In this document: in pieces, positions 1 to 64,000 of the stretch
Position numbering within the stretch: the stretch's first letter is position 1
How the letters are laid out: each line of letters opens with the position of its first letter
Source of the DNA: a phage
Sequence record: PV730302.1
Direction: 5' to 3' (one strand)
DNA length: 64,000 nucleotides
Made by a program: the position numbers and the translations under genes
Notes under the pieces: generated by a model
The model's input: the letters and a program-made list of their open reading frames with translations, nothing else
What the model was told of the DNA's origin: nothing
The model's database searches: none

Positions 1-636
1 GAAGAGCAAAAACAAATTTTAGATGAGTTACTGGAAGAATACTTCGGTGGATATCCTATGTCATGGCGCCCGTATATGTTCATTGAACTTTACACATCAT
101 CACTCGGCAAGACCAAAATTCCTATCCGATACACTTGCAGTAAGTGTGAAAAGGATAGACAAGTCTTATTCAATTTGAAACAGGCCAAGTTAGATAACCC
201 TACAATTGAAGTGGCAGGCTTGAAGCTAACATTCAAATTTCCGGAAATAGAATATCACGATAAATCTGAATTGATTTTGAACACCCTCCAAACCGTAGAA
301 GATGAAAATGGAAAATATAATTGGTCAGACCTTTCTGAAGAGGACCAATTAGCCGTAATAGATGCTATAGACTTATCCACTTTAGAGGATATAGTTAAAC
401 AAACTAGCCCTATTCATTTCGAACTCAAATACGGATGCTGTAATCGTAGAACAATTACGTATACCGATATTTTAGAGGTGTTTAAGCTTATAGTCAATCC
501 GGATGAGATATTTTTATTTTACCAAATAAACCATTTATTGGTAAAGAACAATTATTCATTAGAAAGCATTATGCAGATGATTCCAATCGAACGCGGTATT
601 GCTTTGTCTTTGGTTGAAAAGGACCTTAAGAAATGA
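1..636 (+). CDS. 51: baseplate hub assembly protein, gp51-like (5' end outside window)
   Basis: Reading frame is open from nt 1; lies immediately upstream of the gp27-like gene as in T4 order 51-27-28-29-48-54; Cys-containing small protein. Identity by synteny only. Confidence 0.4.
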
Positions 637-1802
637 GTTCAAAAACTATGCAACGTGAAGGCTTTCCTAATATTAGTATACGCCTTTACGAAGATTATGA
701 CGCCTGGTTAGAGCATCGTTTTGTTGAACTAGGCGCGACATTTACTACTCTAACAATGCGAGATGGACTTTACGGTAGTAATGAAGGATTGCTCCAGTTT
801 TATGATGCAAAGAACCTTCATACTAAAATGGACGGCGAACAGATTATTCAAGTTTCCGTTAAGAACGCCAACTCTGAGCGTACCCAATCAAGAATTTATG
901 GAAGTAAGCACTTTGCTGTAGGAGTGGATTCGAAGGGTGATAATATCATAACAATACAACTCGCCCCAATCCACTTTTTAGAAAATCTTAAATTCGGACG
1001 TATGTTCTTCCCAAGTGTTCAAGAAACATTAACCGAAATGATTGGTGTTATTTATCAAGACCGCCCACTTCTTGCACCTCCATTGAACGGGATAAACGTT
1101 TACGTTCCTAATGTTCCTTGGTGTGATTCAATGGACCGTTATATGGAATTTGTACGAGAAGTAGGTATGGCTGTTGAATCTGATAAATTTGTATTTGTCT
1201 GGGAAGATATAGATGGTATTTCTATTATGGACTACGAATTTATGGTTAATCAAGAGCCAATTAATTTTGTGGTAGGTGAGCCGCGTTTAATAGGCCAATA
1301 CGTTCAAGATATGGATACTCCTATCGCATTTGATTTTGAATGGTTAACTAAAGCCAACCAGCATTCCAGAAAGCCATATGAAAACGCTACTATATACGCC
1401 CACTCTTTCTTAGACAAAAACGCCACACGAATTACTTTTGGCGATGGGCAAAACAGTATATTGGTTTCTCGCTCTGGCGGATATTCCGATTATACCTATC
1501 GAAATGGATATGAAGAAGCTGATAGATTAGTTACAATGGCCCAATACGACGGCTACGCGCATTGTAAGGTATACGGTAACTTTGAACTAACTCCAGGTGA
1601 TAAGATTAATTTCTACGACCCTAAAAACCAATTCCAATACGATTTTTATGTAGACGAAGTTATTCATGAAGTGAGTAACAATACATCAATTACAAACCTT
1701 TATATGTTTACTAATGGTAAGCCTATTAAGATTGAAGAACCACCGAAGGTTAAAAATGAACTTAAAACTGATACTCCCGATCAAGAAAATAACGCTGGGT
1801 GA
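633..1802 (+). CDS. 27: baseplate hub subunit gp27
   Basis: 389 aa (T4 gp27 is 391 aa); position in hub cluster; start overlaps upstream stop (ATGA). Confidence 0.65.
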
Positions 1803-2283
1803 TAAAGAGATTTCTATTCCTAAATTGGGTCTTAAACACCAGAAATTGGTTAAAGATGAAAAAGACCCTTACAAGGCTCTTCACATATTAATGAATTCCA
1901 TTTATAAAGATTTATCCGCGGCAGAGACTGATTTTGCCGCTCTTCACCTTTTAGAATTCAATGGAAGATTAAAAAGTAAAGTAACCAAAGACGGGTTTAC
2001 TTATAACTTAAATGACCTTTATATTTGCCAACGACTTGAATTCCAATTCCAAGGTAAAACATTTAAATTTAAATCACATGAACCATTTCAAACATTTGGG
2101 CCTGTTGATAGTGTATTACAGTCCCTTTACCTTGGTGATGATGTACCAGATTTTCTGGATATGCCTGCCTTTGTTGCTACATGGGCCGACGATATAACTT
2201 CTACTATAGCTATCCCTGGTCCTAATGGTCCTATCAAAGGATTGCTTAAAATCATGGATATCTTAAATGAAGAACGAATCTAA
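1756..2283 (+). CDS. 28: baseplate hub distal subunit gp28
   Basis: Track ORF 1714..2283; first ATG at 1756 (MNLKLIL...) gives 175 aa, close to T4 gp28 (177 aa); overlaps 3' end of gene 27. Confidence 0.55.
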
Positions 2284-4003
2284 TCAGAATAGTTTTCGTC
2301 GCAATAAACTGATTGAAGAAATGGCTCCTCAGCGTCGTGCTGAGGCGCTAGCCCAAACTCAGAACGACGAATTAGGAAATATATCAGATGTTTTATCCGA
2401 TTCCCAGGCGGCGTCTGAATTGCTCTCTGAAGTGGTTGAGACAAAGTCTAATCAGATTATTAGTTCTGTAGACCGAGTAGATAAAAGCGTCCAAGATGTT
2501 GTTGCCGGGACAGAATTAACGGCTGAAGCTATATCAGAACAAACTCAACAATCTAAAGCTCTTTCGGATGCACTAAACGAAAAGATTAATAAGCTTTCTA
2601 ATATGTTAGAGGCTAAATTTTCTGGTATTTCTATTCCACCGGAAGGGAGCTCATTAAAGGTTATTGAAGACTCTATTCCGGAAGAACCTAAGGCCGAAAC
2701 TCCTAAAGTTCCTGCTGTTGTTGAAGATATTCTTCCACCTGAAGATAATAAACCTGACGCTGAATTTATGCCTGAGCCTCCTAAAAATTCAGATGAAGGT
2801 AAAGAAGGTGATAAGACTTCTCTTTCCGAGAAAATAGAAGCCCTTACTAAAATAACTGAAAAGGGATTTAAAGCTTCTATAGGCGTCGCTGATAGAATTT
2901 CAGGCATGCTTTTTAAGTATACCATTACCGCTGCCGCTGAAGCTGCTAAACTCGCCGCAGGTTTAGTCCTTTTAATATTTGGTATAGATGCCATTCGTGT
3001 GTACTTCCAATATTTCATGGACCAATTTGAGGCAGGATGGAAAGAATTTAACGATAAGTTTAAAGAGTGGGGACCATTACTTGAAGGGCTAATGACATGG
3101 GCCAAGAATGCTGAAGCCATGTTTAGTGAAGGGAACTGGTTAGGTCTGGCTGAAGCCATTATTCGTGGTATGGTTAATCTTACTAAAAATATGGCCCAGC
3201 TTTTAATGCTCGGTATTTCTAAGTTGATTTCTGCCATTTTAAGCAAAATACCTGGTATGGGTGAGTTAGCTGAAAACGTGGAGGCTTCCGCTTTAATGTC
3301 GTATCAGCAAAATACAGGAGCCACTTTGGATGATGAAGACCAAACTAAAGTAGCCAAGTACCACGATAGACGTTCTGCCGAGGCTTTAGAAACAGCCGAG
3401 AAAATGAATAAGAAGTATAAGGATAAACCCGAGCTTATAAACCAAGCAGAGAAATACGGTAATCTTACTAAAGAACAAGCTGACCAATTACGTGCAGGTG
3501 GAATTGACACAAGCTTCCGTGACCTCCCTGAAGAAGAACGATTAGAGTATTTCAAGAAGCGGGATAAAGCCCAAGCCGATATTATTCGTTTGACTCAAAC
3601 TGCTGATAATATAATGAAGCCTGATTCTAAAGATATCGAAAATGCTAAAGCATTTAAAGCTGATATCGAGAAACAATTGGCCGACCCTATTATGGCTAAA
3701 GGCGGAGCACCGAAGGACCTTAATATCCAGCAATTACTTGATAAGATGAATAAATCTTTAGAGAAATTTAATGAAGCTGAAAAGCCTAAACCTGCTTCTG
3801 TAGCGGAATCTCCTGAAAATACCCAGGTTAAAAAGGTGGATGAGCAAATGAGAGCAAAGGAAAATGCTAAATATAGTCAGCAGGCTCCAACTCAAATAAA
3901 TCAGCAAACGAATATCAAGAAAACGAGTAAGACTAGTTATAATTTACCTCCACAGTCCTCTACTCCTGCTCCTGGTATGCGTCAAGCTACTAAAGTTAAT
4001 TAG
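2267..4003 (+). CDS. 29: baseplate hub / tail length determining protein gp29
   Basis: 578 aa (T4 gp29 590 aa); extended, low-complexity, coiled-coil-like sequence typical of tape-measure-like proteins; synteny. Confidence 0.65.
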   Translation: MKNESNQNSFRRNKLIEEMAPQRRAEALAQTQNDELGNISDVLSDSQAASELLSEVVETKSNQIISSVDRVDKSVQDVVAGTELTAEAISEQTQQSKALSDALNEKINKLSNMLEAKFSGISIPPEGSSLKVIEDSIPEEPKAETPKVPAVVEDILPPEDNKPDAEFMPEPPKNSDEGKEGDKTSLSEKIEALTKITEKGFKASIGVADRISGMLFKYTITAAAEAAKLAAGLVLLIFGIDAIRVYFQYFMDQFEAGWKEFNDKFKEWGPLLEGLMTWAKNAEAMFSEGNWLGLAEAIIRGMVNLTKNMAQLLMLGISKLISAILSKIPGMGELAENVEASALMSYQQNTGATLDDEDQTKVAKYHDRRSAEALETAEKMNKKYKDKPELINQAEKYGNLTKEQADQLRAGGIDTSFRDLPEEERLEYFKKRDKAQADIIRLTQTADNIMKPDSKDIENAKAFKADIEKQLADPIMAKGGAPKDLNIQQLLDKMNKSLEKFNEAEKPKPASVAESPENTQVKKVDEQMRAKENAKYSQQAPTQINQQTNIKKTSKTSYNLPPQSSTPAPGMRQATKVN

Positions 4004-4011
4004 GATTAATA

Positions 4012-5100
4012 ATGAAAGCAAAAGAAATTGACATTAATGTAGCCTCCTTGTTTAAAGGAGGCTCAAAGACCTCCGCCGGCCAGTCTAAAGCTAAACCGGC
4101 CCAAACTACAGTAATGGCCCAATACCCGGCAGAAAGGGTCTCCGGTAATGATACCTCCACAGATATGGTGTTAAGCGATTTATATAAAAACGGCTTACTT
4201 TTTACAGCGTATAATTTTAGCTCTCGTGTATCACCTGATTTGCGTAATGACCGATCAAGTCAAATGTCTAAAAAGTTTTCAAAAGCTGCTAGTAAGCTTA
4301 CCGGCAATACCGGAGGATTCAGCGCGGTTAAAAACTTGTTCAGTAATAACTCTAAGGGAGTTAAATTTGACAACCAAGCTTTGGCGAATATTTTACTCCC
4401 ACGTTCTAAATCTGACGTAGATTCGGTGTCGCATAAATTTAATGATGTCGGTGAATCATTAATTACTAAAGGCGGAGGTACTGCTACAGGTATTTTAAGT
4501 AACGTTGCAAGTACTGCAGTATTTGGTGCGTTGGAATCTGTGACTAATGGCGTAATGGCCGATTCAGGCGAGCAGATATACACCACAGCCCGTAGTATGT
4601 ATGCAGGGCCTGATAACCGTACTAAGGTATTCACTTGGGAAATGACTCCACGAAACGCCCAAGACCTTATCCAGATTATTAAAATATACGAAATCTTTAA
4701 TTACTATTCTTATGGTGAAACCGGCAACTCAGCCTTCGCTGGTGAATTAAAAGAGAAGATTGATACCTGGTATCGTTCTACGTTTAAAAAAGAAGCTATT
4801 GACAAGTTTGACGGTAAGCTATTAGGGGAAAGTATTACAAGCTTCCTTTCTAATGTTATTGTGGTAAGTAATCCGACCATTTGGTATATCCGAAACTTTG
4901 GTGATAGCAGTTCATATGATGGTCGTGAAGATATTTTTGGTCCATGCCAAATCCAGAGTATCCGTTTTGATAAAACTCCGGACGGCCATTTTAACGGATT
5001 GGCTATTGCTCCTAACTTACCATCTACGTTTAGTTTAGAAGTTACTTTCCGTGAAATCATTACTTTGAACCGTGGCTCACTTTATACGGAAGGATTCTAA
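4012..5100 (+). CDS. 48: baseplate tail-tube junction protein gp48
   Basis: 362 aa (T4 gp48 364 aa); synteny after gene 29. Confidence 0.65.
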   Translation: MKAKEIDINVASLFKGGSKTSAGQSKAKPAQTTVMAQYPAERVSGNDTSTDMVLSDLYKNGLLFTAYNFSSRVSPDLRNDRSSQMSKKFSKAASKLTGNTGGFSAVKNLFSNNSKGVKFDNQALANILLPRSKSDVDSVSHKFNDVGESLITKGGGTATGILSNVASTAVFGALESVTNGVMADSGEQIYTTARSMYAGPDNRTKVFTWEMTPRNAQDLIQIIKIYEIFNYYSYGETGNSAFAGELKEKIDTWYRSTFKKEAIDKFDGKLLGESITSFLSNVIVVSNPTIWYIRNFGDSSSYDGREDIFGPCQIQSIRFDKTPDGHFNGLAIAPNLPSTFSLEVTFREIITLNRGSLYTEGF

Positions 5101-6029
5101 TGTATACTTTACAAGAATTTCAGAACCAGGCAATTAATATTGACCTACAGAGGAATAACCTGTTTAGTGTAGTATTTGCAACGGTTCCTTCTTCTAAATC
5201 TCAAGCGCTCCTCGACCAGTTCGGTGGAGCTTTATTTAACAATATCCCATTGAATAGCGATTTGTTTGGTATTACACAAGGAGAGTTGACCCAAGGTGTT
5301 ACGACATTAGTGACAGCGGGCACTCAGAAGTTGATTCGTAAGTCAGGCATAAGTAAATATTTGATTGGAGCTATGTCATCCAGGGTTGTGCAGAGCTTAC
5401 TAGGAGAGTTTGAAGTAGGTACATATCTGATGGATTTTTTCAATATGGCCTATCCTACGGCAGGTCTTTTAGTCCACGCCGTTAAAATCCCGGATAATAC
5501 TTTGAACTATGAAATGGATTTGAACCACAACTCACCTAACATCAAAATTACCGGAAGAGAATATTCTCCATTAGTATTAAGCTTCCGTATGGATTCTGAA
5601 GCTGCTAACTACCGTGCTTTTAATGATTGGGTCAATAGTGTTCAAGACCCTATTACACAATTAAGAGCATTACCGGAGGATGTTGAAGCTGACATTCAAG
5701 TCAACCTTCATTCCCGTAATGGATTACCACATACGGTAGTAATGCTTAATGGTTGCGTTCCAATGAGCGTATCTTCCCCGGAATTATCTTACGACGGTGA
5801 TAACCAAATTGCTTCATTTGATGTTACATTTGCTTATAGAAGTGTACAGACTGGTGCAGTTGGCAAACAAGCTGCTTATGAATGGTTAGAAGATAAAGTC
5901 CTTAAAGGCGTGGCGGGTATAAGTGAGAGCAATTCCCTGAGTTCTTCAGTAGCTAAATTAAGCCGACTTTCAGGAGCTTCTAGTGGATTAACAGGATTGG
6001 TTAATAGTGGAATATCGAGGTTGTTATAA
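5100..6029 (+). CDS. 54: baseplate tail-tube initiator gp54
   Basis: 309 aa (T4 gp54 320 aa); start overlaps gp48 stop; last late gene before the strand switch. Confidence 0.65.
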   Translation: MYTLQEFQNQAINIDLQRNNLFSVVFATVPSSKSQALLDQFGGALFNNIPLNSDLFGITQGELTQGVTTLVTAGTQKLIRKSGISKYLIGAMSSRVVQSLLGEFEVGTYLMDFFNMAYPTAGLLVHAVKIPDNTLNYEMDLNHNSPNIKITGREYSPLVLSFRMDSEAANYRAFNDWVNSVQDPITQLRALPEDVEADIQVNLHSRNGLPHTVVMLNGCVPMSVSSPELSYDGDNQIASFDVTFAYRSVQTGAVGKQAAYEWLEDKVLKGVAGISESNSLSSSVAKLSRLSGASSGLTGLVNSGISRLL

Positions 6030-6034
6030 CAAAA

Positions 6035-6056
6035 AAGGAGAGCATATGCTCTCCTT
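6035..6056. terminator. perfect 22-bp palindrome between convergent genes (putative bidirectional terminator)
   Basis: aaggagagcat/atgctctcctt located 5 nt after the gene 54 stop and 8 nt before the stop of the minus-strand ORF 6064..6354. Confidence 0.5.
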
Positions 6057-6063
6057 TAGGGGT

Positions 6064-6354
6064 TTATTTACGGAACGAAATGAAACCTGCTGTGGTCATT
6101 AGTGGTTGCTTTTTAACAAACACCGTAACCGAAATAGGAGCTTCGGATTCGAGTTGTCCTGTCACTACACCGTTAAAAATGTTTTCGGTTTGTTCTGGAT
6201 AAGAAAAATTCTCAACAGGTCGGATATCAAACTGTTTGTCTTCACCGAAAACTCGACGTAATTCATTACCCACTGCACTGTCAAACTCTTCAGAAGCAGG
6301 GATAACGTTTTCAACTACCAGTTCTTGACCATTAAAACGGAATGTAGATTTCAT
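6064..6354 (-). CDS. hypothetical protein (position of T4 alt.-1/-2/-3 small ORFs)
   Basis: 96-aa ORF downstream of the alt-like genes on the minus strand. Confidence 0.4.
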   Translation of the reverse strand: MKSTFRFNGQELVVENVIPASEEFDSAVGNELRRVFGEDKQFDIRPVENFSYPEQTENIFNGVVTGQLESEAPISVTVFVKKQPLMTTAGFISFRK

Positions 6355-6411
6355 AATGTTCTCCTCATGTTTGTGTAAGGTAATAGTACCACATCCTTGT
6401 GGTAATGTAAA

Positions 6412-8538
6412 CTACATTTTGAATTTATTTGATAAAGAAGAGATATCCAAAGATGCAGCAAGGATTTCCATAGCCTCGTTACTTTCAGAAATGGATTCAC
6501 TAACCAAGAACTGTTTAAAGCCGTCCATCAGGCGAACTTCACCAGTTTCCATCAAATGGTCACCATCGTAAACAGATTCACTGAGCTCTGAAGGAGGTGT
6601 TACGGTAGCTTCCATAAGGTATTTGTGAGATACTCTATCATTCATGGCAAAAGCCGCTACTTTATCAACCTTCAACAATAATCCACGCGGAAGGATAATT
6701 TCTGCTTCTTCGGCATATTCTGTAAGGTCACCAGGAGCGATAACTTTAACTGCTTCAGCACCTCGAATAACCATACCAATTTCAGCAATTCTATCCGCAG
6801 GACCTTCAGGTGCAATTGGATTACCGAACTCGTCTTCTTCCCATTCTACCTCTTCGTCATCGACTTCACCCACATCAGATGAACTACCGCTAGCCAATTT
6901 AAACAACTCATCAGCGGAGGATAAAGAACCTTCGCCGCCAACAAAAACGGCTTGGTTGTCGAGGGCCATATAATTTTTACCAAATTCACCAAAGATGTTA
7001 GGCTTTAATGAGGCTGACACAAAGTTCTTAAAGTAAAATGTTTTGTTATCGATATTATGGCGCAGAATTTTGTATGGCAAATCCTGACCACGATACAAAA
7101 TAGTACCCTTAGGAAGTTTAATACCCTTAGTAAATGCTGAGTCTAAATCCTTAATCAATTTAATAGCCGTTGTATTGTTTTCGGATTCAGGTTTACCTAA
7201 AAGGAATAAGTTCATAGGAGCATATTCAGCTGCGCAATATTCAATAATAGCATTGCTTTCGTCTTTGGTTAGGTCCTTAGGTTTAATGAGCTCGCCTGAA
7301 TAAGCATATGCATCACTAATAGAATCGTTAACCAGTTTATAAACGGCTTCCATAGCGAAAGCAATTCGAGAGGCCTTTTCTGAAGGAGAACCCTTAAAAC
7401 GAGCACTCAAGTTATTAACAATTTTCTTAATAATATCCAGACTATTGGTTGTATTGATTTGCGAAAGACCACTTAAAAGTCTATCGACTTCTGTATTAAA
7501 AAATGCCATATTATTAGAGTAAATTTCAAACCCTTGTTTATCTCTATTAGCATAATTTAGTTTAAATTTACTATCAGTCATTAAAGCGTGCGTGAGGGCA
7601 ATAGTGTATCTAAAGTTGGCAAGGTCCTCGCTCTTAGATTTAAACTGAGAAGCCTGGCGCATTTTAGTAATAGCACCTTTTTTAAAGTTCTGACTAATCT
7701 GTTCAATACCTTCATTCTCAGGGCCTTCAGCCGTGTGAACCGGTACAGAAGCTTCAAACTCGTTATAAACCTGCAATTCTTTAGGGGACAAAGTTTCAGG
7801 CTCAGCAGTAGAATACTGTGCGGCTGCTGCCATACGACGGGAAATCTTAGTACGGGTAATGACAGCCTTATCAGTACGTTTCTCTTCAACTTGTGCAATA
7901 GATGCCGCTACTGCTTCGACCTTACTTACGGCCTGGCCGGTTTTCTTAGAAACATACACTTCGCCAACTTTAGACTCAACTTTAGTATAAAGATCGGCAT
8001 TAATTTCAGGCATACCCTTGATATCTTCAATATTAGCACCGCGACGTACTAAAAGAACGTAGGTATGTTTTCCGCTGAATTGGAACATGTCGTCAACAAC
8101 TTTAAACTTACCACCGGTACGGGCCATAGCCAAACGAGCTAATACGCGCTGAACGGTAGGGCCTTTACCTTTCATTTTCTTAGTAGGGAAACGGAATAAA
8201 ACCGCGTCCATTTTAAGTTTGTTTATTTGTTCGTATATGGTATCGAAAATGGTGTTCAGTGTACCGAGTGGATCGGTACCCAACCCACCCTTGAGTTCTG
8301 CCGGAGCGCCTTTAGCAGACAAACTCATCAAAATAACATGAACATATTTGTCGCCCGGCTTAACCATTTTAATAGCGTCTCCTTGAGACGCATAAGATAC
8401 CATACGAGCAACCAGATTATCGTTACCTGGGGCTTGGATAGAGAAAATCTGTGGAATACCGGAACCTGGTTTAAGATTTGTTACTGGATAGTTTTTAGCG
8501 GAATCACTATCAAAAACCTCATTTAAATTTTCCATCAT
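6412..8538 (-). CDS. alt: Alt-like ADP-ribosyltransferase, paralog B
   Basis: 708 aa; shares blocks ARMVSYAS.GDAIK, HVILMSLSAKG.PAELKGGLG, RFPTKKMKG with the upstream paralog; C-terminal ART-like motifs YRGQ, FVSASL, EAEIILPRG (R-S-E). Confidence 0.7.
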   Translation of the reverse strand: MMENLNEVFDSDSAKNYPVTNLKPGSGIPQIFSIQAPGNDNLVARMVSYASQGDAIKMVKPGDKYVHVILMSLSAKGAPAELKGGLGTDPLGTLNTIFDTIYEQINKLKMDAVLFRFPTKKMKGKGPTVQRVLARLAMARTGGKFKVVDDMFQFSGKHTYVLLVRRGANIEDIKGMPEINADLYTKVESKVGEVYVSKKTGQAVSKVEAVAASIAQVEEKRTDKAVITRTKISRRMAAAAQYSTAEPETLSPKELQVYNEFEASVPVHTAEGPENEGIEQISQNFKKGAITKMRQASQFKSKSEDLANFRYTIALTHALMTDSKFKLNYANRDKQGFEIYSNNMAFFNTEVDRLLSGLSQINTTNSLDIIKKIVNNLSARFKGSPSEKASRIAFAMEAVYKLVNDSISDAYAYSGELIKPKDLTKDESNAIIEYCAAEYAPMNLFLLGKPESENNTTAIKLIKDLDSAFTKGIKLPKGTILYRGQDLPYKILRHNIDNKTFYFKNFVSASLKPNIFGEFGKNYMALDNQAVFVGGEGSLSSADELFKLASGSSSDVGEVDDEEVEWEEDEFGNPIAPEGPADRIAEIGMVIRGAEAVKVIAPGDLTEYAEEAEIILPRGLLLKVDKVAAFAMNDRVSHKYLMEATVTPPSELSESVYDGDHLMETGEVRLMDGFKQFLVSESISESNEAMEILAASLDISSLSNKFKM

Positions 8539-10623
8539 TTACCCTTGGATGAATTTTTCTGGGATGTCATAGAGGTCTATGCATGAAGCCAAAAGAGGCA
8601 ATACATCAAACCGTGTAGATTTAACAAATGAATCAAAAGATACAGGGCTTTCGGAAGTATCGAAGTCATCTTGATATACGACCAACTCGCCGGTTTCCAT
8701 TAGTACGTCACCATCATATACCACAGATTCTTGAAGCTCATCTGTTGTCATAACTTCAGCTTGGATGAGTTTTGTATTACTAGATGTTGTTCCATCATTA
8801 TTAGAAGCATCTGTTATTTTATTAACTTTGACCATTAATCCACGCGGTAGAATAACTTCAGCTTCAGTTGCTATTCCGAGATTTCCTGGATATACGACAT
8901 TAACTTTATGAGCTCCATCAATCGCCCATCCTATTTGAACTTTAACATAATCAGGATTTTCTTTATATGCTCTTATTTCATTAGGATTAATAGTTATTCC
9001 TTCTTCATTTTTATCGACTGTCAATTCATTACGAACTTCCGGTTCTAAAAGACCAATACCTGCGTGCGTAACACCAAAACGTCCAAAAATGATAGGAGTT
9101 AAAGAAGTAGATACAAAATTTCTGAAATAGAACACTTTATTTTTAACTAGTGCTTCGTATATAGGAGCAGTCATACTCTGGGCACGATAAACTGTAATGC
9201 CTTCTGGTATACGGTCACCATTTTCAAAAGCAGAATCCAAATTATTAACTGCGGATTCGATATCTTTTTCGCTCATAACCTCATAGTTCTGAGGATTATA
9301 ACGTCCTAAAAGAAGATTATTTATGTCTGTATATCCTGAACCACAATATTCTCTGATGCCGCGCTTTTGTGATGGGGTATATTTAGAGCCCTCACGAGCA
9401 ATAGTAATATCGACCATAATACCGCCACCCACACCAGCAAAACTATATACACGTTTTTTAATGAACTTGGTCTTGGTGGCTTTCCACTTCGCATCGGTCA
9501 ATTCATTCCAGAGGTCGTCAGGTTGGCCTTTACGAGTTTTGTTATGCCGGGCCAGCCATTCACCTTTGTATTCTTCGAAAACGGTATTAATAGCAGAGGC
9601 ATATTTTTCTAGAGCTTTAACAGATGTCAAAGGTTCGTTTTTGATGGCCGTAAGAATTTTATCTTTAATTTTCTCTTGGATTTCGCCAATACCGTGAAGT
9701 GGGAACAATTTATAGTCGTAATGCAATTCTTCAGCAGTGCCTTCAGCTACTATATTAGCAACCCTATTTTTAGCCGCAGGAGAATTGTTATTAATGACCA
9801 TTTCCTGGGCCTCAGGGATTAATGGAACTGTTGCCGGTTTATTAAAATCCGCTGCAGTAGCTTCATATTTCTTAAACAATTCACTTTCATTACGATAAGA
9901 TTCCAATGATTGGCTTGCTGCAATGGCGCGCCTAGAAATCTTAGTCTTGGTTATAACCATTTTATCAGTGCGACGTTCTTCAACCTTAGCAATACTGCCG
10001 GCAATAGCAGTTTCTTTAGTAACCTGCACACCTTCTTTTTTGGAAATATAAACTTCACCGACATCAGAATCTACCTTAGTATACAATTCAGCATTAATTC
10101 CAGGCATACCTTTGATATCTTCGATATCAGCTTGTTTACGAACTACTAAGATGTAAGTATGTTTACCGGTAAATTGGTACATAGCCGGAACCACTTTAAA
10201 ACGTCCACCGGTTTTCTGTGCTACCAAACGTTGGATAATACGTTGAACGATAGGGCCTTGACCTTTCATTTTCTTGGTAGGAAAACGGAACATCACGGCA
10301 TCCATACGAAGCTTTTTAACTTGGTCATAAACCACATCAAAAATAGTATTAATCGCATCTACAGGAGTAGGGCCAAGGCCACCTTTAAGTTCGGCTGGAG
10401 TACCTTTAGCTGAAAGGCTCATAAGGATAACGTGGGCATATTTATCACCCATTTTAACTTGTTTAATAGCATCACCTTCAGAAGCGTAGGATACCATACG
10501 AGCAACTAATTGGGATTCTGCGTCGCCGATCTTCCAAATCTGGGGTACTTTAAGTTTAGGGTTCAAGTTTACTGTAGGCAGTGTGCCTTCGGACTCAAAC
10601 ACTTCATTTAATTGTTCGGTCAT
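8539..10623 (-). CDS. alt: Alt-like ADP-ribosyltransferase, paralog A
   Basis: 694 aa (T4 Alt 682 aa); N-terminal LNEVFESEG..PKLKVPQIW resembles the Alt capsid-targeting region; C-terminal YRAQ, FVSTSL, EAEVILPRG motifs; stop abuts start of paralog B (TAAATG). Confidence 0.75.
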   Translation of the reverse strand: MTEQLNEVFESEGTLPTVNLNPKLKVPQIWKIGDAESQLVARMVSYASEGDAIKQVKMGDKYAHVILMSLSAKGTPAELKGGLGPTPVDAINTIFDVVYDQVKKLRMDAVMFRFPTKKMKGQGPIVQRIIQRLVAQKTGGRFKVVPAMYQFTGKHTYILVVRKQADIEDIKGMPGINAELYTKVDSDVGEVYISKKEGVQVTKETAIAGSIAKVEERRTDKMVITKTKISRRAIAASQSLESYRNESELFKKYEATAADFNKPATVPLIPEAQEMVINNNSPAAKNRVANIVAEGTAEELHYDYKLFPLHGIGEIQEKIKDKILTAIKNEPLTSVKALEKYASAINTVFEEYKGEWLARHNKTRKGQPDDLWNELTDAKWKATKTKFIKKRVYSFAGVGGGIMVDITIAREGSKYTPSQKRGIREYCGSGYTDINNLLLGRYNPQNYEVMSEKDIESAVNNLDSAFENGDRIPEGITVYRAQSMTAPIYEALVKNKVFYFRNFVSTSLTPIIFGRFGVTHAGIGLLEPEVRNELTVDKNEEGITINPNEIRAYKENPDYVKVQIGWAIDGAHKVNVVYPGNLGIATEAEVILPRGLMVKVNKITDASNNDGTTSSNTKLIQAEVMTTDELQESVVYDGDVLMETGELVVYQDDFDTSESPVSFDSFVKSTRFDVLPLLASCIDLYDIPEKFIQG

Positions 10624-10658
10624 AATAATTCCTCTTTAATAACCTTATTTATGCCAGA

Positions 10659-10676
10659 AAAGGCCCTAAGGCCTTT
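10659..10676 (-). other. GC-rich stem-loop between small ORF and alt start
   Basis: aaaggcc-ctaa-ggccttt inverted repeat; minus-strand RNA hairpin followed by a short U tract; possible weak terminator or RNA stability element. Confidence 0.35.
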
Positions 10677-10677
10677 A

Positions 10678-10860
10678 TTAAAGTACTAACAGCGTACGGT
10701 ACACTTCAAATTTAGGACCCTTTTCATAGCGGTCGAAATTATCTTTAAAATCGGCGAACGCGATTTCATTTTCAAATTCAAGGACAATTTGGGACACTGC
10801 AGTGGAGACATCCCCACCTTCTTTATATCCAATAACCACGGTTTCTAAATAAGCTTTCAT
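10678..10860 (-). CDS. hypothetical protein
   Basis: Track ORF 10678..10902 overlaps the ligase 3' end; internal ATG at 10858-10860 (MKAYLETVV...) sits just after the ligase stop. Confidence 0.35.
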   Translation of the reverse strand: MKAYLETVVIGYKEGGDVSTAVSQIVLEFENEIAFADFKDNFDRYEKGPKFEVYRTLLVL

Positions 10861-10861
10861 A

Positions 10862-12385
10862 TTATAGTCCAGTTTGAGACCAATCACCAAATACATCTTC
10901 AAATGTATCAGCTTCTGTTTTATCGAAACGCCAACCTTTAATAATTGGAAGGAAAATACCTACGGTATCAGTACGTCCTTTAGAGTGAACCCAACCATTA
11001 CATTCACAGTCGGCAATACGGCCAATCAATTTACCTTCACGAGCTTGTTTCATAAGAAGTTCACGGTCTAAATCAGGACGGTCTTCCAGTGGAATCAATA
11101 CCTTTTTACCTGATTTATCTTTCTTATGGGTAGTATCTTTAAAGCCTGAGCCACAGTCACTTGTAATTCGACGGCAATGTGATACTAATTCAACACCACC
11201 AAGTTTGTTAGGGTCCTTCGAGTGTTCATAATAACCTACCACTTCTAAAGCGATATCTATTACTTCTTTGAACTTGATAAGATTCTTAGAACGGCGATTT
11301 TCCCAGTAGGAGTCCATGTTCTTAAGGATAATACCTTCCAGACCTTGGTCGACATATTTTTTATAAACGACTTTAGCTTCTTCAAGATTATTAACCCACT
11401 GGTTTTCGATAGCTTCAACACGCGTTGTGCCATGCAATACGACATTATGAGCAACCATAAGTTCTAAGGCTGTAAAGCGTACATCATACTTATCGCCTTT
11501 AATTTTACCTTCGGAATATACGACATCCAATGGGACATAATCCCATGCCTGTAATACCATACCAGCGGCTTCAGTAGCCGAAATAGTTCCTTGAAGAGCT
11601 TTGTTAGCCAAGCCATTTGACGTAGAACGATCGGCGACAGTTTGGAATTCCTTAGCCTTACTTAATTCAGGAAGTTCCTCGTCAAACATACTAAACAAAT
11701 CATTAGATGCTTTAGGTTCTACCTTAGGAGTATGGTAAACTAATTCGCCATCAATCATAACGCCATTAGGATGGCGTTGTCGAGCTTCTTCGGTCATGGC
11801 CATTAATTCAGCAGCCAAAAGATTAAGCCCTTGATATTCATTACCACCACGAGTAAGGAATGTCACACCATCGTTACGAACTTCGGCAAAACAACGAGCA
11901 CCATCAGCTTTTAATTGAGCAAACGCTGGCCATTTAATATTTTTCTTAATCAAAGCTTCATCATAAGAACTCGCCAACATCTGCGGTTGTTCAGGGATTA
12001 AACCTTTCCAAACCTTGTTAGCAATAGAAATCGATGCACCACATTCAAGGTCGCGCATCATTACACGACGTAATACCTCGGCATCCGGGGCCTTAGCATC
12101 AGCAATGATTTGAGCCAGTTCTTCAATAGCCGCATTACCCGTAATCTTACGTGTGGCTAATGTGAATTCAGCGAAATCAAGAAGGTCTTCAAGAGTAATC
12201 ATACCAAAGGATTGAGATGTAAATCCAGGTTCTGGCCACTTTTTAATACCGTAGTTCAGACGACGGGTATAAGCCATACGATAAACACGTTTCAGAAGCT
12301 CATTGTCCTTTTCACGAGCAATAATGGCTTCTTTAGCTTTAGTAGAATCAATAGCAGCAATTTCGTTTAAAATATCTAAAATCAT
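10862..12385 (-). CDS. 30: ATP-dependent DNA ligase
   Basis: Track ORF to 12424; start set at M14 (MILDILNEIAAI...), which matches the T4 ligase N-terminus as recalled; KADGARC adenylation motif (KxDG); C-terminal ...FEDVFGDW..TGL. Confidence 0.9.
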   Translation of the reverse strand: MILDILNEIAAIDSTKAKEAIIAREKDNELLKRVYRMAYTRRLNYGIKKWPEPGFTSQSFGMITLEDLLDFAEFTLATRKITGNAAIEELAQIIADAKAPDAEVLRRVMMRDLECGASISIANKVWKGLIPEQPQMLASSYDEALIKKNIKWPAFAQLKADGARCFAEVRNDGVTFLTRGGNEYQGLNLLAAELMAMTEEARQRHPNGVMIDGELVYHTPKVEPKASNDLFSMFDEELPELSKAKEFQTVADRSTSNGLANKALQGTISATEAAGMVLQAWDYVPLDVVYSEGKIKGDKYDVRFTALELMVAHNVVLHGTTRVEAIENQWVNNLEEAKVVYKKYVDQGLEGIILKNMDSYWENRRSKNLIKFKEVIDIALEVVGYYEHSKDPNKLGGVELVSHCRRITSDCGSGFKDTTHKKDKSGKKVLIPLEDRPDLDRELLMKQAREGKLIGRIADCECNGWVHSKGRTDTVGIFLPIIKGWRFDKTEADTFEDVFGDWSQTGL

Positions 12386-12395
12386 AATCACCTCA

Positions 12396-12674
12396 TTAGT
12401 CATGGATTCTATTATAAGCCACATCAGCCAAAAGCAAGTCTAATCGCTTATGATAAGAGAACACAAATCTCATTCGCCCATCAGATTTGAACTTGGACAT
12501 AAAGTGGACATAAATGAATCCCTGTTCGACGCATTCGCGCCAAACAGGATGGTCTTTAGCCGGATTTACATCAAATGAGTAATCATGATTCACATGACGA
12601 ATAAACTGGTTTACATGACCATAATCCATTGTAGTGGTAGGACCATAGTCTGAAATTGTATGAACTACAAACAT
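12396..12674 (-). CDS. hypothetical protein (T4 30.1 position)
   Basis: Track ORF 12396..12707; probable start at internal ATG 12672-12674 just after the upstream stop. Confidence 0.35.
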   Translation of the reverse strand: MFVVHTISDYGPTTTMDYGHVNQFIRHVNHDYSFDVNPAKDHPVWRECVEQGFIYVHFMSKFKSDGRMRFVFSYHKRLDLLLADVAYNRIHD

Positions 12675-12675
12675 A

Positions 12676-13314
12676 TTAACCTCGAGCAATCCATTCAACT
12701 GCGGCATTATTACGAAGGGATTCGATGGCTGCGATATCGTCCCATGAATTAACCTTTACGGCTAAATTAGGTTTAAAGTCACGTTCACCACGAGCTAACC
12801 AATAAACTTGGATATCCATGAGAACATTAGATGCAGCATCACAGTGGTGAGCCAAATCATCAACATAAAACTTAATACGTTTACCGTACGTATTTTTAGC
12901 TCTTATGAAGAGGTCTTCTTTTGATTCTGAATGACCACACATCAGAATCTCCTTGAATGCGCCAGGGAACAAAGCATTCAAATTGAATTGTCTATTCAGC
13001 AGGGCATCAATTGAGTCGCCTAGCGCAGTCACGGCTACAAAATCGAAGTCTTTTTTGAGCTTGTTGATATGTTTTAATGCGTCCATGTAAGGAGACAGAT
13101 AACGAATAAAATCTGACTGATTGTACTTCTCGATTAAACGAGCGCCTAATTCATTATCACAATTAAACAGCTCGCCTGGAGATAAGAAACGTTCGTCCTG
13201 AATCATATTCAAAATATGTTCTAAAGGCAAATTATATTTCTGTGCGAAATAAGGCAAGCCGGACTGCCAACTTAAACATACTCCATCGATATCTGTTAAG
13301 ATAACTGGTTTCAT
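12676..13314 (-). CDS. HAD-superfamily hydrolase-like protein (T4 30.2 position)
   Basis: N-terminal ILTDIDGV (HAD motif I DxDG), later VTALG, RAK and YVDDL motifs in HAD order. Confidence 0.5.
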   Translation of the reverse strand: MKPVILTDIDGVCLSWQSGLPYFAQKYNLPLEHILNMIQDERFLSPGELFNCDNELGARLIEKYNQSDFIRYLSPYMDALKHINKLKKDFDFVAVTALGDSIDALLNRQFNLNALFPGAFKEILMCGHSESKEDLFIRAKNTYGKRIKFYVDDLAHHCDAASNVLMDIQVYWLARGERDFKPNLAVKVNSWDDIAAIESLRNNAAVEWIARG

Positions 13315-13778
13315 AATAAATCTCTCAATTTGTTTAGGATGTCGATAAACTCTTTTTCAGTTAGTATTGTATCACATTCTGTAAGGTGGCTTGCCATAGA
13401 ATGCTTTAAAACTTTGCCCTTTGTAGCTTGTAACGCATCGCGAAATCCTGGGTTTTGGATCGCTGCTTCAAAATAAGCATTTTCGTACAACTCTTTCCAT
13501 GCTGTAGAGTATCTTGAAATGGGAGTTCCAAGCCAGAACAGCGTCCCGCGGTCCGCAGCTCTAGCATAAGCTCTTCCAGTTTGTTGTGCGGCCAGACCGG
13601 ACATCCCAAATATACGTTTTTGTTGTTCAACATTTTTCACCTTACACCCTTGGAGGAATCCTTCGAGTCCTCCAAATTGGATACCATCCATAACGAAAGG
13701 CCATTTAGCAAAGTTACTTAATGCGCATGATGGCCATGGGAAGTTGCTTCTAATTTCTAATTCAGACATCTTTGACAC
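13311..13778 (-). CDS. NADAR/YbiA-like protein (T4 30.3 position)
   Basis: 155 aa; FPW..ALSNF...PF..DG..F...E.F.Q..K pattern resembles NADAR (DUF1768) N-terminal signature. Recognition from memory, not searched. Confidence 0.4.
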   Translation of the reverse strand: MSKMSELEIRSNFPWPSCALSNFAKWPFVMDGIQFGGLEGFLQGCKVKNVEQQKRIFGMSGLAAQQTGRAYARAADRGTLFWLGTPISRYSTAWKELYENAYFEAAIQNPGFRDALQATKGKVLKHSMASHLTECDTILTEKEFIDILNKLRDLL

Positions 13779-13977
13779 TTATAATTTCAACATCAGCCCA
13801 ATGCCCATAACCCGGCAGACGGTCTTCAATAGATAATCCGCCATCAGATTTCAGCATTTTAATTGTCATGATATAAGGGTCTAAATGGTCTGCCGTATGA
13901 GGAGAAACATCAGTCACACGATAAGTCACTTCGACCATTTCCGTACCTAATAATTTCTGAATCAATTTCTTAAACAT
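13762..13977 (-). CDS. hypothetical protein
   Basis: 71-aa ORF in a tightly packed same-strand array. Confidence 0.35.
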   Translation of the reverse strand: MFKKLIQKLLGTEMVEVTYRVTDVSPHTADHLDPYIMTIKMLKSDGGLSIEDRLPGYGHWADVEIISVKDV

Positions 13978-13978
13978 A

Positions 13979-14173
13979 TTATCCTCGCTTTAAACATTTG
14001 ATTACAGACAGTTCACCACCCATGCGAACGTCTTCAGTTCCATCGACCCATAAGACGGTGTAGGCTTCTTTAATAGTATCATTACCTAATTTAAAAGCAG
14101 GTAGAACCTTGGAAATCATTCCGGGAATACCTACACCTTTTAACTGAACCGTTTGCGATAAGAATAATTTCAT
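13979..14173 (-). CDS. hypothetical protein
   Basis: 64-aa ORF, same strand, abutting neighbours. Confidence 0.3.
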   Translation of the reverse strand: MKLFLSQTVQLKGVGIPGMISKVLPAFKLGNDTIKEAYTVLWVDGTEDVRMGGELSVIKCLKRG

Positions 14174-14174
14174 G

Positions 14175-14483
14175 TTAGCCTCGGTATTTCATTTGGAAGC
14201 AATGCTGCTCGTTACATTCAATAAAGAACTTGCGGTCTGCAGCAGAAATAATAATTCGTTCGTCTTGACGGGCGTCCGTTTTGATAGATTTCATATCATA
14301 AGACACTTTATCATACGGTATATAGATTTTATACACGTCGCCATTCTGGGCGAAATCAACACGGAATAGCTCTAGACCTATTAAATCAGTTACAAGACTG
14401 TTTATAGCATAGAACCCGTCAAGCTGACTAGTAGGCAAACAGTACCATTTACCTTCAATAAACTCTAACATAATTAACCTCAA
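14175..14483 (-). CDS. hypothetical protein
   Basis: 102-aa ORF; stop/start overlap with neighbours. Confidence 0.4.
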   Translation of the reverse strand: MRLIMLEFIEGKWYCLPTSQLDGFYAINSLVTDLIGLELFRVDFAQNGDVYKIYIPYDKVSYDMKSIKTDARQDERIIISAADRKFFIECNEQHCFQMKYRG

Positions 14484-14767
14484 TATCTCATCTGAAAGCC
14501 GTGTGATTTAACATTACCACCATAGATGTCAGAGGTATTGACTTCACGGGCGACACTTGGGTCGATATTGATATCATGGTTGAGCTTAGTGATTGCTAGG
14601 GTATCACGACCATTAACAGTACGGAATTCTACAGGGCATACAACATCGGCATAAGCCTTAATAGATTCACGAGTAGGTTGTTTGTCGGCAGGAACGTCTT
14701 TACCTGCTTTAGAGAAAACAACTTCACAGAAATTTTTACGAGTATCAAAATAAGTGGTCATAAACAT
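14480..14767 (-). CDS. hypothetical protein
   Basis: Track ORF to 14800; the first 11 codons are encoded by a GGAGGC-UUCG-GCCUCC hairpin (14783..14798); likely start is ATG 14765-14767 preceded by GAGGAAA. Confidence 0.4.
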   Translation of the reverse strand: MFMTTYFDTRKNFCEVVFSKAGKDVPADKQPTRESIKAYADVVCPVEFRTVNGRDTLAITKLNHDINIDPSVAREVNTSDIYGGNVKSHGFQMRY

Positions 14768-14808
14768 AATATTTTCCTCAAAGGAGGCCGAAGCCTCCAT
14801 TTTTAAGA

Positions 14809-15174
14809 TTAGATATCGAATTCGTTCAGAACTACATCAAAGATTGCTTCCAGGTGTTCAGGTTTAGCTCGGTTGCTCAGGATGTGACGAATCCAAGTTT
14901 TAACCAGAAGCTTACGATTAACACCGTTCCAGCAAGGATGGGTACCTAAATCACGTTGACGGAAATCGTCATCTAAAGCGATTTTAAAAGTAGAACCTTC
15001 CATTGTGATTGAAACCGTAATACCATTTTCAAAGCGCATATAAACGTAGTTAGGAGTCATGCACTGTTCGATTTCGCACACGGTGCCGTTGTTGTGTTTC
15101 CACAGGCAAATAACTTCAGAAGAACCAGCGATACCGTTAGAAACATATTTACGTTCGAAGTTGATGTAGTTCAT
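14809..15174 (-). CDS. hypothetical protein
   Basis: 121-aa ORF with its own upstream promoter-like cassette. Confidence 0.4.
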   Translation of the reverse strand: MNYINFERKYVSNGIAGSSEVICLWKHNNGTVCEIEQCMTPNYVYMRFENGITVSITMEGSTFKIALDDDFRQRDLGTHPCWNGVNRKLLVKTWIRHILSNRAKPEHLEAIFDVVLNEFDI

Positions 15175-15215
15175 TTTATTCTCCAGTTTGTTTTCGTATT
15201 ATTTGGTACAGGTCT

Positions 15216-15244
15216 ATAATAACACAACCTGTACCAAAGTAAAC
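15216..15244 (-). promoter_or_regulatory. early sigma70-like promoter (GTTTAC-N17-TATTAT) with -10 in loop of a 9-bp-stem hairpin
   Basis: Minus strand: GTTTAC, 17-nt spacer, TATTAT; flanked by ggtacaggt/acctgtacc inverted repeat (15205..15235); upstream of ORF starting at 15174. Confidence 0.5.
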
Positions 15245-15248
15245 TGTT

Positions 15249-15617
15249 TTATGCAACTTTAATCCAATTATCTAAATTTAATTCACCTTTAGCTTTCATT
15301 TTTTCAATCAACTCATCAGCAGTAGTGCGACCATTTTGATACCATGTAACATCTTCAGAATAACCAGTTTCTTCATCTTCATAAGTCTTACAACGAATCT
15401 TACCAAGAATCAAAGTTTTCAGTTCGTAGGTATCACCGGTAAAAAAGTTTGTTACTATAATTTTCCAAGAGAAGTCATCAGAAGGACCTTCCGGAGTCAT
15501 GCAACCTACAAATTCAAATTGTTCTTTGTACAAGTGCCATTGCATTTCTTTGGTTTCGATAGCTTTATAACCGTCGTGGTCTTTACCTTTGATGTATGAG
15601 TTAAGATTGATTTTCAT
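15249..15617 (-). CDS. hypothetical protein
   Basis: 122-aa ORF; its 5' leader is a near-identical copy of the leader of ORF 14809..15174. Confidence 0.4.
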   Translation of the reverse strand: MKINLNSYIKGKDHDGYKAIETKEMQWHLYKEQFEFVGCMTPEGPSDDFSWKIIVTNFFTGDTYELKTLILGKIRCKTYEDEETGYSEDVTWYQNGRTTADELIEKMKAKGELNLDNWIKVA

Positions 15618-15658
15618 TTTATTCTCCAGTTTGTTTTCGTATTATTTGGTACATGTCT

Positions 15659-15687
15659 ATAGTATCATGCCTACCGGAGATGTACAC
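15659..15687 (-). promoter_or_regulatory. early promoter-like element (GTGTAC-N17-TACTAT)
   Basis: Minus-strand -35/-10 hexamers with 17-nt spacing, directly downstream of a terminator hairpin and upstream of ORF start 15617. Confidence 0.45.
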
Positions 15688-15704
15688 CCTTTTTTTAAAG
15701 ATTT

Positions 15705-15734
15705 AGAAACAAAAATGGGACTCCGAAGAGTCCC
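15705..15734 (-). terminator. Rho-independent terminator (GGGACUC-UUCG-GAGUCCC + U-rich tail)
   Basis: 7-bp GC-rich stem with UUCG tetraloop on the minus-strand transcript followed by AUUUUUGUUUCU; begins 5 nt after the stop of the small ORF 15740..15901. Confidence 0.6.
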
Positions 15735-15739
15735 ATAAC

Positions 15740-15901
15740 TTATGCCTGAGGCTTACCAAAGCAAGCAGCATCTGCACGCAATACTGCACGAGCACGAGCT
15801 TGAAGCTTATCAACTACCTGATTGATACGCTTGTTGGACGCACGCTTGTAACCAGCGCGTTTAGAGGTACCGTCAACTACTTTAACTTCTTTCTTAGCCA
15901 T
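15740..15901 (-). CDS. small basic protein, 53 aa (absent from ORF track, under 60 aa)
   Basis: Hand translation: MAKKEVKVVDGTSKRAGYKRASNKRINQVVDKLQARARAVLRADAACFGKPQA; clean ATG..TAA ORF with a dedicated terminator immediately downstream; RBS weak (GAGA). Confidence 0.4.
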   Translation of the reverse strand: MAKKEVKVVDGTSKRAGYKRASNKRINQVVDKLQARARAVLRADAACFGKPQA

Positions 15902-16164
15902 TTTTAAATCTCTTAAATTAGGATGCAGGACTTATTGGCGTTGCCTGCGCAAGCCCTCAAGGGGAACATAGGTTTCGGATATTTAACGACAGGATAACCA
16001 TAAACCTCGTCATCATACCAACCACGACTTAGACAGATAACCTTTTTCTGACGCGTGATAGTACAAAATACATTCAAGAGGTACACCGTAAAACTGTTGG
16101 GGTCTTAAAACTATAATGATTCGCAAATCATTAATCAAACAGTTCGACGGCTCCTCGATTTAAC

Positions 16165-16413
16165 TTACTTCAGGGTAATAATAAAATGACGTACTGCTTT
16201 ACGAGCTGCTGAAGCCAAAGGCTTAGCAAATTTCAGTTCATCTTTAGCTTCCAGTTCAGCAGCCAGAGTAGCCTGAGCTGGGTTCAGATGTTTGAAATAA
16301 CGCAGGATTTCCAGTGCTTCGGCTTCAACATCAATAGATGCGCCGTAGTTTTCGTGACCGTTGTTCCAAGCGTTGCGTTGCAGTTCAAGAGCGTGATTCA
16401 GATGTTTGTTCAT
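16165..16413 (-). CDS. rIII: rIII-like protein (by size and position)
   Basis: 82 aa, same length as T4 rIII, located immediately downstream of gene 31 as in T4. Sequence identity not verified. Confidence 0.4.
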   Translation of the reverse strand: MNKHLNHALELQRNAWNNGHENYGASIDVEAEALEILRYFKHLNPAQATLAAELEAKDELKFAKPLASAARKAVRHFIITLK

Positions 16414-16559
16414 TTTAAATTCTCAATTCGAGATAAAGATTGGTGGACACGTTCTTCTGAATTTCACTTCCTTTCGGCAAGTCTCTCAGTTGTAGTCCAC
16501 CGCTTAGGATTCTCCGGTTAACTAACTAGTCCGGCAGCCAATCCATATTATTATTTATA

Positions 16560-16883
16560 TCACTTATAAAGACACGGAATAGCTTTATAGTGACAGGTAA
16601 CGAATTTTTGTTTAATTTCTTTAGGTTGTTTAATACCTAATGCAACCAACGGATGAGGCACGTTAGCAATCTTACCAACAGGAAGTGGAGTCAAATCACC
16701 TACTTCACAAAAATCTTCAGGGACATCAGGTCCTACAGAATAAATTTCACAAAGTTCAGGGATTTCACCTTGATGAAGTTTGCCAATAACGATACCAGAT
16801 GCAGTAGTTTCTTCATCACCAGCTTGTTTTGGTTCGGAAACGAGAATAACATATTCTCCGACCGCTTTAATAGGAAGTTCCAT
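16560..16883 (-). CDS. 31: co-chaperonin GroES homolog gp31
   Basis: 107 aa; [38 protein letters not shown] and C-terminal [23 protein letters not shown] match T4 gp31 as recalled. Confidence 0.9.
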
Positions 16884-16941
16884 ATTTAATCCATATTGTT
16901 TTGTTGATAGATTAATAATAACACGCTATTCTTAAAGCATA

Positions 16942-17241
16942 TTACAGGACAAGCAGAGTTTCAGTCTGAAGGCCGTTAATGGAAATCAGCTTATCGAAAC
17001 GGAATGAGCGCCAATCACTGGCCTTAGTATCAAATACTCTGATATAATTAACAGGTTCTTTATTGGCTTCTGGTCCAGGGGCCTGGACTTCTTTATACGG
17101 AAGCAGGTCTAAGTCACGTGTACAAGTCATACGACGGGCACTACCATCAGCCTTTTCAAACAGGACTTCATGAGTACCGACAGACAAAATAGTCTTGACT
17201 TTTTCACGGAGACGAATTGTTTCTTGTTCAGTTAAAATCAT
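16942..17241 (-). CDS. hypothetical protein (T4 31.1 position)
   Basis: 99-aa ORF downstream of gene 31. Confidence 0.4.
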   Translation of the reverse strand: MILTEQETIRLREKVKTILSVGTHEVLFEKADGSARRMTCTRDLDLLPYKEVQAPGPEANKEPVNYIRVFDTKASDWRSFRFDKLISINGLQTETLLVL

Positions 17242-17243
17242 AA

Positions 17244-17477
17244 TTACCCCAGAATAGTTTTTATAGTGGTTGCATTACGCTCTTTTAGAGCATTTAAGAG
17301 CCTATGGCAATTATCAAGAATAGGTACTGTTTTGTAATTCATGTTGGCATAAACCCACTCAGATTTATAGTACGATTTCCATCGAGAGAAAAAGTACTTT
17401 TTGTATTCTACTGAATAGGCTACTAAGCTTTCGCCTTTTGAGTTCAGACCTGAAAACTTAACTAGACGAAATTTCAT
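17244..17477 (-). CDS. hypothetical protein
   Basis: 77-aa ORF; start abuts stop of cd. Confidence 0.35.
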   Translation of the reverse strand: MKFRLVKFSGLNSKGESLVAYSVEYKKYFFSRWKSYYKSEWVYANMNYKTVPILDNCHRLLNALKERNATTIKTILG

Positions 17478-18022
17478 TATTCACCACAATAGTTTTGAAT
17501 TGATTCCCAGTTCAAAGAACGGAGACCTGTACGGTTATACTGGATAACTTCGATGCCTGATTCACGGAGGATATCGTCCCACCCTTCAGGATTTCGGTCA
17601 TAGAGCTCAGCATAAACCAATGTTTTAATTCCAGACTGCGCAATAGACTTAGCACAATCCGCGCAAGGAGATAACGTCACGTACATCGTAGCGCCATCAA
17701 TAGAACTTCCGGTACGAGCTGCAAACAAAATAGCATTCAGTTCAGCATGGATTTCATTTTTGGATGACCATGCAGCGTGAGCCATACGGTGTTCTTTAAG
17801 AAGAACAGATTTATGCGACATCCGCGTCGGGTCGTACACGACACGAGTCCAGTCCTGTTCCACTGCGTGGTCACAACAGTTCACACCACCGGACGGTGAA
17901 CCGTTATACCCTGTAGAAATAATGCGGCCATTCTTTTCAATAACCGCACCCACTTTCCATGAACAACATTTTGATTCCTGAGAAATCAGATAGGCAATCT
18001 GAAGATATGTACTTGCTTTCAT
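17477..18022 (-). CDS. cd: dCMP deaminase
   Basis: 181 aa; HAELNAI ... SPCADCA zinc-binding cytidine/deoxycytidylate deaminase signature; T4 position after pseT. Confidence 0.85.
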   Translation of the reverse strand: MKASTYLQIAYLISQESKCCSWKVGAVIEKNGRIISTGYNGSPSGGVNCCDHAVEQDWTRVVYDPTRMSHKSVLLKEHRMAHAAWSSKNEIHAELNAILFAARTGSSIDGATMYVTLSPCADCAKSIAQSGIKTLVYAELYDRNPEGWDDILRESGIEVIQYNRTGLRSLNWESIQNYCGE

Positions 18023-18393
18023 TACATCACCATGATATAGGCAGATTTAGCAGTTTCAACACGATATAATTCATGTCGCAATTTCGTGATTGATTTTACA
18101 CGTGAGGTTAATATACCATAACCATCTTTAAAGCGTTTTTTCTTATCGAAAAATACTACACCCGCTAATGAACTACCAATTTCAACTGGTAACATAGTCA
18201 GCAGCACACCATCATAATCAGCTGGGTTAATGCTTTTGAACAGGGTATCATTCATCAACAAAGATCGGATAAATTGTATAGCGCCATCAGAGAGACCGCG
18301 ATGGTCTCCATCCTTATCTTCTTGTAATGCGGTGGTAATAGCTTCTACTAAACTAATCATTAATATACACCCTCTGCGCTTCGACCAAACCAT
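18022..18393 (-). CDS. hypothetical protein
   Basis: 123-aa ORF, same-strand array. Confidence 0.4.
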   Translation of the reverse strand: MVWSKRRGCILMISLVEAITTALQEDKDGDHRGLSDGAIQFIRSLLMNDTLFKSINPADYDGVLLTMLPVEIGSSLAGVVFFDKKKRFKDGYGILTSRVKSITKLRHELYRVETAKSAYIMVM

Positions 18394-18589
18394 CTGAACC
18401 GAGTTTCAACTGGGTAATTTGGTCGCCATTTTTAGGATTAACGATAACCAATACCGCGCGCGGTGATTCCTGGATTACTCGCAGAGTTGCGTCAGGAAAA
18501 CGTACAGAAACCTTATTAATCAGGGCTTGAGCAAATTCTTTAACTTTAACGTGGAACTGCTCTACAGTAATAGGTTGTTCGCTCAGCAT
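18353..18589 (-). CDS. hypothetical protein
   Basis: 78-aa ORF; overlaps downstream neighbour by 41 nt, so true start may be internal. Confidence 0.3.
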   Translation of the reverse strand: MLSEQPITVEQFHVKVKEFAQALINKVSVRFPDATLRVIQESPRAVLVIVNPKNGDQITQLKLGSDGLVEAQRVYIND

Positions 18590-19143
18590 TAGATGGTCTC
18601 CAACTTAAGTTGTTTGGTAGTGGTAGCTTGGGTAACATCGCCTTTAACAATATAACACACTTGTTGGAACGAGCTGGTCAAAAGCTCTTCGGCCTGACGA
18701 TCGGCTTGTTCCTTTGTGTTATGGCGAGAATGAACTTCAATCTTACCATTTTTAACAATAAGCACTTTCCAATCGGCTGTAGCTTTTACTGGCTTAGGTT
18801 CCGGCTTTACAGCAATACTCGTAGTAGCCAGTGGACGTACTACTTCAATAAAGTATTCGAATTCATGGGCAAAGGCGCCTACTGAATTAAAAAGAACACT
18901 AGTTGCATCGTCGGGATTACCTGTGATTTTGCTCAGGTCAACAAACATCAACTCATCGTATACACGAATTCGGCTTACACGTGGCTTCCCGTTATGGTAA
19001 TCAATTTCAACTTCAAACGGGTTCATACCTACATACTTGGCAAAAGCTGTATTGAGGCCGTAAGCACCGTTATTAGTGAATTTGTTTTTAGTGTATTCAC
19101 CGACGAACTTATAAAACTTACGCTCTTCAAAGAACTGGCTCAT
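18589..19143 (-). CDS. hypothetical protein
   Basis: 184-aa ORF. Confidence 0.4.
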   Translation of the reverse strand: MSQFFEERKFYKFVGEYTKNKFTNNGAYGLNTAFAKYVGMNPFEVEIDYHNGKPRVSRIRVYDELMFVDLSKITGNPDDATSVLFNSVGAFAHEFEYFIEVVRPLATTSIAVKPEPKPVKATADWKVLIVKNGKIEVHSRHNTKEQADRQAEELLTSSFQQVCYIVKGDVTQATTTKQLKLETI

Positions 19144-19205
19144 TTCGATTTCCTCATTTGTTTCGGTAGGGTCATCATATCACCGTCCTTGGTGAAAGTA
19201 AACAC

Positions 19206-19484
19206 TTAAATTGCTTCGACAACTACCGTTTGTTTCTGGAAGTCCATTTTGCATGAAATAGCCAAAATGTGATTATCAATTTTAAATGGAACAATTGCAA
19301 ATGCTGCCCCAGGCGTGAGTTGAACAGTGATTGCATCAACCGCATCCGGGAACATGATTTCCAGAATAGCAGACAAACGACCGTGCACTTTTAGTTCAGT
19401 CGACGTGTCGACGGGTTCGTATAGGTAATCAGATACAATCTGACTAAAAACGGTTTTAACAATTTCAGAATAAGTAGGGAACAT
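19206..19484 (-). CDS. hypothetical protein
   Basis: 92-aa ORF. Confidence 0.35.
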   Translation of the reverse strand: MFPTYSEIVKTVFSQIVSDYLYEPVDTSTELKVHGRLSAILEIMFPDAVDAITVQLTPGAAFAIVPFKIDNHILAISCKMDFQKQTVVVEAI

Positions 19485-19491
19485 AATAACC

Positions 19492-19707
19492 TCAGTGTAC
19501 TGTATGGACCTTCACGTTAACAATAAACCTGTCAACGACTTCAGTCAGAGGAACGAACTCAACATAGTACTCGCCTTTGTAACGTTCATTGAGGTCATTA
19601 CGAAGGGCTGCTAGTGAGTTAATGAGGGCAGGAGACATATTCAGACCTACCAGTTTCTGAAGCTCTTTATAAGCTTCTTCTTCAACTTCATGGTGTTTGT
19701 TATACAT
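19492..19707 (-). CDS. hypothetical protein
   Basis: Track ORF 19492..19812 overlaps neighbour; ATG at 19705-19707 (MYNKHHEVEEE...) lies 2 nt after the upstream stop. Confidence 0.35.
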   Translation of the reverse strand: MYNKHHEVEEEAYKELQKLVGLNMSPALINSLAALRNDLNERYKGEYYVEFVPLTEVVDRFIVNVKVHTVH

Positions 19708-19896
19708 AATGTTCTTCCAAGAAGGCAAGGAGTTCAGGAGCGGATTTAAAAATACCACCATCGACCTTGTCTTCATCTTTATAGTCCATAACATCCAGGC
19801 CAATGCGTCCATCAGTTAAAGGCCACACGCCGAAGAAAAAGCATTTACGTTTTTCAATTTCTTCGATTGTACGAAAAATCTTTTCGATATTATTCA

Positions 19897-19897
<1 letters not shown>
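19700..19897 (-). CDS. hypothetical protein
   Basis: Track ORF 19700..19927; ATG at 19895-19897 (MNNIEKIF...) overlaps the pseT stop (TTAATGA arrangement). Confidence 0.4.
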
Positions 19898-21134
<1,237 letters not shown>

Positions 21135-21265
21135 TATACTCTGCTCCCAAGAGTTTGTAAACTACTTTCCAAAAAGACCATGCATACACATGCTGAACAC
21201 AATCCCAAAACAAAAGAATGCAGCGCCAAATCTAACGGCATCCCAACCACAAACACATGTCTCAA

Positions 21266-21556
21266 TCATTTGCACTTCTCCTCTTTTAGTCCGGAACGAT
21301 AATAACATAACATAGATTTCTGGTCTTGTACATATCTTTTTACGTCATTCAACCAAATACGATGTTCTTGAGAATCTTCAAATGGCATTCCAACCCAAGC
21401 TTTACCATCGATTACCTTAACCTGCCATTTAACATTATGTTCGGCGATAGGTTGTGGCCATGAAGGATGCAGTTGTTGCTTAGGCACTACAGGGATGTCC
21501 TGGGCACATCCAACTAACAAGCCAATAGATAATACTACCACAGATAATTTAATCAT
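21266..21556 (-). CDS. outer-membrane spanin (o-spanin) lipoprotein
   Basis: 96 aa; signal peptide with lipobox LLVGC; 4-nt overlap with upstream i-spanin; position matches T4 pseT.2. Confidence 0.6.
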   Translation of the reverse strand: MIKLSVVVLSIGLLVGCAQDIPVVPKQQLHPSWPQPIAEHNVKWQVKVIDGKAWVGMPFEDSQEHRIWLNDVKRYVQDQKSMLCYYRSGLKEEKCK

Positions 21557-21906
21557 TCTGTAATGCTCCTGAAGTCTTCTGTAAAGGAATCGAAGGACTT
21601 GTTGATTTGTTTTTCGACCAGTCCTGGCTTACTTGCCACCACGTGCGCCTTCTTCGAATCTTTACGGAGCTTTTCATTTTCTACCTTAATTTTATCCATT
21701 CGGGCATTCATTTCAGTAGTACGGAATTCAATATCCGAGTATTGGCCACGAAGGTCATCCACTGCTTCGGCATTCTGTTTGGCCGTTTGCTGGGTTGTTT
21801 TCAGTTCTTCGGTAAGGGTATCAATACGGCTTGATTGATACGAAATAAAACCGTAAGCCCCTACTGCAATGGCCCCAGCTAAAAGGTAAATACTTAATTT
21901 AGACAT
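21553..21906 (-). CDS. inner-membrane spanin (i-spanin)
   Basis: 117 aa; N-terminal TMD (LSIYLLAGAIAVGAYGFISY) followed by a charged, coiled-coil-like segment; position matches T4 pseT.3. Confidence 0.6.
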   Translation of the reverse strand: MSKLSIYLLAGAIAVGAYGFISYQSSRIDTLTEELKTTQQTAKQNAEAVDDLRGQYSDIEFRTTEMNARMDKIKVENEKLRKDSKKAHVVASKPGLVEKQINKSFDSFTEDFRSITE

Positions 21907-22394
21907 TTGGTAATAATCTCGATGATGTCATCACGTGACAGGGAATTGATAAGAACCGTTTTAGGGTTTTCACACTGGATTTTATACGTTTCGAACATAA
22001 AACATAATTCTTCAGCGGTGTGGTAAGGACTTGAAATGCCAAGGCGATTAAACTTGTCGCTTAATGGGTCGCAAATCAAATAGAACGTGATGCCTGAGAT
22101 TTTAACATTAGGCTGGCTGATGTTAATGAATACCTCGGCATCGTACTTGGAAAGGTTGTTTTGGAGAAACTCAACCATAGAGTTGACAGCTTCAGGCATG
22201 GCTTCACGCTTTTCTTCAGCATAACGGGTAGAGTATTCTTTTTGCTTGATTTTCTTTTTAGCATTTTTGGCTAAAGTAACACGAAGATCGGTCAGGTAAC
22301 CTACTGCACGAGAACCTTTAAAAACTTGGATACCGTCAGTAGAGTCACCAAAAGCCTTAACAACCATTTCGTTAGTAATCATTTGCATATTCAT
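21894..22394 (-). CDS. alc: Alc-like protein (by position and size)
   Basis: Track ORF to 22409 begins ATGAGGAGA..., which looks like the SD for the ATG at 22392-22394; about 166 aa, similar to T4 Alc (167 aa); located upstream of spanins as in T4. Sequence identity not verified. Confidence 0.35.
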   Translation of the reverse strand: MNMQMITNEMVVKAFGDSTDGIQVFKGSRAVGYLTDLRVTLAKNAKKKIKQKEYSTRYAEEKREAMPEAVNSMVEFLQNNLSKYDAEVFINISQPNVKISGITFYLICDPLSDKFNRLGISSPYHTAEELCFMFETYKIQCENPKTVLINSLSRDDIIEIITKCLN

Positions 22395-22423
22395 TTGTTT
22401 TCTCCTCATTAGTTGGTAAGTCT

Positions 22424-22452
22424 ATACTAACACAACATGAGGAGATGTAAAC
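22424..22452 (-). promoter_or_regulatory. early promoter-like element (GTTTAC-N17-TAGTAT) embedded in SD-sequestering inverted repeat
   Basis: 8-bp arms ctcctcat (22402..22409, covering the SD) and atgaggag (22437..22444, in the promoter spacer). Confidence 0.45.
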
Positions 22453-23600
22453 TACTCTACCATAATTTCTTTCAAATATTTTTCAGGGATTTGGGCTTTA
22501 TGGTTTTTCAAGAACACAGAGTTAATCTGGTCTACAACCGTATCATAATTAATGCCACCTACGTACGCCTGCATAAGAATAGAGAACAACCCTGGGAAGT
22601 CCTTAAGGATTAATTGACCTGTAACAGCGTAGTCCTTACGGTCGCGGCCCTTAAGTTGGGAGTACGCTGCTTCTAACAAGGCCAATGATTGTTCTAAGTA
22701 ATCTAAATGGATGCGTTCAAAGGCATCGATTTTCTCGATAGCAAACGAATCCGTACTGAACAGGCCACGAAGGTCGTCGGTTCCGCCAGCCACTACAACT
22801 TCAAACAAACGTTCGTTATTGTTAATGGAATCTTTGGTATGATGCAGTGCACTGTACCAGGCAGTTTTGAGTTTAAAGAACGTACCATCTTTAAGTACAA
22901 AGATGAAACCTTCAATACCCTCTTGTTTACGGATGTTTTCTACGAAATCACCTTCAGTGAGGTCATAGCTTTCAACCAAATGCTTACGCAGGGCCCCATC
23001 TTTAAACAATTCGGCATACGGAATATATTCACCTGTTTCATTATTACGAACGTTCAACAGGATGAGATTTGTTTCTTGGTAAGCCAGCACGATACGGTTG
23101 GTAGGTGCAACATATTCAAGGTTGCAGGTATACCCAGCTTTGGTGATTTCTTCCAGACGGGCAGCAAAAGCCTCGTTCTCAGGGAGACGAAGGAACCGTA
23201 AAGAATCATGCACCATTGATGAATGGATAGAGCCTTTAGATTTAACAGAAAGATACTGCCGGTCCATGAATGTAGAAATCAGAGAACCATCTTCCTTAGC
23301 CATTACGAGGTCAATATTTTCTGGTGACAAATCCAGACCGATAGTCAGTGGGTTTTCGTCGAGGTTAAAGAACTTTTGCATAGGACGAGCAGCAATACGT
23401 ACAGGACCGTTCTCGTCCATTTCAAACATAATGCCTCGGCACTCTAGTGCGCCGTCTTCCAACCAATCACTGTACGATGCATAGTTATAACTAAAGATGC
23501 GATAGTTGACTCCTAGCGCACTCTGAAAGTCTTTAAAGAAGAACTTAGATTTAGTCGAGTTTTTAACCAGGGCCATCAAGTTATCATATAATTCAATCAT
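22452..23600 (-). CDS. rnlA: RNA ligase 1
   Basis: 382 aa; YRIFSYNYASYSDW, ALECRGIMFEMD and KEDGSL (lysine adenylation motif) match T4 Rnl1 as recalled. Confidence 0.85.
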   Translation of the reverse strand: MIELYDNLMALVKNSTKSKFFFKDFQSALGVNYRIFSYNYASYSDWLEDGALECRGIMFEMDENGPVRIAARPMQKFFNLDENPLTIGLDLSPENIDLVMAKEDGSLISTFMDRQYLSVKSKGSIHSSMVHDSLRFLRLPENEAFAARLEEITKAGYTCNLEYVAPTNRIVLAYQETNLILLNVRNNETGEYIPYAELFKDGALRKHLVESYDLTEGDFVENIRKQEGIEGFIFVLKDGTFFKLKTAWYSALHHTKDSINNNERLFEVVVAGGTDDLRGLFSTDSFAIEKIDAFERIHLDYLEQSLALLEAAYSQLKGRDRKDYAVTGQLILKDFPGLFSILMQAYVGGINYDTVVDQINSVFLKNHKAQIPEKYLKEIMVE

Positions 23601-24034
23601 TGCTTTATCCTATGTTGGGTATTCCAAGGTGGATTAAATTTTTTTATGAACATTGGCTCTTCAAGAGACATGGTCTCAACTGACATAGTTCCAAGTTCGT
23701 TAGTCATCGACAGATTAAAGCACTGCCGTGCATAGAACTCTACCTTTTTACCTGCCATTAATGCTTCATGAATCAGAATGGACTTAGTCGAATCTGACGT
23801 TTGGTCCTTACGATTAATGGCTGTTCGGTAGTAGTTGATGCGCTTACGAAGATTTTTAGTCTTCCCGATGTAGACTAGTATATCATCAACCGCTATAGCA
23901 TATATGACATTTTGTTTATTTGGTACCGTAAGTGGAGCTATGGTGGCGTCATCTTGGAGTTCTAGGGTGACGTACTTGATAAAGCTAAATTCGTCTGCGA
24001 TTTCTTTCATAGCAATAAGGGGCCGAAGCCCCAT
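23597..24034 (-). CDS. denA: endonuclease II (GIY-YIG-like)
   Basis: GIY-YIG-like segment IYAIAVDDILVYIGKTKNLRKRINYYR; position between rnlA and nrdB. The first 8 codons are encoded by a GGGGC-UUCG-GCCCC hairpin, so the true start may be ATG 24008-24010 (137 aa). Confidence 0.65.
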   Translation of the reverse strand: MGLRPLIAMKEIADEFSFIKYVTLELQDDATIAPLTVPNKQNVIYAIAVDDILVYIGKTKNLRKRINYYRTAINRKDQTSDSTKSILIHEALMAGKKVEFYARQCFNLSMTNELGTMSVETMSLEEPMFIKKFNPPWNTQHRIKQ

Positions 24035-24037
24035 TCC

Positions 24038-25177
24038 TTAAAAATATTTCTTATACGATGCCATTACTTTTTCATCAACATCGTTATCAATTTGTGCTAC
24101 AAGGTAAGAACTGATTTCCACTTCCTGAGGAGCAGCCTGTACAGCATCAGAGTTCAGGTATTCGCGAATCCAAGGATATGGATGGCGGGCAGGGGCATCA
24201 GTAATAGGACATGGTAAGCCACATTGCTTCATACGAGAAACTGTCAGGTAATCGACAAAAGCACCCATGTTCTGAGTATTTAATCCAGGGCAAGTACCAT
24301 CTTTGAACAGGTGAGCGGCCCATTCTTTTTCTTGACGGTTAACTTCCATGAAAATATCAACTGCTTCTTGTTCACACTCTTGAGCAATTTTAACCCATTC
24401 AGCACCATCAGTACCAAGTTGGAGTTGACGAATAATGTACTGGGTACCTTTAAGGTGAAGCTGTTCATCACGTGCAATGAACTTCATAATCTTAGCATTA
24501 CCTTCCATGATTTCCATGTTTTTATGGAAGTTAAAGGTGCATGCGAAAGATACGTAAAAACGAATAGCTTCCAGGGCGTTGATTACGTGCAGACAGAGGT
24601 AAAGAGAACGCATTAGTTCGTATTTAGCCTGTTTTACGCCTTCGCTAAACTCATGATATTCTTCTAAAGCATTCTGATAAAGGCGAGTTTTCTCGATAAC
24701 GTCATCATAATAACGACCAATGGATTCGGCACGTTTCATGATAGCATCATCTAACAGAATTTCATCAAATACCTTAGATGGGTCTGTATAGAGGTTACGC
24801 ATGATATGGGTATATGAACGAGAGTGAATGGTCTCACTAAAGGTCCATGTAGCCACCCAAGTATCAAGGCTAGGGTCGGAAATCAAGGCTTGGAGTGCTG
24901 CAGAAGGAGCACGACCTTGGATACTATCCAGAAGTGATTGATACTTCAGGTTATTGGTAAAAATATTTTGTTGGAATTGTGGAAGCTTATTAAATTGAGC
25001 AGCATCCATCATCAAGTTGACTTCTTCTGGACGCCAGAAAAAACTCAACTGCTTTTCACAAAGCTCTTCGAATACTTTATGACGTTGGATATCATAACGG
25101 GCAATACCCAATCCTGAACCAAAGAACATCGGCTCGACTAAAACATCAACTGGGGTAGTATTAAAAACTGTAGACAT
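24038..25177 (-). CDS. nrdB: ribonucleotide reductase small subunit
   Basis: 379 aa continuous ORF (no intron interruption); ferritin-like di-iron helices with conserved E/H residues; synteny with nrdA. Confidence 0.85.
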   Translation of the reverse strand: MSTVFNTTPVDVLVEPMFFGSGLGIARYDIQRHKVFEELCEKQLSFFWRPEEVNLMMDAAQFNKLPQFQQNIFTNNLKYQSLLDSIQGRAPSAALQALISDPSLDTWVATWTFSETIHSRSYTHIMRNLYTDPSKVFDEILLDDAIMKRAESIGRYYDDVIEKTRLYQNALEEYHEFSEGVKQAKYELMRSLYLCLHVINALEAIRFYVSFACTFNFHKNMEIMEGNAKIMKFIARDEQLHLKGTQYIIRQLQLGTDGAEWVKIAQECEQEAVDIFMEVNRQEKEWAAHLFKDGTCPGLNTQNMGAFVDYLTVSRMKQCGLPCPITDAPARHPYPWIREYLNSDAVQAAPQEVEISSYLVAQIDNDVDEKVMASYKKYF

Positions 25178-25212
25178 ATTATTCTCATTTATTATGGGTT
25201 TAAATTATTTTA

Positions 25213-26016
25213 TCACATATTATGTATAAGCACTTCAGTCTGGAATGACACACCTTTTGATACTTTTTGATATCTAGTTTCAAAATATTCAATTTTGAAA
25301 TTGTTGGATAGGGCCCAATCTTTTAGAATGTTGTTATTAGTAACATCTGATAAATTATTAGTTATAATAAATTTAGACTTTGACTGTTTAATTTTATCTA
25401 ACAATTCTAATTCATCCTTTTCTTCCCATCCTGAATATTTAAATTTGGTAGAAAGATATGGTGGGTCGATGAATAAGTTCTTGTTTTCAAAATCTAAATC
25501 TCTGAATGATTTATTTGAAAAACTTAACAGATGTTGTCTATTTTTAAAAGCGGCGAATTTATCCTGTTGCGATTTATTAAAAGAAGTTCTAGAGTATTTG
25601 GCTCTATCCGCAAAAGAAGCTATATACTTATCATCTTTAGAAAATTTTAACATTGAACTGAATGCAAATAAATGTAGAACATACAAATACAGTCCGTTTT
25701 TAGTTTTATCGTATTCCTTTGCCAGAGAGTAAAACGGTTTAGGGTCCACATCATTTAAGCCGAAATCATCAATGATTTGGACAACATCGTTCATTGATGA
25801 AGTTTTCATCGCGTTGTACATATTGATGACATGATAATTAATATCATTACACTCAACTCGTCGCCCACAATTCATAGAAAATCCGAGGCCACCACAAAAG
25901 GCATCTAAAACTGTATTATCATCAAAGCCCAATACAAATCTATTAATAAAATCCATGTATTTGTGTTTTGAACCCGGGTAAGTTATTGCCGAACAGTATT
26001 TCATATTACTCCTCAT
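25213..26016 (-). CDS. Dam-like N6-adenine DNA methyltransferase
   Basis: 267 aa; YPGSK (Dam N-terminal motif), DAFCGGLGFS (FxGxG AdoMet motif) and IDPPYL (DPPY catalytic motif) in alpha-class order; resembles T4 Dam as recalled; AT-rich relative to flanks. Confidence 0.7.
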   Translation of the reverse strand: MRSNMKYCSAITYPGSKHKYMDFINRFVLGFDDNTVLDAFCGGLGFSMNCGRRVECNDINYHVINMYNAMKTSSMNDVVQIIDDFGLNDVDPKPFYSLAKEYDKTKNGLYLYVLHLFAFSSMLKFSKDDKYIASFADRAKYSRTSFNKSQQDKFAAFKNRQHLLSFSNKSFRDLDFENKNLFIDPPYLSTKFKYSGWEEKDELELLDKIKQSKSKFIITNNLSDVTNNNILKDWALSNNFKIEYFETRYQKVSKGVSFQTEVLIHNM

Positions 26017-26058
26017 TTGTTAGTGACTCGTCCGTGAGTCAATTATAATCAGATTTTA

Positions 26059-28314
26059 TTAAAGCTTACATGCTGCACAATCGTCGGCTTTAGGAGTTTC
26101 GATTTCATAGTCATCAGTACCAGAGCCATCACGGGTATTATGGTAATAAAGGTTCTTACCACCGTAGTACCAGAAATACAACAGGTCATCAAGCATTACT
26201 GACATCGGAACTTTTCCTTTTGGGAAAATCTGCGGGTCATAATATGTATTAGCTGATGCCGATTGACACACCCATTTCAACGCTATTGCCACTTGGGTAA
26301 GATAAGGTTTATTACCTTTCTTAGCAAGGGTCCAAGCGTAATCGTAGAGTCCTTGGTTATGTTCTACATTAGGAACTACCTGACGGAAGTTACCTTCTTT
26401 AGATTCTTTAATACTTACCGGACCGCGTGGAGGTTCGATACCGTTTGTAGAGTTGGAAACCTGGCTGCTTGATTCACACGGCATAAGTGCTGATAATGTG
26501 CTATTACGGATGCCATGTTTAGCCAAGTCTTCCCGCAACGACGTCCAGTCACAAACATAGTTAGGGGCTGCGATTTGGTCAATCTTTTTATTGTACCAGT
26601 CGATAGGTAATTCGCCTCGAGACCATTTAGTGTCTGAATAATACTCGCAAGGTCCTTTTTCTTCGGCCAACTTGATTGATGCTCGGATAAGTCCATATTG
26701 TAATCTCTCAAACAGTTCATGAGTTAAATCATTAGCGTCTTCATAAGAAGCAAAGTTGCTTGCCAACCAAGCGGCGTAGTTAGTAACACCAACACCCAGA
26801 TTACGACGTTTCTTGGCCTTCAGAGCTTCAGGAACAGGATAATCTTGGTAGTCCAATAGGTTATCAAGTGCACGTACCTGGACTTCAGCGAGCTCGTTGA
26901 TTTTGTCTTGGTCCTGCCAATCGAAGTTATCCAATACGAATGCAGACAACGTACACAAACCAATTTCAGCGTCCGGACTATTCACGTCAGTAGTAGGGAT
27001 AGCAATTTCACAACACAAGTTGCTCTGTCGAATAGGAGCTTTTTCACGAATAAATGGTGTGAAGTTGTTAGTGTTATCAACGAACTGAGGATAAATTCGT
27101 GCAGTGCCTGAGCGTTCGGTCATGAACAATTCGAAAAGGTCGCGTGCTTTAATACGTTTCTTACGAATACTAGGGTCTTTTTCTGCGGCTTCATACAATT
27201 CACGGAAACGGTCTTGGTCTTCGAAATAAGAATAATAAAGCTCACCACCCATTTCGTGAGGACTAAACAACGTGATGTAATCATTTTTACCGAAACGTTC
27301 CATCATAAGGTCGTTCATCTGGATTCCGTAGTCCATATGGCGAATACGGTTCTCATCGACACCTTTGTTGTTTTTCAGAACGAGCAGATTTTCAACTTCC
27401 AAATGCCAAATAGGATAATAAGCAGTAGCAGCGCCGCCACGGATTCCACCTTGTGAACATGATTTAACAGCAGTCTGGAAATGTTTCCAGAATGGAATAA
27501 CGCCAGTATGTTTGACTTCACCCATGCCAATACGAGAACCTTCAGCACGAATCATACCAACGTTGATACCAATACCTGCACGTTTAGAAATGTATTCAAT
27601 TATTGAGTTAGCAGTTTTGTTAATAGATTTCAGCGAGTCGCCTGCTTCAATAACCACACAAGAACTAAATTGACGAGTCGGTGTACGTGCTCCAGCCATA
27701 ATAGGAGTTGGTAATGAAACCTGACGGGTACTTACAGCATCATAAAAACGAATAATATGTGCCAAACGATTACCTGGCTCTTCTTGGTGTAAGGCCATGC
27801 CAATACACATGATAGCGAACTGAGGGGTTTCGTAGATTTTACCCGTGGTCTTATCTTTAACCAGATATTTCTCTTTCAGCTGCATCGCACCTGCATAGGT
27901 CAATTCAAAGTCACGTTCATGCTTGATATGAGATTCTAAGAAAGTAATTTCTTCTGCAGAATATCGAGACAGCAATTCAGGGTCATATTTACCTTCGTTA
28001 ACACAATAGGAAATATGGTCGATAAAGCTACGTGGTTCGAACTGGCCATAAACTTCTTTACGCAGTGCAAACATCAATTGCTTTGCAGCAACATATTGGT
28101 AATCAGGTTCCTCAACCGAAATAAGGTTGGCTGCGACCTTAACAGTCAGATTCTGGATATCTTTGGTAGTCATACCATCACGAAGATGAGATTTGATTTC
28201 TTCGTATAATTCATAGGGGTCGATTTGGGTTCCTTCACAGCCCCAAGTCAGAACTTTAATAATTTTTTGTGCGTCAAAATCTTGGGATACACCACTACTT
28301 TTTTGTACTTGCAT
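26059..28314 (-). CDS. nrdA: ribonucleotide reductase large subunit
   Basis: 751 aa (T4 NrdA 754 aa); class Ia RNR active-site region ...NLCCEI.../...MPCESS...; C-terminal Cys pair. Confidence 0.9.
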   Translation of the reverse strand: MQVQKSSGVSQDFDAQKIIKVLTWGCEGTQIDPYELYEEIKSHLRDGMTTKDIQNLTVKVAANLISVEEPDYQYVAAKQLMFALRKEVYGQFEPRSFIDHISYCVNEGKYDPELLSRYSAEEITFLESHIKHERDFELTYAGAMQLKEKYLVKDKTTGKIYETPQFAIMCIGMALHQEEPGNRLAHIIRFYDAVSTRQVSLPTPIMAGARTPTRQFSSCVVIEAGDSLKSINKTANSIIEYISKRAGIGINVGMIRAEGSRIGMGEVKHTGVIPFWKHFQTAVKSCSQGGIRGGAATAYYPIWHLEVENLLVLKNNKGVDENRIRHMDYGIQMNDLMMERFGKNDYITLFSPHEMGGELYYSYFEDQDRFRELYEAAEKDPSIRKKRIKARDLFELFMTERSGTARIYPQFVDNTNNFTPFIREKAPIRQSNLCCEIAIPTTDVNSPDAEIGLCTLSAFVLDNFDWQDQDKINELAEVQVRALDNLLDYQDYPVPEALKAKKRRNLGVGVTNYAAWLASNFASYEDANDLTHELFERLQYGLIRASIKLAEEKGPCEYYSDTKWSRGELPIDWYNKKIDQIAAPNYVCDWTSLREDLAKHGIRNSTLSALMPCESSSQVSNSTNGIEPPRGPVSIKESKEGNFRQVVPNVEHNQGLYDYAWTLAKKGNKPYLTQVAIALKWVCQSASANTYYDPQIFPKGKVPMSVMLDDLLYFWYYGGKNLYYHNTRDGSGTDDYEIETPKADDCAACKL

Positions 28315-28380
28315 AATTTCCTCAATATGTTAGGTTCTACAATTATTCTATCATAGAACCTGTTAAGCATGGACTGATAT

Positions 28381-28674
28381 TTATAGGTCTTCTAATGAGA
28401 ACGTGTCTTTGAAAAGTTTGTTAACAATCAAGGCTATCACATCCCCATGACAGTCCTTAGGTTTACAGGTACACGCTATTCGCATACCTCTAAGGGTTTC
28501 AAGATGTTCTCTTTTAATTTCACCTGATTTTATTTTAGCAATAAAGTATTCTTTAAAGTTCTTGATGTTTTCCTCACGGGTCCCATCTTTAAATGGATTA
28601 CCCCACATGGTTCCACGTTGGATGTTGACATCAAAATCTTCTTTATACTTGTTAACAACTCTACAGACTCTCAT
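28381..28674 (-). CDS. small Cys/His-motif protein, possibly DUF4326-like
   Basis: 97 aa; WGNPF ... ACTCKPKDCHGD pattern; position of T4 nrdA.1/nrdA.2. Family assignment from memory only. Confidence 0.3.
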   Translation of the reverse strand: MRVCRVVNKYKEDFDVNIQRGTMWGNPFKDGTREENIKNFKEYFIAKIKSGEIKREHLETLRGMRIACTCKPKDCHGDVIALIVNKLFKDTFSLEDL

Positions 28675-28735
28675 TATAGCACCAAATTAAGTCCGACCAT
28701 AATAACCAAAAACAGAGTACAGATTATTTGAATTT

Positions 28736-30512
<1,777 letters not shown>

Positions 30513-30522
30513 TATATTTTCC

Positions 30523-30762
30523 TCACGCTTTCTTAGCGATTTTCCAGTCAGCTTTAAATTGGTCAACGTCTGAGTGGTGAATCCAGAAACCCGATGAGCT
30601 ACCGTCTTCGTAAAGAGGACAACCATCACACTCATCTTTCCACCCCATTGCACACAAAGCTTGTTCAGCTTTTTCCAGAGCTTCCGGGTTATTACCTTGG
30701 ATTGTGAAGTACCATTTGCCTTTAACTTCAGAATCGTTGATTGATTCACGTTGTAATTTCAT
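30523..30762 (-). CDS. hypothetical acidic protein with Cys cluster
   Basis: 79 aa; CAMGWKDECDGC motif; composition typical of phage early proteins. Confidence 0.4.
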   Translation of the reverse strand: MKLQRESINDSEVKGKWYFTIQGNNPEALEKAEQALCAMGWKDECDGCPLYEDGSSSGFWIHHSDVDQFKADWKIAKKA

Positions 30763-30838
30763 TTTATTCTCCGGTGTTTAGTTGTTATCTCAGTATGGGG
30801 CCATTATATCATAGCCCCATTTGGCTGTACACCACTTT

Positions 30839-31216
30839 TTACTGAATATCAAAAGTCGCTTTAATCAGGGCAATGACTTCAGCGGCATTTTTGTGATTGA
30901 CTTGTACATGAATGGTTTGGGTATCAATATCAGGGGCATCGCTATCAACTTCTAGGAAGTGACAGAATTCCCATTCACCGAGTTCAAAGTACTCATCAGG
31001 CCCACCCATACTATTCAGGATGGTGCCATCTTTCATTTCAACTTTTTCAACAAAATAATCACCTTCAATATAACTCATATCCAGGACTTTGAAGGAATTG
31101 CCATGTCGTTCCATCAACCTGACCATGCACGAATTATAATTATCATCAGGACTACCAGCGATGAATTGTTTTTTAGCAGCAGGGTCTAATACGTAAAATT
31201 TACCAGTTTCCATCAT
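30839..31216 (-). CDS. hypothetical protein, paralog family X (member 1)
   Basis: Track ORF starts with TTG at 31285; ATGATG at 31211-31216 preceded by GAGGAAA; shares YFEL..EF..F and IH..V........I.L.K.TF C-terminal pattern with ORF 31828..32211. Confidence 0.45.
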   Translation of the reverse strand: MMETGKFYVLDPAAKKQFIAGSPDDNYNSCMVRLMERHGNSFKVLDMSYIEGDYFVEKVEMKDGTILNSMGGPDEYFELGEWEFCHFLEVDSDAPDIDTQTIHVQVNHKNAAEVIALIKATFDIQ

Positions 31217-31274
31217 TTTAATTTCCTCATTTTTGTTGAGGGAACATATTATCATGTTCCCGTCGGTTTGTATA

Positions 31275-31502
31275 CTAAGCTTCAATCAAATTCATATAAA
31301 ATTCAGCGTCTTCCGGGTGCATCCCTTCGCAATATTCATTTTGCATAAAGCGGGTAAGGTCTTCAAGAGGACCTTGGACTTCAATTTGAATACTAAAGAA
31401 TTGGGTATCTTTAATGTAAGTCATACACAAAGAAGGATAACGATTACGGATAACTTCGTAAGTGTATTCAAAATCAACGATATCAATATTAACCTTAGCC
31501 AT
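31275..31502 (-). CDS. hypothetical protein
   Basis: Track ORF to 31520 begins ATGAGTGAGGAAAAT (likely the SD); probable start at ATG 31500-31502 (MAKVNIDIV...). Confidence 0.4.
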
Positions 31503-31534
31503 TTTATTTTCCTCACTCATTAGTTGATAGGTCT

Positions 31535-31563
31535 ATAGTATCATGTTTAAAGCAGATGTAAAC
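31535..31563 (-). promoter_or_regulatory. early promoter-like element (GTTTAC-N17-TACTAT)
   Basis: Part of a roughly 40-bp cassette (ttgataggtctatagtatcatgtttaaag...) repeated near 32230, 49094 and 49421. Confidence 0.45.
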
Positions 31564-31565
31564 AC

Positions 31566-31826
31566 TTATTTTTGAATTTTATCGAGCCATTTACCAAGTT
31601 TAATCATTTCTTTGGTAGCTTTTTCCATACTTCTGAATTTAACCAGTAAAGGTTGAGCATCAACACCCATAACTAAAGTGGTTACAAGACTATGTTCACC
31701 TACAAGCCATAACGAATACGTTTGGATATCGAGCCCATAATTTCGGTCTTTATGAACTCGTACACCCATCACTTCAAACTGTTCGCTGGCTTTTTCTACT
31801 GCATCCAGGAAATCATCTTTAGTCAT
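31566..31826 (-). CDS. hypothetical protein
   Basis: Track ORF to 31889; ATG 31824-31826 (MTKDDFLDAV...) lies 1 nt from the upstream stop. Confidence 0.4.
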   Translation of the reverse strand: MTKDDFLDAVEKASEQFEVMGVRVHKDRNYGLDIQTYSLWLVGEHSLVTTLVMGVDAQPLLVKFRSMEKATKEMIKLGKWLDKIQK

Positions 31827-31827
31827 G

Positions 31828-32211
31828 TTAGGCCTTAAAAGTTTTTTGCAAAAGTTCAATGATTTGGTCAACGTTCTGTTCGGTAACAATGCAATGGATT
31901 TGAGTCACACCTGCTTTAGTAACAGGTCCGTCAACTTCATCTTGTTCGGCATATTCACGGAAGCAATAGAACTCGTCTTCATGCAATTCAAAATATTCCT
32001 CTAGTGTCCCGTCTGCACTAAAAATCTCGCCATTTGCACATTTGATTTTAGTTACAAATTTATCCCCATCCGTAGTCATTGTATCCTTTACTTCAAACCA
32101 TCCGCCATTGTCTTGGATAATATCCACCATATCGTTATTATTGATAGGGGTGATATTAATAAAAGATTTGATACGCTCAGGACGAAGTTCGTATTTTTTA
32201 CCGATTTCCAT
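31828..32211 (-). CDS. hypothetical protein, paralog family X (member 2)
   Basis: 127 aa; N-terminal MEIGKKYEL and C-terminal block shared with ORF 30839..31216. Confidence 0.45.
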   Translation of the reverse strand: MEIGKKYELRPERIKSFINITPINNNDMVDIIQDNGGWFEVKDTMTTDGDKFVTKIKCANGEIFSADGTLEEYFELHEDEFYCFREYAEQDEVDGPVTKAGVTQIHCIVTEQNVDQIIELLQKTFKA

Positions 32212-32240
32212 TTTTATTTCCTCATGTAGTTGATAAGTCT

Positions 32241-32269
32241 ATAGTATCATGTTTAAAGGCATTGTAAAC
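32241..32269 (-). promoter_or_regulatory. early promoter-like element (GTTTAC-N17-TACTAT)
   Basis: Immediately downstream of the gene 32 terminator hairpin; stem-loop plus promoter arrangement. Confidence 0.5.
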
Positions 32270-32280
32270 CATTAAATGCC

Positions 32281-32304
32281 AAAAAGGGAAGACCGAAGTC
32301 TTCC
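32281..32304 (-). terminator. Rho-independent terminator downstream of gene 32
   Basis: GGGAAGAC-UUCG-GUCUUCCC hairpin followed by UUUU on the minus-strand transcript, 18 nt after the gene 32 stop. Confidence 0.6.
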
Positions 32305-32321
32305 CATTATGAATCAATAAC

Positions 32322-33227
32322 TTATAGACCAGCTAACAGGTCGTCCAGACCATCGTCATCAGAAGGACTTACTGACGGCTCAGGAGTAGTGGAACGAGTC
32401 GGTGTAGACGGTTTGGAATCATATGCATCAAGGTCTGCACTGAATGCGTCCAGGTCATCACCAATCTTATCAGCGGCTGCAGAAGCTTTAGCGGCAGCAC
32501 CACCAAGAGCAGCTGTACCAACAACTTTCTTAAACTTGGCTTCGTTAGTTTCGAATGATTTGAAATCGAGCAGTTTAGAAAGGTCGTGCATTTCTTCCAT
32601 CAATTTAGCTTGGTAAGCTTCATCATTGATGTTAGGAATTTCAGACTGACCCATGAATTTGGAATCGTCGTAGTTCTTGAAGTCGCCAACTTTCTTAGAT
32701 TTCAGTACGAAGTTCGCACCATCAAACGGACATGTTACGTCAATCGGAACTTCACCGATATCGGTATCAACTTCAACCATCTGGTTGATTTTATCCATAA
32801 TTTTCTGACCGAAACGGAATTTAAACACTTTACCTTCGTTAGCAGGCACTGCACTATCCTTAATAACAAGGATGTTAGCCCAGAAGGAAGTTTTACGTTT
32901 CATCAGTTTGTATTCGGCATTATTAGTATTAAAGGTATCATTCTGGTTCATGTATTTACATACAGGACATGAATCGAAATCACCGTGAGTAGACGTACAG
33001 TTTTCAATATACCATTGACCATTTTTCTTAAAGCCGTGGTTAACGAGCTTAATGAATGGAGATGGATTTTCTTCGTTTTTCGAAGGTAGGAAACGAATTA
33101 CCGCAGTACCAACGCCATTGTCATCTTTCAATTTCCATTCAGCTTTATCATCGGAAGAGAAAGAAGAACCACCTTTCATTGCAGACAGTTGAGCAGCCAG
33201 TTGGGAAGGGTCTTTACGTTTAAACAT
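32322..33227 (-). CDS. 32: single-stranded DNA-binding protein gp32
   Basis: 301 aa (same as T4 gp32); MFKRK..., [35 protein letters not shown] zinc motif, acidic C-terminus. Confidence 0.95.
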
Positions 33228-33317
33228 TTTATTTACCTTAGCAGATTTTAGCAGTTGTATTTTATTAACAGTTTTTAACAGATTGAGTTAGTATATTAAC
33301 ACAGTTGGTTTGAAGCA

Positions 33318-33971
33318 TTAAAACTTACAAGATTTGATAGTTTCAATGAACAATTTACGAGCTTCTAAATTATCGATTATAAGAATTTTCTTATAAGCAT
33401 TTAATTTAGTCGAATACTTAGACCACACTAAATCGTTGGTCTGTTCATCATGTTTATTTATTATATCCATAAATGAATCAAGCAAAATAAACGTTTCGAA
33501 TGAAATAACATTCGATTGAAGGAGCTTAAAAATATAGCTCGAGTTAACTTTTTTATTATAATCAAAAATTTCAGAAAGCGCTTTAACTTCCACTTTCTTA
33601 CTAAAATAATAAATGTTTTTGATATCATCCTCAAAAACTTGTTTTATTCTTTTAAGTCTACCGATATATTCTCGGTAAAAGACTAAGGCGTCAGCATCAC
33701 TGATGTCGCCAATCCACGCGTCTTGGTTAGCCACCAAGTTACTCATGAAGATAAGAGCAAGCTCTTTCAAAGTGTATTTATCACTCAATTTCTCAAAGAA
33801 ATATTTGTCACGACGTTTTTGATAAGCCGTATCAGAGATTCGCATGACCCAGTTATATTTGATAACATCGTATTTGGCATTGAAGTGATGTTTGAGCATT
33901 AAGTATAGTGAATATACGCTCTTACCATTCACCATACGGTTATTGTTTGGTGGCATGCGAATCTTAATCAT
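33318..33971 (-). CDS. 59: helicase loader gp59
   Basis: 217 aa (same as T4 gp59); MIK.RMP, GKSVY.LYLM.K.H.N.KYDVIKYNW.MR.SD.AYQKRRDKYFF, AWIGDISDADALVFYREYIGRLK match T4 as recalled. Confidence 0.9.
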   Translation of the reverse strand: MIKIRMPPNNNRMVNGKSVYSLYLMLKHHFNAKYDVIKYNWVMRISDTAYQKRRDKYFFEKLSDKYTLKELALIFMSNLVANQDAWIGDISDADALVFYREYIGRLKRIKQVFEDDIKNIYYFSKKVEVKALSEIFDYNKKVNSSYIFKLLQSNVISFETFILLDSFMDIINKHDEQTNDLVWSKYSTKLNAYKKILIIDNLEARKLFIETIKSCKF

Positions 33972-34270
33972 AACAAGAAATCCAGAGTATTAGTTTTTTG
34001 CGTTCGGGCCATTGAAGGTCGAAGCAAGTTATCATCAATGGCTTCGTTCATAATTTTATCAATAATTCCTGCAGGCAAATAACGAGCAAAGTTACCTTCA
34101 GGGATGCTGTTCTCTTCCAACCATGCGGTAGCCGCTTCGAGGTAACTACAACCTTCAGCCTCAACAAAGGCCTCAATATCAAGGCCATTCTGTTGTTTGT
34201 TTACCAATACATGGACAGGTTCGGAAGCGGTATTAACCGCTCCATCAAAATCATTCAAAGATTGTGTCAT
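33968..34270 (-). CDS. 33: late transcription accessory protein gp33 (by position)
   Basis: 100 aa (T4 gp33 112 aa); located between 59 and dsbA as in T4. Confidence 0.5.
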   Translation of the reverse strand: MTQSLNDFDGAVNTASEPVHVLVNKQQNGLDIEAFVEAEGCSYLEAATAWLEENSIPEGNFARYLPAGIIDKIMNEAIDDNLLRPSMARTQKTNTLDFLL

Positions 34271-34529
34271 ACAGTTCTACCACTTCAGTTTTTTCGTCTT
34301 CGAAACGTTCACGAGTGCCTTTATGGTACAGGGAGAACAGTTGGTTAAACATTTTACCGTCCACACCAAGTTCAGTCTTAGCACGGTCTTTGATATCTTT
34401 AATTTCGTCGCCATAAGCTTCCATTTTTAATTTAGTATCGGAAGCAGACTTAATCAGTTGTGCCAATGTGTTACCATGTTCTTCTTGATTGAATTCAACT
34501 TTCACTTTTTCTTTAGCCATTATATTCAC
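34251..34529 (-). CDS. dsbA: dsDNA-binding protein DsbA (by position)
   Basis: 92 aa (T4 DsbA 89 aa); between 33 and rnh. Confidence 0.5.
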   Translation of the reverse strand: MNIMAKEKVKVEFNQEEHGNTLAQLIKSASDTKLKMEAYGDEIKDIKDRAKTELGVDGKMFNQLFSLYHKGTRERFEDEKTEVVELYDTIFE

Positions 34530-34530
34530 C

Positions 34531-35478
34531 TTAATAAAAATCAGCTACTGTAGCAGTTAGTTTAGACAAACCAGATTTAACGAAATAAGGATAGACTTTA
34601 GATTTCGAAGGTTTGTTATACGTATTATATCTTTCAGTAATTAAAGCAACAATATCATCTGGAATATAGTCCATATCAATTAAGATTTGGTTTTCACAGA
34701 AACGTTCATATTGTTCTTCAGTAAGAAGTGTTTTAATTATATCACGGTCGTAATAATTCAGAGCAATCGCTTCAAGTTCCCTGGCACGAGTGCTAGGAGT
34801 ACGTTCGCCTTCAACCATTGTCAACCAGTAGTCACCACGAACTTTAATACTCGCAACGTTATCCTTGCGGTCGCCTTTAACAACCTTAGTTACACAATCA
34901 AGCAATGCATCGCCGGATTTTGTTTTGACGAATTTTTTCTGCATTGGAGACCATTGTTTTACCCCAGGGAATTTATGAAGTTGGGTAAAGTCACCATCAG
35001 AAGAACCAATCATAACAGGGTGACCTAAAGCCGTAAGGATGCGAGTCAATACAGCAATATGGTCATCAGCTTCGATTGTATCGATATTCATAACAATATA
35101 AGGCATGTTTTGTTCCAGTTCATCAACAATAATATGCATTGCTGTGAATAAACCTTCCCAATCAAATGGTGATTCGTCACGTGCCTTAGCACGGTTTTTC
35201 TTATAATAGGAAGAATAACGACGACGCCAATAACCTGATTTGGAGTTATCAACACAAATAACCAGTTGGTTGTAACCTTGTTTTTTAAAGTCTTTAATAT
35301 TTTTCTTAATTGAATTCAACACGAGGTGTCGAAGCATTGCTGTAGTTACTTTAGGAAATCCAGCATTTTCGCCAAATTCTTGGAATGCTGCCGCCATAAT
35401 GATTTGGCTGAAATCTAAGAGTAAAAATCCATCTTTTTGTTGGTCTTCTTCAGGAAGTAAAAAATCTAAATCGTTCAT
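34531..35478 (-). CDS. rnh: RNase H (5'-3' exonuclease, FEN-like)
   Basis: 315 aa; LLDFSQI, SGYWRR..YYKKNR, EADDHIAVL, SSDGDFTQLHK..VKQWSPM.KK, KGD.KDNVAS.KVR match T4 Rnh as recalled. Confidence 0.9.
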   Translation of the reverse strand: MNDLDFLLPEEDQQKDGFLLLDFSQIIMAAAFQEFGENAGFPKVTTAMLRHLVLNSIKKNIKDFKKQGYNQLVICVDNSKSGYWRRRYSSYYKKNRAKARDESPFDWEGLFTAMHIIVDELEQNMPYIVMNIDTIEADDHIAVLTRILTALGHPVMIGSSDGDFTQLHKFPGVKQWSPMQKKFVKTKSGDALLDCVTKVVKGDRKDNVASIKVRGDYWLTMVEGERTPSTRARELEAIALNYYDRDIIKTLLTEEQYERFCENQILIDMDYIPDDIVALITERYNTYNKPSKSKVYPYFVKSGLSKLTATVADFY

Positions 35479-35545
35479 ATGAACCTCTGTTCAAGTAGTT
35501 GAGAGGTCCATTATATCATGGCCTTAGGATAAGTAAACACTTTGC

Positions 35546-35553
35546 TATAAATA
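35546..35553 (+). promoter_or_regulatory. T4-type late promoter -10 box TATAAATA
   Basis: Exact TATAAATA 32 nt upstream of the gene 34 ATG. Confidence 0.65.
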
Positions 35554-35585
35554 GTTCTATACCCTGAAAACGAAAAGGAAATAAA

Positions 35586-38500
35586 ATGGCTGATATTTTA
35601 AAACCTGCATTCCGTGCTACATCCGGACTCGATGCTGCGGGCGAGAAAGTTATCAATGTTGCCAAAGCCGATTACAATGTATTAGATGATGGCGTCAACG
35701 TTGAATTCTTTATAGATGAGAACACCATCCAGGCGTACGACGAGACGCGCGGATATAAGAATGGGTTTGCCGTAATCCATGACCAACGTATCTGGGTTGC
35801 TCAACGCGATATCAATGCTCCTGCAGGAACTTTTACTCCAGGCTATTGGACTGCTACCCGTACTGACCCTAAATGGATTACCGTAGCGTCTCCTACACGC
35901 CAGCTGGCTTCCGGTGAATATATTGCGGTGGATTCCGCTGCTAGCTTTACTACATTTACCCTGCCTCCGAACCCTACTGATGGCGATACCGTTGTAATTA
36001 AAGATATCGGTGGACGTGTTGGGTATAACGAAATAAAGGTCCAATCTAGTTCTGCTCCTGGTGGCGGTAACCAGAAAATTGTTCGTTTTGGTAATCAGTT
36101 TACTGAGACCTTAATTACGAAGCCTTTTTCTTATAACATGCTTATCTTTGCTAACCGTCTTTGGCATTTCTGGGAAGCTGGTAACGAAGAACGCGGTATT
36201 CGTGTAGAACCGAACATGGCCCAGTTCCAATCACAAGCAGGTGATAACGTTCTCCGTCGTTATACTTCAGGTGCAGTGATTAAGTTTACTCTTCCTAAGT
36301 ATGCAAACCAAGGCGATATGATTAAAACCGTTGATATTGATGGTTTAGGAAGTAAATTCCACTTAATCGTTGAAACGTTTGATGCTTCATCTTCATTAGG
36401 TAAGCTTGGTCAGCATAGCATGGAATTCCGTACCTCTGGTGATGGATTCTTTGTTTATAACTCTACCGAAAAATTATGGTATGTTTGGGACGGGGACCGT
36501 CAAACTCGTTTACGAGTAATTCGTGACGATGTTGAGCTCTTGGCTAATGAAAGTGTTATTGTTTTCGGCCCTAATAATACAACACCTCAGACGATTAATA
36601 TCACATTACCTACAGGCGTAGCCCAGGGCGATGTCGTTAAAATCGCATTAAACTATCTTCGTAAAGCTCAGACGGTAAATATTAAGGCCGCTGTAGGAGA
36701 TAAAATAGCTTCTTCAGTTCAATTGCTCCAGTTCCCTAAACGTTCTGAATATCCGCCGGATACCGAATGGGTTCTGAATGATGTATTGACCTTCAATGGT
36801 AACTTAAGTTATACTCCTGTTATTGAACTGAGTTATATCGAAGACACCACTACAGGTGGCAAATATTGGGTTGTTGCTCAGAACGTTCCTACTGTAGAAC
36901 GTGTGGATTCTAAGGATGATTTAACCCGTGCTCGTCTTGGTGTTATTGCTCTGGCGTCACAGACCCAAGCAAACGTTGACCATGAAAATAATCCTGAAAA
37001 AGAACTGGCTATCACCCCACAGACTTTAGCTAATCGTGTAGCGACTGAATCACGTCGTGGTATTGCTCGTATTGCTACAACGGCTCAGGTAAACCAGAAT
37101 ACCGGATTTGCATTCCAGGACGATTTGATTATTTCTCCTAAGAAATTAAACGAACGTACTGCTACCGAAACCCGTCGTGGTGTGGCTGAAATTGCTACGC
37201 AACAGGAAACTGATGCAGGCGTTGATGATACAACCATTATCACTCCTAAGAAGCTACAGACGCGCCAGGGAACTGAAAGCCTGTCAGGTATAGTAAAATA
37301 CGTATCCACCACTGGAACCACTCCTGCGACTTCTAGAGCAACTGTAGGTACTAACGTTTATAATAAGAACACAACTACTTTAGTTATTTCTCCTAAAGCT
37401 TTGGACCAATATAAAGCTAACTATGAGAACCAAGGTGCTGTATATCTTGCTACGCAAGCCGAAGTTAATGCGGGTGCTACTAACCCTGGTTTTAGTAACT
37501 CGGTTGTTACACCTGAAACATTAGGTGCTCGTCGTGCTTCTGATACTAATCACGGTTTAATTGAAATTGCTACGCAAGCAGAGACTGATACTGGAACTGA
37601 TTATACTCGTGCGGTAACGCCTAAGACGTTAAATGACAGGAATGCTACTCAAACACTTACTGGTATTGCTCGTATTGGTACTCAAGTAGAATTTGATGCA
37701 GGTGTATTAGATAATGTTATTTCAACTCCGTTGAAAATTAAAACACGTTTTAATAATACTGCTAGAACTTCTGTCTCAGCAGCCAGTGGTTTGATTGAAT
37801 CAGGAACCTTATGGAACCATTATACACTAGATATCCGTGAAGCAAGTAATACTCAACGTGGTACGGCTCGTTTGGCTACCCAAACTGAAGTTAATACTGG
37901 TACTGATGACAAAACAATCATCACTCCACTTAAGCTTCAAGCTAAAAAGGCTACCGAAAACGCTGAAGGTATTATCCAACTCGCTACTCAGGCTGAAGTT
38001 ATTGCTGGTACGGTAAGTAATAAAGCGTTTAGTCCTAAGCATTACAAATATATCGTCCAACAGGAAAAATCCTGGGAAGCTACTTCTGCTCGTAGAGGAT
38101 ATGTTAAATTAACCACAGGTACAGCCACTTGGGAAGGTGATGATACTAATGGTTCTGTTGCTAACCTGGCTAAATTTGAAGATAATGGCTTTGCTATTTC
38201 CCCTCTTCAAATGAATACGGCATTAACTCACTATCTTCCGATTAAAGGTAAGGCTTTTGACTCTGATAAATTGGACGGATTTGATTCTGCTCAGTTTATT
38301 CGTCGTGATATAGCACAAGATATTAATGCTAATATGACATTCAAACAACCTGTTAGAATTGAAAGTACTTTAGCGGTTACCGGTGCGGTTAATTTGAGTG
38401 GCTCTGTTATTTCAAATAATACTACATTAACCGGTTCTACTACAGTCAATAGCAATTCTACTGTAGGCGCTTTGAATTACATTGAGTTCACTTCACTTTC

Positions 38501-39461
38501 GCAAGGCTCGGGTACTTGGACCTCTCAACATGATAGCAATGTTAAAGCTCCTGTATTTTTAAATATAACTACTCTAGCTGGCGCATCTAGATACGTTCCT
38601 TTAATTAAGCAACGTTATAAAGATGGAACATTTACCTTTGGTACATTGACAAATGAACCTACTTCAAATGATGAAGGTGCTTTTGTTATTCATTATATAG
38701 ATGCGGTAAAAACCCAGCGTAAATGGACCTTTAGACGGAATGGTGATTTAGAAATAACTGCAGGTAATTTCGTTCTTGGTAATGGGTCTGCTGTAATTAA
38801 TGGTGGTCTTAATGTTACTAAAGCTTCTGGTATTACAACCACTGGGCTAGTTGCCAATAGTGAATCCAGATTCGAAGGTGCTGTTACTATTAACAACTTC
38901 CTTACGGTAAGCAACAAAGCTACACTTAACAACGGCTTAGCTGTTCAGAAATATGCAAGGGTTACAGGAGATAAGACTTCTGACATCTATAGCAGAAAAC
39001 CTACAATGGATAATGTTGGTTTTTGGTCTATAGACATCAACGATTCAGCTACTTATAACCAGTTCCCAGGTTATTTTAAAATGGTTGAAAAGACCAACGA
39101 AGTAACCGGACTGCCGTATCTGGTCCGCGGTGAAGAAGTTAAATCTCCTGGTACGTTAACTCAGTTCGGTAACACTCTGAATTCGCTTTACCAAGATTGG
39201 ATTACCTATCCAAATACTGCAGACGGAAGCACCACTCGTTGGACTCGTACTTGGCAGCAAAATAAAAATGCTTGGTCTGGATTTGTTCAGGTATTTGATG
39301 GCGGTAACCCACCACAACCATCTGATATCGGTGCTTTGCCTTCAGACAACGCTTCAATGAGTAACTTGACCATTCGTGATTGGTTAAGAATCGGTAACGT
39401 ACGCGTTGTTCCGGACCCGGTAACTCGTTCTGTTAAATTCGAATGGATTGATACACCATAA
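35586..39461 (+). CDS. 34: long tail fibre proximal subunit gp34
   Basis: 1291 aa (T4 gp34 1289 aa); repetitive beta-rich sequence; heads the 34-35-36-37 cluster. Confidence 0.85.
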   Translation: MADILKPAFRATSGLDAAGEKVINVAKADYNVLDDGVNVEFFIDENTIQAYDETRGYKNGFAVIHDQRIWVAQRDINAPAGTFTPGYWTATRTDPKWITVASPTRQLASGEYIAVDSAASFTTFTLPPNPTDGDTVVIKDIGGRVGYNEIKVQSSSAPGGGNQKIVRFGNQFTETLITKPFSYNMLIFANRLWHFWEAGNEERGIRVEPNMAQFQSQAGDNVLRRYTSGAVIKFTLPKYANQGDMIKTVDIDGLGSKFHLIVETFDASSSLGKLGQHSMEFRTSGDGFFVYNSTEKLWYVWDGDRQTRLRVIRDDVELLANESVIVFGPNNTTPQTINITLPTGVAQGDVVKIALNYLRKAQTVNIKAAVGDKIASSVQLLQFPKRSEYPPDTEWVLNDVLTFNGNLSYTPVIELSYIEDTTTGGKYWVVAQNVPTVERVDSKDDLTRARLGVIALASQTQANVDHENNPEKELAITPQTLANRVATESRRGIARIATTAQVNQNTGFAFQDDLIISPKKLNERTATETRRGVAEIATQQETDAGVDDTTIITPKKLQTRQGTESLSGIVKYVSTTGTTPATSRATVGTNVYNKNTTTLVISPKALDQYKANYENQGAVYLATQAEVNAGATNPGFSNSVVTPETLGARRASDTNHGLIEIATQAETDTGTDYTRAVTPKTLNDRNATQTLTGIARIGTQVEFDAGVLDNVISTPLKIKTRFNNTARTSVSAASGLIESGTLWNHYTLDIREASNTQRGTARLATQTEVNTGTDDKTIITPLKLQAKKATENAEGIIQLATQAEVIAGTVSNKAFSPKHYKYIVQQEKSWEATSARRGYVKLTTGTATWEGDDTNGSVANLAKFEDNGFAISPLQMNTALTHYLPIKGKAFDSDKLDGFDSAQFIRRDIAQDINANMTFKQPVRIESTLAVTGAVNLSGSVISNNTTLTGSTTVNSNSTVGALNYIEFTSLSQGSGTWTSQHDSNVKAPVFLNITTLAGASRYVPLIKQRYKDGTFTFGTLTNEPTSNDEGAFVIHYIDAVKTQRKWTFRRNGDLEITAGNFVLGNGSAVINGGLNVTKASGITTTGLVANSESRFEGAVTINNFLTVSNKATLNNGLAVQKYARVTGDKTSDIYSRKPTMDNVGFWSIDINDSATYNQFPGYFKMVEKTNEVTGLPYLVRGEEVKSPGTLTQFGNTLNSLYQDWITYPNTADGSTTRWTRTWQQNKNAWSGFVQVFDGGNPPQPSDIGALPSDNASMSNLTIRDWLRIGNVRVVPDPVTRSVKFEWIDTP

Positions 39462-39469
39462 GAGGTAAT

Positions 39470-40594
39470 ATGGAAAGATTTATGGCTGAATTTGGACAAG
39501 ACTACGTTCAAATTCCTGTACTATCTGAAAATAATGCCGTTAGTTATAAACTTAGTATAGCAGGGAGCTGTACTAAGTCCACTAAAAAGGCTTATATCAA
39601 ATTTCAAGATGAGGACTTCGGTCCTCAGAATTTCCAATCCGGGTTAAATTTGGTTGAAATAGACCCAACAAATAACACAATAGTAACTACAAAATCATAC
39701 GCATTTACCAAAGACCATGATGTTATTTCCCAAGCGTTTATAACTTATATTTCATCTATACCCGCCGGTAGAATTGTTTGCTTTATTTCTTCTGGTAAAT
39801 TAAACGCCTCGCAAGTATTAATTGATTGGTTTAGGGCTTCCGGTTCTACGGCGTTCCCCGATAAGTGGCTCATCGATAAAGTGGATACTTCTTATTCAGC
39901 TTTTTATGTTTCAGGAAGAAATGCTATAGTAATGGAACACGTGCTTTATAACGACGGCGTTTTGGTAGAAGACGTTTCCACCCCATTAGAAGTCGTTTAT
40001 GACAACTTTAATGATGTAGGAGGAACTGGGTTCCCTGTTAGAGTCATTGAAGATGAAAACACTTATTATAGCGGAGCTACTCAAGAAATTAAAAGGTTTC
40101 CTACCGAATCCGCCATAACTCCTTGTGCCGGTTATAATATGGTTCCTGGAGATTTCTTTTATCTCAAATTCCAAATGACCTATGACCAGGCTTTAAAAGA
40201 TTTAGGGACGACCCAGATGTCTGTACGATTTTTTAATGGCCAGGAAATGCTTCAATCCACTGATATCAATATTCCTGTAGGAGCGGGCTCTCCACCGGCA
40301 GGCGCATGGATGTCTTTTGAGCGCGTAATAGAAGTTCCGCCGAATGCCAATGGTTTTACATTATATTGTAGAAAAACTGTCTCAGGCGGAGTAGGAGGTG
40401 TTAGGAATGTTATGTTTGGCGAAATAGCTAGACCTGAAGATACCCCTAAATCCGCTGAAATTGGTGTTAATGGTATTCGTATGAGCTACGGTACTGAAAC
40501 CCGTTCAATGGGTAATGTTATTGCACAATTGAATGACAAATCATCTGGTAATGCAGGTAAGGTGTTTGTTCAAGAGTTTAAAGAAAAATATTAA
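39470..40594 (+). CDS. 35: long tail fibre hinge protein gp35
   Basis: 374 aa (T4 gp35 372 aa); synteny. Confidence 0.7.
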   Translation: MERFMAEFGQDYVQIPVLSENNAVSYKLSIAGSCTKSTKKAYIKFQDEDFGPQNFQSGLNLVEIDPTNNTIVTTKSYAFTKDHDVISQAFITYISSIPAGRIVCFISSGKLNASQVLIDWFRASGSTAFPDKWLIDKVDTSYSAFYVSGRNAIVMEHVLYNDGVLVEDVSTPLEVVYDNFNDVGGTGFPVRVIEDENTYYSGATQEIKRFPTESAITPCAGYNMVPGDFFYLKFQMTYDQALKDLGTTQMSVRFFNGQEMLQSTDINIPVGAGSPPAGAWMSFERVIEVPPNANGFTLYCRKTVSGGVGGVRNVMFGEIARPEDTPKSAEIGVNGIRMSYGTETRSMGNVIAQLNDKSSGNAGKVFVQEFKEKY

Positions 40595-40615
40595 GGGACC
40601 GTAAGGTCCCTTTTT
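40595..40615 (+). terminator. Rho-independent terminator after gene 35
   Basis: gggacc-gtaa-ggtccc hairpin followed by TTTTT, starting right after the gene 35 stop. Confidence 0.65.
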
Positions 40616-40617
40616 GC

Positions 40618-40625
40618 TATAAATA
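40618..40625 (+). promoter_or_regulatory. T4-type late promoter -10 box TATAAATA
   Basis: Exact TATAAATA 25 nt upstream of the gene 36 ATG, directly after the terminator. Confidence 0.65.
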
Positions 40626-40650
40626 CGTTATCTAATAAAGAGGAATAACT

Positions 40651-41298
40651 ATGGCTGATTTAAAATTAGGCTCAACCGCTGGAGGTTCCGTTATATGGCA
40701 CCAAGGCAATTTTCCGCTGACGCCGGTATCAAATGATATTTTATATAAGACCTACAAAATCTATACTGAATTTAATAAGCCTCAAGCCGCAGATAACGAC
40801 TTTGTTTCTAAAGCCGCCGGAGGCACATATAAAGGTACTGTTAATTTTGAAAAAGGTATAACTTTTAATGATTCCGCTGGGTATGCTATTAAATTGGGTG
40901 CCAGAGAAGGTGGACAACCTTTTACCGCTTCATTTAAGATTAAAGGGGCTTTTGGCCTTGAAACTGAAACAGGAACTCCGTTTGTAATCTTTAACCCTAC
41001 CACTACAGTAGGAGCTAACCGACTTACTGTAATGGGCGATATCCTGGGTCGACATATTAAAGATGAATCTGGAAGAGTGTTTTCTCCAGGGAATGCTCCG
41101 ACAAAAGCACAAGTTGGATTAAGCGATGTAGATAACGCAAAACAGGTCCAAATAAATAATAGTAACATACAATCTATGGCTGGTGTTCTTTCAGCCCCGA
41201 ATTTCATATCTAGGAACCCAGGTACATTGAACGAACACGTTCCTCGTATCGACCAGGTTGTTCTTAGAGGTACATCTGAAGATTTTGGATATTATTAA
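40651..41298 (+). CDS. 36: long tail fibre distal connector gp36
   Basis: 215 aa (T4 gp36 221 aa); synteny. Confidence 0.7.
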
Positions 41299-41306
41299 GA
41301 GGCATT

Positions 41307-44300
41307 ATGGCTACTTTAAAATCGATACAATTTAAAAGAAGTAAAACACCAGGAGCCAAGCCTACTGCAGCTCAGTTAGATGAAGGCGAACTGGCTATTA
41401 ACTTGCGTGACCGCACTATTTTTACTAAGTCAGACCAGGGACAGATTATCGATTTGGGCTTTGCAAAAGGCGGACAAGTTGATGGCGATGTTAATATTAA
41501 CGGGACCCTGAATTTAAATGGTCCTGAAATTGTTGCCTCCGGTGGTTATATAGAATTTAACTATCGTACGACAGGTAGTGGCTCTTGGGCAGGTCAGCAC
41601 AATGCCAAAGCTCCTATTTTTGCTGATTTAAGTGCGGCTGCATCTACTTCAGAATACAACCCACTGATTAAACAACGCTTTAAAGATGGAACATTTTCAG
41701 CAGGTACACTAGTAAGCGAAGGCAGTTTTAAATTCCATTATATTAATGAAGCCGGTGATTCGAAATATTGGACCTTTAATCGTAATGGTAATTTTCAAGT
41801 TGATACTGGTGGCTTGACAGTTACAGGCGGTAGTATTTCCACTTCAGGAAACGTAGCTGCTTCCGGCTTTTTATCAGCACCACAGGTTAATAGTAAAAAT
41901 ATTATTCTTGATTCGAAAAATTTCGGACAGTATGACATCCAATCTTTAGTTAACTATGCTTACCCTGGAACAGGCGAAGAAAATGGTATAAACTATCTTC
42001 GTAAAGTTCGAGCTAAATTGGGTGGAACTATTTACCACGAAATTGCTTCTGCACAAACCGGTAAGAATGATGAAATTTCTTGGTGGACTGGGAATACTAT
42101 TAATACTAAGTTGATGGGGCTTCGCAATGATGGGGCTATGGTATTACGTCGTTCACTTGCTATTGGCACAATTACTACCGATGAAAATACTAACAACTAC
42201 GGTTCTCCTACTCCAATGGGGGAAAGATATATTGCTCTAGGCGACCCTGCCACCGGTTTAAAATATATTAAGCAAGGTGTTTACGATTTAGTAGGTAATT
42301 GGAATTCCGTTGCTTCTATTACTCCTGATAGCTTCCGTAGTACTCGTAAAGGTTTATTTGGTCGTTCAGAAGACCAAGGCGGAACATGGATTATGCCTGG
42401 AACCAATGCGGCCTTTTTATCAGCTCAAACTCAGGCTGACGGGAACCACGCTGGCGATGGTCAGACGCATATTGGTTATAACTCCGGTGGAAAAATGTCG
42501 CACTATTTCCGCGGTAGAGGTCAAACCAATATTAACACCCAAGAAGGCATGGAACTTAACCCGGGTATTCTTAAACTGGTAACCGGTGCAAATAATGTGC
42601 AGTTTTATGCTGATGGGACTATTTCTTCTATTCAACCTATTAAATTGGATAATGAGATATTTTTAAATAAATCCAATAATACTGCAGGTCTTAAATTTGG
42701 CGCCCCTAGCGGAGTTAATGAAACAAGAGCTATCCAGTGGAACGGTGGTACTCGTGAAGGACAGAATAAAAACTATGTGATTGTTAAAGCATGGGGTAAC
42801 TCATTTAATGCCGCCGGTGATAAATCTCGCGAAACGGTTTTCCAAGTATCAGATAGTCAAGGATATTATTTTTATGCCCATCGTAAAGCTCCAACCGGCG
42901 ACGAAACTATTGGACGTATTGAAGCTCAGTTTGCTGGAGCTCTTAATGCTAAAAGTATTAATGCCATCGAAAATTTTAAAGTTAATGGATTAAGCACTTT
43001 AGTCGGCGGAGTTACAATGAGCAATGGGCTTAATTTAACTGGTGGCGCCACTTTTAACGGTCAAGTTAAAATGGGTGGTACCGCTGACACATTAAGAATT
43101 TGGAATGCCGAATATGGTATGATTTTCCGACGTTCGGAATCCGGTTCTTCTGCTTCATTCCATCTTATTCCTACCCTCCAGAATGCCGGCGAAAACGGTG
43201 GAATAAGTGACCTTCGCCCGCTTTCCATTAATTTGGCCAATGGCACGGTTATAATGGGTAATAAAAGTGCTGGGTATGGTCCACTTTTTACAGTAGACAA
43301 CGTAAGTAAATTTGTCCAGACCGACTGTAGACTGCGTGTTAATATGGATTCCGACGCCATTGTGGTAAATGCTTCTTCTCAGGCGTCATCTAACTTTATC
43401 CAAGGACGTAAAGCCGATGTTACAAAATGGTATCTCGGTATTGGCGACGGTGGTAACGTTGTTCGTTTACATAACTATACTTATTCGCATGGTATTGCAT
43501 TAAACTCTGATACTGTTGATATAACCAAGGCACTTAAAATTGGTTCCGATGTTCGTATTGGTCCTGACGGTAATATTACAGGCAGCACTGCATTAGATAA
43601 CTTTAAAAACCTGAACACAACGTTAGACCGTAAAGTTAACACAGGCGGCTGGTCTGGCGGCGCTACTACAGGTTGGTATAAATTTGCTACTGTAGAAATT
43701 CCACAATCGACAGGTACAGCATCCTTTAAAATATCAGGCGGGTCTGGATTTAGTTTTAAAAGTTATGGTCAGGCTTCAATAGCCGAAATAGTCCTTAGAA
43801 CCGGCAATAATAACCCTAAAGGCCTTAATGCTACGCTGTGGAATAGAACTTCTGAAGCTATTTCTCAGATTGCTTCTGTTAATACAAGCGAAGATATCTA
43901 TGATATTTACGTTTACTTAGGTGGGTATTCTAATTCTTTGGTAGTAGAATATACATGCAGTAGCAATAGTAAAGTAACCGTAGTGGGTATTAATAGCGGT
44001 GTCCAGCCTTTGGTAGAAACATTACCTGAAGGTCATGTTGTAGGTAAATCTGTAAGAATGCTGAACAATATTGACGGAATGTTCGCTGCCGGCGAATCGG
44101 ATATTGTTACACGTGGTGAATACGTTACCAATAACCAAAAAGGTATGCGTATCAAATCCAGCGGTAATGATATAGGTTCTAATGCCGCTTTGATTAGAAA
44201 CGACGGTGGAAGTTTTTATATTTTAGTTACAGATAAAAACACGGCAGAAAACCCGAATGCAACTGACGGGTTGTGGAATGGCTTAAGACCTTTCACTATC

Positions 44301-45236
44301 AACATGGCTGACGGTCGTGTTGGTATGAACCATGGGTTAAATATTACTGGTGGTGGTCTGAACGTGGCGGGTGGCCTTAATGTCACCAGTGGTAATACTA
44401 GTTTAGGCAATATCTCGTCTCGTGTGGTTTCATACGCTAGCGCCGGCGCTGTTTGGACTGATGCCGCGGATGCAATGAAATCTAAAATCACCTTTATGGC
44501 AGACCATGGCGATTTATCTAATTCAGGTGGTTATTATCCTATTGTCGGTGCATGGAGTAACTATGGTTCAGCGGGTTATCGTCAAACCTTTGAATTTGGA
44601 TGGGTCGGCACTGGTACCACAGTTGGTTGGCGCGATGGCATTATTCGTATTCGCGGAGATAACGCTAGTGGCCAACAAGCAAGATGGCGCTTTACAATGG
44701 ACGGCCTTTTAGATTGCCCTGGTAAAGTACAGATGCCACAAACAAGTGCCTTTGGTGTTAATACAACTAACTCACTCGGTGGAAGTAGTATAACATTTGG
44801 CGATAGTGATACCGGTATTAAGCAAAACGGTGATGGATTATTAGACATATATGCGAACAATATACAAGTATTCCGTTTCCAAAATGGTGATTTGTACTCG
44901 TATAAAAATATAAATGCTCCTAACGTTTATATTCGTTCTGATATTCGTTTGAAATCAAACTTCAGGCCTATTGAAAATGCTCTTGAAAAGGTTGAACAGC
45001 TCGATGGTTTAATCTATGATAAAGCAGAGTATATTGGTGGTGAAGCGGTTCAAACTGAAGCAGGTGTTATTGCTCAGAAACTTAAAGAAGTATTACCTGA
45101 AGCTGTGCATGAATCTAAAGATTCACAGGAAAATACAGTTCTGGGTGTTTCGACACAGGCACAAGTTGCTCTGTTAATTGAAGCGGTTAAAACCCTGTCG
45201 GCTAAAGTTAGAGAACTTGAAGCTAAATTAAATTAA
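41307..45236 (+). CDS. 37: long tail fibre distal subunit gp37 with C-terminal intramolecular-chaperone-like domain
   Basis: 1309 aa; C-terminal ...[32 protein letters not shown]...[15 protein letters not shown] resembles auto-cleaving intramolecular chaperone (S74-like) domains; longer than T4 gp37 (1026 aa), as in T2-type fibres. Confidence 0.8.
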
Positions 45237-45240
45237 GAAA

Positions 45241-45256
45241 AGGGCCTTCGGGCCCT
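45241..45256 (+). other. intercistronic RNA hairpin AGGGCC-UUCG-GGCCCU
   Basis: Between the gene 37 stop and the gene 38 RBS; no U tract, so more likely a stabilising or processing hairpin than a terminator. Confidence 0.4.
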
Positions 45257-45267
45257 AAGGATTTATT

Positions 45268-46056
45268 ATGGCAATCGTAGGATTACCTGGTTGGGTCGGC
45301 CAATCTGCAGTTGATGAAACTGGCCAGCGATGGATGGATGCAGCGATGCGAGATGTTCGTGTAGCTGTTCCAGGTTGGATGGGTTCGATGGCTAACCAAT
45401 CAAAAGAAATTTACTTATCTATAGGGGCCAATCATAACTATGATAGGAATACCCTTATAAACTGGATGAGAGCACAAGGTGGAGCGCCTGTGGTTATTAC
45501 AATCACTGGTGACTTAGTATCTAACAGCAGAGGAAACCCGTGTCTGGAATTCCCTAGCAACTTACCTAATGCATATATTCAACTTACTATTAATAGTGGT
45601 GTAACTGTTTATGGGCGAGGAGGTAATGGTTCTACTAATGGTTCTGCAGGCCAAGCAGGTGGTACAGCAATCCATAACGCTGCTGGAACCAAATTGCGTA
45701 TTCGAAACAATGGTGCTATCGCTGGCGGTGGCGGCGGTGGCGGTGCTGTATCGTTACAGAACAGCTATCCGACTAACGGTACCTGTGGCGGCGGTGGTGG
45801 TAGACCATTCGGCGTCGGTGGGAAAATAGGGTCTGATGCCATATTGTCCGGTGCAAACGCATCTCTAACTGCCGCTGGCTCAGGTGGTACCACGGTCCAA
45901 TACGGCGCAGGTAACGGCGGTAATGTTGGTGCTGGCGGTGGACGAGGATGGGGCAAAAACGTTTATACCTCTGCAGGCGGTTCAGCTGGTGCAGCCGTTA
46001 CAGGCAATGCTCCTTCTTGGCAGAACGTAGGAACCATCTACGGAAGCCGTGTGTAA
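45268..46056 (+). CDS. 38: receptor-recognising adhesin gp38 (T2-type, glycine-rich motifs)
   Basis: 262 aa; conserved N-terminus MAIVGLPGW.G.SAVDETGQRWM; C-terminal half made of poly-Gly motifs (GGGGGGG, GGGGGRPFGVGG, GAGNGGNVGAGGGRG) separating short variable segments. Confidence 0.8.
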   Translation: MAIVGLPGWVGQSAVDETGQRWMDAAMRDVRVAVPGWMGSMANQSKEIYLSIGANHNYDRNTLINWMRAQGGAPVVITITGDLVSNSRGNPCLEFPSNLPNAYIQLTINSGVTVYGRGGNGSTNGSAGQAGGTAIHNAAGTKLRIRNNGAIAGGGGGGGAVSLQNSYPTNGTCGGGGGRPFGVGGKIGSDAILSGANASLTAAGSGGTTVQYGAGNGGNVGAGGGRGWGKNVYTSAGGSAGAAVTGNAPSWQNVGTIYGSRV

Positions 46057-46067
46057 TACTTCTGTAT

Positions 46068-46075
46068 TATAAATA
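46068..46075 (+). promoter_or_regulatory. T4-type late promoter -10 box TATAAATA
   Basis: Exact TATAAATA 18 nt upstream of the holin ATG (RBS AAAGGAGAAA). Confidence 0.6.
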
Positions 46076-46093
46076 TCTTTAAAGGAGAAAAGT

Positions 46094-46747
46094 ATGGAAC
46101 CAAAAGTAGGATTTTCATTATCAGACCTACTTTTTGGACTTCTTGATAGAATTTTTAAAGATACTTCTTCCGGGAAAGTAGTTTTTTCCCGGGTCCTAGT
46201 CGTGATATTATTGTTCTTTATGGCACTGGTTTGGTATAAAGGCGAGTATATTCTAAACTTTTACAAAGAGACAACTTATGCCTCTTATACTGAAATGATT
46301 AGACAAGACCAGGACAATAGATTTAAAATTGCGGCTATCGAGCAGCTCCGAATAGTGCATTCTTCTTCAGGCGCGGACTTCACAGCAATATATTCTTTTA
46401 GGCCGACAAACATGAATTATTTTGTGGATATGGTGGCCTACGAGGGTAAATTACCGGAAACGGTAGACGCAAAAAATACGGGAGGGTTTCCAATTGACAA
46501 AACGTCAGTAGAATATATGGCTGGAGTTAACGGGAACTATTTTGAATCAAGTACTGAATCAGTGTTTCTCCCTACAAAGAAGAAAACACAATTCACGTAT
46601 ATGTTTTCATGCCCGTTTTTTAATTTGGATAACGTCTACGCCGGCTCGATATCGTTGTACTGGTATGATATCAAACCGGATTTAGGATTTCCTAGACTTT
46701 CGTCTATGTGTGGTCAAGCCGGGAGGACATTAGGTCGAACACGTTAG
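46094..46747 (+). CDS. t: holin T
   Basis: 217 aa (T4 T 218 aa); DRLFKD, SRV.VVILLF.MA.VWY TMD, IVH.SS.ADF.A.YSFRP.N.NYFVD..AYEGKLP, C-terminal Q.A.R.LGR match T4 holin as recalled. Confidence 0.9.
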   Translation: MEPKVGFSLSDLLFGLLDRIFKDTSSGKVVFSRVLVVILLFFMALVWYKGEYILNFYKETTYASYTEMIRQDQDNRFKIAAIEQLRIVHSSSGADFTAIYSFRPTNMNYFVDMVAYEGKLPETVDAKNTGGFPIDKTSVEYMAGVNGNYFESSTESVFLPTKKKTQFTYMFSCPFFNLDNVYAGSISLYWYDIKPDLGFPRLSSMCGQAGRTLGRTR

Positions 46748-47019
46748 AAATTGGAGGTATACATCATTAAATAACGGTGTATATCTTCATACCCTTCATT
46801 AAATTGCTCAATAAGAGTTTCACGCTCATCTTCAGTTAAAGACTTAAATAATTTGTTATAAGACAAACCATTAAGTTCCTTTCCATGTTCATTACGAATA
46901 CCTAACTCATTCAAAAAGGCAATAAACTCATCACGACGTTGCATGATGTCTTCACAATCCGTTTTAATCAAAATGGAAACAATAGTGGCAATTTCGGAAA
47001 CGATTTCAATTTTAGTCAT
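46744..47019 (-). CDS. asiA: anti-sigma70 protein AsiA
   Basis: 91 aa (T4 AsiA 90 aa); IVSILIK, FIAFLNE.G, LI..FNEG.E...RYL.MYT match T4 AsiA as recalled. Confidence 0.85.
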   Translation of the reverse strand: MTKIEIVSEIATIVSILIKTDCEDIMQRRDEFIAFLNELGIRNEHGKELNGLSYNKLFKSLTEDERETLIEQFNEGYEDIHRYLMMYTSNF

Positions 47020-47060
47020 AATATTCTCTTCAATTCAGTACGACATTATCTGATAGGGCT

Positions 47061-47089
47061 ATACTAACATATCCTTAGGGATTGTAAAC
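47061..47089 (-). promoter_or_regulatory. early promoter-like element (GTTTAC-N17-TAGTAT) upstream of asiA
   Basis: Minus-strand -35/-10 with 17-nt spacer about 40 nt upstream of the asiA ATG; overlaps the 3' end of a small ORF. Confidence 0.4.
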
Positions 47090-47233
47090 ATGTTCTTCGT
47101 TCTTTTTAACATATTCCTGATACATCTCTTCTATTGGTTCCTGGAACTTAAAATCAGCTCCCAGGAATTCCTCAAAGCACTCCTGCTCACGTGTACGCAT
47201 GCCTGTTACTGTATTCTCTAAGTTATGACTCAT
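47075..47233 (-). CDS. small acidic protein, 52 aa (absent from ORF track)
   Basis: Hand translation MSHNLENTVTGMRTREQECFEEFLGADFKFQEPIEEMYQEYVKKNEEHVYNP; weak SD (AAAGG). Confidence 0.3.
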   Translation of the reverse strand: MSHNLENTVTGMRTREQECFEEFLGADFKFQEPIEEMYQEYVKKNEEHVYNP

Positions 47234-47322
47234 AGCCTTTACCCTTATGTTTCTGTTTACGTTTAGACTCTTTAAGATTTTTCTTCTTGTCCTTATGGAC
47301 GGAAGCCTTATTGAAATCGTGC

Positions 47323-47604
47323 TTAGCTACCAGATTGTTCACGTAATTTCCTTAATTGATATTCAAGAGAGCTGATAATTTCTTTATTAGTTGCAATATA
47401 CATATCACGTAGGAATGGCTTCAACCCTTCCATATTCCCATGGATTGTCTTAGAACTAATATTCTTTATATATTCATGGTCTAAAGCATCCCAAGCCGGT
47501 TGGTTGACATAAGTTCCCCAGTTGTCTTCCAGCATGACATTCAGTCGTTTAACATGATTAATATGGGTTTCGATTGCATCGATTTGAAGTTGTTTAAGAT
47601 TCAT
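47323..47604 (-). CDS. hypothetical protein (T4 arn position)
   Basis: 93 aa (T4 Arn 92 aa); between asiA and motA. Positional guess only. Confidence 0.3.
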   Translation of the reverse strand: MNLKQLQIDAIETHINHVKRLNVMLEDNWGTYVNQPAWDALDHEYIKNISSKTIHGNMEGLKPFLRDMYIATNKEIISSLEYQLRKLREQSGS

Positions 47605-48101
47605 TAGTAAAGGTCCTCAGAGTAAAGTTCTTTTTCACTACCACCACGTTCAATACGAACCTGATTAGCATATGTTGCAATTATCATTGCTTCTTCACGA
47701 GTCCAATAATTACCATATTGGTCGACAAAGCCTTGGTCATCATCACAGACAAATCGTGTTACCAATTTATCTTCAACTGCCTTGATAACCGCACCCATAT
47801 CTTTAGAGTAATGACGTGTCGCAGGAATAACCAGAGTTCCACCATCTTTTAACTTAAAACGGTTTGCAGCACACACAATTCGACGCTGGAATTTTTGGTC
47901 TTCACACCAATGGGCCACTTGCCAACAGATTTCAGGAACCTCTTCTAAAACATCCTCTTCTGTATATTCGGTGTAATCACCATAGGCCTGTAATTTAGCT
48001 GCTAGACTTTCAGGCGTCTCACGAGAAAGAGCTTTATCTAATAAAGCCAAACGGTGTTTAAAGGATAATTCTTTACCTTTTAATGGATTCATTTGAACCA
48101 T
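47604..48101 (-). CDS. hypothetical protein
   Basis: 165-aa ORF; start abuts neighbour's stop. Confidence 0.4.
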
Positions 48102-48418
48102 CCTTTAACACGTTGCCAGAGGCTTTTCTGTTGAGCTTTATTAACACCAATTGAGCGAATAACAGGTTGTGATTCCTGGTATTCTTTATAGTCCGCTTTA
48201 TAAACTTCATAAGCCGCCGGAACAAAGGTGCTGATTGCTGCCATAAAGTTTTTGCGAATACCCATAGAAGCTTCAGAACCACCACGGATGATTAAGTATT
48301 TACCTGCTTTAATCTTAACAATAGTGCCGAGGTAAGCACCGTGGTACCAAATATCCCAACCTTCTTGAGTAGGTTCTGCACAACGACGAAGTTCATTAAC
48401 AATATTCAGCTTGTTCAT
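48089..48418 (-). CDS. hypothetical protein
   Basis: 109-aa ORF downstream of motA. Confidence 0.4.
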
Positions 48419-48432
48419 AATAATTTCCTCAG

Positions 48433-49068
48433 TCAGATAATTGCGTTGGTTACGGTTTTGATAACTTCAGATGATACGTTTTGGAAGTCGATATAAGTAT
48501 TCTTACCACCAGTCTTAATCTTAACATCAAGATTCAAGGAAGTAAACACTTGTTTTTCTTTATCAGTCATATTATAACCGAAGATGCGCATCATGCCATC
48601 ACGACGGACTTCAATTTGACGGATACCGTTGGTACGTTTAGCGAATCGAACTTCAAGGTTGCTACGGTTTTCAGCAATTTCACGAATCTCGATACGGTCT
48701 TCTAATAAAGCTTTAACTTCATCAGCCAGTGTTACCATTTCAGGAGTAACACCACGTGAACTACGCGTTTTACGTTTTTCCAACATCTCTGGAGCATTTT
48801 CAGAAGCGAACAGGTCGGCAGCTTTTTGAACGAGGTCCATTGCTTCACCTGTAGCCACTAAACCGTCACCAGATTTTTCGATGAATCCTTTCTTAATCAA
48901 TACACCGATGTTAGAGTTAACCACTGCTGCACTAAATTGCTCACTCAGGGCTTCACGGACTTCGCCTGAAGTGATGAAGTTATGCTTGATGATATGTACT
49001 AAGATCGAAGCAGTTTTTTCATTCAGGGTGTCTTCAGAAGCTTTGATGATATAAGTAATTTTAGACAT
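48433..49068 (-). CDS. motA: middle transcription activator MotA
   Basis: 211 aa (same as T4 MotA); MSK.TYIIKAS.D.LNEKTA, AEVRE, AVVNSNIGVLIKKG..EKSGDGL, EKRTNGIR, MRIFGY match T4 as recalled. Confidence 0.9.
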   Translation of the reverse strand: MSKITYIIKASEDTLNEKTASILVHIIKHNFITSGEVREALSEQFSAAVVNSNIGVLIKKGFIEKSGDGLVATGEAMDLVQKAADLFASENAPEMLEKRKTRSSRGVTPEMVTLADEVKALLEDRIEIREIAENRSNLEVRFAKRTNGIRQIEVRRDGMMRIFGYNMTDKEKQVFTSLNLDVKIKTGGKNTYIDFQNVSSEVIKTVTNAII

Positions 49069-49102
49069 TTTAATCTCCGATAACCATTTATTTGATAGGT
49101 CT

Positions 49103-49131
49103 ATAGTATCATGTTTAAAGCGAAAGTAAAC
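49103..49131 (-). promoter_or_regulatory. early promoter-like element (GTTTAC-N17-TACTAT) upstream of motA
   Basis: Copy of the repeated 40-bp cassette; about 35 nt upstream of the motA ATG. Confidence 0.5.
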
Positions 49132-49172
49132 TTTATTTTGAGCTCTTTTTCAAGAGCTCCGGTAAAAATTAC

Positions 49173-49388
49173 TTAGATTGAAAGTTCTTTAATCTCTGTG
49201 ATTAAAGCAGCTTTCCCTTCACGAAGTTTTTCCAGTTCACGACCATTAGAGCCGCGAACTACTAAGGAATTTATCTCCACTTCTAACCAATTCAGTTTTT
49301 CAACTAGTTCTTTACGTTTAGCATTCATGCCAGGTTTAACTTTACCGAAACGGATGGTAGCGTTTTGGGTATTTTTCATCTTATTCAT
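49173..49388 (-). CDS. hypothetical small basic protein
   Basis: Track ORF begins with GTG at 49406; ATG at 49386-49388 (MNKMKNTQ...) preceded by GGAGAT. Confidence 0.35.
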   Translation of the reverse strand: MNKMKNTQNATIRFGKVKPGMNAKRKELVEKLNWLEVEINSLVVRGSNGRELEKLREGKAALITEIKELSI

Positions 49389-49426
49389 TTTGTATCTCCA
49401 TTTCACTCTGTTGTTTTGATAGGTCT

Positions 49427-49455
49427 ATAATAACACGTTTAAAGCAGATGTATAC
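49427..49455 (-). promoter_or_regulatory. early promoter-like element (GTATAC-N17-TATTAT)
   Basis: Directly downstream of the terminator hairpin at 49475..49496. Confidence 0.4.
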
Positions 49456-49474
49456 CTTTATTTTCACTAAACCC

Positions 49475-49496
49475 AAAAAAGGAGCCCGAAGGCTCC
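49475..49496 (-). terminator. Rho-independent terminator (GGAGCC-UUCG-GGCUCC + U6)
   Basis: Hairpin begins right at the stop of the 34-aa peptide ORF downstream of gene 52; followed by UUUUUU on the minus transcript. Confidence 0.65.
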
Positions 49497-49601
49497 TTAC
49501 TTTTTAAAGTGGGCTGCTATTAAACCTATAGCTAAGCCTGTCGCCAGGCCTAGGATAACAGCAAAGATACAGAGTAACAAGAACTCGACTCCAAGGCTCA
49601 T
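49497..49601 (-). CDS. small hydrophobic peptide, 34 aa (absent from ORF track)
   Basis: MSLGVEFLLLCIFAVILGLATGLAIGLIAAHFKK; ATG overlaps the gene 52 stop (ATGA), suggesting translational coupling; single predicted TM helix. Confidence 0.4.
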   Translation of the reverse strand: MSLGVEFLLLCIFAVILGLATGLAIGLIAAHFKK

Positions 49602-50926
49602 AGAGCCTCCAAATCTTTAATATACTCAGTTACAACATCAGTGGTTTTCCAATATTGATGCTCTTCTTTCTTAGCCTTGGCTTCGAGGGCCAGTTTCTTA
49701 GCTTCATCAGAAGTGATATGGAAAATGTTCATGGCCACTAGTTTATCGGCATATTCGCCATAGACTTTATTACCAGCCAATTCTTCGGTTAAAACCTTAC
49801 GAGTCTTACCTTGGATAACCACAGTTCCATCAATAACATCTTTGATGAATGTGGCTTTAGCCAATGCCAGTTTGAAAGCTTCTTCGGTTTCGATGATTTT
49901 ACCATCAATACGTTTCTGTACAAAGGTCTTACGGACCTCAACGAAATCACGAATCAGTTCAACTGCATCTTCGTAAACCTTAAGTTTACCTTTTTCATTA
50001 ATGACGGTCAGGTTTTGTGAACGACGTTCGATTAATCCGAAATCCTTCATGAGTTTTTCGTGTTTCTTATCTTCATCAGTAGGCAATTCGTATTCTTTAC
50101 GAATCTTAACCTTGAAGCCGAAACCGTTCTCGTCACAGTCATCGTCATATGTGATATACCCTTTTTCTTCCAGAGGGTCTAATACCTTAGCCACATATGT
50201 TTCACGGTCATATTTGTACGGGATTTCCGTGATATGCATTTGGGTTCGGGATGTGAACTTATACGTTCCACGAATCTCATAACTACCTGGTTCAATCTCA
50301 ACAACATCACCGCGGAATTCAGGATAAGCCACTTTAGGTTTGGTTACTCGTTTTTCCTGAAGAACTTGCAATACAGCTTTCTTAACAGAATCAAAACTAT
50401 GAGGAAGAATATTAGTTGCATAACCAGTTGCAATACCGGAAACGCCATTAAGAAGAACAGTAGGAATAATAGGCAGATAAAAAGCCGGTGGCTTATGTTC
50501 GACATCCGCATGAACCGGAGCATATTCTGTGTCCTTATAAACTTTGGCAAAGTTACTTCCAATACGTGCAAAGATATAACGAGAGGCTGCAGCCTTTTGA
50601 ACCAGTCGAGAACCGAAGTTACCCTGACCATCTAACAGTGGATAGTTGTTATTCCACGTGTTAGCCATCAAAGCGCCAGCTTCCTGAGCAGAACCTTCAC
50701 CGTGGTGATATCCAAGGTCGGCCACGCCACCTGCAATAGAAGCTAGTTTGTGGAATTTTTCTTTATTACCACGAGCCATATCAAGACAACGAGCAACTAC
50801 AAAACGTTGTACAGGTTTAAAGCCATCAATCATATTTGGAATGGCTCGGTTTTCGACAGTATACATTGCATAAGCCAATGCTTCGTTGTCGATAATACTT
50901 TTTAAACCACGAGATGTTAATTCCAT
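49598..50926 (-). CDS. 52: DNA topoisomerase II medium subunit gp52
   Basis: 442 aa (same as T4 gp52); GyrA-like N-terminus (ALAYAMYTVENRAIPNMIDGFKPVQR) with active-site Tyr region. Confidence 0.9.
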   Translation of the reverse strand: MELTSRGLKSIIDNEALAYAMYTVENRAIPNMIDGFKPVQRFVVARCLDMARGNKEKFHKLASIAGGVADLGYHHGEGSAQEAGALMANTWNNNYPLLDGQGNFGSRLVQKAAASRYIFARIGSNFAKVYKDTEYAPVHADVEHKPPAFYLPIIPTVLLNGVSGIATGYATNILPHSFDSVKKAVLQVLQEKRVTKPKVAYPEFRGDVVEIEPGSYEIRGTYKFTSRTQMHITEIPYKYDRETYVAKVLDPLEEKGYITYDDDCDENGFGFKVKIRKEYELPTDEDKKHEKLMKDFGLIERRSQNLTVINEKGKLKVYEDAVELIRDFVEVRKTFVQKRIDGKIIETEEAFKLALAKATFIKDVIDGTVVIQGKTRKVLTEELAGNKVYGEYADKLVAMNIFHITSDEAKKLALEAKAKKEEHQYWKTTDVVTEYIKDLEAL

Positions 50927-50930
50927 AATT

Positions 50931-51071
50931 TTACCATACTAGTGAATGAATAGCCATAATGACATCGGAAATAAAAAGCACAACTTGGATAAGTCCGAAC
51001 ATTACTCCATAATACAGCGCTACTAATAAAGCAGCAAGGGCTACCGAGCAGCCCAAGATTTTATTAATCAT
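50931..51071 (-). CDS. small hydrophobic membrane protein, 46 aa
   Basis: Track ORF starts with TTG at 51119; ATG 51069-51071 (MINKILGCSVALAALLVALYYGVMFGLIQVVLFISDV...) overlaps the upstream stop. Confidence 0.35.
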   Translation of the reverse strand: MINKILGCSVALAALLVALYYGVMFGLIQVVLFISDVIMAIHSLVW

Positions 51072-51225
51072 TTTTAATAGTCTTAAGTAAACCGACAAAA
51101 GTAGAAAGAACCCAGCCAATAAGCAGAAAACTTAAGAATATTGGACCAGGGGTCCACACACCTAAAAAGAAGCAAACTGAACAGACTATAGCCATAATAA
51201 GTTCAATAAAAACTACGATAATCAT
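51064..51225 (-). CDS. small hydrophobic membrane protein, 53 aa (absent from ORF track)
   Basis: MIIVVFIELIMAIVCSVCFFLGVWTPGPIFLSFLLIGWVLSTFVGLLKTIKND; two predicted TM segments; preceded by GAGGAAA. Confidence 0.4.
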   Translation of the reverse strand: MIIVVFIELIMAIVCSVCFFLGVWTPGPIFLSFLLIGWVLSTFVGLLKTIKND

Positions 51226-51312
51226 ATTTTCCTCATTAGCGTCCGAAGACGCCTTTAGTTTTAAGATTGTTACGATAGAACTGCATCACATGTTCGTTAT
51301 GGAAATTGCTCA

Positions 51313-51762
51313 TTAGTAATCCTGCAGAATGAATTTAAAGTTATCAGCCAACATACGGTTCATTTCTTCCAGTGTCTGGAGGTCGGAACTATGATTGCGA
51401 GTGAAAGCCATTGCAATTTGACCCTTACCAAAGCCTGTAGTCAGAGGTTTCATCTTAGAAGCCGGTACATAAAGAACTTCATACACAACACCGTTCACTG
51501 CCATGGTGCGAGCTGATTGAGAACGTTTCTTACGAATGTTAGCCACGATACCATCAAGACCTTGAGCCGAACGTTGATTACCGACATAAAAACGAGCCGC
51601 TACGACACGGGAATCAGCTCCGCCTTTAACAAAGAAGTAGAAGCCTGGCTGAGCAGAGATTTCTTTAGAAGGTTTACCATTTTGGTATTCACCATTCTTA
51701 ACATAAGCAACAGTAGTAGCACCAGCAGACAGAACGTTACGGCGAGTCATATAAGTATTCAT
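51313..51762 (-). CDS. ndd: nucleoid disruption protein Ndd
   Basis: 149 aa (T4 Ndd 151 aa); [55 protein letters not shown] match T4 Ndd as recalled. Confidence 0.85.
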
Positions 51763-51811
51763 ATCAATTTCCTCAGTAGATTAATGTTTTGTTATCCAGT
51801 CAACGAGAACC

Positions 51812-51840
51812 ATTATAACATGATTCTCGAGGTTGTAAAC
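51812..51840 (-). promoter_or_regulatory. early promoter (GTTTAC-N17-TATAAT) upstream of ndd
   Basis: Consensus -35/-10 hexamers with 17-nt spacer; -10 flanked by cgagaa/ttctcg inverted repeat. Confidence 0.55.
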
Positions 51841-52208
51841 TATTTTTGTAGCTGTTCTAAAATAAATCCGCTCGTATAAAAGGAAGCGTTATAAACCTTG
51901 TTCAGCGGGTTCAAAGCCTGTCCGTAAGTATCACATAGTTCTTTGATAACATTTTCATAGCTTACATAATAACCACTATGATAATACGGGTCCATACTCA
52001 TACGAAATTTAATGAACCGATAAAAACCTGTTTCTGGGTCTTGAACGAAAACGAAATCAGCACTCATCATAATTTTTGAATCTACGCCAGGAATCATACT
52101 TTGATTGAATGCCACCGATGCATCTTGGAGGCTGAGTTGTTTAAAGAACATTACCTTAGCATTACCAAAAAAGATTTTAGACATGATAATTTCCTTATTC
52201 AGCGTCAA
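51840..52208 (-). CDS. hypothetical protein
   Basis: 122-aa ORF upstream of ndd. Confidence 0.4.
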   Translation of the reverse strand: MTLNKEIIMSKIFFGNAKVMFFKQLSLQDASVAFNQSMIPGVDSKIMMSADFVFVQDPETGFYRFIKFRMSMDPYYHSGYYVSYENVIKELCDTYGQALNPLNKVYNASFYTSGFILEQLQK

Positions 52209-52407
52209 CAGAAATAGCCATCAGTTCATCAACAGTAAGACACTGTACACTGGGTCCTACACAAAAGCGCTTAGTTGAATCATAAAGGTCTGTGGCATTA
52301 ACAGGTTGCAATTCAGTACCAACTTGCAAAGGAGAAATACGAATTAATTGTTGTCCATTATGTAATACAAAGCTCTCACCAACTGCAACATCTTTAAAAA
52401 GTTTCAT
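52195..52407 (-). CDS. hypothetical protein
   Basis: Track ORF begins with TTG at 52449; ATG 52405-52407 (MKLFKDVAV...) preceded by GAGGAAA. An alternative start at ATG 52441-52443 would overlap the peptide ORF. Confidence 0.35.
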   Translation of the reverse strand: MKLFKDVAVGESFVLHNGQQLIRISPLQVGTELQPVNATDLYDSTKRFCVGPSVQCLTVDELMAISVDAE

Positions 52408-52417
52408 AATATTTTCC

Positions 52418-52528
52418 TCAGAAGTTAAAGAATACACGTACATGGTCAATCATAAAAACGATTGGGAAAATGCTCAATACCAAAAATAACACAAACATGT
52501 TCCAAATTGCTTTAAGTAAGTTTTTCAT
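52418..52528 (-). CDS. small hydrophobic peptide, 36 aa (absent from ORF track)
   Basis: MKNLLKAIWNMFVLFLVLSIFPIVFMIDHVRVFFNF; SD GGAG lies inside an 11-bp inverted-repeat arm. Confidence 0.35.
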   Translation of the reverse strand: MKNLLKAIWNMFVLFLVLSIFPIVFMIDHVRVFFNF

Positions 52529-52554
52529 AATCATCTCCATTAGTTGATATGTCT

Positions 52555-52583
52555 ATAATATCATGATTAATGGAGATGTACAC
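52555..52583 (-). promoter_or_regulatory. early promoter-like element (GTGTAC-N17-TATTAT) inside SD-sequestering inverted repeat
   Basis: Arms catctccatta (52532..52542, contains SD) and taatggagatg (52568..52578, in promoter spacer). Confidence 0.45.
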
Positions 52584-52673
52584 TGTTTTATGCCAATTTC
52601 CACAACAATAAACTAAAACATACACAAATCACTGGGATACAGGTCAACCAAATAAGGCACCACATTTTGCTAC

Positions 52674-52940
52674 TCAAAATACTACCTCTTTAATTTCAAT
52701 CAATCCCCTGTACAATGCAGTGCGGAGGTCATAAAGAATATCTATACCGTCGACATTATCCAGTTTACCGTCGATAAGTTTTTGTAAATCTTCCTTTGAT
52801 GCGATTAAGGGACGGAGAAATTTACATTCAGAAAGAGATAACTCTGTAGTAATATCATCACCTTCACCTGATGCATCGTACATAGCGGCAACAACCGTAC
52901 CTGTAACTTTGTGTTTAGCGTAATATAATTTGATATCCAT
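52674..52940 (-). CDS. hypothetical protein
   Basis: Track ORF begins with TTG at 53000; ATG 52938-52940 (MDIKLYYAKHK...) preceded by GAGGAAA. Confidence 0.4.
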   Translation of the reverse strand: MDIKLYYAKHKVTGTVVAAMYDASGEGDDITTELSLSECKFLRPLIASKEDLQKLIDGKLDNVDGIDILYDLRTALYRGLIEIKEVVF

Positions 52941-53012
52941 TTTGTTTTCCTCATTAGTTGATAGGAAGATAGTAACACCATCCTTGGTGTATGTAAACAA
53001 CTTTATTAAAAA

Positions 53013-53582
53013 TTATAAGGCGAGATACCAGCCGTTGTAATTGCTCTTGCGGACTAGTTTTTTGATGGCTTCTCTGTCACCAGAGAACTTAGGAGTGAAC
53101 AGGACGTCGCCTGCCTCATTTACTGAAGTGTCGAATATGATTATACAGTCTGCAACTTTATGATTCAAGAGCGGTCCCAGGTTAATCCCTGTTCCATAAG
53201 GGAAGTCACCCGAGTATCCTGTAGTGCAGGAAATCCACTTAGAATCTGATTGATGGGTCTTGACCTCTACACGTAGTCCACAATACATAGGATGAGCTAA
53301 AACATCCCATGCATAGGTATAAGGGTCGTCATGGTCTTCCAGACCACTGTTAACGTATCCTTTCAACCAATCAGCAACCATGTACTCGGCATACGTTGCA
53401 ATGACACACCGAGTCAATACTTCTTTCTTATCTTGGGACGGGTCTTGGCTTAAGGAATACAGTACAGTATCCTTAATCTTAACCTTCATTTCGCCTGTTA
53501 AATCAGATGTCTTCAGGGTAAATGTCGGCATCTTCGACAGCCGAACCAGTCCCGGATTTGACAGATTCATAATCGCCACCAA
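53013..53582 (-). CDS. hypothetical protein; possible endonuclease IV (denB) by position and size
   Basis: 189 aa (T4 DenB 185 aa), two small genes upstream of rIIB; no sequence confirmation; the 5' 80 nt overlap the neighbouring ORF so the start may be internal. Confidence 0.3.
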   Translation of the reverse strand: MVAIMNLSNPGLVRLSKMPTFTLKTSDLTGEMKVKIKDTVLYSLSQDPSQDKKEVLTRCVIATYAEYMVADWLKGYVNSGLEDHDDPYTYAWDVLAHPMYCGLRVEVKTHQSDSKWISCTTGYSGDFPYGTGINLGPLLNHKVADCIIIFDTSVNEAGDVLFTPKFSGDREAIKKLVRKSNYNGWYLAL

Positions 53583-53829
53583 TATACAATTCTTCTACAT
53601 GGACATTACCAAAATAGATACGAGAGTTTTCACTCAATTTGCTATGGTCCAATTTTTTAAGGTTTTCAACTGAATCGAAAATCACATCTGTTGCAAAAAG
53701 ATGGCCTGTAGCTTTATCAGATGTGATTACATCCACACAATAAACCTTATCGGCCACATGGTTACCTTGGAGATAAGAATCTTTGATATCTTCGTCGCCG
53801 ACGTTCATGAAATTAATCATTTTACTCAC
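53503..53829 (-). CDS. hypothetical protein
   Basis: 108-aa acidic ORF. Confidence 0.35.
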   Translation of the reverse strand: MSKMINFMNVGDEDIKDSYLQGNHVADKVYCVDVITSDKATGHLFATDVIFDSVENLKKLDHSKLSENSRIYFGNVHVEELYIGGDYESVKSGTGSAVEDADIYPEDI

Positions 53830-54019
53830 CGAAATAAGAAATACGAACCTCTAAACAATGAGCATATGCACCCATCGCATCCAGTTGGGCAATCAGTAAC
53901 CCTTGTTGACGGATATCAAGAGTTTCAAAAACACCGCCTTTAATAAACTCTTCAAGAGCATTAATTTTCAGGACCAGTTGGTCATATTCTTCAATTACAC
54001 GTGCTTGGAAACCTAACAT
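53822..54019 (-). CDS. hypothetical protein
   Basis: 65-aa ORF downstream of rIIB; preceded by a GGAGGC-UUCG-GCCUCC hairpin (54032..54047). Confidence 0.35.
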   Translation of the reverse strand: MLGFQARVIEEYDQLVLKINALEEFIKGGVFETLDIRQQGLLIAQLDAMGAYAHCLEVRISYFGE

Positions 54020-54056
54020 AATTCCTCATTAGGAGGCCGAAGCCTCCGTTATTGAT

Positions 54057-55091
54057 TTAGTATTTGTATTCGTTTGCGAACTGTTCAGTGACGTCTTCCA
54101 GAACTTCATAATAACATACACGCATTTTAGCATCACCGTAATCGACCGGAATACTAACAACATCACGTGGGTTAACTTTACACGAAACTACTTTACAGCT
54201 TGAGTTACCAAAATGACCAATATAGCTACGAGAGCAAACGTGCAGACCACTTGAACAAGTTACTTCATCATCGTCATTTACACGAGAACGTGGCATTTTA
54301 ACAGGTTTGCCTGGTGAGTTATCAAACGTACCGGTACGACAGTCGGTGTAATCGGAGTTAACTACCTTCCACGTAATAAAGTGACCATCTTCAGTGATTT
54401 TGATATCGTTTGCAACCAGGAAGTCGAACAAACGTTGTACAGCTTTTTCGCTTGGGTTTTCTAACAGGTTCTCAAGGAACGGCAGGTAGAATTCGAAGTC
54501 TTCGCCATTTTCCATTGAGGTAATAATACGGTCAATCAACCCTGATCGCAATTCAATGCCTTGATAAACCAGACGTCCACCTTCAATACGAACGTTGCCT
54601 TTAACAAATGCCTTAACAGCCTCTTTAATGGAAATCAGTTTAATCGCGTCGTCAAAACGAGACTCTTTAAGAGCCTGTACGATGGCATCAAAATGTTTGT
54701 TCTTATTAGTGGTGTTCCATACTGTTCGGCCTTCGGTGATGGACACGAATTTAGAACTAGCATTCCAAATAATTTCCGGACGAGAACCACCAATAGTAGC
54801 TTCAACAGGAACTACACAAGGCTCGTTAGGAACTGTTACTTTGATATTTCCGGTAATAACCACTTCTGTTGGGGCATTAAGAGGCACAGTAGGCGCTTTT
54901 TTAAGCGATTTGGCCAATTCTTTAGCTACTTGAGAACGTTTAGCTTCTTCAGCATTTTTCAGGACTTTACGAATGGTATCAACCGAAACACCATACCAGT
55001 CAGCTAGTTCTTGCTGAGTATAATTACCAGATTTATAGAGGGAAACTACTTTCTCTTGTTCAGATTTAGCCAGACACTTAATATTGTACAT
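54057..55091 (-). CDS. rIIB: rIIB protein
   Basis: 344 aa; MYNIKCL.K.EQ, SGNYTQQELADW.GVSVDTIR.VLKNAEEAKR, VRIEGG.L.YQ.IELRSGL.DRI, FEFY.PFLENLLENPS.KAV.RLFDFLVANDI.ITEDG match T4 rIIB as recalled. Confidence 0.9.
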   Translation of the reverse strand: MYNIKCLAKSEQEKVVSLYKSGNYTQQELADWYGVSVDTIRKVLKNAEEAKRSQVAKELAKSLKKAPTVPLNAPTEVVITGNIKVTVPNEPCVVPVEATIGGSRPEIIWNASSKFVSITEGRTVWNTTNKNKHFDAIVQALKESRFDDAIKLISIKEAVKAFVKGNVRIEGGRLVYQGIELRSGLIDRIITSMENGEDFEFYLPFLENLLENPSEKAVQRLFDFLVANDIKITEDGHFITWKVVNSDYTDCRTGTFDNSPGKPVKMPRSRVNDDDEVTCSSGLHVCSRSYIGHFGNSSCKVVSCKVNPRDVVSIPVDYGDAKMRVCYYEVLEDVTEQFANEYKY

Positions 55092-55105
55092 AATATTTCC
55101 TTAGA

Positions 55106-57316
55106 TTAAGCCGCTTCCACGGCTTTCATGAATTTAACGATTTGAGCTACAGAAGCCTCGGTAATGGATGTTCCACGACGATACATGTAGTCCGAAACTA
55201 AATGGTAATCGGATTCAAACTGTACAGTCATTTTATCATTGTTGCTTGAAGCATTATTGGTTAACGTATTAAACGTTGTGTTACAGATTTTCTTGATAAC
55301 GGAAAGCTTGTCATCAGTGATATAGCCATGGAAATTCATATAACGGAATATATCATAGAAATTACTCAGACGAGTATATGCTTCAGTTACCGGCTTGTCA
55401 CTGAAATACTTGGTCATGAAATTAAGCTGAGGGAACTTAGCAATGATTTCAAGGTAATACCGAGCTCTAGTATTGCTACCAAGGTAGTCGTCAATATCTA
55501 CCGCATCCAATGCTTCAGCATAAGCTTCTAATGTAGCTTCCATCAGGCATTCACACTGGCCTAACTTTTTAATCTTTTTAGCAATCTGAGGGCGAATGAT
55601 ATGGAATTCGGTAGCACCAATCAAATTAGCCATACGGCACATGGTAGTGGTATTGATGTCAAAGATACCATAAGCTTCATCCATTCCCATGATATCAGAA
55701 CGGCTGCCAAACAGAACATAACCGGTAATTTCTTCTGCTTCAGCTGCGGTCAAATACATGGTCTCTGTTTGCCAACGCCCATCTTTAATGAACCAACGAT
55801 AAGCACTTGGTGTTTTAGGACGAGGTTCTGACGAACGAACCGTAACCGGAATCCATGGCTTAACAATTTTATTCAGTTCAGAGACTTTATAAAAATGAAT
55901 TGTGTCACCTTTAAAAAGTTCTTTAACTTTTTCGAGTTGTTGCATTTGCAGCATTGAATTCGGGTCGACTAAAATAAGGTCGGTCCCGTATTTAGGAATA
56001 TTGTGCTCTTTAACAATTTTCTTAGCCGAAGCACTGTTGTCCATTGCCAAGGCCCAAAGTCCTCGAACTAGCGGCACACGACCCTTTTCATCATCATAAA
56101 CAACATGGATTTCTTTCTTATTAATGCCTAATAAACTACTAAGTCCTGCCACCGAAGAAGTATTACCACTCGGCTTAATTCGTTTCAAACGTGGGTCTGA
56201 AACGATTTCGTAAACAACGCCTAAATTAAGAAGGTCGTTTTGAAGGGTATAACGCTGGTATAATTTCTCATATGTCAATTTTTCTGTAGTAAACAGGCTA
56301 GTTCCACCTTTTTTGGTAAGATAGTCACGAGCACTGTAACCAAGGTTAGAAAGGTCACGATAAACATGGCGCGGATTATCAGATTCAACCCATTCCTTTG
56401 TATCATTTTTAAAGACCACTGCATCCAGTGCTTCAATACGGGTTGCGATATTTTCCATCGTACGTTTATCAAGAGACAACACTTCACGAGACGGAGCAAT
56501 ATCCAGTGAACCCATAGGGAACTTAATATAAACTACATCATGGCGAGTACGCATCCATGTGCCTTTATTATAAGCAGAATCCAATGGATAGACAATACCA
56601 CCGTAAACAGCATAAAGTCCTGAACGTTCGAAGTTGCCATAATTTGTAGTGGTTACAGGATAGTAATCATCAAATTCAGGGAAATAATCAACTTCAACAC
56701 CGTCAACATCGCCAAGACCAATGAAAGGCCTCATGATATAACGAACTTCAGTTTCGAACTTACGGAAGTCTTCTTCGTCCACAGGAACCGTGATTTCGAT
56801 ACCTGTTTTATCACCCGGCTGCATAGGTTCTACGAAAGTAGGTTTAATCTGTGGTCCATCACCGTCCATATATGCTACATAACCACGAACTTCACCATTA
56901 TGCCATGACGTGATATTAAACGTTTCGGTATAACTGAACGGAGATTTTGAACCAAGGCCAAAACCACCGATGAAATCGTTAGAAGCGGTTTTGGACGACG
57001 CGAAATAAGAGTTATACAAACCTGTTTCGTTTTCATCACCACGAATTTGGAAATCACTCATGCCCGGCCCGAAATCACGGCATACAAAACGAGGGTCCAG
57101 TTTACCAGGAACCTGTACTTTCCAACGTTCTTTATTACCATTCAGAATATGGGCATCAATCATGTTGGTAATTAGTTCACGTACTACAGCACGTACCTTA
57201 TTACTATAAAGGTCTGATGACAGAATTTTAAAGACCTTAGGCGATGCCTGGATAGTAAAGCCTGTGGACTTAGCACCATTACCAATGATTTGTTCTTTTT
57301 CGGTTTCAATAATCAT
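55106..57316 (-). CDS. rIIA: rIIA protein
   Basis: 736 aa (T4 rIIA 725 aa); N-terminal GHKL/Bergerat-type ATPase-like region (VRELITNMIDAH...); adjacent to rIIB. Confidence 0.9.
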   Translation of the reverse strand: MIIETEKEQIIGNGAKSTGFTIQASPKVFKILSSDLYSNKVRAVVRELITNMIDAHILNGNKERWKVQVPGKLDPRFVCRDFGPGMSDFQIRGDENETGLYNSYFASSKTASNDFIGGFGLGSKSPFSYTETFNITSWHNGEVRGYVAYMDGDGPQIKPTFVEPMQPGDKTGIEITVPVDEEDFRKFETEVRYIMRPFIGLGDVDGVEVDYFPEFDDYYPVTTTNYGNFERSGLYAVYGGIVYPLDSAYNKGTWMRTRHDVVYIKFPMGSLDIAPSREVLSLDKRTMENIATRIEALDAVVFKNDTKEWVESDNPRHVYRDLSNLGYSARDYLTKKGGTSLFTTEKLTYEKLYQRYTLQNDLLNLGVVYEIVSDPRLKRIKPSGNTSSVAGLSSLLGINKKEIHVVYDDEKGRVPLVRGLWALAMDNSASAKKIVKEHNIPKYGTDLILVDPNSMLQMQQLEKVKELFKGDTIHFYKVSELNKIVKPWIPVTVRSSEPRPKTPSAYRWFIKDGRWQTETMYLTAAEAEEITGYVLFGSRSDIMGMDEAYGIFDINTTTMCRMANLIGATEFHIIRPQIAKKIKKLGQCECLMEATLEAYAEALDAVDIDDYLGSNTRARYYLEIIAKFPQLNFMTKYFSDKPVTEAYTRLSNFYDIFRYMNFHGYITDDKLSVIKKICNTTFNTLTNNASSNNDKMTVQFESDYHLVSDYMYRRGTSITEASVAQIVKFMKAVEAA

Positions 57317-57323
57317 ATTTTTC

Positions 57324-57527
57324 TCAATTCAGGTTACGTTTAAAAAGGTCTGCCACTTCAAGGAGCTCGTCCTTAGTAGCGATGTCGTTGAGTATTTTAT
57401 ATCTGATTTCTTTAAAGCGTTCTTTAAAATCCTCAGCTGCATTGATATCAAAAAATCGTTGGATTAACCGGAATTCTTTATGGACGGCTTTATCGAACAA
57501 ATCGATATTCACTTTAAAGTTTGTCAT
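57324..57527 (-). CDS. hypothetical protein (T4 rIIA.1 position)
   Basis: 67-aa ORF; SD GAGGTAG. Confidence 0.4.
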   Translation of the reverse strand: MTNFKVNIDLFDKAVHKEFRLIQRFFDINAAEDFKERFKEIRYKILNDIATKDELLEVADLFKRNLN

Positions 57528-57837
57528 TTTTAACTACCTCATGTTGAACATATTCTCTGGTAGAACCGAGTTCAGCCAGAATTCTTCTCATAGAACCCAT
57601 TGTACTTTTGTGCTCTCTGTGGCGATACATTATCTCTAAAACCTTTTCCTGGACAACAGGAGAGAGCGCCTGGTTATCTTTAATCTTTAAGGCAATAGAT
57701 TTTACAGCCTTTAAGTATTCGAGCCCCTTGCCGCTTGTAGTCACTACTCCTTCATCTTTACAGTTACGAATAGCCGTTTCCATAAAGGATAAAGCTAGGT
57801 TGTCAGTGTTCACTATACTGTTATCTTGCATAATCAT
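57514..57837 (-). CDS. hypothetical protein
   Basis: Track ORF begins with GTG at 57864; ATG 57835-57837 (MIMQDNSIV...) preceded by GAGGTGA. Confidence 0.4.
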   Translation of the reverse strand: MIMQDNSIVNTDNLALSFMETAIRNCKDEGVVTTSGKGLEYLKAVKSIALKIKDNQALSPVVQEKVLEIMYRHREHKSTMGSMRRILAELGSTREYVQHEVVKNDKL

Positions 57838-57910
57838 ATTCTCACCTCTAAATAATCCTATCACAGTTTTCTTATGTTGTAAACCCCGAAAAGGGCCCTA
57901 AGGCCCTTAA

Positions 57911-58063
57911 TTATTCAATTTTGTAGACTTGTCCTCGAACTTGATAAAATTCGCCTTCCCAGGTTTCTACCATAATGGTCACGTACTCTGCGAACAAAGG
58001 TCTCTTCTCAGCCCAGAGATATCCAAATTCACCGGTGGCTAGCGTTATCCAGTACTTTCTCAT
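57911..58063 (-). CDS. hypothetical small protein
   Basis: Track ORF to 58198 overlaps the topoisomerase 3' end; ATG 58061-58063 (MRKYWITLATGEF...) has a strong SD (AGGAGA); alternative start ATG 58088-58090. Confidence 0.35.
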   Translation of the reverse strand: MRKYWITLATGEFGYLWAEKRPLFAEYVTIMVETWEGEFYQVRGQVYKIE

Positions 58064-58106
58064 AAAGTCTCCTAATTGTATGGCACTCATGTACCATACA
58101 TATTTA

Positions 58107-59924
58107 TTACGACATCCAGGCCTTACGGAGTTGAGGGTCGTTTCCGAGGAGCATTTCGAACTGTTCTTTCCAATCTTCAGGCAATTGAACCACATCAAAT
58201 TTAGGGTCTTGAATCATTCGACGATATTCAGCTTTCTCAAGAGAACCTAGTCCTTTGATATAACGAATAGAATGTTTTGGTAGAGAGTCCTTAGCTTTGG
58301 TATAACTAGGAACATCATAGAACCATTCTTGTTCTTTACCAACCTGGGCAATAATCACCGGAGTTTTACAGAATCGTACTCGACCCTGTTCGAACAATTC
58401 AGGCCATTGACTAAAGAAGGCCAGCAATGATGGGTAAATCGAACCAGTACCATCCACATCAGCATCAGTCATGATAGCGATATTACGATAGTTAGTTTTC
58501 TCTGCAGGTTCGCCAATAACCAGTCCAGTGATTGCACAGATATCAAATAGTTCCTTGTTCTTCATGATATCTGTTGCCGACATTCCCCAGGTATTCATAA
58601 CCTTACCACGTAATGGATAACCACCTTGAAGGTCTTTATTACGGACTTCAATGAAAGGACCCATAGCGGAATCACCTTCGGTTAGGAACAAGGTTGTATC
58701 GGCGTCTTTGCCGTATAGGTTAGCTTTAATATGCTTATGGACCTTGGCTTTAGAAGCTTTCTTAGCGGCTTTAGTTTCGGCGGCTTTTTCAGCTGCTAAT
58801 TTACGTGCTAAAGCCGCTTCAACGATAGGCATAATCAACCCTTCGTCTTTAAGAATATACTGTGAGATTTTCTTTGCATCAATTTGAATATGGTTACGAA
58901 TTTCACCGAATGGTGACGTCAAACGTTCTTTAGTCTGGGAATCAAAACGCATATTACTCATATCGCGAATGAACATCACCATCGTAAGGCATTCTTTAAC
59001 TCGTGCCTTACTTACTTCAATGCCTTTATATTTCTTCTTGATGCCTGGCAAGAGATGTTCGCAGATATCATCAAACACACATTCAACATGATGACCACCA
59101 TTCTTAGTATGAATATTGTTCACATAAGTTAGGTGGCGGAATCCATCCGGAGATGTAGTAAATGCCATTGAGACATTATCGGTTTCTTGAATTACTACAT
59201 CTTTACCAAATTGATTAGCATACTTTTTAAAGTTACCATCTACTTTTTTACCATTAAAAGTAAATTGGATACTAGGATAAATTACAGCTAGAGTTTTAAG
59301 ACGATCTAGAGTAATATCCAGATAAATTTGTGATAGAGAGTTCTCTTCAAAATGATTAAAGTCTGGAGTGAATATAACCGAAGTACCCTTACCTTTAGAT
59401 TTCTTAGTAGACCAACCTTTGTTTTCCATTCCATTGGAACAGTTAACTGTAATTTCATTCTCGCCATCAGAGGTGATGCCTGTGAACAAAACGGAGAAGA
59501 TATTAGTTAAACTACTACCGACACCATTCATGCCGCCTGTCTTACGCTCAGCGTCATCTCCAAAGTTACCACCCGCCTTTGGAATAGTCCATGCTGCTAC
59601 AGGACCTGGAATCTGTTCACCATTTTGGTCGGTGACCATTGCTTGTGGAATACCACGACCATTATCAGAAACTGAAACCTGGTTATTCTTAATTTGAACA
59701 TCAATTTTATTTGCGAATTTAAAATTGGTACGAATAGCTTCATCGACAGAGTTATCAATGATTTCGTCAATTAATTTAACCAGTCCAGGAACATAGTTTA
59801 CCTGTGTAAAATTACCAAACAGGAATCGACCGTGAGCTTCATTAGCACTGGAGCCAATATACATCCCACTACGTTTTTTGATATGTTCAATGTCGGACAG
59901 TACTTTAATTTCATTCTTAATCAT
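58107..59924 (-). CDS. 39: DNA topoisomerase II large subunit (fused gp39/gp60-type, GyrB-like)
   Basis: 605 aa single ORF; N-terminal GHKL ATPase (GLVKLIDEIIDNSVDEA), TOPRIM-like region (LFLTEGDSA...DADVDG); longer than T4 gp39 (516 aa), consistent with inclusion of the gene 60 portion without a bypass element. Confidence 0.85.
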   Translation of the reverse strand: MIKNEIKVLSDIEHIKKRSGMYIGSSANEAHGRFLFGNFTQVNYVPGLVKLIDEIIDNSVDEAIRTNFKFANKIDVQIKNNQVSVSDNGRGIPQAMVTDQNGEQIPGPVAAWTIPKAGGNFGDDAERKTGGMNGVGSSLTNIFSVLFTGITSDGENEITVNCSNGMENKGWSTKKSKGKGTSVIFTPDFNHFEENSLSQIYLDITLDRLKTLAVIYPSIQFTFNGKKVDGNFKKYANQFGKDVVIQETDNVSMAFTTSPDGFRHLTYVNNIHTKNGGHHVECVFDDICEHLLPGIKKKYKGIEVSKARVKECLTMVMFIRDMSNMRFDSQTKERLTSPFGEIRNHIQIDAKKISQYILKDEGLIMPIVEAALARKLAAEKAAETKAAKKASKAKVHKHIKANLYGKDADTTLFLTEGDSAMGPFIEVRNKDLQGGYPLRGKVMNTWGMSATDIMKNKELFDICAITGLVIGEPAEKTNYRNIAIMTDADVDGTGSIYPSLLAFFSQWPELFEQGRVRFCKTPVIIAQVGKEQEWFYDVPSYTKAKDSLPKHSIRYIKGLGSLEKAEYRRMIQDPKFDVVQLPEDWKEQFEMLLGNDPQLRKAWMS

Positions 59925-59976
59925 GTTATTTCCTCATGTAGTAGGAGAATATTATCCCATTTCACTTAAAGCATAA

Positions 59977-59992
59977 AAGGGCCGAAGCCCTT
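59977..59992 (-). other. RNA hairpin AAGGGC-UUCG-GCCCUU overlapping the lipoprotein gene stop
   Basis: Inverted repeat with UUCG tetraloop on the minus transcript, followed by a U-rich stretch; terminator-like, upstream of the gene 39 start. Confidence 0.4.
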
Positions 59993-60251
59993 AATCAAAT
60001 CTAATGGTCGACTTTTTAAAGAATAATCCAGAACAAACAGTTCCTTCAACCCTTTTACCTGTCGGACCCACAGCAATAAAGCCTGTACGTTGGAAATCAT
60101 CTTCAGAACAGCCAAATAGGTTATATCCTGTGATTTGGATTTGTTCGTAGCCATTTGCATCCAATACACGGGTGGCATTATCGGCATCAGTACAACCAAC
60201 CAACGAAACGGCTAGTACAAGAGCTGCAATAGAACGATTAATATATTTCAT
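59991..60251 (-). CDS. putative lipoprotein
   Basis: 86 aa; signal peptide with lipobox LVGC (MKYINRSIAALVLAVSLVGC); four additional Cys in the mature part. Confidence 0.5.
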   Translation of the reverse strand: MKYINRSIAALVLAVSLVGCTDADNATRVLDANGYEQIQITGYNLFGCSEDDFQRTGFIAVGPTGKRVEGTVCSGLFFKKSTIRFD

Positions 60252-60257
60252 AATTTC

Positions 60258-60434
60258 TCACTTAGTCAGAAGGTCGTAAAAACCGCCATTAACATGTTTA
60301 GGAGCCGAGACTAACCGAACAGCCAGCCGATGGCAATCAGGACAAACATCATTATCTCTTTCAGAGATTTTCTTGATTTTTTCATATTCTTTCGCACAGT
60401 CTTCAGATTGGCATTTGTAATCATAAAGTGGCAT
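60258..60434 (-). CDS. zinc-ribbon protein (CxxC...CxxC), 58 aa
   Basis: Track ORF to 60527; ATG 60432-60434 (MPLYDYKCQSEDC...CPDCH...) with strong SD AAGGAG; FmdB-like zinc-ribbon pattern. Confidence 0.45.
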   Translation of the reverse strand: MPLYDYKCQSEDCAKEYEKIKKISERDNDVCPDCHRLAVRLVSAPKHVNGGFYDLLTK

Positions 60435-60645
60435 TATAAGTCTCCTTCCAGAATTCAGTGCCTTCAGCAGTGATTTCACGGAACACTGCATAGATAGGGG
60501 TTTTATCGCCTTGATTTTCGTATACATAAACCGACGATAAACGAGAAAACGTATCAGAATGTTCCTTTTGAACCACGATTAAATCCGGGTTGAACAGAAC
60601 ATCTTCAAATTCTTCACGAGTCGAGTTCATCGTAACTTTAGCCAT
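60421..60645 (-). CDS. hypothetical protein
   Basis: 74-aa ORF. Confidence 0.35.
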   Translation of the reverse strand: MAKVTMNSTREEFEDVLFNPDLIVVQKEHSDTFSRLSSVYVYENQGDKTPIYAVFREITAEGTEFWKETYNATL

Positions 60646-60719
60646 TTTATTTTCCTCTCATTTGTTGATAGGGTAATCTTATCACTACCCTACCATATTG
60701 TATACTGTTTTTTTAAACT

Positions 60720-61271
60720 TTATGCAAAATGAATATCAGCATACTCAACTATAAAGCTCTCAGGAACAACCTTAAAGGTTCCAAGGAACACGATGTTATA
60801 GAGCTTAACGCCTTCTTCAACCCACTGGTCAGTGATGTAACCGGACATACTAGTGGTTTCATAAGTCGGACCGTACTTGCACTTGTATTCAAACGGTTTA
60901 GGTGAAACGAAAAAGACACCTTTACCTAATTTCCATTTGAAATCAACACCAACATGAGATTGGTCGATAGTTTCGACGTCTTGAGCTACTACGCCACGGA
61001 TATCATTGCTTTCACATACATACCCATCGTGGGATTCGACTTCTTCAACTACAGGAGCGATGTATCCAGTAAATTCAGTTGATTCCAGGAATTTAGGATG
61101 TACATAAGCCAATTGAGTTTCAGCATGACCATGTTTAGGAATAATACGCACTTTAACTTCTTTAATTCCACCCACTAAATTAGTACGAAGACCCACAACC
61201 TCAACAAAACGACCCGCGGCTTTTGAGCGAGATTCTTTGGATACACGAACAATTTCACCGATAGTAATCAT
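60720..61271 (-). CDS. hypothetical protein, paralog family Y (member 1)
   Basis: 183 aa; C-terminal YITDQWVEEGVKLYNIVFLGTFKVVPESFIV closely parallels the neighbour's GWVTDQWVEDGVELLNVVHAGDFSVVPRSAVV. Confidence 0.45.
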   Translation of the reverse strand: MITIGEIVRVSKESRSKAAGRFVEVVGLRTNLVGGIKEVKVRIIPKHGHAETQLAYVHPKFLESTEFTGYIAPVVEEVESHDGYVCESNDIRGVVAQDVETIDQSHVGVDFKWKLGKGVFFVSPKPFEYKCKYGPTYETTSMSGYITDQWVEEGVKLYNIVFLGTFKVVPESFIVEYADIHFA

Positions 61272-61313
61272 AATTTTCTCTCTTGGTTAATAAGTTTATT
61301 CTCCATGAGAGCC

Positions 61314-61342
61314 ATTATAACATGGCTCTCGATAAAGTAAAC
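61314..61342 (-). promoter_or_regulatory. early promoter (GTTTAC-N17-TATAAT) with -10 in loop of a perfect 9-bp-stem hairpin
   Basis: gagagccat-tataac-atggctctc (61307..61330); -35 gtaaac 17 nt away; upstream of ORF start 61271. Confidence 0.5.
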
Positions 61343-61344
61343 TA

Positions 61345-61893
61345 CTAATTCAATACATTAACCACTGCACTACGAGGTACTACGCTGAAATCACCCGCAT
61401 GGACAACGTTCAGAAGCTCAACACCGTCTTCAACCCACTGGTCTGTTACCCATCCACAGATAGGATTATCAAAAGGACGACGGATAGACACAGCAGCACA
61501 CAGAAGGTCAGTAGGGTCTTGTTCTTCAACTTCTTGGAACAGGATTAACTCTGCTTCATAAACCAGGTTTTTCTCTACTTTGTTATTATCTAACCGGCGA
61601 CCGTGGATGACGTAAGATTTGGCAAACCAGTCGCTTTTGGTAAATTCTTCAATAATAAATTCGCCTTCGCCAAAAACATCAGTCAGAGTTTTATAACCGG
61701 AAACCAAGGCCCTGGTTTTAATTTCAGGTTCAACCAGTTTGTAGGTTTTGCCGATTTCGATAGTCTTAGTAGTCATAGTGGTTTCCTTAATTTCCATTGG
61801 TTTAATAAGAGTGCCGTACATACTTGCAATGTCAAAATCAATCAGTTTAGCTGCCGGATTCGGGGTGTATTTAGGGTTATAATTAAATTTCAT
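61345..61893 (-). CDS. hypothetical protein, paralog family Y (member 2)
   Basis: 182 aa; shares C-terminal motif with ORF 60720..61271. Confidence 0.45.
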   Translation of the reverse strand: MKFNYNPKYTPNPAAKLIDFDIASMYGTLIKPMEIKETTMTTKTIEIGKTYKLVEPEIKTRALVSGYKTLTDVFGEGEFIIEEFTKSDWFAKSYVIHGRRLDNNKVEKNLVYEAELILFQEVEEQDPTDLLCAAVSIRRPFDNPICGWVTDQWVEDGVELLNVVHAGDFSVVPRSAVVNVLN

Positions 61894-62399
61894 ATTGTTC
61901 TCAATTCAATAAAATCTACGAGTTCAGCATGGGATTTGCGGAACATTACTTGGCGGTCACCGATGACAACCTCATCTTCTGGTATTTCGTAAACAGCAAG
62001 ATAGAATCCTTTAGAAGATAATTCGGCACGCTCTTCACGAGTGAACCAGCGCATCATATCATACTCGCTGGCAAAAGCAAAATGGTAGAGGTTAACAAAC
62101 CAACTAGGGATATAGTTATCTACACCTTTATAATCTTCATGTTCGAATTTGGTTTTAATTACCATATTAGAATTTTTAACCAACAATTCGTCTTGACTTG
62201 GTAGTGGAATATTTTTATTATTGGTATGATGGTGTCTAAAATTAGGTCTGTCGAAACCGACTTCCAATAACCAACCTTCACTCCATTCGTCAAATGAGCC
62301 TCTATACGGGGTTAATTGGCGACATTGTTGACGAGTGATTGCGATAACATCGCTGTTGTCTAAGATACTGAACGATGACTCCACTCGATAAATTTTCAT
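61890..62399 (-). CDS. hypothetical protein (possibly motB position)
   Basis: 169 aa; SD GAGGAG lies in an inverted-repeat arm; T4 MotB is of similar size and sits upstream of dexA, but identity is unverified. Confidence 0.35.
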   Translation of the reverse strand: MKIYRVESSFSILDNSDVIAITRQQCRQLTPYRGSFDEWSEGWLLEVGFDRPNFRHHHTNNKNIPLPSQDELLVKNSNMVIKTKFEHEDYKGVDNYIPSWFVNLYHFAFASEYDMMRWFTREERAELSSKGFYLAVYEIPEDEVVIGDRQVMFRKSHAELVDFIELRTI

Positions 62400-62426
62400 T
62401 TTGTTCTCCTCATGTTGATAGGGTAG

Positions 62427-62455
62427 ATAATATCATGCCATGAGGAGAAGTAAAC
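62427..62455 (-). promoter_or_regulatory. early promoter-like element (GTTTAC-N17-TATTAT) inside SD-sequestering inverted repeat
   Basis: 9-bp arms ctcctcatg (62406..62414, SD/start region) and catgaggag (62439..62447, promoter spacer). Confidence 0.45.
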
Positions 62456-62459
62456 ACTT

Positions 62460-63134
62460 TTATCGATTTTTTATACTTAATGGGTCGGGATTCTCAGGGA
62501 CATCTTCCAGGCCCAAGGCGTATCGTTGGGCATATTTAAGCATCAAGATATCCTTAGCACAGTCATGGATGGAGTCATGAGCAACAAAGCCGTTCAATGT
62601 TCCGTTAGGCAGAGGACACATGCTCAATCCACGAGTCAATGAATAGGCTTCGATAGCCGTACGGATGTCACGTTGGTTCCAGAATTTAACTGGTTCTAAT
62701 TTACTGGTATCAATTTCATTCTCAGGAACACCTTCAGAACGATAAGCATCGCGAATAAGGTCGACTAAGATTGGAAAGTCAAAGGACATTCCACGGCACC
62801 ACATCTGAGATTTCCATTGGTCTACTTCGTTTTTACGGCAGTATTCCAAGAAATTACCAAGGCCGATAGAAGTGGACACATCAATTTCGGATGGCGCCAG
62901 GTTTTTACGTGCTTCAGGCCCTTGCTCTTTCCACCACTGTAACGTGCTTTTAGAAAACAGACGTCTATCACGCTGAGAAGCGAGGTCAAATTTAATACGA
63001 AGGCCACGTTGAGTAAGCTCTTCAAACGTTTCTACAACCTCTGGATTGGGGTCATAAGCAATTACGGCGAGGTCGATAACCGCTGCGTTTTGGGTAGTGG
63101 CAAAGGTTTCGAAGTCAATAATTATATCTTTCAT
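62460..63134 (-). CDS. dexA: exonuclease A (DEDD 3'-5' exonuclease)
   Basis: 224 aa (T4 DexA 227 aa); N-terminal IIIDFETF (Exo I motif) and later H..HD motif; position upstream of dda. Confidence 0.8.
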   Translation of the reverse strand: MKDIIIDFETFATTQNAAVIDLAVIAYDPNPEVVETFEELTQRGLRIKFDLASQRDRRLFSKSTLQWWKEQGPEARKNLAPSEIDVSTSIGLGNFLEYCRKNEVDQWKSQMWCRGMSFDFPILVDLIRDAYRSEGVPENEIDTSKLEPVKFWNQRDIRTAIEAYSLTRGLSMCPLPNGTLNGFVAHDSIHDCAKDILMLKYAQRYALGLEDVPENPDPLSIKNR

Positions 63135-63370
63135 TTAACATACCTCATAAGGTCTCGGATTTGGCCGACGGTGTAGTCTTCAATATAAACCGAAGAGATA
63201 TTGTCGTCCAATAGACGCTGTACCGCAATAAAATCGTATTCAATCTCTTTAAGAGAATGCAAGACCTTATGTGCCTTGCCACTGATATTGGTATCGTCTT
63301 GGTTGACCTTAATAATATATTCGGTTTCAAATTTCAACTTATAAAATTGGTCTTTAGTTACTTTAATCAT
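63131..63370 (-). CDS. hypothetical protein
   Basis: Track ORF to 63421 overlaps the dda 3' end; ATG 63368-63370 (MIKVTKDQFYKLKF...) preceded by GAGGAAAA. Confidence 0.35.
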   Translation of the reverse strand: MIKVTKDQFYKLKFETEYIIKVNQDDTNISGKAHKVLHSLKEIEYDFIAVQRLLDDNISSVYIEDYTVGQIRDLMRYVK

Positions 63371-63377
63371 ATTTTCC

Positions 63378-64000
63378 TCAAACGTAATAAGCATCGGTAC
63401 GAGCACGAGTAATACTAACATAAGCCAGCTGTGAAGCTAAACTCACATCAGCCATATGCATACACGGTGTATAGATGAAACTGTTCTGGACTGTGAGACC
63501 CTGTGATTTATGGACAGTGCTCACAGGAAGAGCTCGAACCTTAGTAAACATTCTCTTAGCTTTCCAAAAATCGGCCCACTTAGGTTTCTTACCCGTTCCA
63601 CGCATGGCTTTGTACTCGGTAGCAACCTTAGCCAAGAAATAATGGAACTTCTCGACTGAAGCCTCGTCAATAACCTTTAAATGCTCTACGTAATACTCAT
63701 CGTCTTCATCGATAGATTCTACTTGCAGGTCCCAGTAATTAATCATTTGTCGAGTGCCTACATCCTTGGCAGACAAGAACAATGAGGTGTGGTTCACATC
63801 CAGAATACGAACCATTTGTCCGTTATTAAAAATAGTTTCAGAGAATTTCTTACCGTCGTATTCAAGTTCCTTCATAAAAGGCTCTTGCATTACCAGGATT
63901 TCACCCTTGATATAAGGTGCATCTGTTTCGTAAAGCTTTTTACGAATAATGCTATTCAGCTTTTCAACCGATTTATTTGTATAAGCAAACATCCTATTTT
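63378..64000 (-). CDS. dda: Dda DNA helicase (3' portion; N-terminus beyond window end)
   Basis: C-terminal SF1 helicase motifs: VHKSQGLTV (motif V/VI region), YTPCMHMADV, AYVSITRAR; matches T4 Dda C-terminus as recalled; frame is open to nt 64000. Confidence 0.8.
   Translation of the reverse strand, partial: NRMFAYTNKSVEKLNSIIRKKLYETDAPYIKGEILVMQEPFMKELEYDGKKFSETIFNNGQMVRILDVNHTSLFLSAKDVGTRQMINYWDLQVESIDEDDEYYVEHLKVIDEASVEKFHYFLAKVATEYKAMRGTGKKPKWADFWKAKRMFTKVRALPVSTVHKSQGLTVQNSFIYTPCMHMADVSLASQLAYVSITRARTDAYYV

Follow-up and report, generated by a model that had tools for sequence, protein, structure and literature searches.

We examined a window of 64,000 nucleotides from a phage (PV730302.1) of the genus Dhakavirus (JS98/JS10/IME08 group; 97% identity to IME281), in which two abutting open reading frames lie on the minus strand, as do all features of the window given below. 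Copy B (altB, 8539..10623) encodes 694 aa and copy A (altA, 6412..8538), directly downstream, 708 aa; the preliminary description, which had read the pair as a tandem duplication of Alt-like ADP-ribosyltransferases, gave the same coordinates and lengths. The pairwise alignment it proposed runs end to end with 40% identity (E = 7e-147), and both proteins belong to the Alt family. Each matches positions 1-674 of the 674 in the Alt-like profile PHROG 802 (E = 1.5e-250 for copy A; 7e-263 for copy B) and exceeds the cut-off for Pfam PF03496 (ADPrib_exo_Tox), with 124 bits for copy B and 64 bits for copy A, where the ART is matched in two stretches; the nearest database relatives carry PF03496 together with PF26846 (Alt N-terminal). 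Compared with four relatives, dN/dS is 0.04-0.05 for copy A and 0.04-0.10 for copy B over the whole gene, and 0.00-0.16 per domain in both. Both genes are under strong purifying selection, their frames are open and free of frameshifts, and neither is the frameshifted pseudogene that had been considered. The ATG at 8538 in copy A is in frame but additional, probably a substitution inside a 3-nt spacer; as relatives read TAA-ATA-ATG there, translation probably begins at the conserved codon, 8535, giving 707 aa.

The pair occupies a conserved position between gene 30/alt.1 and alt.-3/gene 54. Upstream is the alt.1 homolog (10678..10860), with the gene 30 DNA ligase next to it, and downstream the alt.-3 homolog (6064..6354) forms the boundary of the alt array; the order ligase, alt.1, altB, altA, alt.-3, gene 54 is the same in T2, JS10, IME281 and dhaeg. 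Ahead of copy B lies CATAAATA (10646..10653), which departs from the late promoter of T4, TATAAATA, by one mismatch at the first base. Alignment with the upstream regions of T4, T2 and QL01 shows its position to be homologous to the T4/T2 promoter upstream of alt; CATAAATA occurs once more within the window, in which exact TATAAATA shows no enrichment. A terminator-like hairpin, AAAGGCC-TTAG-GGCCTTT (10659..10676), common to T4 and T2, separates alt.1 from this putative promoter, and a conserved terminator upstream of alt has been reported (Nolan et al. 2006; PMC1524935). The sequence also contains a Shine-Dalgarno element for copy B (AAGAGGA, 10630..10636). Between copies B and A we saw neither promoter nor terminator, and one late promoter upstream of copy B probably transcribes both genes. 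The stop codon of copy B (TAA, 8539-8541) directly abuts the start of copy A, which suggests coupled translation, and copy A is probably translated in this way. Right after the copy A stop, a promoter of sigma-70/T4-early type (TTTACA, 17 nt, TG-n-TACTAT; 6383..6411) presumably drives alt.-3.

Structure models (AF2; pLDDT 83 for copy B, 76 for copy A) predict an N-terminal alpha/beta domain in each protein (copy B, residues 8-237, 9913..10602; copy A, residues 8-240, 7819..8517), presumed to be the module for incorporation into the head core. That of copy B is 67% identical to copy A, compared with just 46% to T4 Alt. A Pfam search of this domain gave no match even at E ≤ 10. A GNAT acetyltransferase fold was considered for it; in sequence, motif A for acetyl-CoA binding ([Q/R]-x-x-G-x-[G/A]) is not conserved, a K-x-x-G-x-G-like stretch having E in its last position in many members. 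The middle domain is all-helical in both copies (T4-Alt type in copy B, residues 238-417, 9373..9912; A-type in copy A, residues 241-425, 7264..7818), with an identity of 9-13% between them and no sequence or profile homology detected (hhalign probability 0.6%). Two further classes of Alt middle domain do match the A-type domain, with hhalign probabilities of 88-90%, and its T2-type orthologs are 46-47% identical to it. The divergent central segment of some 200 aa noted in the preliminary description therefore exists, its exact extent being residues 241-425 of copy A, or 185 aa. Despite the absence of sequence similarity, helix order in the middle regions is alike in the two models, and on this modelling evidence the regions may share fold and function.

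The C-terminal domain of the two copies has the predicted ART fold (copy B, residues 418-632, 8728..9372; copy A, residues 426-654, 6577..7263), with 36-40% identity between them. The catalytic residues are R480, S505/S507 and E587/E589 in copy B and R483, S508/S510 and E611/E613 in copy A. The arginine, the first serine and both glutamates do not vary among 63 family members (R483/S508/E611/E613 of copy A in 63 relatives; R480/S505/E587/E589 of copy B in 62), and both copies have the arginine-specific type of E-x-E. Loss of R-S-E from one copy, raised earlier as a reason to abandon the idea, is not what the alignment shows: R-S-ExE is intact in both. The ART signature reported for both holds for the catalytic residues, but copy B reads YRA, not YRG. 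ARTT-loop sequences differ between the copies. Copy A alone carries an acidic insertion, some 50-60 residues long, separating the STS motif from the ARTT loop (approximately residues 519-580, 6799..6984), a gap in every other copy aligned and predicted to be disordered (pLDDT < 50 in the AF2 model); residues 518-586 have a pI of 4.05, with 19 D/E against 3 K/R. This insertion did not appear in the preliminary description.

In T4 Alt, gp21 sites have been mapped at ITE-6 and LTE-619 (PMC5694885). At the level of sequence, [L/I]-x-E is present near both ends of both copies, as LNE and LSE in copy A and LNE and LQE in copy B. The LNE motifs align with ITE-6 and would delimit N-terminal propeptides MTEQLNE in copy B (10603..10623; L-N-E at residues 5-7) and M-MENLNE in copy A (8518..8538). 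Aligned with LTE-619, L-Q-E (residues 630-632) of copy B and L-S-E (residues 652-654) of copy A precede predicted C-terminal propeptides of 62 aa (8542..8727) and 54 aa (6415..6576), and pLDDT is low in this region of both models. The N-terminal site is [L/I]xE in 59 of 63 family members; at the C-terminal site, E654 of copy A is invariant (63 of 63, with [L/I] at -2 in 59), as is the glutamate of copy B (62 of 62). Since [L/I]-x-E is short and occurs several times in each protein, we infer cleavage solely from the alignment to the mapped T4 sites. Because they begin at a conserved motif aligned with LTE-619, the divergent C-terminal tails are most likely propeptides removed in the prohead before injection, which would make them poor candidates for target specificity; the candidates are the middle helical domain, the ARTT loop and the acidic insertion of copy A. 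The preliminary description had the last 90 or so residues as differing. The tails do differ, but with 39% identity in the C-terminal part and 40% in the ART, divergence is no greater there. The predicted 54-aa propeptide of copy A forms the core of what was called the divergent tail.

The tandem Alt pair is already known. The JS10 and IME08 records annotate the same genes as altA/altB, dozens of independently sequenced genomes have the same two-gene layout (89-97% identity), phage T2 has a two-Alt pair, as do some 416 records of Tequatrovirus type, and QL01, MX01 and C6 contain three copies; alt paralogs of this kind were listed by Nolan et al. (2006; PMC1524935). The A-type middle domain is present in 460 phage records and the N-domain at 1747 places in 1202 records. 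The pair is old, widespread among T-even phages and annotated, not a recent duplication particular to this phage, and the observation is correct but ordinary. Copy B belongs to the ortholog group of T4 alt, its middle and ART domains being closer to T4/T2 Alt than to copy A. It is 48% identical to T4 Alt overall (N 46%, middle 36%, ART 62-64%) and 66% to the first T2 Alt (N 47%, middle 66%, ART 94%). Copy A is an ortholog of the second Alt in T2-like phages, with which it shares the A-type middle, the C-terminus (KFKM) and the position downstream of the Alt ortholog, at 49% identity over the full length (N 45%, middle 46-47%, ART 59%, C-propeptide 65%). Residues 1-116 of the second T2 Alt have their counterpart in T4 in alt.-1/alt.-2 (95-96% identity), which the T4 record describes as a duplication remnant. 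Judging from this remnant, T4 is the exception that lost the second copy; it was rightly said to carry one alt gene, but only because of that loss. These comparisons place the A/B split before the divergence of Dhakavirus and Tequatrovirus, with the two classes kept separately under purifying selection.

Recombination has left traces in the array. N-domain identity tracks phage genus and middle and ART identity tracks paralog class; for example, copy B and the first T2 Alt share 94% in the ART but 47% in the N-domain. The 5′ 700 or so nucleotides of the two genes are 60-65% identical. The first approximately 220 nt of copy A follow the QL01 middle copy and the rest follows QL01 copy A; informative sites switch cleanly near nt 220 here and near nt 300 in IME281, marking a recombination junction within the N-domain of copy A. 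Copy number in the array (two or three) would change by homologous recombination in N-domain repeats, and middle and ART cassettes would be exchanged between phage genera.

Taken together, we consider it likely that the locus is an altB-altA operon encoding two anciently diverged paralogs of T4 Alt, arginine-specific mono-ADP-ribosyltransferases, with the delivery, function and evolution proposed here. About 40 copies of T4 Alt are packaged in the head and injected with the DNA. Both proteins here would enter the prohead core, probably via their shared phage-specific N-terminal domain, lose their ends to the prohead protease gp21 at the conserved [L/I]-x-E sites, leaving mature forms of about 69.5 and 71 kDa, and probably be injected with the DNA; the conserved N-domain and propeptides are what suggests packaging. 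Targets of T4 Alt include RNA polymerase alpha R265, MazF and EF-Tu (PMC8120803). Given its unrelated helical middle, different ARTT loop and acidic insertion, copy A most likely ADP-ribosylates a set of host proteins differing from that of copy B, and a second packaged effector of different specificity is the most plausible reading of its sequence; T4 Alt itself hits many proteins, and the targets of the paralogs could overlap substantially.

Redundant gene dosage, in which both copies would serve one function on shared targets and the second would merely raise Alt activity per virion, is in our view unlikely. The catalytic residues, ExE, N-domain and cleavage motifs are common to both copies, T4 Alt is promiscuous, with at least 27 proteins modified (PMC8120803), and T4 manages without a second copy; yet overall identity is 40%, falling to 9-13% in the middle with no profile homology, and the split is older than the divergence of the two genera, each class being separately under purifying selection. 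Capsid space, moreover, is limiting, as alt- mutants package more DNA (PMC3012670), which argues against a merely redundant 70-kDa cargo. We find it less probable still that copy A is no injected effector, being instead either a structural or internal head protein without catalysis or an ART that acts only late, in the producing cell. Its Pfam match is weaker and split (64 against 124 bits), the disordered acidic insertion by the ARTT loop could disturb the active site, and the searchable literature gave no direct evidence of packaging or activity for any A-type Alt. An assembly artefact through repeat misassembly, or a decaying duplicate, might have been suspected from the similarity of the 5′ 700 or so nucleotides and from T4, where an alt copy did decay. 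The recurrence of the arrangement in dozens of independently sequenced genomes, the intact frames and a dN/dS well below 1 effectively refute it, and we give it next to no credence.

The reading of copy A as a second, distinct effector can be taken further, to a capsid-delivered ART with a target of its own, such as a factor in defence or translation that classical Alt does not hit, within an alt locus that serves as an effector-cassette array. Its swappable middle and ART modules, gained and lost by recombination in N-domain repeats, would each sit between an N-terminal packaging domain specific to the genus and the propeptides at the ends. We put this forward tentatively, somewhat short of favouring it. 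With the A-type copy lost from T4, this class of Alt has never been studied; the searchable literature yielded neither virion proteomics nor an activity assay nor a list of targets for the two proteins of this phage or for any A-type Alt, and no virion proteomics of a two-Alt phage.

Knowledge of injected phage ADP-ribosyltransferases comes nearly all from T4, a reduced case, and T2 and many other T-even phages encode, and perhaps deliver, distinct Alt paralogs, two or three in number. Should A-type enzymes act on targets of their own, the way T2, T6 and Dhakavirus, phages now used in therapy and in studies of defence systems, take over the host departs from the T4 textbook picture, and this could be why phages differ in how sensitive they are to host defences. 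Our analysis adds nothing to existing annotation; it is useful in drawing attention to a common, unstudied enzyme class and as a reminder that Alt C-terminal tails are probably propeptides.

Among known systems, T4 Alt (gpAlt, NP_049811), a capsid-packaged, injected NAD+:arginine mono-ADP-ribosyltransferase, is the positional ortholog of copy B. It has the same three-part architecture and R-S-ExE, and its gp21 motifs align at either end; upstream, the hairpin is conserved, as is the place of the promoter, with CATAAATA here and TATAAATA in T4; to copy A it is 32% identical, with an unrelated middle domain. The altA/altB genes of JS10, IME08, IME281 and JS98-like phages are the same genes in the same layout (89-97% nucleotide identity), and annotation of the pair in Dhakavirus relatives names both as Alt RNA polymerase ADP-ribosylases. 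The window differs from these relatives in its hybrid copy A, whose first 220 or so nucleotides are those of the QL01 middle copy, and in the extra ATG at 8538, and it lacks the third (middle) paralog of QL01-type phages. The second Alt of T2 and Tequatroviruses (e.g. XUQ82853 in PV648363) is of the copy A class and holds the same downstream position, but most of the longer insertion is missing (685 vs 707 aa) and its N-domain is just 45% identical, as the N-domain follows phage genus; T4 retains only the first 116 or so codons.

Beyond the T-even phages, bacterial ART toxins of the R-S-E clade (Vis, C3, iota Ia/CDTa/CPILE-a, VIP2, Certhrax, Tre1) have the catalytic fold and the aromatic-R, S-T-S and E-x-E motifs in common with the Alt copies at 13-25% identity; the Alt copies add a phage-specific N-domain, a helical middle, propeptides and a long insertion between STS and ARTT. 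The T4 internal proteins IPI-III, which carry diverse effector cargo on a conserved, gp21-trimmed head-targeting element (PMC3012670, PMC9026906), offer an analogy only: where they use a 10-aa capsid targeting sequence (CTS), Alt uses an N-terminal domain of about 230 aa and short propeptides at both ends.

The two adjacent minus-strand genes form a tandem Alt pair, as the preliminary description had proposed. Copy A (6412..8538, minus strand) is an ORF of 708 aa, and copy B (8539..10623, minus strand), which abuts it, is one of 694 aa. They align end to end at 40% identity (BLASTP, E=7e-147), match the PHROG 802 profile (Alt-like) over its full length (E 1.5e-250 for copy A; E 7e-263 for copy B), and both match the ADP-ribosyltransferase exoenzyme family Pfam PF03496. 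The flanks are those of the canonical T4 neighbourhood, with alt.-3, the two alt genes, alt.1 and the gene 30 DNA ligase following one another on the minus strand, and genes 29, 48 and 54 on the plus strand. ORFs, end-to-end alignment, family matches and flanks therefore confirm the pair. Longest-ORF calling placed the ligase at 10862-12424 (520 aa) and alt.1 at 10678-10902 (74 aa, TTG start); in relatives both are annotated as shorter (ligase 507 aa; alt.1 56-60 aa from the ATG at 10860), and their overlap is only apparent, an artefact of taking the longest ORF. Elsewhere in the window, GC content (0.447) and positive GC skew (0.176) both peak at 44001-46000, a stretch lying within a 1309-aa ORF (41307-45236) and the next ORF, in the distal part of an apparent long tail-fibre gene cluster.

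The pair is old, common and previously annotated. Over its 5 kb, the region matches Dhakavirus IME281 at 97% identity and about 30 further Dhakaviruses (including JS10, IME08, QL01, MX01, C6 and dhaeg) at 89-94%; the JS10 and IME08 annotations name the two genes altb and alta. Three consecutive Alt genes are present in QL01, MX01, C6, fDHCT2 and AnYang, and alt paralogs have been listed for RB49, 44RR and T4 (Nolan et al. 2006; PMC1524935). An N-domain query matched 1747 places in 1202 phage records; among the matches listed, two copies are present in many Tequatroviruses and two or three in Dhakaviruses, and a single copy is seen in T4, RB69-like phages and Klebsiella phages. The literature searched yielded no functional study of a second Alt, and virion detections were of a single Alt (an RB69-like phage and a Morganella phage). 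A PDB sequence search returned no Alt structure, with zero matches for copy A and weak iota/CDTa matches only for copy B, and PADLOC and NCBIfam gave nothing for copy A, copy B, alt.-3 or alt.1.

Judged from their sequence, both genes are intact and not pseudogenes. The catalytic R, S and ExE residues are present in both copies, with codons verified, and are invariant in alignments of 63 and 62 members; the ADP-ribosyltransferase (ART) signature ascribed to both copies thus stands in these residues, but copy B reads YRA, not YRG. Against IME281, QL01, JS10 and dhaeg, Nei-Gojobori dN/dS is 0.04-0.10 over the whole gene for both copies and 0.00-0.16 in every single domain, the most constrained being the copy A ART domain (0.00-0.02). 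A frameshifted pseudogene was rejected on the low dN/dS and the conserved catalytic residues, and an assembly artefact because other Dhakavirus genomes carry the same gene pair.

AF2 models (pLDDT 75.6 for copy A, 83.2 for copy B) give both copies a common three-part layout: the N-terminal domain is alpha/beta (about residues 15-230), the middle domain is all-helical (252-418 in copy A, 248-409 in copy B), and the third is the ART domain, after which comes a C-terminal tail modelled with low confidence. The strongest divergence lies in a central block, at 9% identity between the copies; a central difference of roughly 200 aa had been described, and the block exists, its extent being residues 241-425 of copy A. 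The emphasis also placed on the C-terminal tails was probably misplaced. At 39% identity, the last ~68 residues diverge no more than the ART domain does (40%). Missing from that description was an acidic insertion of about 50-60 residues, found in copy A only, after the STS motif. By BLAST, the middle domains of 63 family members form at least four classes. Between the A-type and B-type middle domains, the classes of copies A and B, profile-profile comparison detected no homology (probability 0.6%); it related the A type to two other classes (88-90% probability). Querying 1.84 billion representatives with the A-type middle domain was uninformative: the only hits were six junk proteins with tandem repeats, and Alt relatives were missing, probably because other paralogs stand for the 50% clusters. 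The ARTT loop before ExE also differs (LTEYAEEAE in copy A, LGIATEAE in copy B, LAPSNEME in T4). By analogy with ARTs of the C3, iota and VIP2 types, the middle domain, the ARTT loop and the copy A acidic insertion are plausible determinants of substrate choice.

The tails are probably propeptides. In T4 Alt, cleavage sites for the prohead protease gp21 have been mapped near both ends (2017, PMC5694885; also PMC9026906). Aligned with the N-terminal site is LNE (residues 5-7) in both copies, and with the C-terminal site LSE (652-654) in copy A and LQE (630-632) in copy B. Of 63 relatives, 59 have [L/I]-x-E at the N-terminal site and 61 keep its E; at the C-terminal site, 59 have [L/I] and all 63 have the Glu. 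Predicted mature products are 647 aa (71.1 kDa, pI 6.1) for copy A and 625 aa (69.5 kDa, pI 8.9) for copy B, with tails of 54 and 62 aa cut off. Provided that cleavage is conserved, the tails would not enter the host, and the nearly invariant YDGDxLxETGE with which they open suggests a common role in assembly or latency rather than in target choice.

Upstream of copy B lie a conserved hairpin shared with T4 and T2 (10659-10676), a candidate late promoter CATAAATA (10646-10653) at the position of, and one mismatch from, T4's late promoter TATAAATA, and then a strong Shine-Dalgarno sequence; exact TATAAATA is not present upstream of the alt genes. The sole other CATAAATA in the window (9318-9325, minus strand) falls within the copy B coding region, some 780 nt upstream of copy A; it may have arisen by chance or may serve copy A as an internal late promoter. 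The copy A ATG directly abuts the TAA stop of copy B and no promoter or terminator was predicted between them, an arrangement pointing to co-transcription and coupled translation. In relatives the junction reads TAA-ATA-ATG, placing the conserved copy A start at 8535; an extra in-frame ATG (8536-8538), shared with IME281 and ATA in QL01, makes the ORF 708 aa and not the annotated 707 aa. One base past the copy A stop, an early-type promoter (TTTACA, 17 nt, TG-n-TACTAT; 6383-6411, minus strand) probably serves alt.-3, and a bidirectional terminator with a 10-bp stem (6034-6057) separates alt.-3 from the convergent gene 54.

As had been suggested, a second packaged effector that differs in specificity is the best reading of these sequences, and taken as a whole we consider this explanation probable. 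Both copies keep the catalytic residues, and they part most in the middle domain; that the second gene merely supplies redundant dosage is unlikely. Less likely still is that copy A is not injected or not active. Artefact or pseudogene is highly improbable given the low dN/dS, the same pair in other Dhakaviruses and the orthologs in T2.

The domains of these Alt proteins differ in their patterns of identity. N-domain identity follows phage genus (67% between copies A and B, 67% between T2's two Alts, 99% between T2's first Alt and T4 Alt), with 41-47% across genera. The middle and ART domains follow paralog class, at 66% and 94% between copy B and T2's first Alt, and 46% and 59% between copy A and T2's second Alt. 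In its ART domain, T2's first Alt (1699-3792 of the T2 locus, L004) is 94% identical to copy B (window 8728-9372), the N-domains being only 47% identical; relative to T4 Alt, the same T2 protein shows 99% identity in the N-domain and 94% in the C-propeptide. T2's first Alt therefore joins a T4-like N-domain and C-propeptide to a near-Dhakavirus ART domain, which indicates exchange of effector cassettes between genera; this Dhakavirus/Tequatrovirus exchange looks recent. Within Dhakaviruses, the first ~220 nt of copy A track QL01's middle copy at all informative sites, with a clean switch to QL01's copy A thereafter; in IME281 the switch point is at about nt 300. The switch points fit independent homologous recombination within the N-domain repeat, by which copy number would have changed between three and two, in either direction.

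By tblastn against phage genomes, the A-type middle domain matches 460 records: 44 at 95% identity or more, from Dhakavirus, and 416 below 60%, nearly all at about 46-47%, from Tequatrovirus-type phages including T2 and RB33. T2 (PV648363) has the gene order of the window (ligase, alt.1, Alt of 698 aa, second Alt of 686 aa, alt.-3, gene 54). Copy A is 49% identical to T2's second Alt over its full length, with KFKM at both C-termini, and copy B is 66% identical to T2's first Alt and 48% to T4 Alt. The two-gene state is therefore older than the Dhakavirus/Tequatrovirus split, and a recent duplication was rejected because the paralog split is shared with T2. T4 has one alt gene now, as had been noted, but most of its second was lost. 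T4 alt.-1 and alt.-2 (3066-3451 of the T4 locus, L003) are 95% (residues 1-56) and 96% (residues 62-116) identical to T2's second Alt, compared with 56-62% to T4's own alt; they are thus a remnant of an A-type copy, most of which T4 has lost, and not a copy of the present alt. As read from these identities, this origin contradicts what is implied by the T4 RefSeq note, in which the two "reflect an old duplication of the first part of gene alt". The single alt of T4 is the derived state.

Follow-up and report, generated by a model that had tools for sequence, protein, structure and literature searches.

A Dhakavirus-type ortholog of T4 gene 30.3 is predicted to encode an anti-DarT1 NADAR enzyme and adjoins a gene for a separate predicted HAD phosphatase

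The closest described counterpart of the locus analyzed here is gene 30.3 of phage T4, which was mapped as the T-even determinant of resistance to DarTG1 and renamed adfN, for anti-DarT factor NADAR (PMC11825919, Nat Commun 2025). In that study, adfN deletion mutants of T4 and T2 formed no plaques on DarTG1 hosts, ectopic adfN expression let RB69 plaque again on such hosts, and the DarTG1 sensitivity of RB69 was explained by a frameshift that removes the last 15 residues of the protein, which make up its C-terminal helix (PMC11825919). Purified AdfN removed ADP-ribose from DNA, the E36A and K43A substitutions each weakened it, and the thymidine modifier DarTG2 was not countered (PMC11825919). 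In vitro, gp30.3 was likewise active on guanine-ADPr DNA and inactive on thymine-ADPr DNA (PMC11125620, Toxins 2024). In uninfected cells, the protein gives no rescue from DarT1 (PMC11125620; likewise for AdfN(T4), PMC11825919), and full AdfN(T4) function needs an "as-yet unknown factor" of Tevenvirinae (PMC11825919). A T4 transposon screen found 30.3 to be dispensable on K-12, where 27 of its 28 TA sites were hit, while in the presence of DarTG1 its mean reads dropped from 261.0 to 0.7 (log2FC -7.25, q=0) and those of 61.2 (adfA) did not change significantly (log2FC -0.34; preprint 10.1101/2025.11.20.689424). The role of adfN as an anti-DarTG1 NADAR is therefore already known from work published in 2024-2025. 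The wider family includes the antitoxins of DarT1 operons and E. coli YbiA, which has been tied to the hydrolysis of riboflavin intermediates and to a LexA-controlled operon; phage NADARs, for which "gp30.3 proteins" is a second name, carry His in place of the Glu of YbiA and the Asp of DarT1-linked NADARs (PMC11125620).

We analyzed a 64,000-nucleotide stretch of phage DNA (sequence record PV730302.1; hereafter the window), which is a segment of a T-even genome. Between 10.8 and 14.2 kb it shares 97% identity with Escherichia phages QL01, Bp7, WG01, and MX01, the first of which is classed as a Dhakavirus within the subfamily Tevenvirinae, and the source is a T-even phage nearest to Dhakavirus QL01/JS98. 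The minus-strand gene order is that of T4 (30.8, 30.7, ... 30.4, 30.3, 30.2, 30.1, 30 (DNA ligase), alt.1, alt), and both of the ORFs to which an earlier, sequence-only reading had drawn attention (12676..13314 and 13311..13778) are present on the minus strand. That reading had also described the pair as adjacent to DNA ligase; the three genes do belong to one tight cluster, but the gene 30.1 homolog separates 30.2 from ligase (Table 1). The junction sequences show how tightly genes 30.4-30.3-30.2-30.1-30 follow one another, each junction being an overlap or a gap of only 1-10 nt. Genes 30.4 and 30.3 share 8 nt, as in T4, the overlap between 30.3 and 30.2 is identical in kind to the one at T4 coordinates 128307-128310, a single nucleotide separates the 30.2 stop from the 30.1 ATG, and the ligase ATG lies 8 nt past the 30.1 stop, preceded by a GAGGTG ribosome-binding site. 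Since these junctions leave no space for internal promoters or terminators, we infer that the five genes are almost certainly cotranscribed. Mechanical ORF calls were too long at three starts, and from T4 alignments and ribosome-binding sites we judged the true positions to be 12385 for ligase (not 12424), 12674 for 30.1 (not 12707), and 13769 for adfN (not 13778). In the case of adfN, the ORF list begins at a GTG that would yield 155 aa, and the start is probably the downstream ATG because it agrees both with the T4 gp30.3 alignment (MSELEIR start) and with a T4-like 8-nt overlap with 30.4.

Table 1. Coordinates of the genes and junctions discussed, numbered along the window.
Feature	Coordinates	Strand	Basis or remark
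Homolog of gene 30.4 with no Pfam family, 71 aa	13762..13977	-	phrog_2042 1e-35; last 8 nt overlap adfN start
adfN, NADAR-family DNA ADP-ribosylglycohydrolase (predicted), 152 aa	13311..13769	-	T4 gp30.3 ortholog
Out-of-frame ORF inside adfN, T4 30.3' equivalent, 75 codons	13406..13633	-	same offset as T4 30.3'
adfN stop/30.2 start overlap, ATGA, 4 nt	13311..13314	-	junction sequence 'ttattATGAaacca'
Gene 30.2 ortholog, HAD-superfamily phosphatase (predicted), helical C1 cap, 212 aa	12676..13314	-	
Gene 30.1 homolog (DUF3045) between 30.2 and ligase	12396..12674	-	PF11243 5.9e-16; 43% identity to T4 gp30.1
ATP-dependent DNA ligase (gene 30)	10862..12385	-	PF01068 1.6e-23; junction sequence
Alt ADP-ribosyltransferase paralog 1, 694 aa	8539..10623	-	PF03496 4.9e-36
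Alt ADP-ribosyltransferase paralog 2, 708 aa	6412..8538	-	PF03496 1.4e-17, split in two stretches

The window gp30.3 aligns with its T4 counterpart without gaps over 152 of 152 residues, with 21 substitutions (86% identity), and matches the Pfam family Phage_30_3 (PF08010) with E 8.3e-65 and 217.2 bits, where the cut-off is 36, covering profile positions 2-138 of 138. Among 78 gp30.3 homologs, the invariant residues are P13, L17-S18-N19-F20, E36-G37-F38, Q40, H123, and T134-L136-T137, while K43 is at least 90% conserved; this alignment, like that of the 72 gp30.2 homologs described below, was made without T4 reference rows. E36 (13664..13662) and K43 (13643..13641) lie within an LEGFLQGCK stretch that is the same in T4 and align with the corresponding E and K of YbiA. 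The sequence-only reading had based its tentative NADAR assignment on an N-terminal pattern, and that pattern, SNF...EGFLQGCK, is indeed the NADAR motif and can be aligned with YbiA. H123 (13403..13401) is the subfamily His of phage NADARs and directly follows strand 120-122 in an AlphaFold2 model of the protein (pLDDT 93.5). The same model contains an intact C-terminal helix at residues 138-151, and the T4 gp30.3 alignment reaches the final residue. Of the checks proposed along with that assignment, profile searches and structure prediction both place the protein among NADARs rather than in an unrelated fold. A Foldseek search of the PDB returned only three meaningful matches, the three solved NADARs, namely YbiA (2b3w; E 8.7e-5, TM 0.69), the Phytophthora NADAR with ADP-ribose (PnNADAR, 8bau), and the Geobacter lovleyi NADAR (8bat; probability 0.98), with all others at E>3. 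The gp30.3 family profile had a single match among PDB sequences, again YbiA (E 0.016), with the SNF...E...Q.KF motif aligned. Sensitivity depended upon the use of profiles, as single-sequence searches of gp30.3 and gp30.2 against PDB sequences yielded only noise. Neither protein is covered by an NCBIfam model. The window gp30.3 itself did not match Pfam NADAR (PF08719) at E<=1; 23 of the 78 family members did so individually (best E 1.5e-7). Some public records also label gp30.3 homologs as YbiA/DUF1768. By sequence and by structural model, then, the ORF at 13311..13769 is assigned to the NADAR superfamily, and it is the window allele itself that displays the orthology, the predicted NADAR fold, the intact active site (E36, K43, and H123), and the intact C-terminal helix.

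The resemblance to T4 AdfN extends to the slot between 30.4 and 30.2, both gene overlaps, the three active-site residues, and the C-terminal helix; unlike T4 AdfN, the window allele has a Dhakavirus background instead of a Tequatrovirus one, and its activity is predicted. The DarG1-type NADAR antitoxins (for example, that of G. lovleyi, 8bat) share the fold and, according to the literature, the same reaction on guanine in DNA and the same DarT1-neutralizing logic. In contrast to the NADARs of DarT1 operons, the window adfN has neither a cognate toxin gene nor an N-terminal extension, and it has a His where those proteins have a catalytic Asp in the last strand. We found no DarT toxin gene beside adfN, whose neighbors are 30.4, 30.2, 30.1, and ligase, and the gene is therefore not a member of a DarT-NADAR operon but resembles an orphan antitoxin gene. 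Because the C-terminal helix is complete and E36, K43, and H123 are all retained, at 86% identity to the T4 protein, we predict that the window allele would encode a functional AdfN and that the phage would resist DarTG1. The enzymatic activity, the specificity for guanine over thymine, and the necessity and sufficiency of the gene against DarTG1 come from experiments with the T4 and T2 orthologs. For the T4 ortholog, the reversal of DarT-mediated DNA ADP-ribosylation that the sequence-only reading had envisaged is already established (PMC11825919; PMC11125620), as is protection on DarTG hosts, which it had listed as a further check (PMC11825919; Tn-seq in 10.1101/2025.11.20.689424). In the mechanism we propose, adfN would produce a stand-alone NADAR enzyme early in infection. 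The host toxin DarT1 of the DarTG1 toxin-antitoxin defense would mark phage DNA, and AdfN would hydrolyze the N-glycosidic bond between guanine in DNA and ADP-ribose, erasing the marks so that replication can proceed and serving in effect as an "orphan antitoxin". We hold this account as a whole, comprising adfN as an anti-DarT1 NADAR together with gp30.2 as a separate HAD phosphatase, with high confidence.

The HAD motifs that the sequence-only reading had recognized in the 30.2 ORF withstood closer inspection, and gp30.2 is a genuine HAD hydrolase. Motif I (DIDGV) occupies residues 8-12 (13293..13279), motif II is represented by T96 (13029..13027), motif III by K132 (12921..12919), and motif IV by D152-D153 (12861..12856). 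Across the 72 homologs, there is no variation at D8, D10, G11, K132, D152, or D153, and conservation of T96 is at least 90%, which argues that the four motifs are not chance occurrences. The second Asp of HAD motif I marks phosphatases, not dehalogenases. The protein has a Rossmannoid HAD core and a C1 cap that is helical and about 70 residues long, and it is 74% identical to T4 gp30.2 over residues 1-194; at 212 aa, it is without the variable C-terminal tail of the 278-aa T4 protein (comparison with L001, 5475..6311). Homologs of gp30.2 fall into two size classes, one of about 200-220 aa and the other of about 260-340 aa with a variable Pro/Tyr/Asn-rich C-terminal tail. Structure alone did not single out a HAD sub-family. 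By sequence, gp30.2 is closest to the NT5C-type 5'(3')-deoxyribonucleotidases (cdN/mdN; PF06941; 2jao, 3bwv), even though it has just 13-18% identity to their solved members and its only Pfam match, to NT5C, is below threshold (13.4 bits versus 24.8, E 0.074). Mouse cdN also headed the matches of the gp30.2 profile to the PDB, with the family's invariant W16 aligned to the Phe of DGVLADFESGL. NT5C was weakly matched by 10 of the 72 homologs, second to a generic Hydrolase family (13 of 72). More remote relatives on marine phage contigs hit the profile of gp30.2 at about 1e-25, and of ten that were tested, five had NT5C as their top match and one passed the NT5C gathering score over the full profile length (39.9 bits, E 5e-10). 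A GenBank record of a Klebsiella phage names a 57%-identical homolog "5' nucleotidase", and our literature search on gp30.2 found nothing, including no biochemical data for any homolog. We propose that gp30.2 would be a separate enzyme, a HAD phosphatase that depends on Mg2+ and has both a DxD catalytic motif and a helical C1 cap; the likeliest assignment, at roughly even odds, is an NT5C-like (deoxy)nucleoside-monophosphate phosphatase acting upon the nucleotide pool.

Alternatively, gp30.2 might be a DNA-end 3'-phosphatase that prepares nicks for the neighboring ligase, which we consider improbable. HAD C1-type caps enclose small substrates, whereas polynucleotide phosphatases such as T4 Pnkp are capless, and gp30.2 carries such a cap. 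Moreover, only 125 residues align, the nearest sequence family of gp30.2 is NT5C, and the phage already has pseT, which is encoded elsewhere in the window (19897..20802). T4 can do without the gene under laboratory conditions, and 30.2 insertions had no phenotype on K-12 (72 of 72 sites hit; 10.1101/2025.11.20.689424). A more specific role as a nutrient-dependent nucleotide-pool gene was unsupported, with a T4 log2FC of -0.10 for LB versus M9.

On the other side of adfN, gene 30.4 deserves comment because exactly two genes were significant genome-wide in the T4 DarTG1 transposon screen, 30.3 and 30.4, with the mean reads of the latter going from 375.9 to 108.0 (log2FC -1.79, q=0.014), and the published preprint text makes no comment on 30.4 (10.1101/2025.11.20.689424). 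Homologs of gp30.4 occur directly upstream of NADAR solely in the T-even clade (15 of 81 loci), and it is in this clade, too, that AdfN(T4) functions in full via its "as-yet unknown factor" (PMC11825919). We regard it as unlikely that gp30.4 is this T-even factor. Polarity on adfN translation is a likelier source of the 30.4 effect than a helper role of gp30.4, and it is the simplest explanation because 30.4, directly upstream of adfN, runs into the start of that gene. Against polarity, insertions in T4 30.1, directly upstream of the essential ligase, were fully tolerated in that study (21 of 21 sites), and its authors maintain that polar effects seldom occur (10.1101/2025.11.20.689424). We also inspected the out-of-frame ORF inside adfN, the frame of which is open in 12 of 13 close relatives, with the ATG kept at that codon in only 6 of the 13. 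In a codon shuffle, p was about 0.06; the evidence that this ORF is conserved more than chance would allow, or is a real gene, is weak, and a function for 30.3' is doubtful.

The similarity of gp30.3 to YbiA bears upon a further question, which is whether the protein mainly acts on small molecules, either soluble ADPr immune signals or riboflavin intermediates, with its DNA activity being secondary. YbiA (2b3w; PF08719) is the top match of gp30.3 both by structure and by sequence and shares with it the SNF...E...Q.KF motif, and phage NADARs have been proposed to prefer soluble ADPr derivatives (Iyer et al., PMC9503650). The two proteins are only 19% identical. The His that phage NADARs have in place of the catalytic Glu of YbiA, the direct in vitro de-ADP-ribosylation of DNA, and the necessity and sufficiency of the gene against DarTG1 run counter to a primarily small-molecule enzyme, and we judge this reading to be quite unlikely, though gp30.3 may have an additional small-molecule substrate.

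The sequence-only reading had further supposed that the phage carries both ADP-ribosylation writers and an eraser, all within a single early unit. Two Alt paralogs do lie downstream of adfN on the same strand, 2-6 kb away, and both Alt and AdfN are encoded; the two do not form a pair, because Alt targets host proteins, whereas AdfN removes a host-made mark from guanine in DNA. If they were a pair, the NADAR would reverse the marks that the phage's own Alt (or ModA/ModB) places on host proteins or RNA. Proximity on the same strand speaks for this idea, but the substrate described in the literature is guanine-ADPr in DNA, with no cleavage of thymine-ADPr, and our literature search turned up no report of activity on arginine-ADPr, the Alt product. 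Under DarTG1, T4 alt had a log2FC of -0.01, which is no effect (10.1101/2025.11.20.689424), and T4 30.3 was without a phenotype when DarTG1 was absent (27 of 28 TA sites tolerated). Furthermore, in many T4-like phages the NADAR gene is far from the alt/ligase block, by 55 kb in one example (L050 vs L099). Based upon the literature substrate specificity and the lack of an alt phenotype, we rejected AdfN as an eraser of Alt marks, a role that we consider very improbable. The paralogs themselves are arranged in tandem and abut without a gap, with the upstream copy being by far the better PF03496 match, while T4 has a single alt plus the remnants alt.-1 and alt.-2. The ORF at the alt.1 position (10678..10902, minus strand) matches "Phage blade protein" (PF24647, 8.8e-29), a family of recent date in Pfam, and, as called, overlaps the ligase stop region.

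As for the proposed early unit, the region's sequence suggests that alt may have a late promoter of its own rather than sharing the 30.x transcript, and we find no support for a unit common to adfN/30.2 and alt. The Alt protein is packaged into the capsid. Scans of the sequence performed no better than shuffles, either for promoters (19 versus 26 expected) or for terminators (9 versus 5.9), and the late-promoter consensus TATAAATA was not enriched. Between alt.1 and alt on the minus strand are a hairpin, AAAGGCC-TTAG-GGCCTTT, at 10676..10659 and a CATAAATA box at 10653..10646, which is 22 nt ahead of the alt ATG and has one mismatch to the T4 late-promoter consensus. A strong terminator-like hairpin, ATGGGACTC-TTCG-GAGTCCCAT followed by TTTTGTTT, is found on the minus strand at 15715..15736, between the ORF at 15740..15901 (T4 30.9 position) and the 30.8 homolog. 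It is plausible that this hairpin would form a boundary of the transcript carrying 30.8 through 30.

Lastly, we considered whether 30.2 and adfN might function together, with gp30.2 either processing the released ADP-ribose or serving as the T-even factor that AdfN needs, which would account for the ATGA-coupled pair. The overlapping stop and start codons, the neighboring positions of 30.2 and NADAR in all T-even clade loci, and the requirement of AdfN(T4) for a Tevenvirinae factor (PMC11825919) are all in keeping with such a module, but under DarTG1 the mean reads of T4 30.2 went only from 271.5 to 249.8 (log2FC -0.12, q=1, 71 TA sites), 30.2 tracks ligase in 26 of 26 loci and NADAR in only 12 of 27, and 59 of 80 NADAR loci have no 30.2 homolog within 6 kb, making it extremely unlikely. 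Put the other way, phage contigs with a gp30.3 relative had a gp30.2 relative within 6 kb in 21 of 80 cases, and 14 of these 21 were adjacent, all of them within or near the T-even clade. Ligase lies just downstream of 30.2 in 26 of 27 T4-like loci, the 27th being truncated, NADAR is close by in only 12 of 27, and in one genome the 30.2 and NADAR genes are about 55 kb apart (again L050 vs L099); thus, 30.2 travels with ligase and not with NADAR. At the whole-genome level, both genes are near-universal among T4-like phages, with 1511 public phage records containing an adfN homolog and 1448 a 30.2 homolog, at nearly equal genus breakdowns. A conserved module of HAD and NADAR genes was accordingly rejected on the gene-neighborhood counts and the T4 Tn-seq data. 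On present evidence, 30.2 stands outside the ADP-ribose pathway, and its adjacency to adfN is inherited T-even gene order.

An eraser of ADP-ribosylation does exist in T-even phages, as has already been established for T4 gp30.3 (AdfN), the first "orphan antitoxin" of a lytic phage that enzymatically reverses a toxin-antitoxin defense. Annotating the Dhakavirus-type allele as an intact adfN leads to the prediction that its phage would be resistant to DarTG1. Among the matches listed, nearly all of the adfN and 30.2 homologs are called "hypothetical protein", and the annotation of public phage records thus lags behind the adfN literature. Although we rate its chances as low, gp30.4 is a candidate for the missing co-factor of AdfN. 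The neighboring HAD gene 30.2, by contrast, can be separated from the ADP-ribose story as a conserved, ligase-linked, and ordinary gene of T4-like phages.

Follow-up and report, generated by a model that had tools for sequence, protein, structure and literature searches.

The window, as we call the whole 64,000-nucleotide stretch analysed here (sequence record PV730302.1), belongs to a Dhakavirus, a JS98/IME08-like T4-type coliphage, and carries its early genes on the minus strand. Downstream of gene 30.9 lie two small genes, 30.8 and 30.7, each preceded by a compact regulatory segment.

15710–15736, minus strand: terminator-like stem-loop after gene 30.9, AUGGGACUC-UUCG-GAGUCCCAU (15736–15715), with a T run at 15714–15710
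15659–15703, minus strand: predicted early promoter P30.8 (43-bit matrix score)
15673–15680, minus strand: spacer segment UCUCCGGU, complementary to the SD-containing ACUGGAGA at 15630–15623
15615–15661, minus strand: repeat copy 1, comprising the end of the -10 box, leader, SD GGAG (15627–15624) and ATG (15617–15615) of gene 30.8
15617–15627, minus strand: GGAGAAUAAAA, an 11/11 match to the RegB/S1 consensus GGAGRAYARAA, overlapping the 30.8 SD
15249–15617, minus strand: gene 30.8 (122 aa, Pfam PF06019), between the two repeat copies
15216–15244, minus strand: early promoter P30.7 predicted by the matrix, with -35 GTTTAC (15244–15239), TGt (15224–15222) and -10 TATTAT (15221–15216)
15202–15238, minus strand: stem-loop over the P30.7 -10 box, arms UUUGGUACAGGU (15238–15227) and ACCUGUACCAAA (15213–15202)
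15172–15218, minus strand: repeat copy 2, comprising the end of the -10 box, leader, SD GGAG and ATG (15174–15172) of gene 30.7
15174–15184, minus strand: second perfect RegB consensus match, in the 30.7 leader/SD
14809–15174, minus strand: gene 30.7 (121 aa, Pfam PF06919)
14783–14798, minus strand: UUCG hairpin GGAGGC-UUCG-GCCUCC, adjoining the stop codon of 30.7; no promoter follows

A shared leader ahead of genes 30.8 and 30.7

An earlier note on this DNA had described a repeat of about 44 bp ahead of both ORFs. The repeat is real and present in two copies, but its length is 47–55 nt: a pattern search returned exactly two occurrences (15172–15218 and 15615–15661; 46/47 identity; chance expectation 0), and repeat finding extended the match to 55 nt at 95% identity (15170–15224 and 15613–15667, spacing 443). 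On the gene strand, the repeat runs from the -10 box through the full 5′ leader and the SD to the ATG of 30.8 or 30.7, where both copies stop. The -35 box and spacer lie outside it and differ between the two genes.

Both units end in GGAGAATAAAATG (SD and start codon), and the 3′ end of the repeat, GGAGAATAAAA, is a perfect strong RegB site. Strong RegB/S1 sites in T4 early mRNAs have the consensus GG*AGRAYARAA (Uzan and Miller 2010, PMC3014915); likewise, both window leaders end in the 11/11 match within an early-gene SD, and cleavage there is predicted. The window contains four matches to this consensus against 0.27 expected. As folding predicts a leader free of pairing when transcription starts at the gene's own promoter, both SDs are predicted strong RegB/S1 sites in an unpaired intergenic region of early mRNA.

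From the 30.9 stop codon to the 30.8 ATG there are 122 nt (15739–15618). The stem-loop there has 9 bp and a UUCG loop, was also picked by a terminator scan and recurs in T4 (GAGGACUCC-UUCG-GGAGUCCUU) and other relatives, where compensatory changes keep it paired. P30.8 consists of an A/T-rich tract (CTAAATCTTTAAAAAAAGG), a -35 box (GTGTAC, 15687–15682), TGa (15667–15665) and a -10 box (TACTAT, 15664–15659), with a predicted start near 15652. Its -35 box is deviant and the promoter falls below the threshold of a generic sigma-70 scan (8/12 matches); read as TGTACA-16-TACTAT with TG, it fits the T4/PST consensus TTTACW..TAYWAT given below, and its layout is that of T4 P30.8. The UCUCCGGU/ACUGGAGA duplex has 8 bp, of which one is G.U; folding and duplex calculation give −12.6 kcal/mol and a shuffled-arm P of 0.006, and the pairing is open to read-through RNA only; T4 and VR20-type cassettes have analogous spacer–SD pairings with different sequences.

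The 30.7 cassette is more compact, with 74 nt from the 30.8 stop codon to the 30.7 ATG (15248–15175). P30.7 begins 5 nt past the 30.8 stop codon, and its A/T tract is CATAAAACA alone, short and overlapping that stop codon. It was also found by the generic scan (TTTACT-16-TATTAT with TG) and is conserved in T4. The stem-loop over it has 12 perfect base pairs, with the -10 box in its 13-nt loop, and the SD lies 28 nt beyond its end. In a comparison of genera, 94% of cells in the stem are paired, 8 of 11 pairs have changed on both sides and 0 of 500 shuffles reached an equal result. A palindromic protein operator at P30.7 was set aside, as in other genera the arms still pair although their sequences are unrelated.

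The gp30.7 protein is 91–100% identical across Tequatro-, Mosig- and Dhakavirus, and the hairpin after its gene has a counterpart in T4 (GAGGGGC-UUCA-GCCCCUU). A perfect 12-nt long-range pairing that would join the two ends of the 30.7 ORF was rejected for want of covariation support; it occurs in T4 and Dhakavirus and is gone in distant genera. A literature search on T4 transcription-start mapping and on 30.7/30.8 yielded nothing useful.

The early-promoter family and its cassettes

A second cassette, which the earlier note had placed at four positions, is the T4-type early promoter of the clade (GTTTAC, 17 nt, TGn, TAyTAT, AGACCTATCAA). It was found at all four, reading GTTTAC..CTTTAAAC.TGaTAcTATAGACCTATCAA on the minus strand. 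The three UUCG hairpins with T runs also lie where they had been located (15736–15715, 32305–32286 and 49496–49481), each preceding a promoter.

31540, 32246, 49108 and 49432, minus strand: starts of the second-cassette -10 boxes
32241–32305, minus strand: cassette after gene 32, with stem-loop GGGAAGAC-UUCG-GUCUUCCC (32305–32286) and then a T run; promoter -35 GTTTAC (32269–32264) and -10 TACTAT (32246–32241); ATG at 32211
31535–31563, minus strand: promoter cassette before the frd.3 homologue, with -35 (31563–31558) and -10 (31540–31535) and without a stem-loop
49427–49496, minus strand: cassette after gene 52, with stem-loop GGAGCC-UUCG-GGCUCC (49496–49481) and T run (49480–49475); promoter -35 GTATAC (49455–49450) and -10 TATTAT (49432–49427), then leader A to the ATG at 49388
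49173–49388, minus strand: ORF-X (71 aa, phrog_6200), between two promoter cassettes
49103–49160, minus strand: cassette before motA, with stem-loop GGAGCUCUU-GAAA-AAGAGCUC (49160–49140) and without a T run; promoter -35 GTTTAC (49131–49126) and -10 TACTAT (49108–49103); motA ATG at 49068

The cassette-flanked units that hold 30.8 and ORF-X measure 443 bp and 324 bp, respectively. The core TAnTATAGAC occurs eight times in the window, every time on the minus strand. A motif search over the window, which the earlier note had proposed, recovered the family strand-specifically: a weight matrix gave 13 strong sites of 31–50 bits, all on the minus strand, and the best composition-matched shuffle scored 18 bits across three refinement rounds. 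Fitted too closely to the TATAGAC core, the first matrix let promoters such as those at 31251, 30808 and 60681 escape; a general, looser T4-early consensus recovers them and gives 23 minus-strand matches versus one on the plus strand. An upstream hairpin with a T run accompanies 3 of the 13 strong promoters (3–4 of 13 when classical upstream stem-loops are counted), and about 7 of 13 have an overlapping stem.

T4 early promoters (Pe) are 'uber' promoters with UP, -35, TGn and -10 elements (Hinton 2010, PMC2988021). The window promoters resemble them in the GTTTAC -35 box, the extended -10 TGn, TAnnAT, the upstream A-tract and conserved start-region positions, and the T4 sites before 30.8 and 30.7 are positional homologues with the same stem-loop layouts. 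They differ in the start region (TATAGACCTATCAAC in Dhakavirus, TACTATACAACTATCAAC in T4) and in the spacer, which in Dhakavirus is mostly one base shorter (16 nt versus 16–17 nt in T4, counted as TTTACT-16-TATTAT). Promoter, terminator and RegB activities are predicted by likeness to T4 and from reporter tests in RB49/phi1; match to the Pe consensus and positional homology likewise predict that unmodified host sigma-70 polymerase initiates here directly after infection.

This arrangement recalls the PeSL (promoter-early stem-loop), defined as a stem-loop, AT-rich tract, T4-type early promoter, SD and ATG between small ORFs of hyperplastic regions; the T4/PST-group promoter reads TTTACW, about 17 nt, TAYWAT, the unit spans up to about 100 bp, and a stem-loop over the -10 box is a published subclass (Arbiol et al. 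2010, PMC2839356; Comeau et al. 2014, PMC4122927). Promoter and terminator activity and mini-circles between neighbouring PeSLs have been shown in RB49/phi1 only, and for JS98 these papers mention only 'PeSL-like sequences' near gene 43 (PMC2839356, PMC4122927). The PeSL reading offered in the earlier note is supported: the 30.8, 30.7, motA and gene-32 copies fit the published definition, and at 30.8 and 30.7 we found compactness, predicted promoter, stem-loop, AT tract, SD/ATG and variable ORFs. The composite motif order and the hyperplastic small-ORF setting are the same, the stem-loop lies upstream of the promoter or over the -10 box, the promoters equal the T4/PST consensus, and neighbouring copies flank ORFs that vary between close relatives. 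Unlike RB49 with its G-run/C-run stems, the window has stem-loops capped by UUCG or GAAA tetraloops; a near-identical segment of 47–55 nt, spanning -10 box to ATG, is common to two adjacent cassettes; and the host clade is Dhakavirus.

We conclude that the repeats are most likely regulatory cassettes of the PeSL type, carried by a T4-like phage of the genus Dhakavirus; as such they fit the already published model and are nothing new in kind. Each unit would begin with a stem-loop at which transcription from upstream is ended or attenuated. After a short A/T tract would come a very strong early promoter of T4 type (GTTTAC, TGn, TAyTAT, conserved start region) for host sigma-70 RNA polymerase, an A-rich, unstructured leader, and an SD doubling as a strong RegB cleavage site, followed by the ATG. 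Together these parts would make each small early gene a self-contained expression unit. The 30.8 cassette shows the classical upstream UUCG terminator; the 30.7 cassette is a version squeezed into 74 nt with its stem-loop wrapped around the -10 box.

Such units resemble morons and integron cassettes, in which single small genes with their own expression signals are gained and lost as units. They differ in that mobility here is credited to homologous recombination between regulatory repeats and in that no integrase or attC-type site is present; morons are not thought to move via their own regulatory sequences (PMC2839356).

Origin of the shared leader and gene content among relatives

The adjacency of the two ORFs and their similar lengths (122 and 121 aa) could point to tandem duplication of one ancestral gene with its upstream region, 30.8 and 30.7 being diverged paralogues. 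A weak local BLASTP match at a shared CMTP motif (E = 0.033) covers a short stretch only, while hhalign profile–profile comparison found no relationship (probability 0.07%) and the proteins belong to separate Pfam and PHROG families. A 98% identical leader beside unrelated coding sequence is also incompatible with a passive relic, and T4 and other clades have both genes without the long repeat; the T4 30.8 and 30.7 leaders have just GGAGAATAAAA in common. We therefore rejected duplication as extremely improbable: with gp30.7 and gp30.8 unrelated and the long repeat missing from T4, the repeat is derived.

Alternatively, purifying selection might keep the 47-nt leader identical as a common cis-regulatory RNA, an A-rich, unstructured leader with SD/RegB site that gives 30.8 and 30.7 equal translation and decay kinetics; recombination would then not be specially involved, and neighbouring ORFs would be plastic through homologous exchange of the ordinary kind. 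The 3′ 11 nt of the repeat, the perfect strong RegB/S1 site, are indeed invariant at both genes in all relatives, and seven sequences from the JS98/IME08-like subclade (the window and six related loci) have retained the long repeat. Upstream of the GGAG block, however, orthologous leaders have little in common from one clade to the next (T4, VR20 type, L007, JS98 type), while the two copies within a genome are alike; this combination is the signature of concerted evolution rather than of a conserved operator. Moreover, the 3′-arm sequence of the P30.7 stem-loop (ACAUGUACC) recurs in the 30.8 copy, where no 5′ arm matches it, which argues that this part was copied passively. For the GTACC element of the 30.8 copy, a search for a partner hairpin found just a 6-bp GTACAT/ATGTAC match (P = 0.11), and passive copying is the probable origin of this part of the repeat. 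An Rfam search of the leaders gave no RNA family at E ≤ 1. Selection on its own is, in our judgement, an unlikely account.

Instead, the shared leader looks like the product of gene conversion or recombination within the JS98/IME08-like subclade. The adjacent 30.8 and 30.7 leaders would have been homogenised there, the conversion tract seemingly being anchored on the invariant GGAGAATAAAATG block. Repeats absent from or non-conserved in close relatives would have refuted the earlier note; the 47-nt repeat is found subclade-wide and the promoter family genus-wide.

Comparison of flanking genes with relatives agreed with the proposal that the loci are plastic, as swaps, losses and gains occur at cassettes (30.8, 52–motA and gene 32–frd). 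Near-identical relatives have two gp30.8 alleles (~43% amino-acid identity), with the two cassettes bounding the divergent block: the window has the 122-aa protein and close relatives carry a 110-aa allele instead. Against one relative (L003), identity is ~100% on either side and 42–54% inside the 30.8 block, divergence setting in just past ATGAAAA and ending at the P30.7 -35 box. Comparison with L013 (VR20 type) shows ~95% identity over the ORF but only 50–60% over the P30.8 module, with the terminator and the SD block as limits. Because the flanks of the 30.8 swap are identical over >1 kb, crossovers could have occurred anywhere within them; the cassettes here are limits of homology rather than proven crossover points.

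At 52–motA, the slot holds no ORF in PSD9, X in the window, Y in IME341 and X+Y in IME08; the junctions lie inside promoter/leader repeats, where there are direct repeats of 49–80 nt. Relatives show indels and a displaced frd.2a cassette at gene 32–frd. In the distant genera represented by KP179 and phiR1-RT, 30.9 is followed directly by 30.7, without 30.8 at this place, and KP179 fuses the 30.9 terminator and a promoter to a 30.7-type leader. Loss of 30.8 by recombination between the 47-nt copies was seen in none of the listed megablast matches or 14 IMG/VR loci; phage records with gp30.8 (1038) are about as numerous as those with gp30.7 (995). An extra ORF at 14175–14483 is an indel with no adjoining cassette, so plasticity here is partly not cassette-mediated.

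At the level of sequence, the natural variants support cassette-mediated ORF shuffling as in the published PeSL model, which is not new. Because the cassettes are repeated 40–100-bp homologies flanking small ORFs, the phage recombination machinery could delete, insert or exchange the ORFs between them. Anatomy, conservation, covariation and mosaic boundaries are observed directly in these sequences; recombination is the mechanism that we infer, and mini-circles may form, judging from the sequence and from experiments in other phages.

Stem-loops over promoters

In T4, translation of e, soc, 49, I-TevI/II/III, segB and mobE is controlled by a late promoter inside a hairpin; late genes make up every case known to the review (Edgell et al. 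2010, PMC2988022). A promoter-in-hairpin geometry was found in the window at 62432, 52560, 22429 and 15664 and in T4 at Pe 8194, 130286 and 166783. At 62432, 52560 and 22429, the hairpin 3′ arm covers the SD with 9–11 bp, as it does at P30.8 with 8 bp; the stem-loops at P30.7, 61319 and 51817 fall short of it. As in the late-gene system, the SD would be sequestered only on transcripts begun upstream (a prediction for the window), and a gene's own promoter inside the hairpin would give translatable transcripts without the 5′ arm. The inner promoters of the window are, in contrast, early-type (GTTTAC/TGn/TAnnAT) rather than the late (gp55) or middle promoters that in that system put off translation to late times; we therefore regard the cassette as resembling hairpin control in its working and do not count it as a member.

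A tentative reading, for which we hold somewhat less than even confidence, is that the promoter-overlapping stem-loops are selected RNA structures that separate read-through from cassette-initiated transcripts. In them, the -35/-10 spacer contains the 5′ arm, and the 3′ arm falls either at the transcription start or on the SD. RNA coming from upstream would fold the hairpin, hiding the SD/RegB site in many cassettes, and RNA from the gene's own promoter, lacking the 5′ arm, would be translated before RegB cuts it. Each small gene would then have its translation tied to the few minutes in which its own early promoter fires.

The stem-loops might instead act mainly on DNA, as cruciform or hairpin targets for recombination or a structure-specific nuclease or as an aid to promoter melting, and not as RNA attenuators or translation gates. 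Arm sequences vary between promoters with complementarity kept, which indicates that structure, not sequence, is selected and would suit a DNA role; Arbiol et al. speculated on a DNA-binding recombination factor at PeSL stem-loops (PMC2839356). Some variants, however, pair only as G.U on the gene strand and would form an A.C mismatch on the other (L012 CUUGUACC, window P51817 and P30.8, T4 Pe 8194 and 166783), which favours RNA of the transcribed sense. With the 3′ arm being the SD in at least four window cassettes, a feature relevant for RNA alone, a mainly DNA-based role appears quite improbable.

If true, RNA gating would be the early-gene mirror of the late-promoter-in-hairpin control of e, soc and I-TevI, and PeSLs, for which insulation of transcription has been proposed, would insulate translation as well. 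For the PeSL model, the loci described here provide a natural series in which a slot is empty or holds either ORF or both, together with one ORF swapped between cassettes. The model of small accessory-gene shuffling is thereby extended to Dhakavirus, a genus widely used in phage-therapy collections, and the predicted promoter, terminator and RegB-site map can serve annotation of the clade. The covarying -10 stem-loops and the spacer–SD pairing suggest that early transcription units of T4-type phages are insulated at the level of translation too.

Early promoter cassettes and the PeSL class

Megablast of window positions 14400–16200 matched 776 phage records, the best matches being the Dhakavirus genomes ABTNLsp5, IME341, IME08 and PSD9 (95–97.5% identity). 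Local gene names, taken from the annotated IME08 and T4 records, gave the minus-strand order cd, 31.2, 31.1, 31, rIII, 30.9, 30.8, 30.7, 30.6, and the repeat and cassettes are therefore read on the minus strand.

Genes at the repeat (IME08/T4 annotation)
15740–15901, minus strand, gene 30.9
15249–15617, minus strand, gene 30.8
14809–15174, minus strand, gene 30.7

The second, shorter cassette described in the earlier note was found at 4/4 positions claimed, reading GTTTAC-N11-14-TGa-TAcTAT-AGACCTATCAA on the gene strand, and the three UUCG hairpins, each followed by a T run, were confirmed in place; the hairpin at 15736–15715 was independently called by a terminator scan. A window-wide search with a weight matrix derived from these sites returned 13 strong copies (31–50 bits, minus strand in 13/13), with a top shuffle score of 18 over three refinement rounds. 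A more permissive T4-early consensus (GTTTAC allowing up to one mismatch, 16–18 nt, TGn, TAnnWT) matched 23 times on the minus strand and once on the plus strand. T4 has these elements at homologous positions too: 3′ of 30.9, a UUCG hairpin and T run are followed by GTTTAC..TGaTAGTAT and then GGAGAATAAAATG of 30.8, and GTTTAC..TGaTATTAT lies before 30.7, immediately 3′ of the 30.8 stop codon. Judged by their motifs, the promoters of the window cassettes belong to the "uber" early promoter type of T4, UP/−35/TGn/−10 (PMC2988021).

Promoter-early stem-loop cassettes (PeSLs) of T4-type phages comprise a stem-loop, an AT-rich tract, an early promoter (TTTACW..TAYWAT in the T4/PST type), a Shine–Dalgarno sequence (SD) and an ATG, and are enriched in hyperplastic regions (PMC4122927; PMC2839356). 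The window cassettes fit this published definition at the sequence level, as had been proposed. P30.7, the predicted early promoter of gene 30.7, has no space for an upstream terminator and holds its −10 box within the 13-nt loop of a perfect 12-bp inverted repeat (15238–15227 and 15213–15202); with this stem-loop, both the 30.8 and 30.7 cassettes are complete PeSLs, of two different subclasses. A further UUCG-loop hairpin, GGAGGC-UUCG-GCCUCC (14783–14798, minus strand), lies directly 3′ of the 30.7 stop codon with no promoter behind it. Read on the plus strand, the hairpin precedes a T run and is terminator-like there too; the T4 counterpart is GAGGGGC-UUCA-GCCCCUU, so the stem is kept with a different sequence.

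The leader shared by genes 30.8 and 30.7

The long repeat noted upstream of both ORFs exists in exactly two copies, 15172–15218 and 15615–15661, with 46/47 identity and 0 expected in shuffles; a repeat search lengthens it to 55 nt at 95%, the copies lying 443 nt apart. Each copy has the gene-strand sequence TAyTATAGACmTGTACCAAATAATACGAAAACAAACTGGAGAATAAAATG, comprising the −10 box end, a ~38-nt leader, the SD and the start codon. A duplication relic is ruled out because the two proteins, gp30.7 (PF06919) and gp30.8 (PF06019), are unrelated.

The two leaders have just GGAGAATAAAA(A)TG in common in T4, ~21 nt in VR20-type phages and ~15 nt at L007, a locus from a related phage. Among close relatives, the repeat is present across the JS98/IME08-like subclade (the window and loci L003–L006, L008 and L016), in which alone at least 47 nt are common to both leaders. 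Orthologous leaders thus diverge between clades and the two copies within a genome are alike, which, from sequence comparison, is a concerted-evolution pattern. The repeat also appears to be a chimera: the 5′ part, ACCTGTACC, forms the 3′ arm of the P30.7 stem-loop and lacks a partner at 30.8, and the 3′ part is similar to the T4 30.8 leader. Gene conversion or crossing-over probably took place between the adjacent 30.8 and 30.7 cassettes and would have been anchored on the invariant SD block.

This block, GGAGAATAAAA, fits the strong RegB/S1 cleavage consensus GGAGRAYARAA (PMC3014915) perfectly. The window contains 4 perfect matches, compared to 0.27 expected by chance, all of them SDs of minus-strand early genes.

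Predicted strong RegB/S1 sites (perfect consensus matches)
15174–15184, minus strand
15617–15627, minus strand
30762–30772, minus strand
62399–62409, minus strand

Stem-loops overlapping early promoters

At 5/13 strong promoters, the spacer has a perfect complement of at least 9 nt in the region after the −10 box, compared to 0.7% of random positions. When each promoter's own arms are ranked by duplex energy (−13 to −22 kcal/mol) alongside the arms of other promoters, they come first or close to it for seven window promoters and the T4 early promoters 8194, 129895, 130286 and 166783. About half of the window early promoters contain an inverted repeat whose 5′ arm falls in the −35/−10 spacer and whose 3′ arm lies just past the −10 box or at the SD, a feature also seen at these four T4 promoters. 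The 3′ arm covers the SD at 62432, 52560, 22429 and 15664, where only read-through RNA could therefore hide the SD.

Promoters with an overlapping inverted repeat
−10 boxes 62432, 61319, 52560, 51817, 22429, 15664 and 15221, minus strand
−10 boxes 60681, 31251, 30808 and 21138, minus strand, further promoters

The P30.7 pairing is retained in other genera with different arm sequences. Covariation is supportive, not conclusive, because the alignment holds 7 sequences only, from about three lineages: 94% of cells pair and 8/11 pairs have changed on both sides, a result reached by 0/500 shuffles, with 29–49% pairing in slid controls. At P30.8, the predicted early promoter of gene 30.8, the spacer pairs with its own SD in three different cassette types (P = 0.006–0.026 each), and this pairing is absent in a fourth, L007.

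Pairing arms
P30.7, T4 and Dhakavirus: GGTACAGG/CCTGTACC
P30.7, Winklervirus: GGTGAGAGTCT/AGACTCTCACC
P30.7, Serratia phage 4S: GTGAGATAACA/TGTTATCTCAC
P30.7, Karamvirus: CTCCGTTGTAT/ATACAACGGAG, extending to the SD
P30.8 spacer/SD, window: UCUCCGGU/ACUGGAGA
P30.8 spacer/SD, T4: UCCUUUGU/ACAAAGGA
P30.8 spacer/SD, VR20 type: UCCAGUG/CACUGGA

Variants that pair only as G.U favour gene-strand RNA. The stem-loops may gate translation or RegB access, or may act through transcription attenuation alone, as the PeSL papers propose (PMC4122927; PMC2839356). Their geometry is similar to that by which e, soc, 49 and I-TevI are controlled, with a late promoter inside a hairpin; a review describes such control as confined to late genes (PMC2988022).

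A separate perfect 12-nt inverted repeat (14829–14840/15161–15172) joins the first 30.7 codons to a site near the gene's 3′ end; T4 retains it with one G.U pair, distant genera lack it, and it is probably a by-product of protein conservation.

Exchange of genes and promoter modules

Comparison of flanking gene content with relatives bore out the proposed plasticity, with an allele swap at 30.8, 0/X/Y/X+Y contents at the 52-motA slot (X and Y being different small ORFs) and rearrangements at gene 32-frd. Among 14 IMG/VR relatives and T4, gp30.8 occurs as two alleles of 122 and 110 aa, ~43% identical. The window and L003 are ~100% identical on both flanks and only 42–54% identical from 30.8 codon 3 to the P30.7 −35 box; conversely, L013 shares a ~95% identical 30.8 ORF, with only 50–60% identity in the promoter module (terminator to SD block). 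These opposite patterns indicate that ORF and promoter module exchange independently. By alignment, the conserved joints of exchange are the stem-loop, the SD/RegB block and the next promoter; crossovers of the swap are unplaceable because the flanks are identical.

gp30.8 alleles are only 38–44% identical, in contrast to the neighbouring gp30.7 (91–100% amino acid identity over Tequatro-, Mosig- and Dhakavirus, ~715 records). The 122-aa type is closest to versions in Mosigvirus, Klebsiella and Enterobacter phages and also occurs in 145-kb phages (~40% identity). In 110-aa-allele relatives (L003–L006, L016), the P30.7 −35 box, lying ~70 nt before the 30.7 ATG, is TTTTAC, not GTTTAC, so the swap changed the downstream promoter's first base.

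Simple loss of 30.8 was not found in any close relative among the megablast matches listed or the 14 IMG/VR loci. In Klebsiella phage KP179 (L025 665–803) and Yersinia phage phiR1-RT (L023 665–803), 30.7 lies directly 3′ of 30.9; in KP179 the 30.9 UUCG terminator and a promoter are joined to a 30.7-type leader (TATAGACCTGTACC), as a two-cassette fusion with 30.8 lost would look. An extra ORF between 30.6 and 30.5 (14175–14483, minus strand, 98–102 aa, phrog_28157) distinguishes the window and L003 from L006, L008, L013 and L010, which lack it. Because the ORF has no promoter cassette and overlaps the stop and start codons of the genes on either side, cassettes did not mediate this indel.

The window's 52-motA slot runs terminator, promoter, leader A, ORF-X, GAAA-loop hairpin, promoter, leader B, motA. 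The PSD9 slot is ORF-free with leader A fused to motA, IME341 has ORF-Y, and in IME08 both X and Y are present along with three tandem cassettes, including a pair that makes up an 80-nt repeat (93% identity). The gene 32-frd locus differs by indels between relatives. A frd.2a-like gene (METGKFYVLDP..., ~31150–31280, minus strand) lies downstream of frd.3 in the window with its own cassette, whose promoter (GTATAC..TAATAT) has its −10 box within the inverted repeat GGGAACAT/ATGTTCCC; the JS10 homologue (L027 790–1161) immediately follows gene 32, and the gene has thus been displaced between slots.

The earlier note's PeSL interpretation is supported, and direct comparative evidence strengthens it. 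The window cassettes are members of a published class, and additions beyond the literature found are instance-level: the homogenisation of the leader over 47 nt, the natural series of 0/1/1′/2 cassettes at motA, the perfect matches to the RegB consensus and the covarying −10-overlapping stem-loops, with frequent SD pairing.

What the first reader, a model, noticed from the sequence alone, without database searches (positions are those of the whole stretch)
15705..15901. Unannotated 53-aa basic protein gene with a dedicated terminator
A clean ATG-to-TAA ORF (MAKKEVKVVDGTSKRAGYKRASNKRINQ...) is below the 60-aa ORF-track threshold. It is followed within 5 nt by a strong GGGACUC-UUCG-GAGUCCC plus U-tract terminator, and preceded by a roughly 260-nt region without long ORFs that contains a promoter-like GTGTAC-N17-TACTAT. 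The composition (Lys/Arg/Ala-rich) suggests a nucleic-acid-binding or ribosome-associated small protein.
Basis: seen in the sequence. Interest (0 to 1): 0.5.

Follow-up and report, generated by a model that had tools for sequence, protein, structure and literature searches.

The report
T4 gene 30.9 with structured leader
The 53-codon reading frame is a real gene, the counterpart of phage T4 gene 30.9, which is already annotated in related phages but has no known function. The more unusual feature is the 263-base spacer in front of it, which holds folded RNA elements conserved far better than the neighbouring genes.

Summary
ORF 15901-15740 (- strand, 53 aa) is followed 5 nt later by a 9-bp UUCG-loop intrinsic terminator and preceded by a 263-nt spacer.

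It is not unannotated in the public record. The window is a Dhakavirus (T4-type phage), and the ORF is the ortholog of T4 gene 30.9, lying between rIII and 30.8. It is annotated as such in IME08 and Bp7.

It is truly coding: dN/dS is 0.29, changes concentrate at third codon positions, and every length variant is in frame. It has about 1000 phage homologs and none in cellular genomes. The protein has a disordered Lys/Ala tail, an invariant SKRAGYKR..N.R motif and one helix. It matches no characterised family, and its function is unknown.

The spacer is non-coding but 96-98% identical to T4, against 58-83% for the flanking genes. It holds a long hairpin and an H-type pseudoknot, both supported by covariation, and no Rfam family matches.

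Most likely this is a small early nucleic-acid-binding protein translated from a structured leader that controls its mRNA stability or translation. Both the binding and the control are inferred, not shown.

The parts
15740..15901 (-). Gene 30.9 ortholog: 53-aa basic protein (stop codon included).
   Evidence: ORF. PHROG 1427, E 4e-27. Annotated as 30.9 in IME08 and Bp7 at the same position. tblastn finds 1001 phage records. dN/dS 0.29. AlphaFold2 gives a disordered residues 1-27 and a helix at 28-48, mean pLDDT 72.
15910..15914 (-). Shine-Dalgarno-like AAGAG, 8 nt before the ATG.
   Evidence: Read from the sequence. T4 has AAGAG at the same place.
15705..15736 (-). Intrinsic terminator: 9-bp stem with a UUCG loop (15736-15715), then a U tract.
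   Evidence: Terminator scan. Present after the gene in all 32 distinct loci, with different but paired stems.
15659..15687 (-). Early promoter of gene 30.8 (GTGTAC-N17-TACTAT, preceded by TGA and an A tract). Together with the terminator it forms a terminator/promoter (PeSL-type) cassette.
   Evidence: Pattern scan, sequence, PeSL concept (PMC4122927).
16058..16086 (-). Early-promoter-like GTGTAC-N17-TACTAT inside the spacer. Would give a monocistronic 30.9 transcript starting near 16051.
   Evidence: Same hexamers as the 30.8 promoter. It is one of 20 such sites on the - strand, against 2 on the + strand. It lacks the upstream A tract and the correctly spaced TG. Its -10 is absent from T4.
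16070..16161 (-). Module M1: long imperfect RNA hairpin (stem 16156-16078) directly after the rIII stop. Its 3' arm overlaps the -35 hexamer of the spacer promoter.
   Evidence: RNAalifold gives 25 pairs, 5 of them with compensatory changes. G.U 49 against A.C 6, so the structure belongs to the sense strand. 97.8% identical to T4.
16023..16057 (-). Hairpin 'Mins' (CACG..CAGA-AAAAGGTTA-TCTG..CGTG). Present in the window, absent from T4.
   Evidence: Minimum-free-energy fold. The inner stem CAGA/TCTG is replaced by CAGC/GCTG in L018 and L029. In L029 the same hairpin sits as the loop of another stem. No statistics were done.
15967..16016 (-). Module A: H-type pseudoknot. P1 is 16011-16005 with 15993-15988. 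P2 is 16002-15996 with 15974-15968. The conserved linker is GTTAAATATCC.AAA.
   Evidence: Covariance model R1 gives 73.4 bits, E 6e-14, with exactly one copy per locus in 53 loci. It gives 0 hits in 678 kb of unrelated viral DNA. 82% of cells are paired. Covariation score is 0.347, against 0.145 +/- 0.016 for shuffles (0 of 500 as high) and 0.06-0.13 for slid controls. In the window itself only 4 of the 7 P2 pairs form.
15923..15967 (-). Module C: short hairpin (15963-15961 with 15956-15954) plus stem GCAGG/CCTGC (15948-15944 with 15929-15925) enclosing GCCAATAAG.
   Evidence: Other phages have a different paired stem at the same place after GGGCTTG: GGGAGC/GCTCCC, GGGAAC/GTTCCC, GGTGGAG/CTCCACT, GAACTGG/CCAGTTC. 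Statistics are weak: one covarying pair in the alignable subset, and single stems are not above shuffles. RNAalifold prefers a competing fold.
16165..16413 (-). rIII (lysis-inhibition accessory protein), the upstream neighbour in the same transcription direction.
   Evidence: PHROG 1457, E 1e-42. Annotation in relatives.

Best explanation
What is shown:
- The ORF is the Dhakavirus ortholog of T4 gene 30.9, a phage-only gene under purifying selection.
- It is the last cistron of the rightward-to-leftward unit cd-31.2-31.1-31-rIII-30.9, which ends at a conserved intrinsic terminator.
- That terminator and the early promoter of 30.8 behind it make a terminator/promoter cassette of the PeSL type.
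- The 263-nt spacer upstream is non-coding. On the sense strand it carries a long hairpin (M1) and an H-type pseudoknot (A), both supported by covariation. A further hairpin (Mins) and a hairpin pair (C) are less well supported.

What is inferred:
- The gene is transcribed early. One route is read-through from promoters upstream of rIII. In this phage a second route is probably the spacer's own early-type promoter (16086-16058), which T4 lacks.
- The structured leader sets the stability and/or translation of the 30.9 message. The pseudoknot and hairpins may serve as binding sites for a protein, possibly gp30.9 itself, in the manner of the T4 gene 32 leader pseudoknot.
- The protein has a disordered Lys/Ala-rich tail, the invariant motif SKRAGYKR..N.R and one amphipathic helix. 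It most likely acts by binding nucleic acid, with RNA or the translation machinery more likely than DNA. The reasons are the conserved linkage to rIII, whose product binds ribosomal protein S1, and the RNA-rich context.

My estimates for the separate steps:
- Real gene and 30.9 ortholog: 0.97.
- Functional terminator: 0.9.
- Spacer encodes selected RNA structure: 0.8.
- Spacer promoter active: 0.5.
- Protein binds nucleic acid: 0.55.
- Autogenous control through the leader: 0.2.
For: Identity and synteny:
- The close relatives PSD9, IME08 and Bp7 annotate the same ORF, and IME08 and Bp7 name it 30.9.
- T4 has the order rIII, 244-nt gap, 30.9, 30.8.
- PHROG 1427, E 4e-27.
- A distant metagenomic T4-like contig keeps the order cd-31-rIII-(one ORF)-30.9-...-ligase.

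Coding:
- dN/dS 0.29, excess of third-position changes, all lengths in frame.
- 115 homologs among 5.8 billion clustered proteins.
- 24 cluster representatives among 1.84 billion.
- None in 185,579 bacterial and archaeal species genomes.

Terminator: conserved with paired variants.

Early expression:
- The T4 30.9 transcript is classed as early (PMC9697503 Table S2).
- Distant homologs are monocistronic units. Each has a consensus sigma-70 promoter (TTGACT-N17-TATACT with an A tract), a leader of about 70 nt with a hairpin, a Shine-Dalgarno sequence, the gene and a terminator.
- The spacer promoter matches the phage's own early-promoter pattern.

Structured leader:
- M1, A and C are 96-98% identical between the window and T4. 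The genes are less conserved: gp31 77.7%, rIII 82.9%, 30.9 68.3% and 30.8 57.6%.
- Single-base indels rule out coding.
- Pseudoknot covariation, M1 compensatory pairs, and the G.U excess in M1 on the sense strand.
- The covariance model finds one copy per locus, always in this spacer, and none in control DNA.
- The modules are single copy in the 64-kb window.

Protein shape: a disordered basic N-terminal part plus one helix; invariant S13 K14 R15 A16 Y18 K19 N23 R25 R38.

rIII link to translation: RIII binds ribosomal protein S1 (PMC9409239).
Against: - No experiment or homology shows what gp30.9 binds. There is no match in Pfam, NCBIfam, PADLOC or PDB sequences.
- The protein was not detected in the T4 proteome study. 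A Lys/Arg-rich 6-kDa protein is hard to see after trypsin, which is my own reasoning.
- The folding energy of the whole spacer is no better than shuffled sequence (z -0.54).
- In the window and in T4 only 4 of the 7 P2 pairs of the pseudoknot form.
- G.U against A.C counts do not decide the strand for module A (7 against 8).
- Module order and content differ between phages. Module A can lie up to about 300 nt from the start codon, which is awkward for a fixed translational operator.
- The near-identity of the modules between genera could reflect recent lateral exchange rather than constraint.
- The spacer promoter lacks an A tract and a properly spaced TG, and is missing from T4.
Confidence: 0.6

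Rival explanations
1. The conservation of the spacer is a DNA-level phenomenon. The modules would be recombination or regulatory cassettes of the PeSL kind (terminator-like stem-loops plus early promoters) that are exchanged laterally among co-infecting T4-type phages. On this view their near-identity and shuffled order reflect mobility, not a role in 30.9 expression.
For: - Module order and presence differ between phages, and the same hairpin appears in different contexts.
- M1 overlaps a promoter-like site.
- The region lies in a hyperplastic stretch where 30.8-30.6 content varies.
- PeSLs are documented to mediate modular shuffling (PMC4122927; PMC2839356).
- Modules are 96-98% identical, against 58-83% for the genes, as expected after recent transfer.
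- L038 carries the exact reverse complement of the L040 hairpin.
Against: - M1 has 49 G.U against 6 A.C pairs, and module B 33 against 7. This fits a transcribed sense-strand RNA and not a DNA hairpin.
- The pseudoknot needs two crossing helices that both covary, which a promoter/terminator cassette does not explain.
- The modules are single copy in the window and confined to this one spacer in every locus. PeSLs are dispersed repeats.
- Module A has no promoter or terminator features.
Confidence: 0.2
2. gp30.9 is a ribosome-associated or translation-modulating peptide. It would work with the RIII-S1-RegB axis, and the leader elements (A-rich pseudoknot) would be S1 or ribosome binding sites rather than sites for gp30.9.
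For: - rIII and 30.9 are neighbours in one transcription unit in 39 of the 40 viral loci; in the fortieth (L017) the contig ends before rIII.
- RIII binds ribosomal protein S1 (PMC9409239).
- S1 selects pseudoknots and A-rich sequences in SELEX, as stated in PMC1702504.
- The protein is small, basic and largely disordered, like many ribosome-bound peptides.
- From my memory only: the TSK...R(K/R)(S/T)(N/H) stretch resembles the N-terminus of bL32.
Against: - No ribosomal-protein family reaches E <= 10 for any of the 34 family members in Pfam or for the three members scanned against NCBIfam.
- Nothing in PDB sequences.
- There are no binding data.
- Distant homologs are not next to rIII.
Confidence: 0.2
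3. gp30.9 is a DNA-binding, histone-like early protein. Its Lys/Ala-rich tail resembles H1-type tails. It would act on the host nucleoid or on phage DNA, and the leader RNA structures would be unrelated stability elements.
For: - The N-terminal MAKQAKAKKAVEKK-type low-complexity tail and the high positive charge.
- Early expression from strong promoters in distant homologs.
Against: - No similarity to HU, H-NS, Hc1 or other DNA-binding families.
- The invariant part is the SKRAGYKR..N.R motif, not the tail. The tail varies in length and sequence.
Confidence: 0.12
4. Module A, alone or with C, is a ligand-sensing riboswitch. Its H-type pseudoknot with an A-rich third loop has the general architecture of preQ1-I or SAM-II aptamers, and it would control 30.9.
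For: - Two crossing helices with conserved unpaired nucleotides (CGTTAAAT, AAA).
- Location in a 5' leader.
Against: - No Rfam family matches at E <= 1, riboswitch classes included.
- The element is 55 to about 300 nt from the ribosome binding site, with no conserved expression platform.
- A small basic protein of unknown role gives no hint of a ligand.
Confidence: 0.05
5. The ORF is incidental: the 15705-16161 region would be one non-coding RNA, and the 53-codon frame is not translated.
For: - The protein was not detected in the T4 proteome study.
- The surrounding RNA is highly structured.
Against: - dN/dS 0.29, excess of third-position changes, and only in-frame length changes.
- A conserved start context and Shine-Dalgarno sequence.
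- The amino-acid motif is conserved down to 45-55% identity in phages whose DNA no longer aligns.
- The CDS is less conserved at the DNA level (68%) than the true non-coding modules (96-98%).
Confidence: 0.02

Closest known systems
Bacteriophage T4 gene 30.9 (NP_049823, 58 aa; UniProt P17310 'Uncharacterized 11.1 kDa protein in Gp30-rIII intergenic region'; PHROG 1427)
   Same: - Same position between rIII and 30.8, on the same strand.
- Same MAK start.
- Same SKRAGYKR..N.RINQ..K...RARAVLR.DA..FGK core (69.8% identity over 43 residues by tblastn).
- Same terminator directly after the stop.
- Same long spacer upstream.
   Different: - 53 aa instead of 58, with a shorter Lys/Ala tail.
- The window has a 53-nt insert in the spacer (-10 hexamer plus hairpin) that T4 lacks.
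- The window lacks T4's first element (M0) after rIII.
T4 gene 32 mRNA leader pseudoknot (autogenous translational control by gp32). Recalled from the literature, not examined here.
   Same: A T4-type phage mRNA leader with an H-type pseudoknot upstream of the ribosome binding site of a nucleic-acid-binding protein gene. This makes it a plausible model for how module A could work.
   Different: - No sequence relation was seen, and none was tested beyond Rfam.
- Module A is not at a fixed distance from the start codon.
- No evidence that gp30.9 binds it.
PeSL cassettes (promoter-early stem-loop) of T4-type phages (PMC2839356, PMC4122927)
   Same: - The terminator stem-loop after 30.9 followed by the early promoter of 30.8 is this kind of composite element.
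- M1 plus the spacer promoter has the same stem-loop-plus-promoter layout.
- The region is hyperplastic, with modules shuffled between phages.
   Different: - PeSLs are short, dispersed repeats. M1, A and C are single copy, confined to one spacer, longer, and carry sense-strand RNA covariation, including a pseudoknot.
Autoregulated ribosomal-protein leaders (for example the rpsO/S15 pseudoknot)
   Same: A small basic RNA-binding protein encoded behind a structured leader with a pseudoknot. This serves only as a model for the mechanism.
   Different: - The only Rfam S15-leader match was a chance-level hit in another locus (L031, 20.5 bits against a gathering score of 39.5, E 0.7).
- gp30.9 matches no ribosomal protein family.

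Membership tests
T4 gp30.9 family (PHROG 1427) | Significant sequence similarity to T4 gp30.9 and to the family profile | tested here: met
   phrog_1427 E 4.3e-27 over residues 1-53. tblastn to T4 and T6 gives 69.8% over residues 11-53. Profile search finds 115 homologs.
T4 gp30.9 family (PHROG 1427) | Conserved position: downstream of rIII, upstream of 30.8, same strand | tested here: met
   Window order is cd, 31.2, 31.1, 31, rIII, ORF, 30.8. The same order is seen in PSD9, IME08, Bp7 and T4. rIII was found upstream in 39 of 40 viral loci; in the fortieth the contig ends first.
T4 gp30.9 family (PHROG 1427) | Protein-coding selection on the frame | tested here: met
   dN/dS 0.29; codon-position differences 4047/2936/7126; CDS lengths all divisible by 3.
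Intrinsic (Rho-independent) terminator | G+C-rich stem-loop directly followed by a U tract on the transcribed strand | tested here: met
   9-bp stem with 5 G-C pairs, UUCG loop, then TTTTTGTTT. -15.2 kcal/mol, and conserved with paired variants.
Intrinsic (Rho-independent) terminator | Transcripts end there in vivo | not testable with these tools
   Needs 3'-end mapping (Term-seq).
PeSL terminator/promoter cassette | Stem-loop terminator adjacent to a strong sigma-70-like early promoter | tested here: met
   Terminator at 15736-15705 and promoter GTGTAC-N17-TACTAT at 15687-15659, with TG and an A tract. Definition from PMC4122927.
PeSL terminator/promoter cassette | Dispersed repeated copies that mediate recombination | tested here: inconclusive
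   About 20 early-promoter-like sites on the - strand. Sequence repetition of the cassette itself and any recombination were not examined.
T4-type early promoter (site in the spacer, 16086-16058) | GT(T/G)TAC -35 hexamer, 16-18 nt spacer, TAnnnT -10 hexamer | tested here: met
   GTGTAC-N17-TACTAT. The hexamers are identical to those of the 30.8 promoter.
T4-type early promoter (site in the spacer, 16086-16058) | Upstream A tract and TG one base before the -10 hexamer, as in the other sites of this phage | tested here: not met
   The upstream sequence is cagttttacg, and TG abuts the hexamer without the spacer base.
T4-type early promoter (site in the spacer, 16086-16058) | Conservation in relatives | tested here: not met
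   The -10 hexamer and the following hairpin are deleted in T4 and in L030, L034 and L036. They are present in L007-L011, L013 and L032.
H-type RNA pseudoknot (module A) | Two crossing helices, each kept by compensatory changes | tested here: met
   P1 pair 12-33 is UA18/AU17/GC1 and pair 13-32 is CG24/GC8/UA4, with no unpaired cells. P2 pair 23-52 is GC27/AU9. Covariation score 0.347, against shuffles at 0.145 (0 of 500 as high) and slid controls at or below 0.129. Caveat: I anchored the 3' arm of P2 on the end of the A run, a sequence rule and not a pairing rule.
H-type RNA pseudoknot (module A) | Forms in the RNA | not testable with these tools
   Needs chemical probing. The window's own P2 has only 4 Watson-Crick pairs.
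Any Rfam 15 family (riboswitches, leaders, sRNAs, ribozymes) | Match to a curated covariance model | tested here: not met
   No match at E <= 1 in window 14000-18000. Only three chance-level hits in 8 related loci.
tRNA / tmRNA | ARAGORN detection | tested here: not met
   None in window 15000-17000 or in 10 related loci. No similarity to T4 rnaC or rnaD.
Ribosomal or other characterised small basic protein families | Profile match (Pfam, NCBIfam, PDB sequences) | tested here: not met
   0 Pfam families for the window protein, and no consistent family among the 34 members at E <= 10. NCBIfam gives only a 15.5-bit SpoIIID hit against a cut-off of 111.5. Best PDB E-value is 0.44.
Anti-phage defence system proteins (PADLOC; holds defence, not counter-defence, models) | Match to a PADLOC model | tested here: not met
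   One 12.8-bit hit at E 0.012 for one distant member only.

The most novel reading that the evidence does not exclude
The rIII-30.9 spacer of T4-type phages may be an array of previously undescribed structured RNAs. The candidates are pseudoknot A, hairpin M1 and, in other phages, the 135-nt module B. They would form a functional unit with the small basic protein encoded just downstream. Either gp30.9 is their cognate RNA-binding protein (autogenous control or a small ribonucleoprotein), or the RNAs act on their own on host RNA or translation factors. Either reading would explain why they are held at 96-98% identity across genera whose genes have drifted to 58-83%.
Probability: 0.2. Interest if true: 0.7.

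Novelty: already known. Interest (0 to 1): 0.38.

Why it matters
The gene itself adds nothing new. It is one more copy of a conserved T4 'hypothetical' gene, and calling it unannotated would be a mistake.

Two things make the locus worth a note.

First, 30.9 is one of the most widely kept tiny early genes of T4-type phages. It has about 1000 phage homologs and none in cells. In distant relatives it has its own consensus promoter and terminator. No function, no fold family and no published study was found in the open literature searched. That makes it a cheap and well-defined target: the peptide can be synthesised and the gene is easy to delete.

Second, the spacer in front of it has long been listed simply as an intergenic gap. 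It contains RNA structures with real covariation that no Rfam family covers, and they are conserved more strictly than the neighbouring genes. If these prove functional, they would add cis-acting or stand-alone RNAs to a phage whose RNA biology is considered well mapped.

Tried and rejected
- **Coding potential of the spacer.** The 57-aa GTG ORF (15913-16086) and the 41-aa TTG ORF have no Pfam or PHROG hit. T4 differs by three 1-nt indels within module A, so the frames are not kept. The conserved ATGATG before P1 opens ORFs of 2 to 34 codons with unrelated peptides, and it is absent in some phages. I rejected it as a uORF.
- **Rfam**, **ARAGORN** and **similarity to T4 rnaC/rnaD**: nothing.
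- **Thermodynamic test of the spacer:** z -0.54 on the sense strand and -1.21 on the antisense strand, which is not informative.
- **Module C statistics:** only one covarying pair in the alignable subset. Single stems are not better than shuffles. RNAalifold proposes a competing GGGCUUG/UAAGUCC pairing without covariation. I kept it only as 'suggestive'.
- **TAAG[AT]C enrichment:** 3 observed against 0.11 expected. The pattern was chosen after looking, and the unbiased 6-mer scan does not survive multiple testing.
- **Protein function by homology:** Pfam, PHROGs, NCBIfam, PADLOC, PDB sequences, an exhaustive profile search and a bacterial-genome scan gave family membership only. No fold search was run, because a single predicted helix cannot give a meaningful match.
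- **Pattern scan of viral contigs** with the 14-nt core of module A returned only chance matches: the covariance model found 0 hits in the 80 of 120 returned loci that were scanned. This is useful only as a negative control.
- **Literature:** 9 searches found no study of 30.9 function and no description of the spacer RNAs. Driukas & Nivinskas 2003 (Biologija) and Truncaite et al. 2006 (Virology) are cited by others but are not held in the library. Miller et al. 2003 is not held either.
Full report
**1. What is at the coordinates**

On the - strand an ATG at 15901 opens a 53-codon frame that ends at TAA 15742-15740. Five bases later comes GGGACTC-TTCG-GAGTCCC. The scan extends it to a 9-bp stem at 15736-15715, followed by TTTTTGTTT (-15.2 kcal/mol). 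Upstream, 263 nt (15902-16164) separate the start codon from the stop of an 82-aa gene. The description is accurate.

**2. Where the window comes from and what the ORF is**

An 821-nt query across the locus matches 786 phage records. The best are Dhakavirus phages (PSD9, IME08, Bp7, QL01, WG01) at 98-99% identity. The gene order is that of T4: dCMP deaminase cd, 31.2, 31.1, the co-chaperonin 31, rIII (PHROG 1457, E 1e-42), the ORF, then 30.8 (Pfam PF06019, E 2e-43).

Public records annotate the ORF. PSD9 lists it as ORF19, and IME08 and Bp7 as 'similar to bacteriophage T4 gp30.9'. T4 itself has 30.9 (58 aa) 244 nt downstream of rIII. The ORF hits PHROG 1427 (function unknown) at E 4e-27. So the gene is known and annotated. 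It was 'unannotated' only for a 60-aa ORF filter.

**3. Is it really coding?**

tblastn finds the frame in 1001 phage records from Escherichia, Klebsiella, Shigella, Enterobacter, Yersinia, Salmonella, Serratia, Citrobacter and Pectobacterium phages.

Over a 36-codon core in 32 distinct sequences, mean dN is 0.235 and mean dS is 0.822, a ratio of 0.29. Differences by codon position are 4047, 2936 and 7126. All eight CDS lengths are multiples of three.

In a T4 transcriptome and proteome study the 30.9 transcript is classed as early and the protein is listed as not detected (PMC9697503 Table S2). A 6-kDa protein this rich in Lys and Arg would yield few usable tryptic peptides. That point is my own reasoning.

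**4. The protein**

A profile search of 5.8 billion clustered proteins gives 115 homologs, all from phages or metagenomes. An exhaustive search of 1.84 billion cluster representatives gives 24. A scan of one genome for each of 185,579 bacterial and archaeal species finds none.

The invariant residues are S13 K14 R15 A16 Y18 K19 N23 R25 R38, which form the motif SKRAGYKR..N.R. They are preceded by a Lys/Ala-rich tail of variable length and followed by a helix. AlphaFold2 with the family alignment predicts residues 1-27 without regular structure and a single helix at 28-48 (mean pLDDT 72).

Nothing matches in Pfam, NCBIfam, PADLOC or PDB sequences. That the protein binds nucleic acid is a reasonable inference from its composition and shape, and nothing more.

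**5. The transcription unit**

Every one of 32 distinct loci has a strong hairpin plus U tract directly after the gene. The stems differ but remain paired. So 30.9 closes a transcription unit in all these phages.

In the window the terminator is followed by GTGTAC-N17-TACTAT, with TGA and an A tract, in front of 30.8 (15687-15659). Terminator plus early promoter is the composite cassette that Krisch and colleagues named PeSL (PMC4122927; PMC2839356).

The pattern GT(T/G)TAC-N16-18-TAnnnT occurs 20 times on the - strand of the window and twice on the + strand. It is therefore a meaningful early-promoter signature for this phage.

The site in the spacer has the same two hexamers as the 30.8 promoter. 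It lacks the A tract and the correctly spaced TG. Its -10 hexamer is deleted in T4 and several other phages. It may give this phage a monocistronic 30.9 transcript, but it is not a conserved feature.

Distant homologs, at 45-55% identity and in other genomic contexts, are clear monocistronic early units. Each has TTGACT-N17-TATACT with an A tract, a leader of about 70 nt with a hairpin, GGAGAA, the gene and a terminator (contexts).

**6. The spacer is not empty**

Between the window and T4 the genes are 57.6-82.9% identical at the DNA level: gp31 77.7%, rIII 82.9%, 30.9 68.3%, 30.8 57.6%. Three stretches of the spacer are far more conserved:
- M1 (16161-16070): 97.8%.
- A (16016-15967): 96%.
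- C (15967-15923): 97.8%.

They are not coding. T4 and the window differ by single-base indels inside module A, and the ORFs that open there are unrelated between phages.

In 39 viral loci with rIII found through the protein, the rIII-30.9 gap is always long, 120-422 nt. The gap is a mosaic of recurring modules whose presence and order vary.

**7. Evidence that the modules are RNA structures**

*Module A.* It folds as an H-type pseudoknot. P1 is GAC(G)AGG with CCTGTC. P2 lies in the loop of P1 and pairs with the bases after a conserved GTTAAATATCC.AAA linker.

A covariance model built on P1 finds exactly one copy in each of 53 loci, always in this spacer and in the gene orientation (window 15959-16021, 73.4 bits, E 6e-14). 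It finds none in 678 kb of unrelated viral DNA selected to contain the 14-nt core.

On 36 distinct sequences 82% of cells are paired. Pairs such as 12-33 (UA 18, AU 17, GC 1) and 23-52 (GC 27, AU 9) never break. The covariation score is 0.347, against 0.145 +/- 0.016 for shuffles (0 of 500 as high) and 0.06-0.13 for slid partners.

Two caveats apply. I anchored the 3' arm of P2 on the end of the A run. In the window and T4 only four of the seven P2 pairs form.

*M1.* RNAalifold gives a 25-pair hairpin with five compensatory pairs. G.U pairs outnumber A.C by 49 to 6. This places the structure on the sense-strand RNA rather than in DNA or in an antisense transcript.

*Module C.* The evidence is only qualitative. 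At least five different paired stems occupy the same place after GGGCTTG in different phages, but statistics are weak and a competing fold exists.

*Other checks.* The whole spacer does not fold better than shuffled sequence (z -0.54), so the case rests on covariation. No Rfam 15 family matches. No tRNA or tmRNA is found. There is no similarity to T4 rnaC or rnaD.

**8. How it most likely works**

Shown:
- A conserved, selected small gene.
- It is the last gene in its transcription unit.
- It has a conserved terminator.
- It lies behind a non-coding stretch with covarying RNA helices.

Inferred:
- Early transcription by read-through from promoters upstream of rIII, and here perhaps from the spacer promoter.
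- A leader whose structures set message stability or translation.
- A protein that binds nucleic acid.

The nearest mechanistic model is the T4 gene 32 leader pseudoknot, or a ribosomal-protein leader, in which the encoded protein binds its own message. I give that specific idea about 0.2.

The conserved pairing of 30.9 with rIII, whose product binds ribosomal protein S1 and restrains RegB (PMC9409239), makes an RNA or translation role somewhat more likely than a DNA role.

The main rival for the spacer is lateral exchange of regulatory cassettes at the DNA level. Shuffled module order and the near-identity across genera fit that view. The G.U bias, the pseudoknot and the single-copy confinement to one spacer argue against it as the whole story.

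**9. Comparison with what is known, and novelty**

As a gene this is a member of the T4 gp30.9 family, and all tested membership features are met. It is already known, with its function unknown.

The terminator and the terminator/promoter cassette are standard T4-type features.

The structured modules of the spacer are not in Rfam. They were not found in nine literature searches of the open-access library, which lacks the two Nivinskas-laboratory papers most likely to mention the region. I can therefore say only that no description was found.

**10. Verdict**

The finding is accurate in its description and ordinary in its main claim: it is a known small phage gene.

Interest is 0.38 overall. 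It would be higher (about 0.7) if the leader RNAs and gp30.9 prove to be a functional RNA-protein unit, which I rate at about 0.2.

Noticed in passing
L006:951-1085 (IGR offset 103-237); also L012, L014-L016, L020-L025, L027, L028, L031, L039-L044. Absent from the window and from T4.: Module B is a 132-144-nt element (CGGCAAGTGCATG...GCTAACGGTGTGCAACAGATAAGAG) inserted in the rIII-30.9 spacer of many Klebsiella, Enterobacter, Serratia and Dhaka-type phages, either before or after module A. RNAalifold gives 40 pairs, 18 with compensatory changes. G.U 33 against A.C 7. No Rfam family and no tRNA match.
   Followed up: partly
window 15923-16161 against T4 (L005:3046-3270): The non-coding modules M1, A and C are 96-98% identical between a Dhakavirus and T4, while the flanking genes are 58-83% identical. 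Either the constraint is extreme or the spacer was exchanged laterally in recent times.
   Followed up: partly
rIII-30.9 spacers of L015, L016, L019, L033 against T4: A 30-nt element (GGTGATTCGCTACCTTAAGTGCGGCTAGAAAA, 'M0') sits directly after rIII in T4 but after module A in other phages. The window lacks it. Module order is permuted between phages.
   Followed up: no
L038 and L040 spacers, about 35 nt upstream of the start codon: L038 carries GAGAGGTCTTACACCTCTC where L040 has GAGAGGTGTAAGACCTCTC, which is the exact reverse complement of the same hairpin.
   Followed up: no
window 16107-16102, 16031-16026, 15934-15929 (- strand): TAAG[AT]C occurs three times in the spacer (0.11 expected from the window). 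Each copy sits on the 3' side of a loop next to a stem. Related CAAGAAC and GTAAGAC motifs occur in leader hairpin loops of distant homologs. The pattern was chosen after looking and is not significant in an unbiased 6-mer scan.
   Followed up: partly
Spacers of L015-L017, L019-L029, L031, L033, L037-L044, just upstream of the start codon: Most non-T4-type relatives have CTCC, then 4-6 nt, then GGAAGA in front of the ATG (L044 has CCTC-tatt-GAGG). This is a possible hairpin that occludes the Shine-Dalgarno sequence. The window and T4 have AAGAG without the CTCC partner.
   Followed up: no
GenBank records PQ341120, PP496997, KY290975, ON720975, OR539220; UniRef entry for Klebsiella phage PMBT63: Several records name the 30.9 homolog '1,4-alpha-glucan (glycogen) branching enzyme'. 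This is implausible for a protein of under 100 aa and is probably a propagated annotation error.
   Followed up: no
T4 30.9: P0033 (97 aa, UniProt 'Uncharacterized 11.1 kDa protein') against NP_049823 (58 aa); T6 BBF63627 (72 aa): The old 97-aa T4 entry starts at the ATGATG of module A. It runs into 30.9 only if one G of GAGGGCTT is missing, which points to an early sequencing frameshift. T6 and several phages are annotated from an upstream in-frame ATG (MPISPAFSFKREFI-MAKQ...) that lies inside module C. The conserved MAK start with its Shine-Dalgarno sequence is the likely true start.
   Followed up: partly
window - strand, 20 sites from 62455 to 6412: Early-promoter-like GT(T/G)TAC-N16-18-TAnnnT sites, most with catGaTAyTAT and a following agac.tatcaac, occur 20 times on the - strand and twice on the + strand. 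This gives a ready map of the early transcription units of the window.
   Followed up: no
L045, L046, L073; L049, L050, L068: Distant 30.9-like genes sit as isolated promoter-gene-terminator units in unrelated contexts. One is next to Shufflon_N-like proteins, HMG-CoA reductase and UbiA. Another is near an RLIG1 RNA ligase. The host phages were not identified.
   Followed up: no
IME08 (L002:1754-2811) against the window: IME08 and several relatives carry extra DNA in this stretch (the match spans 1311 nt instead of 817), including a different 30.8-region gene. In some relatives, for example JS98-type L006, the extra DNA is module B in the spacer. The 30.9-30.6 stretch is hyperplastic.
   Followed up: no
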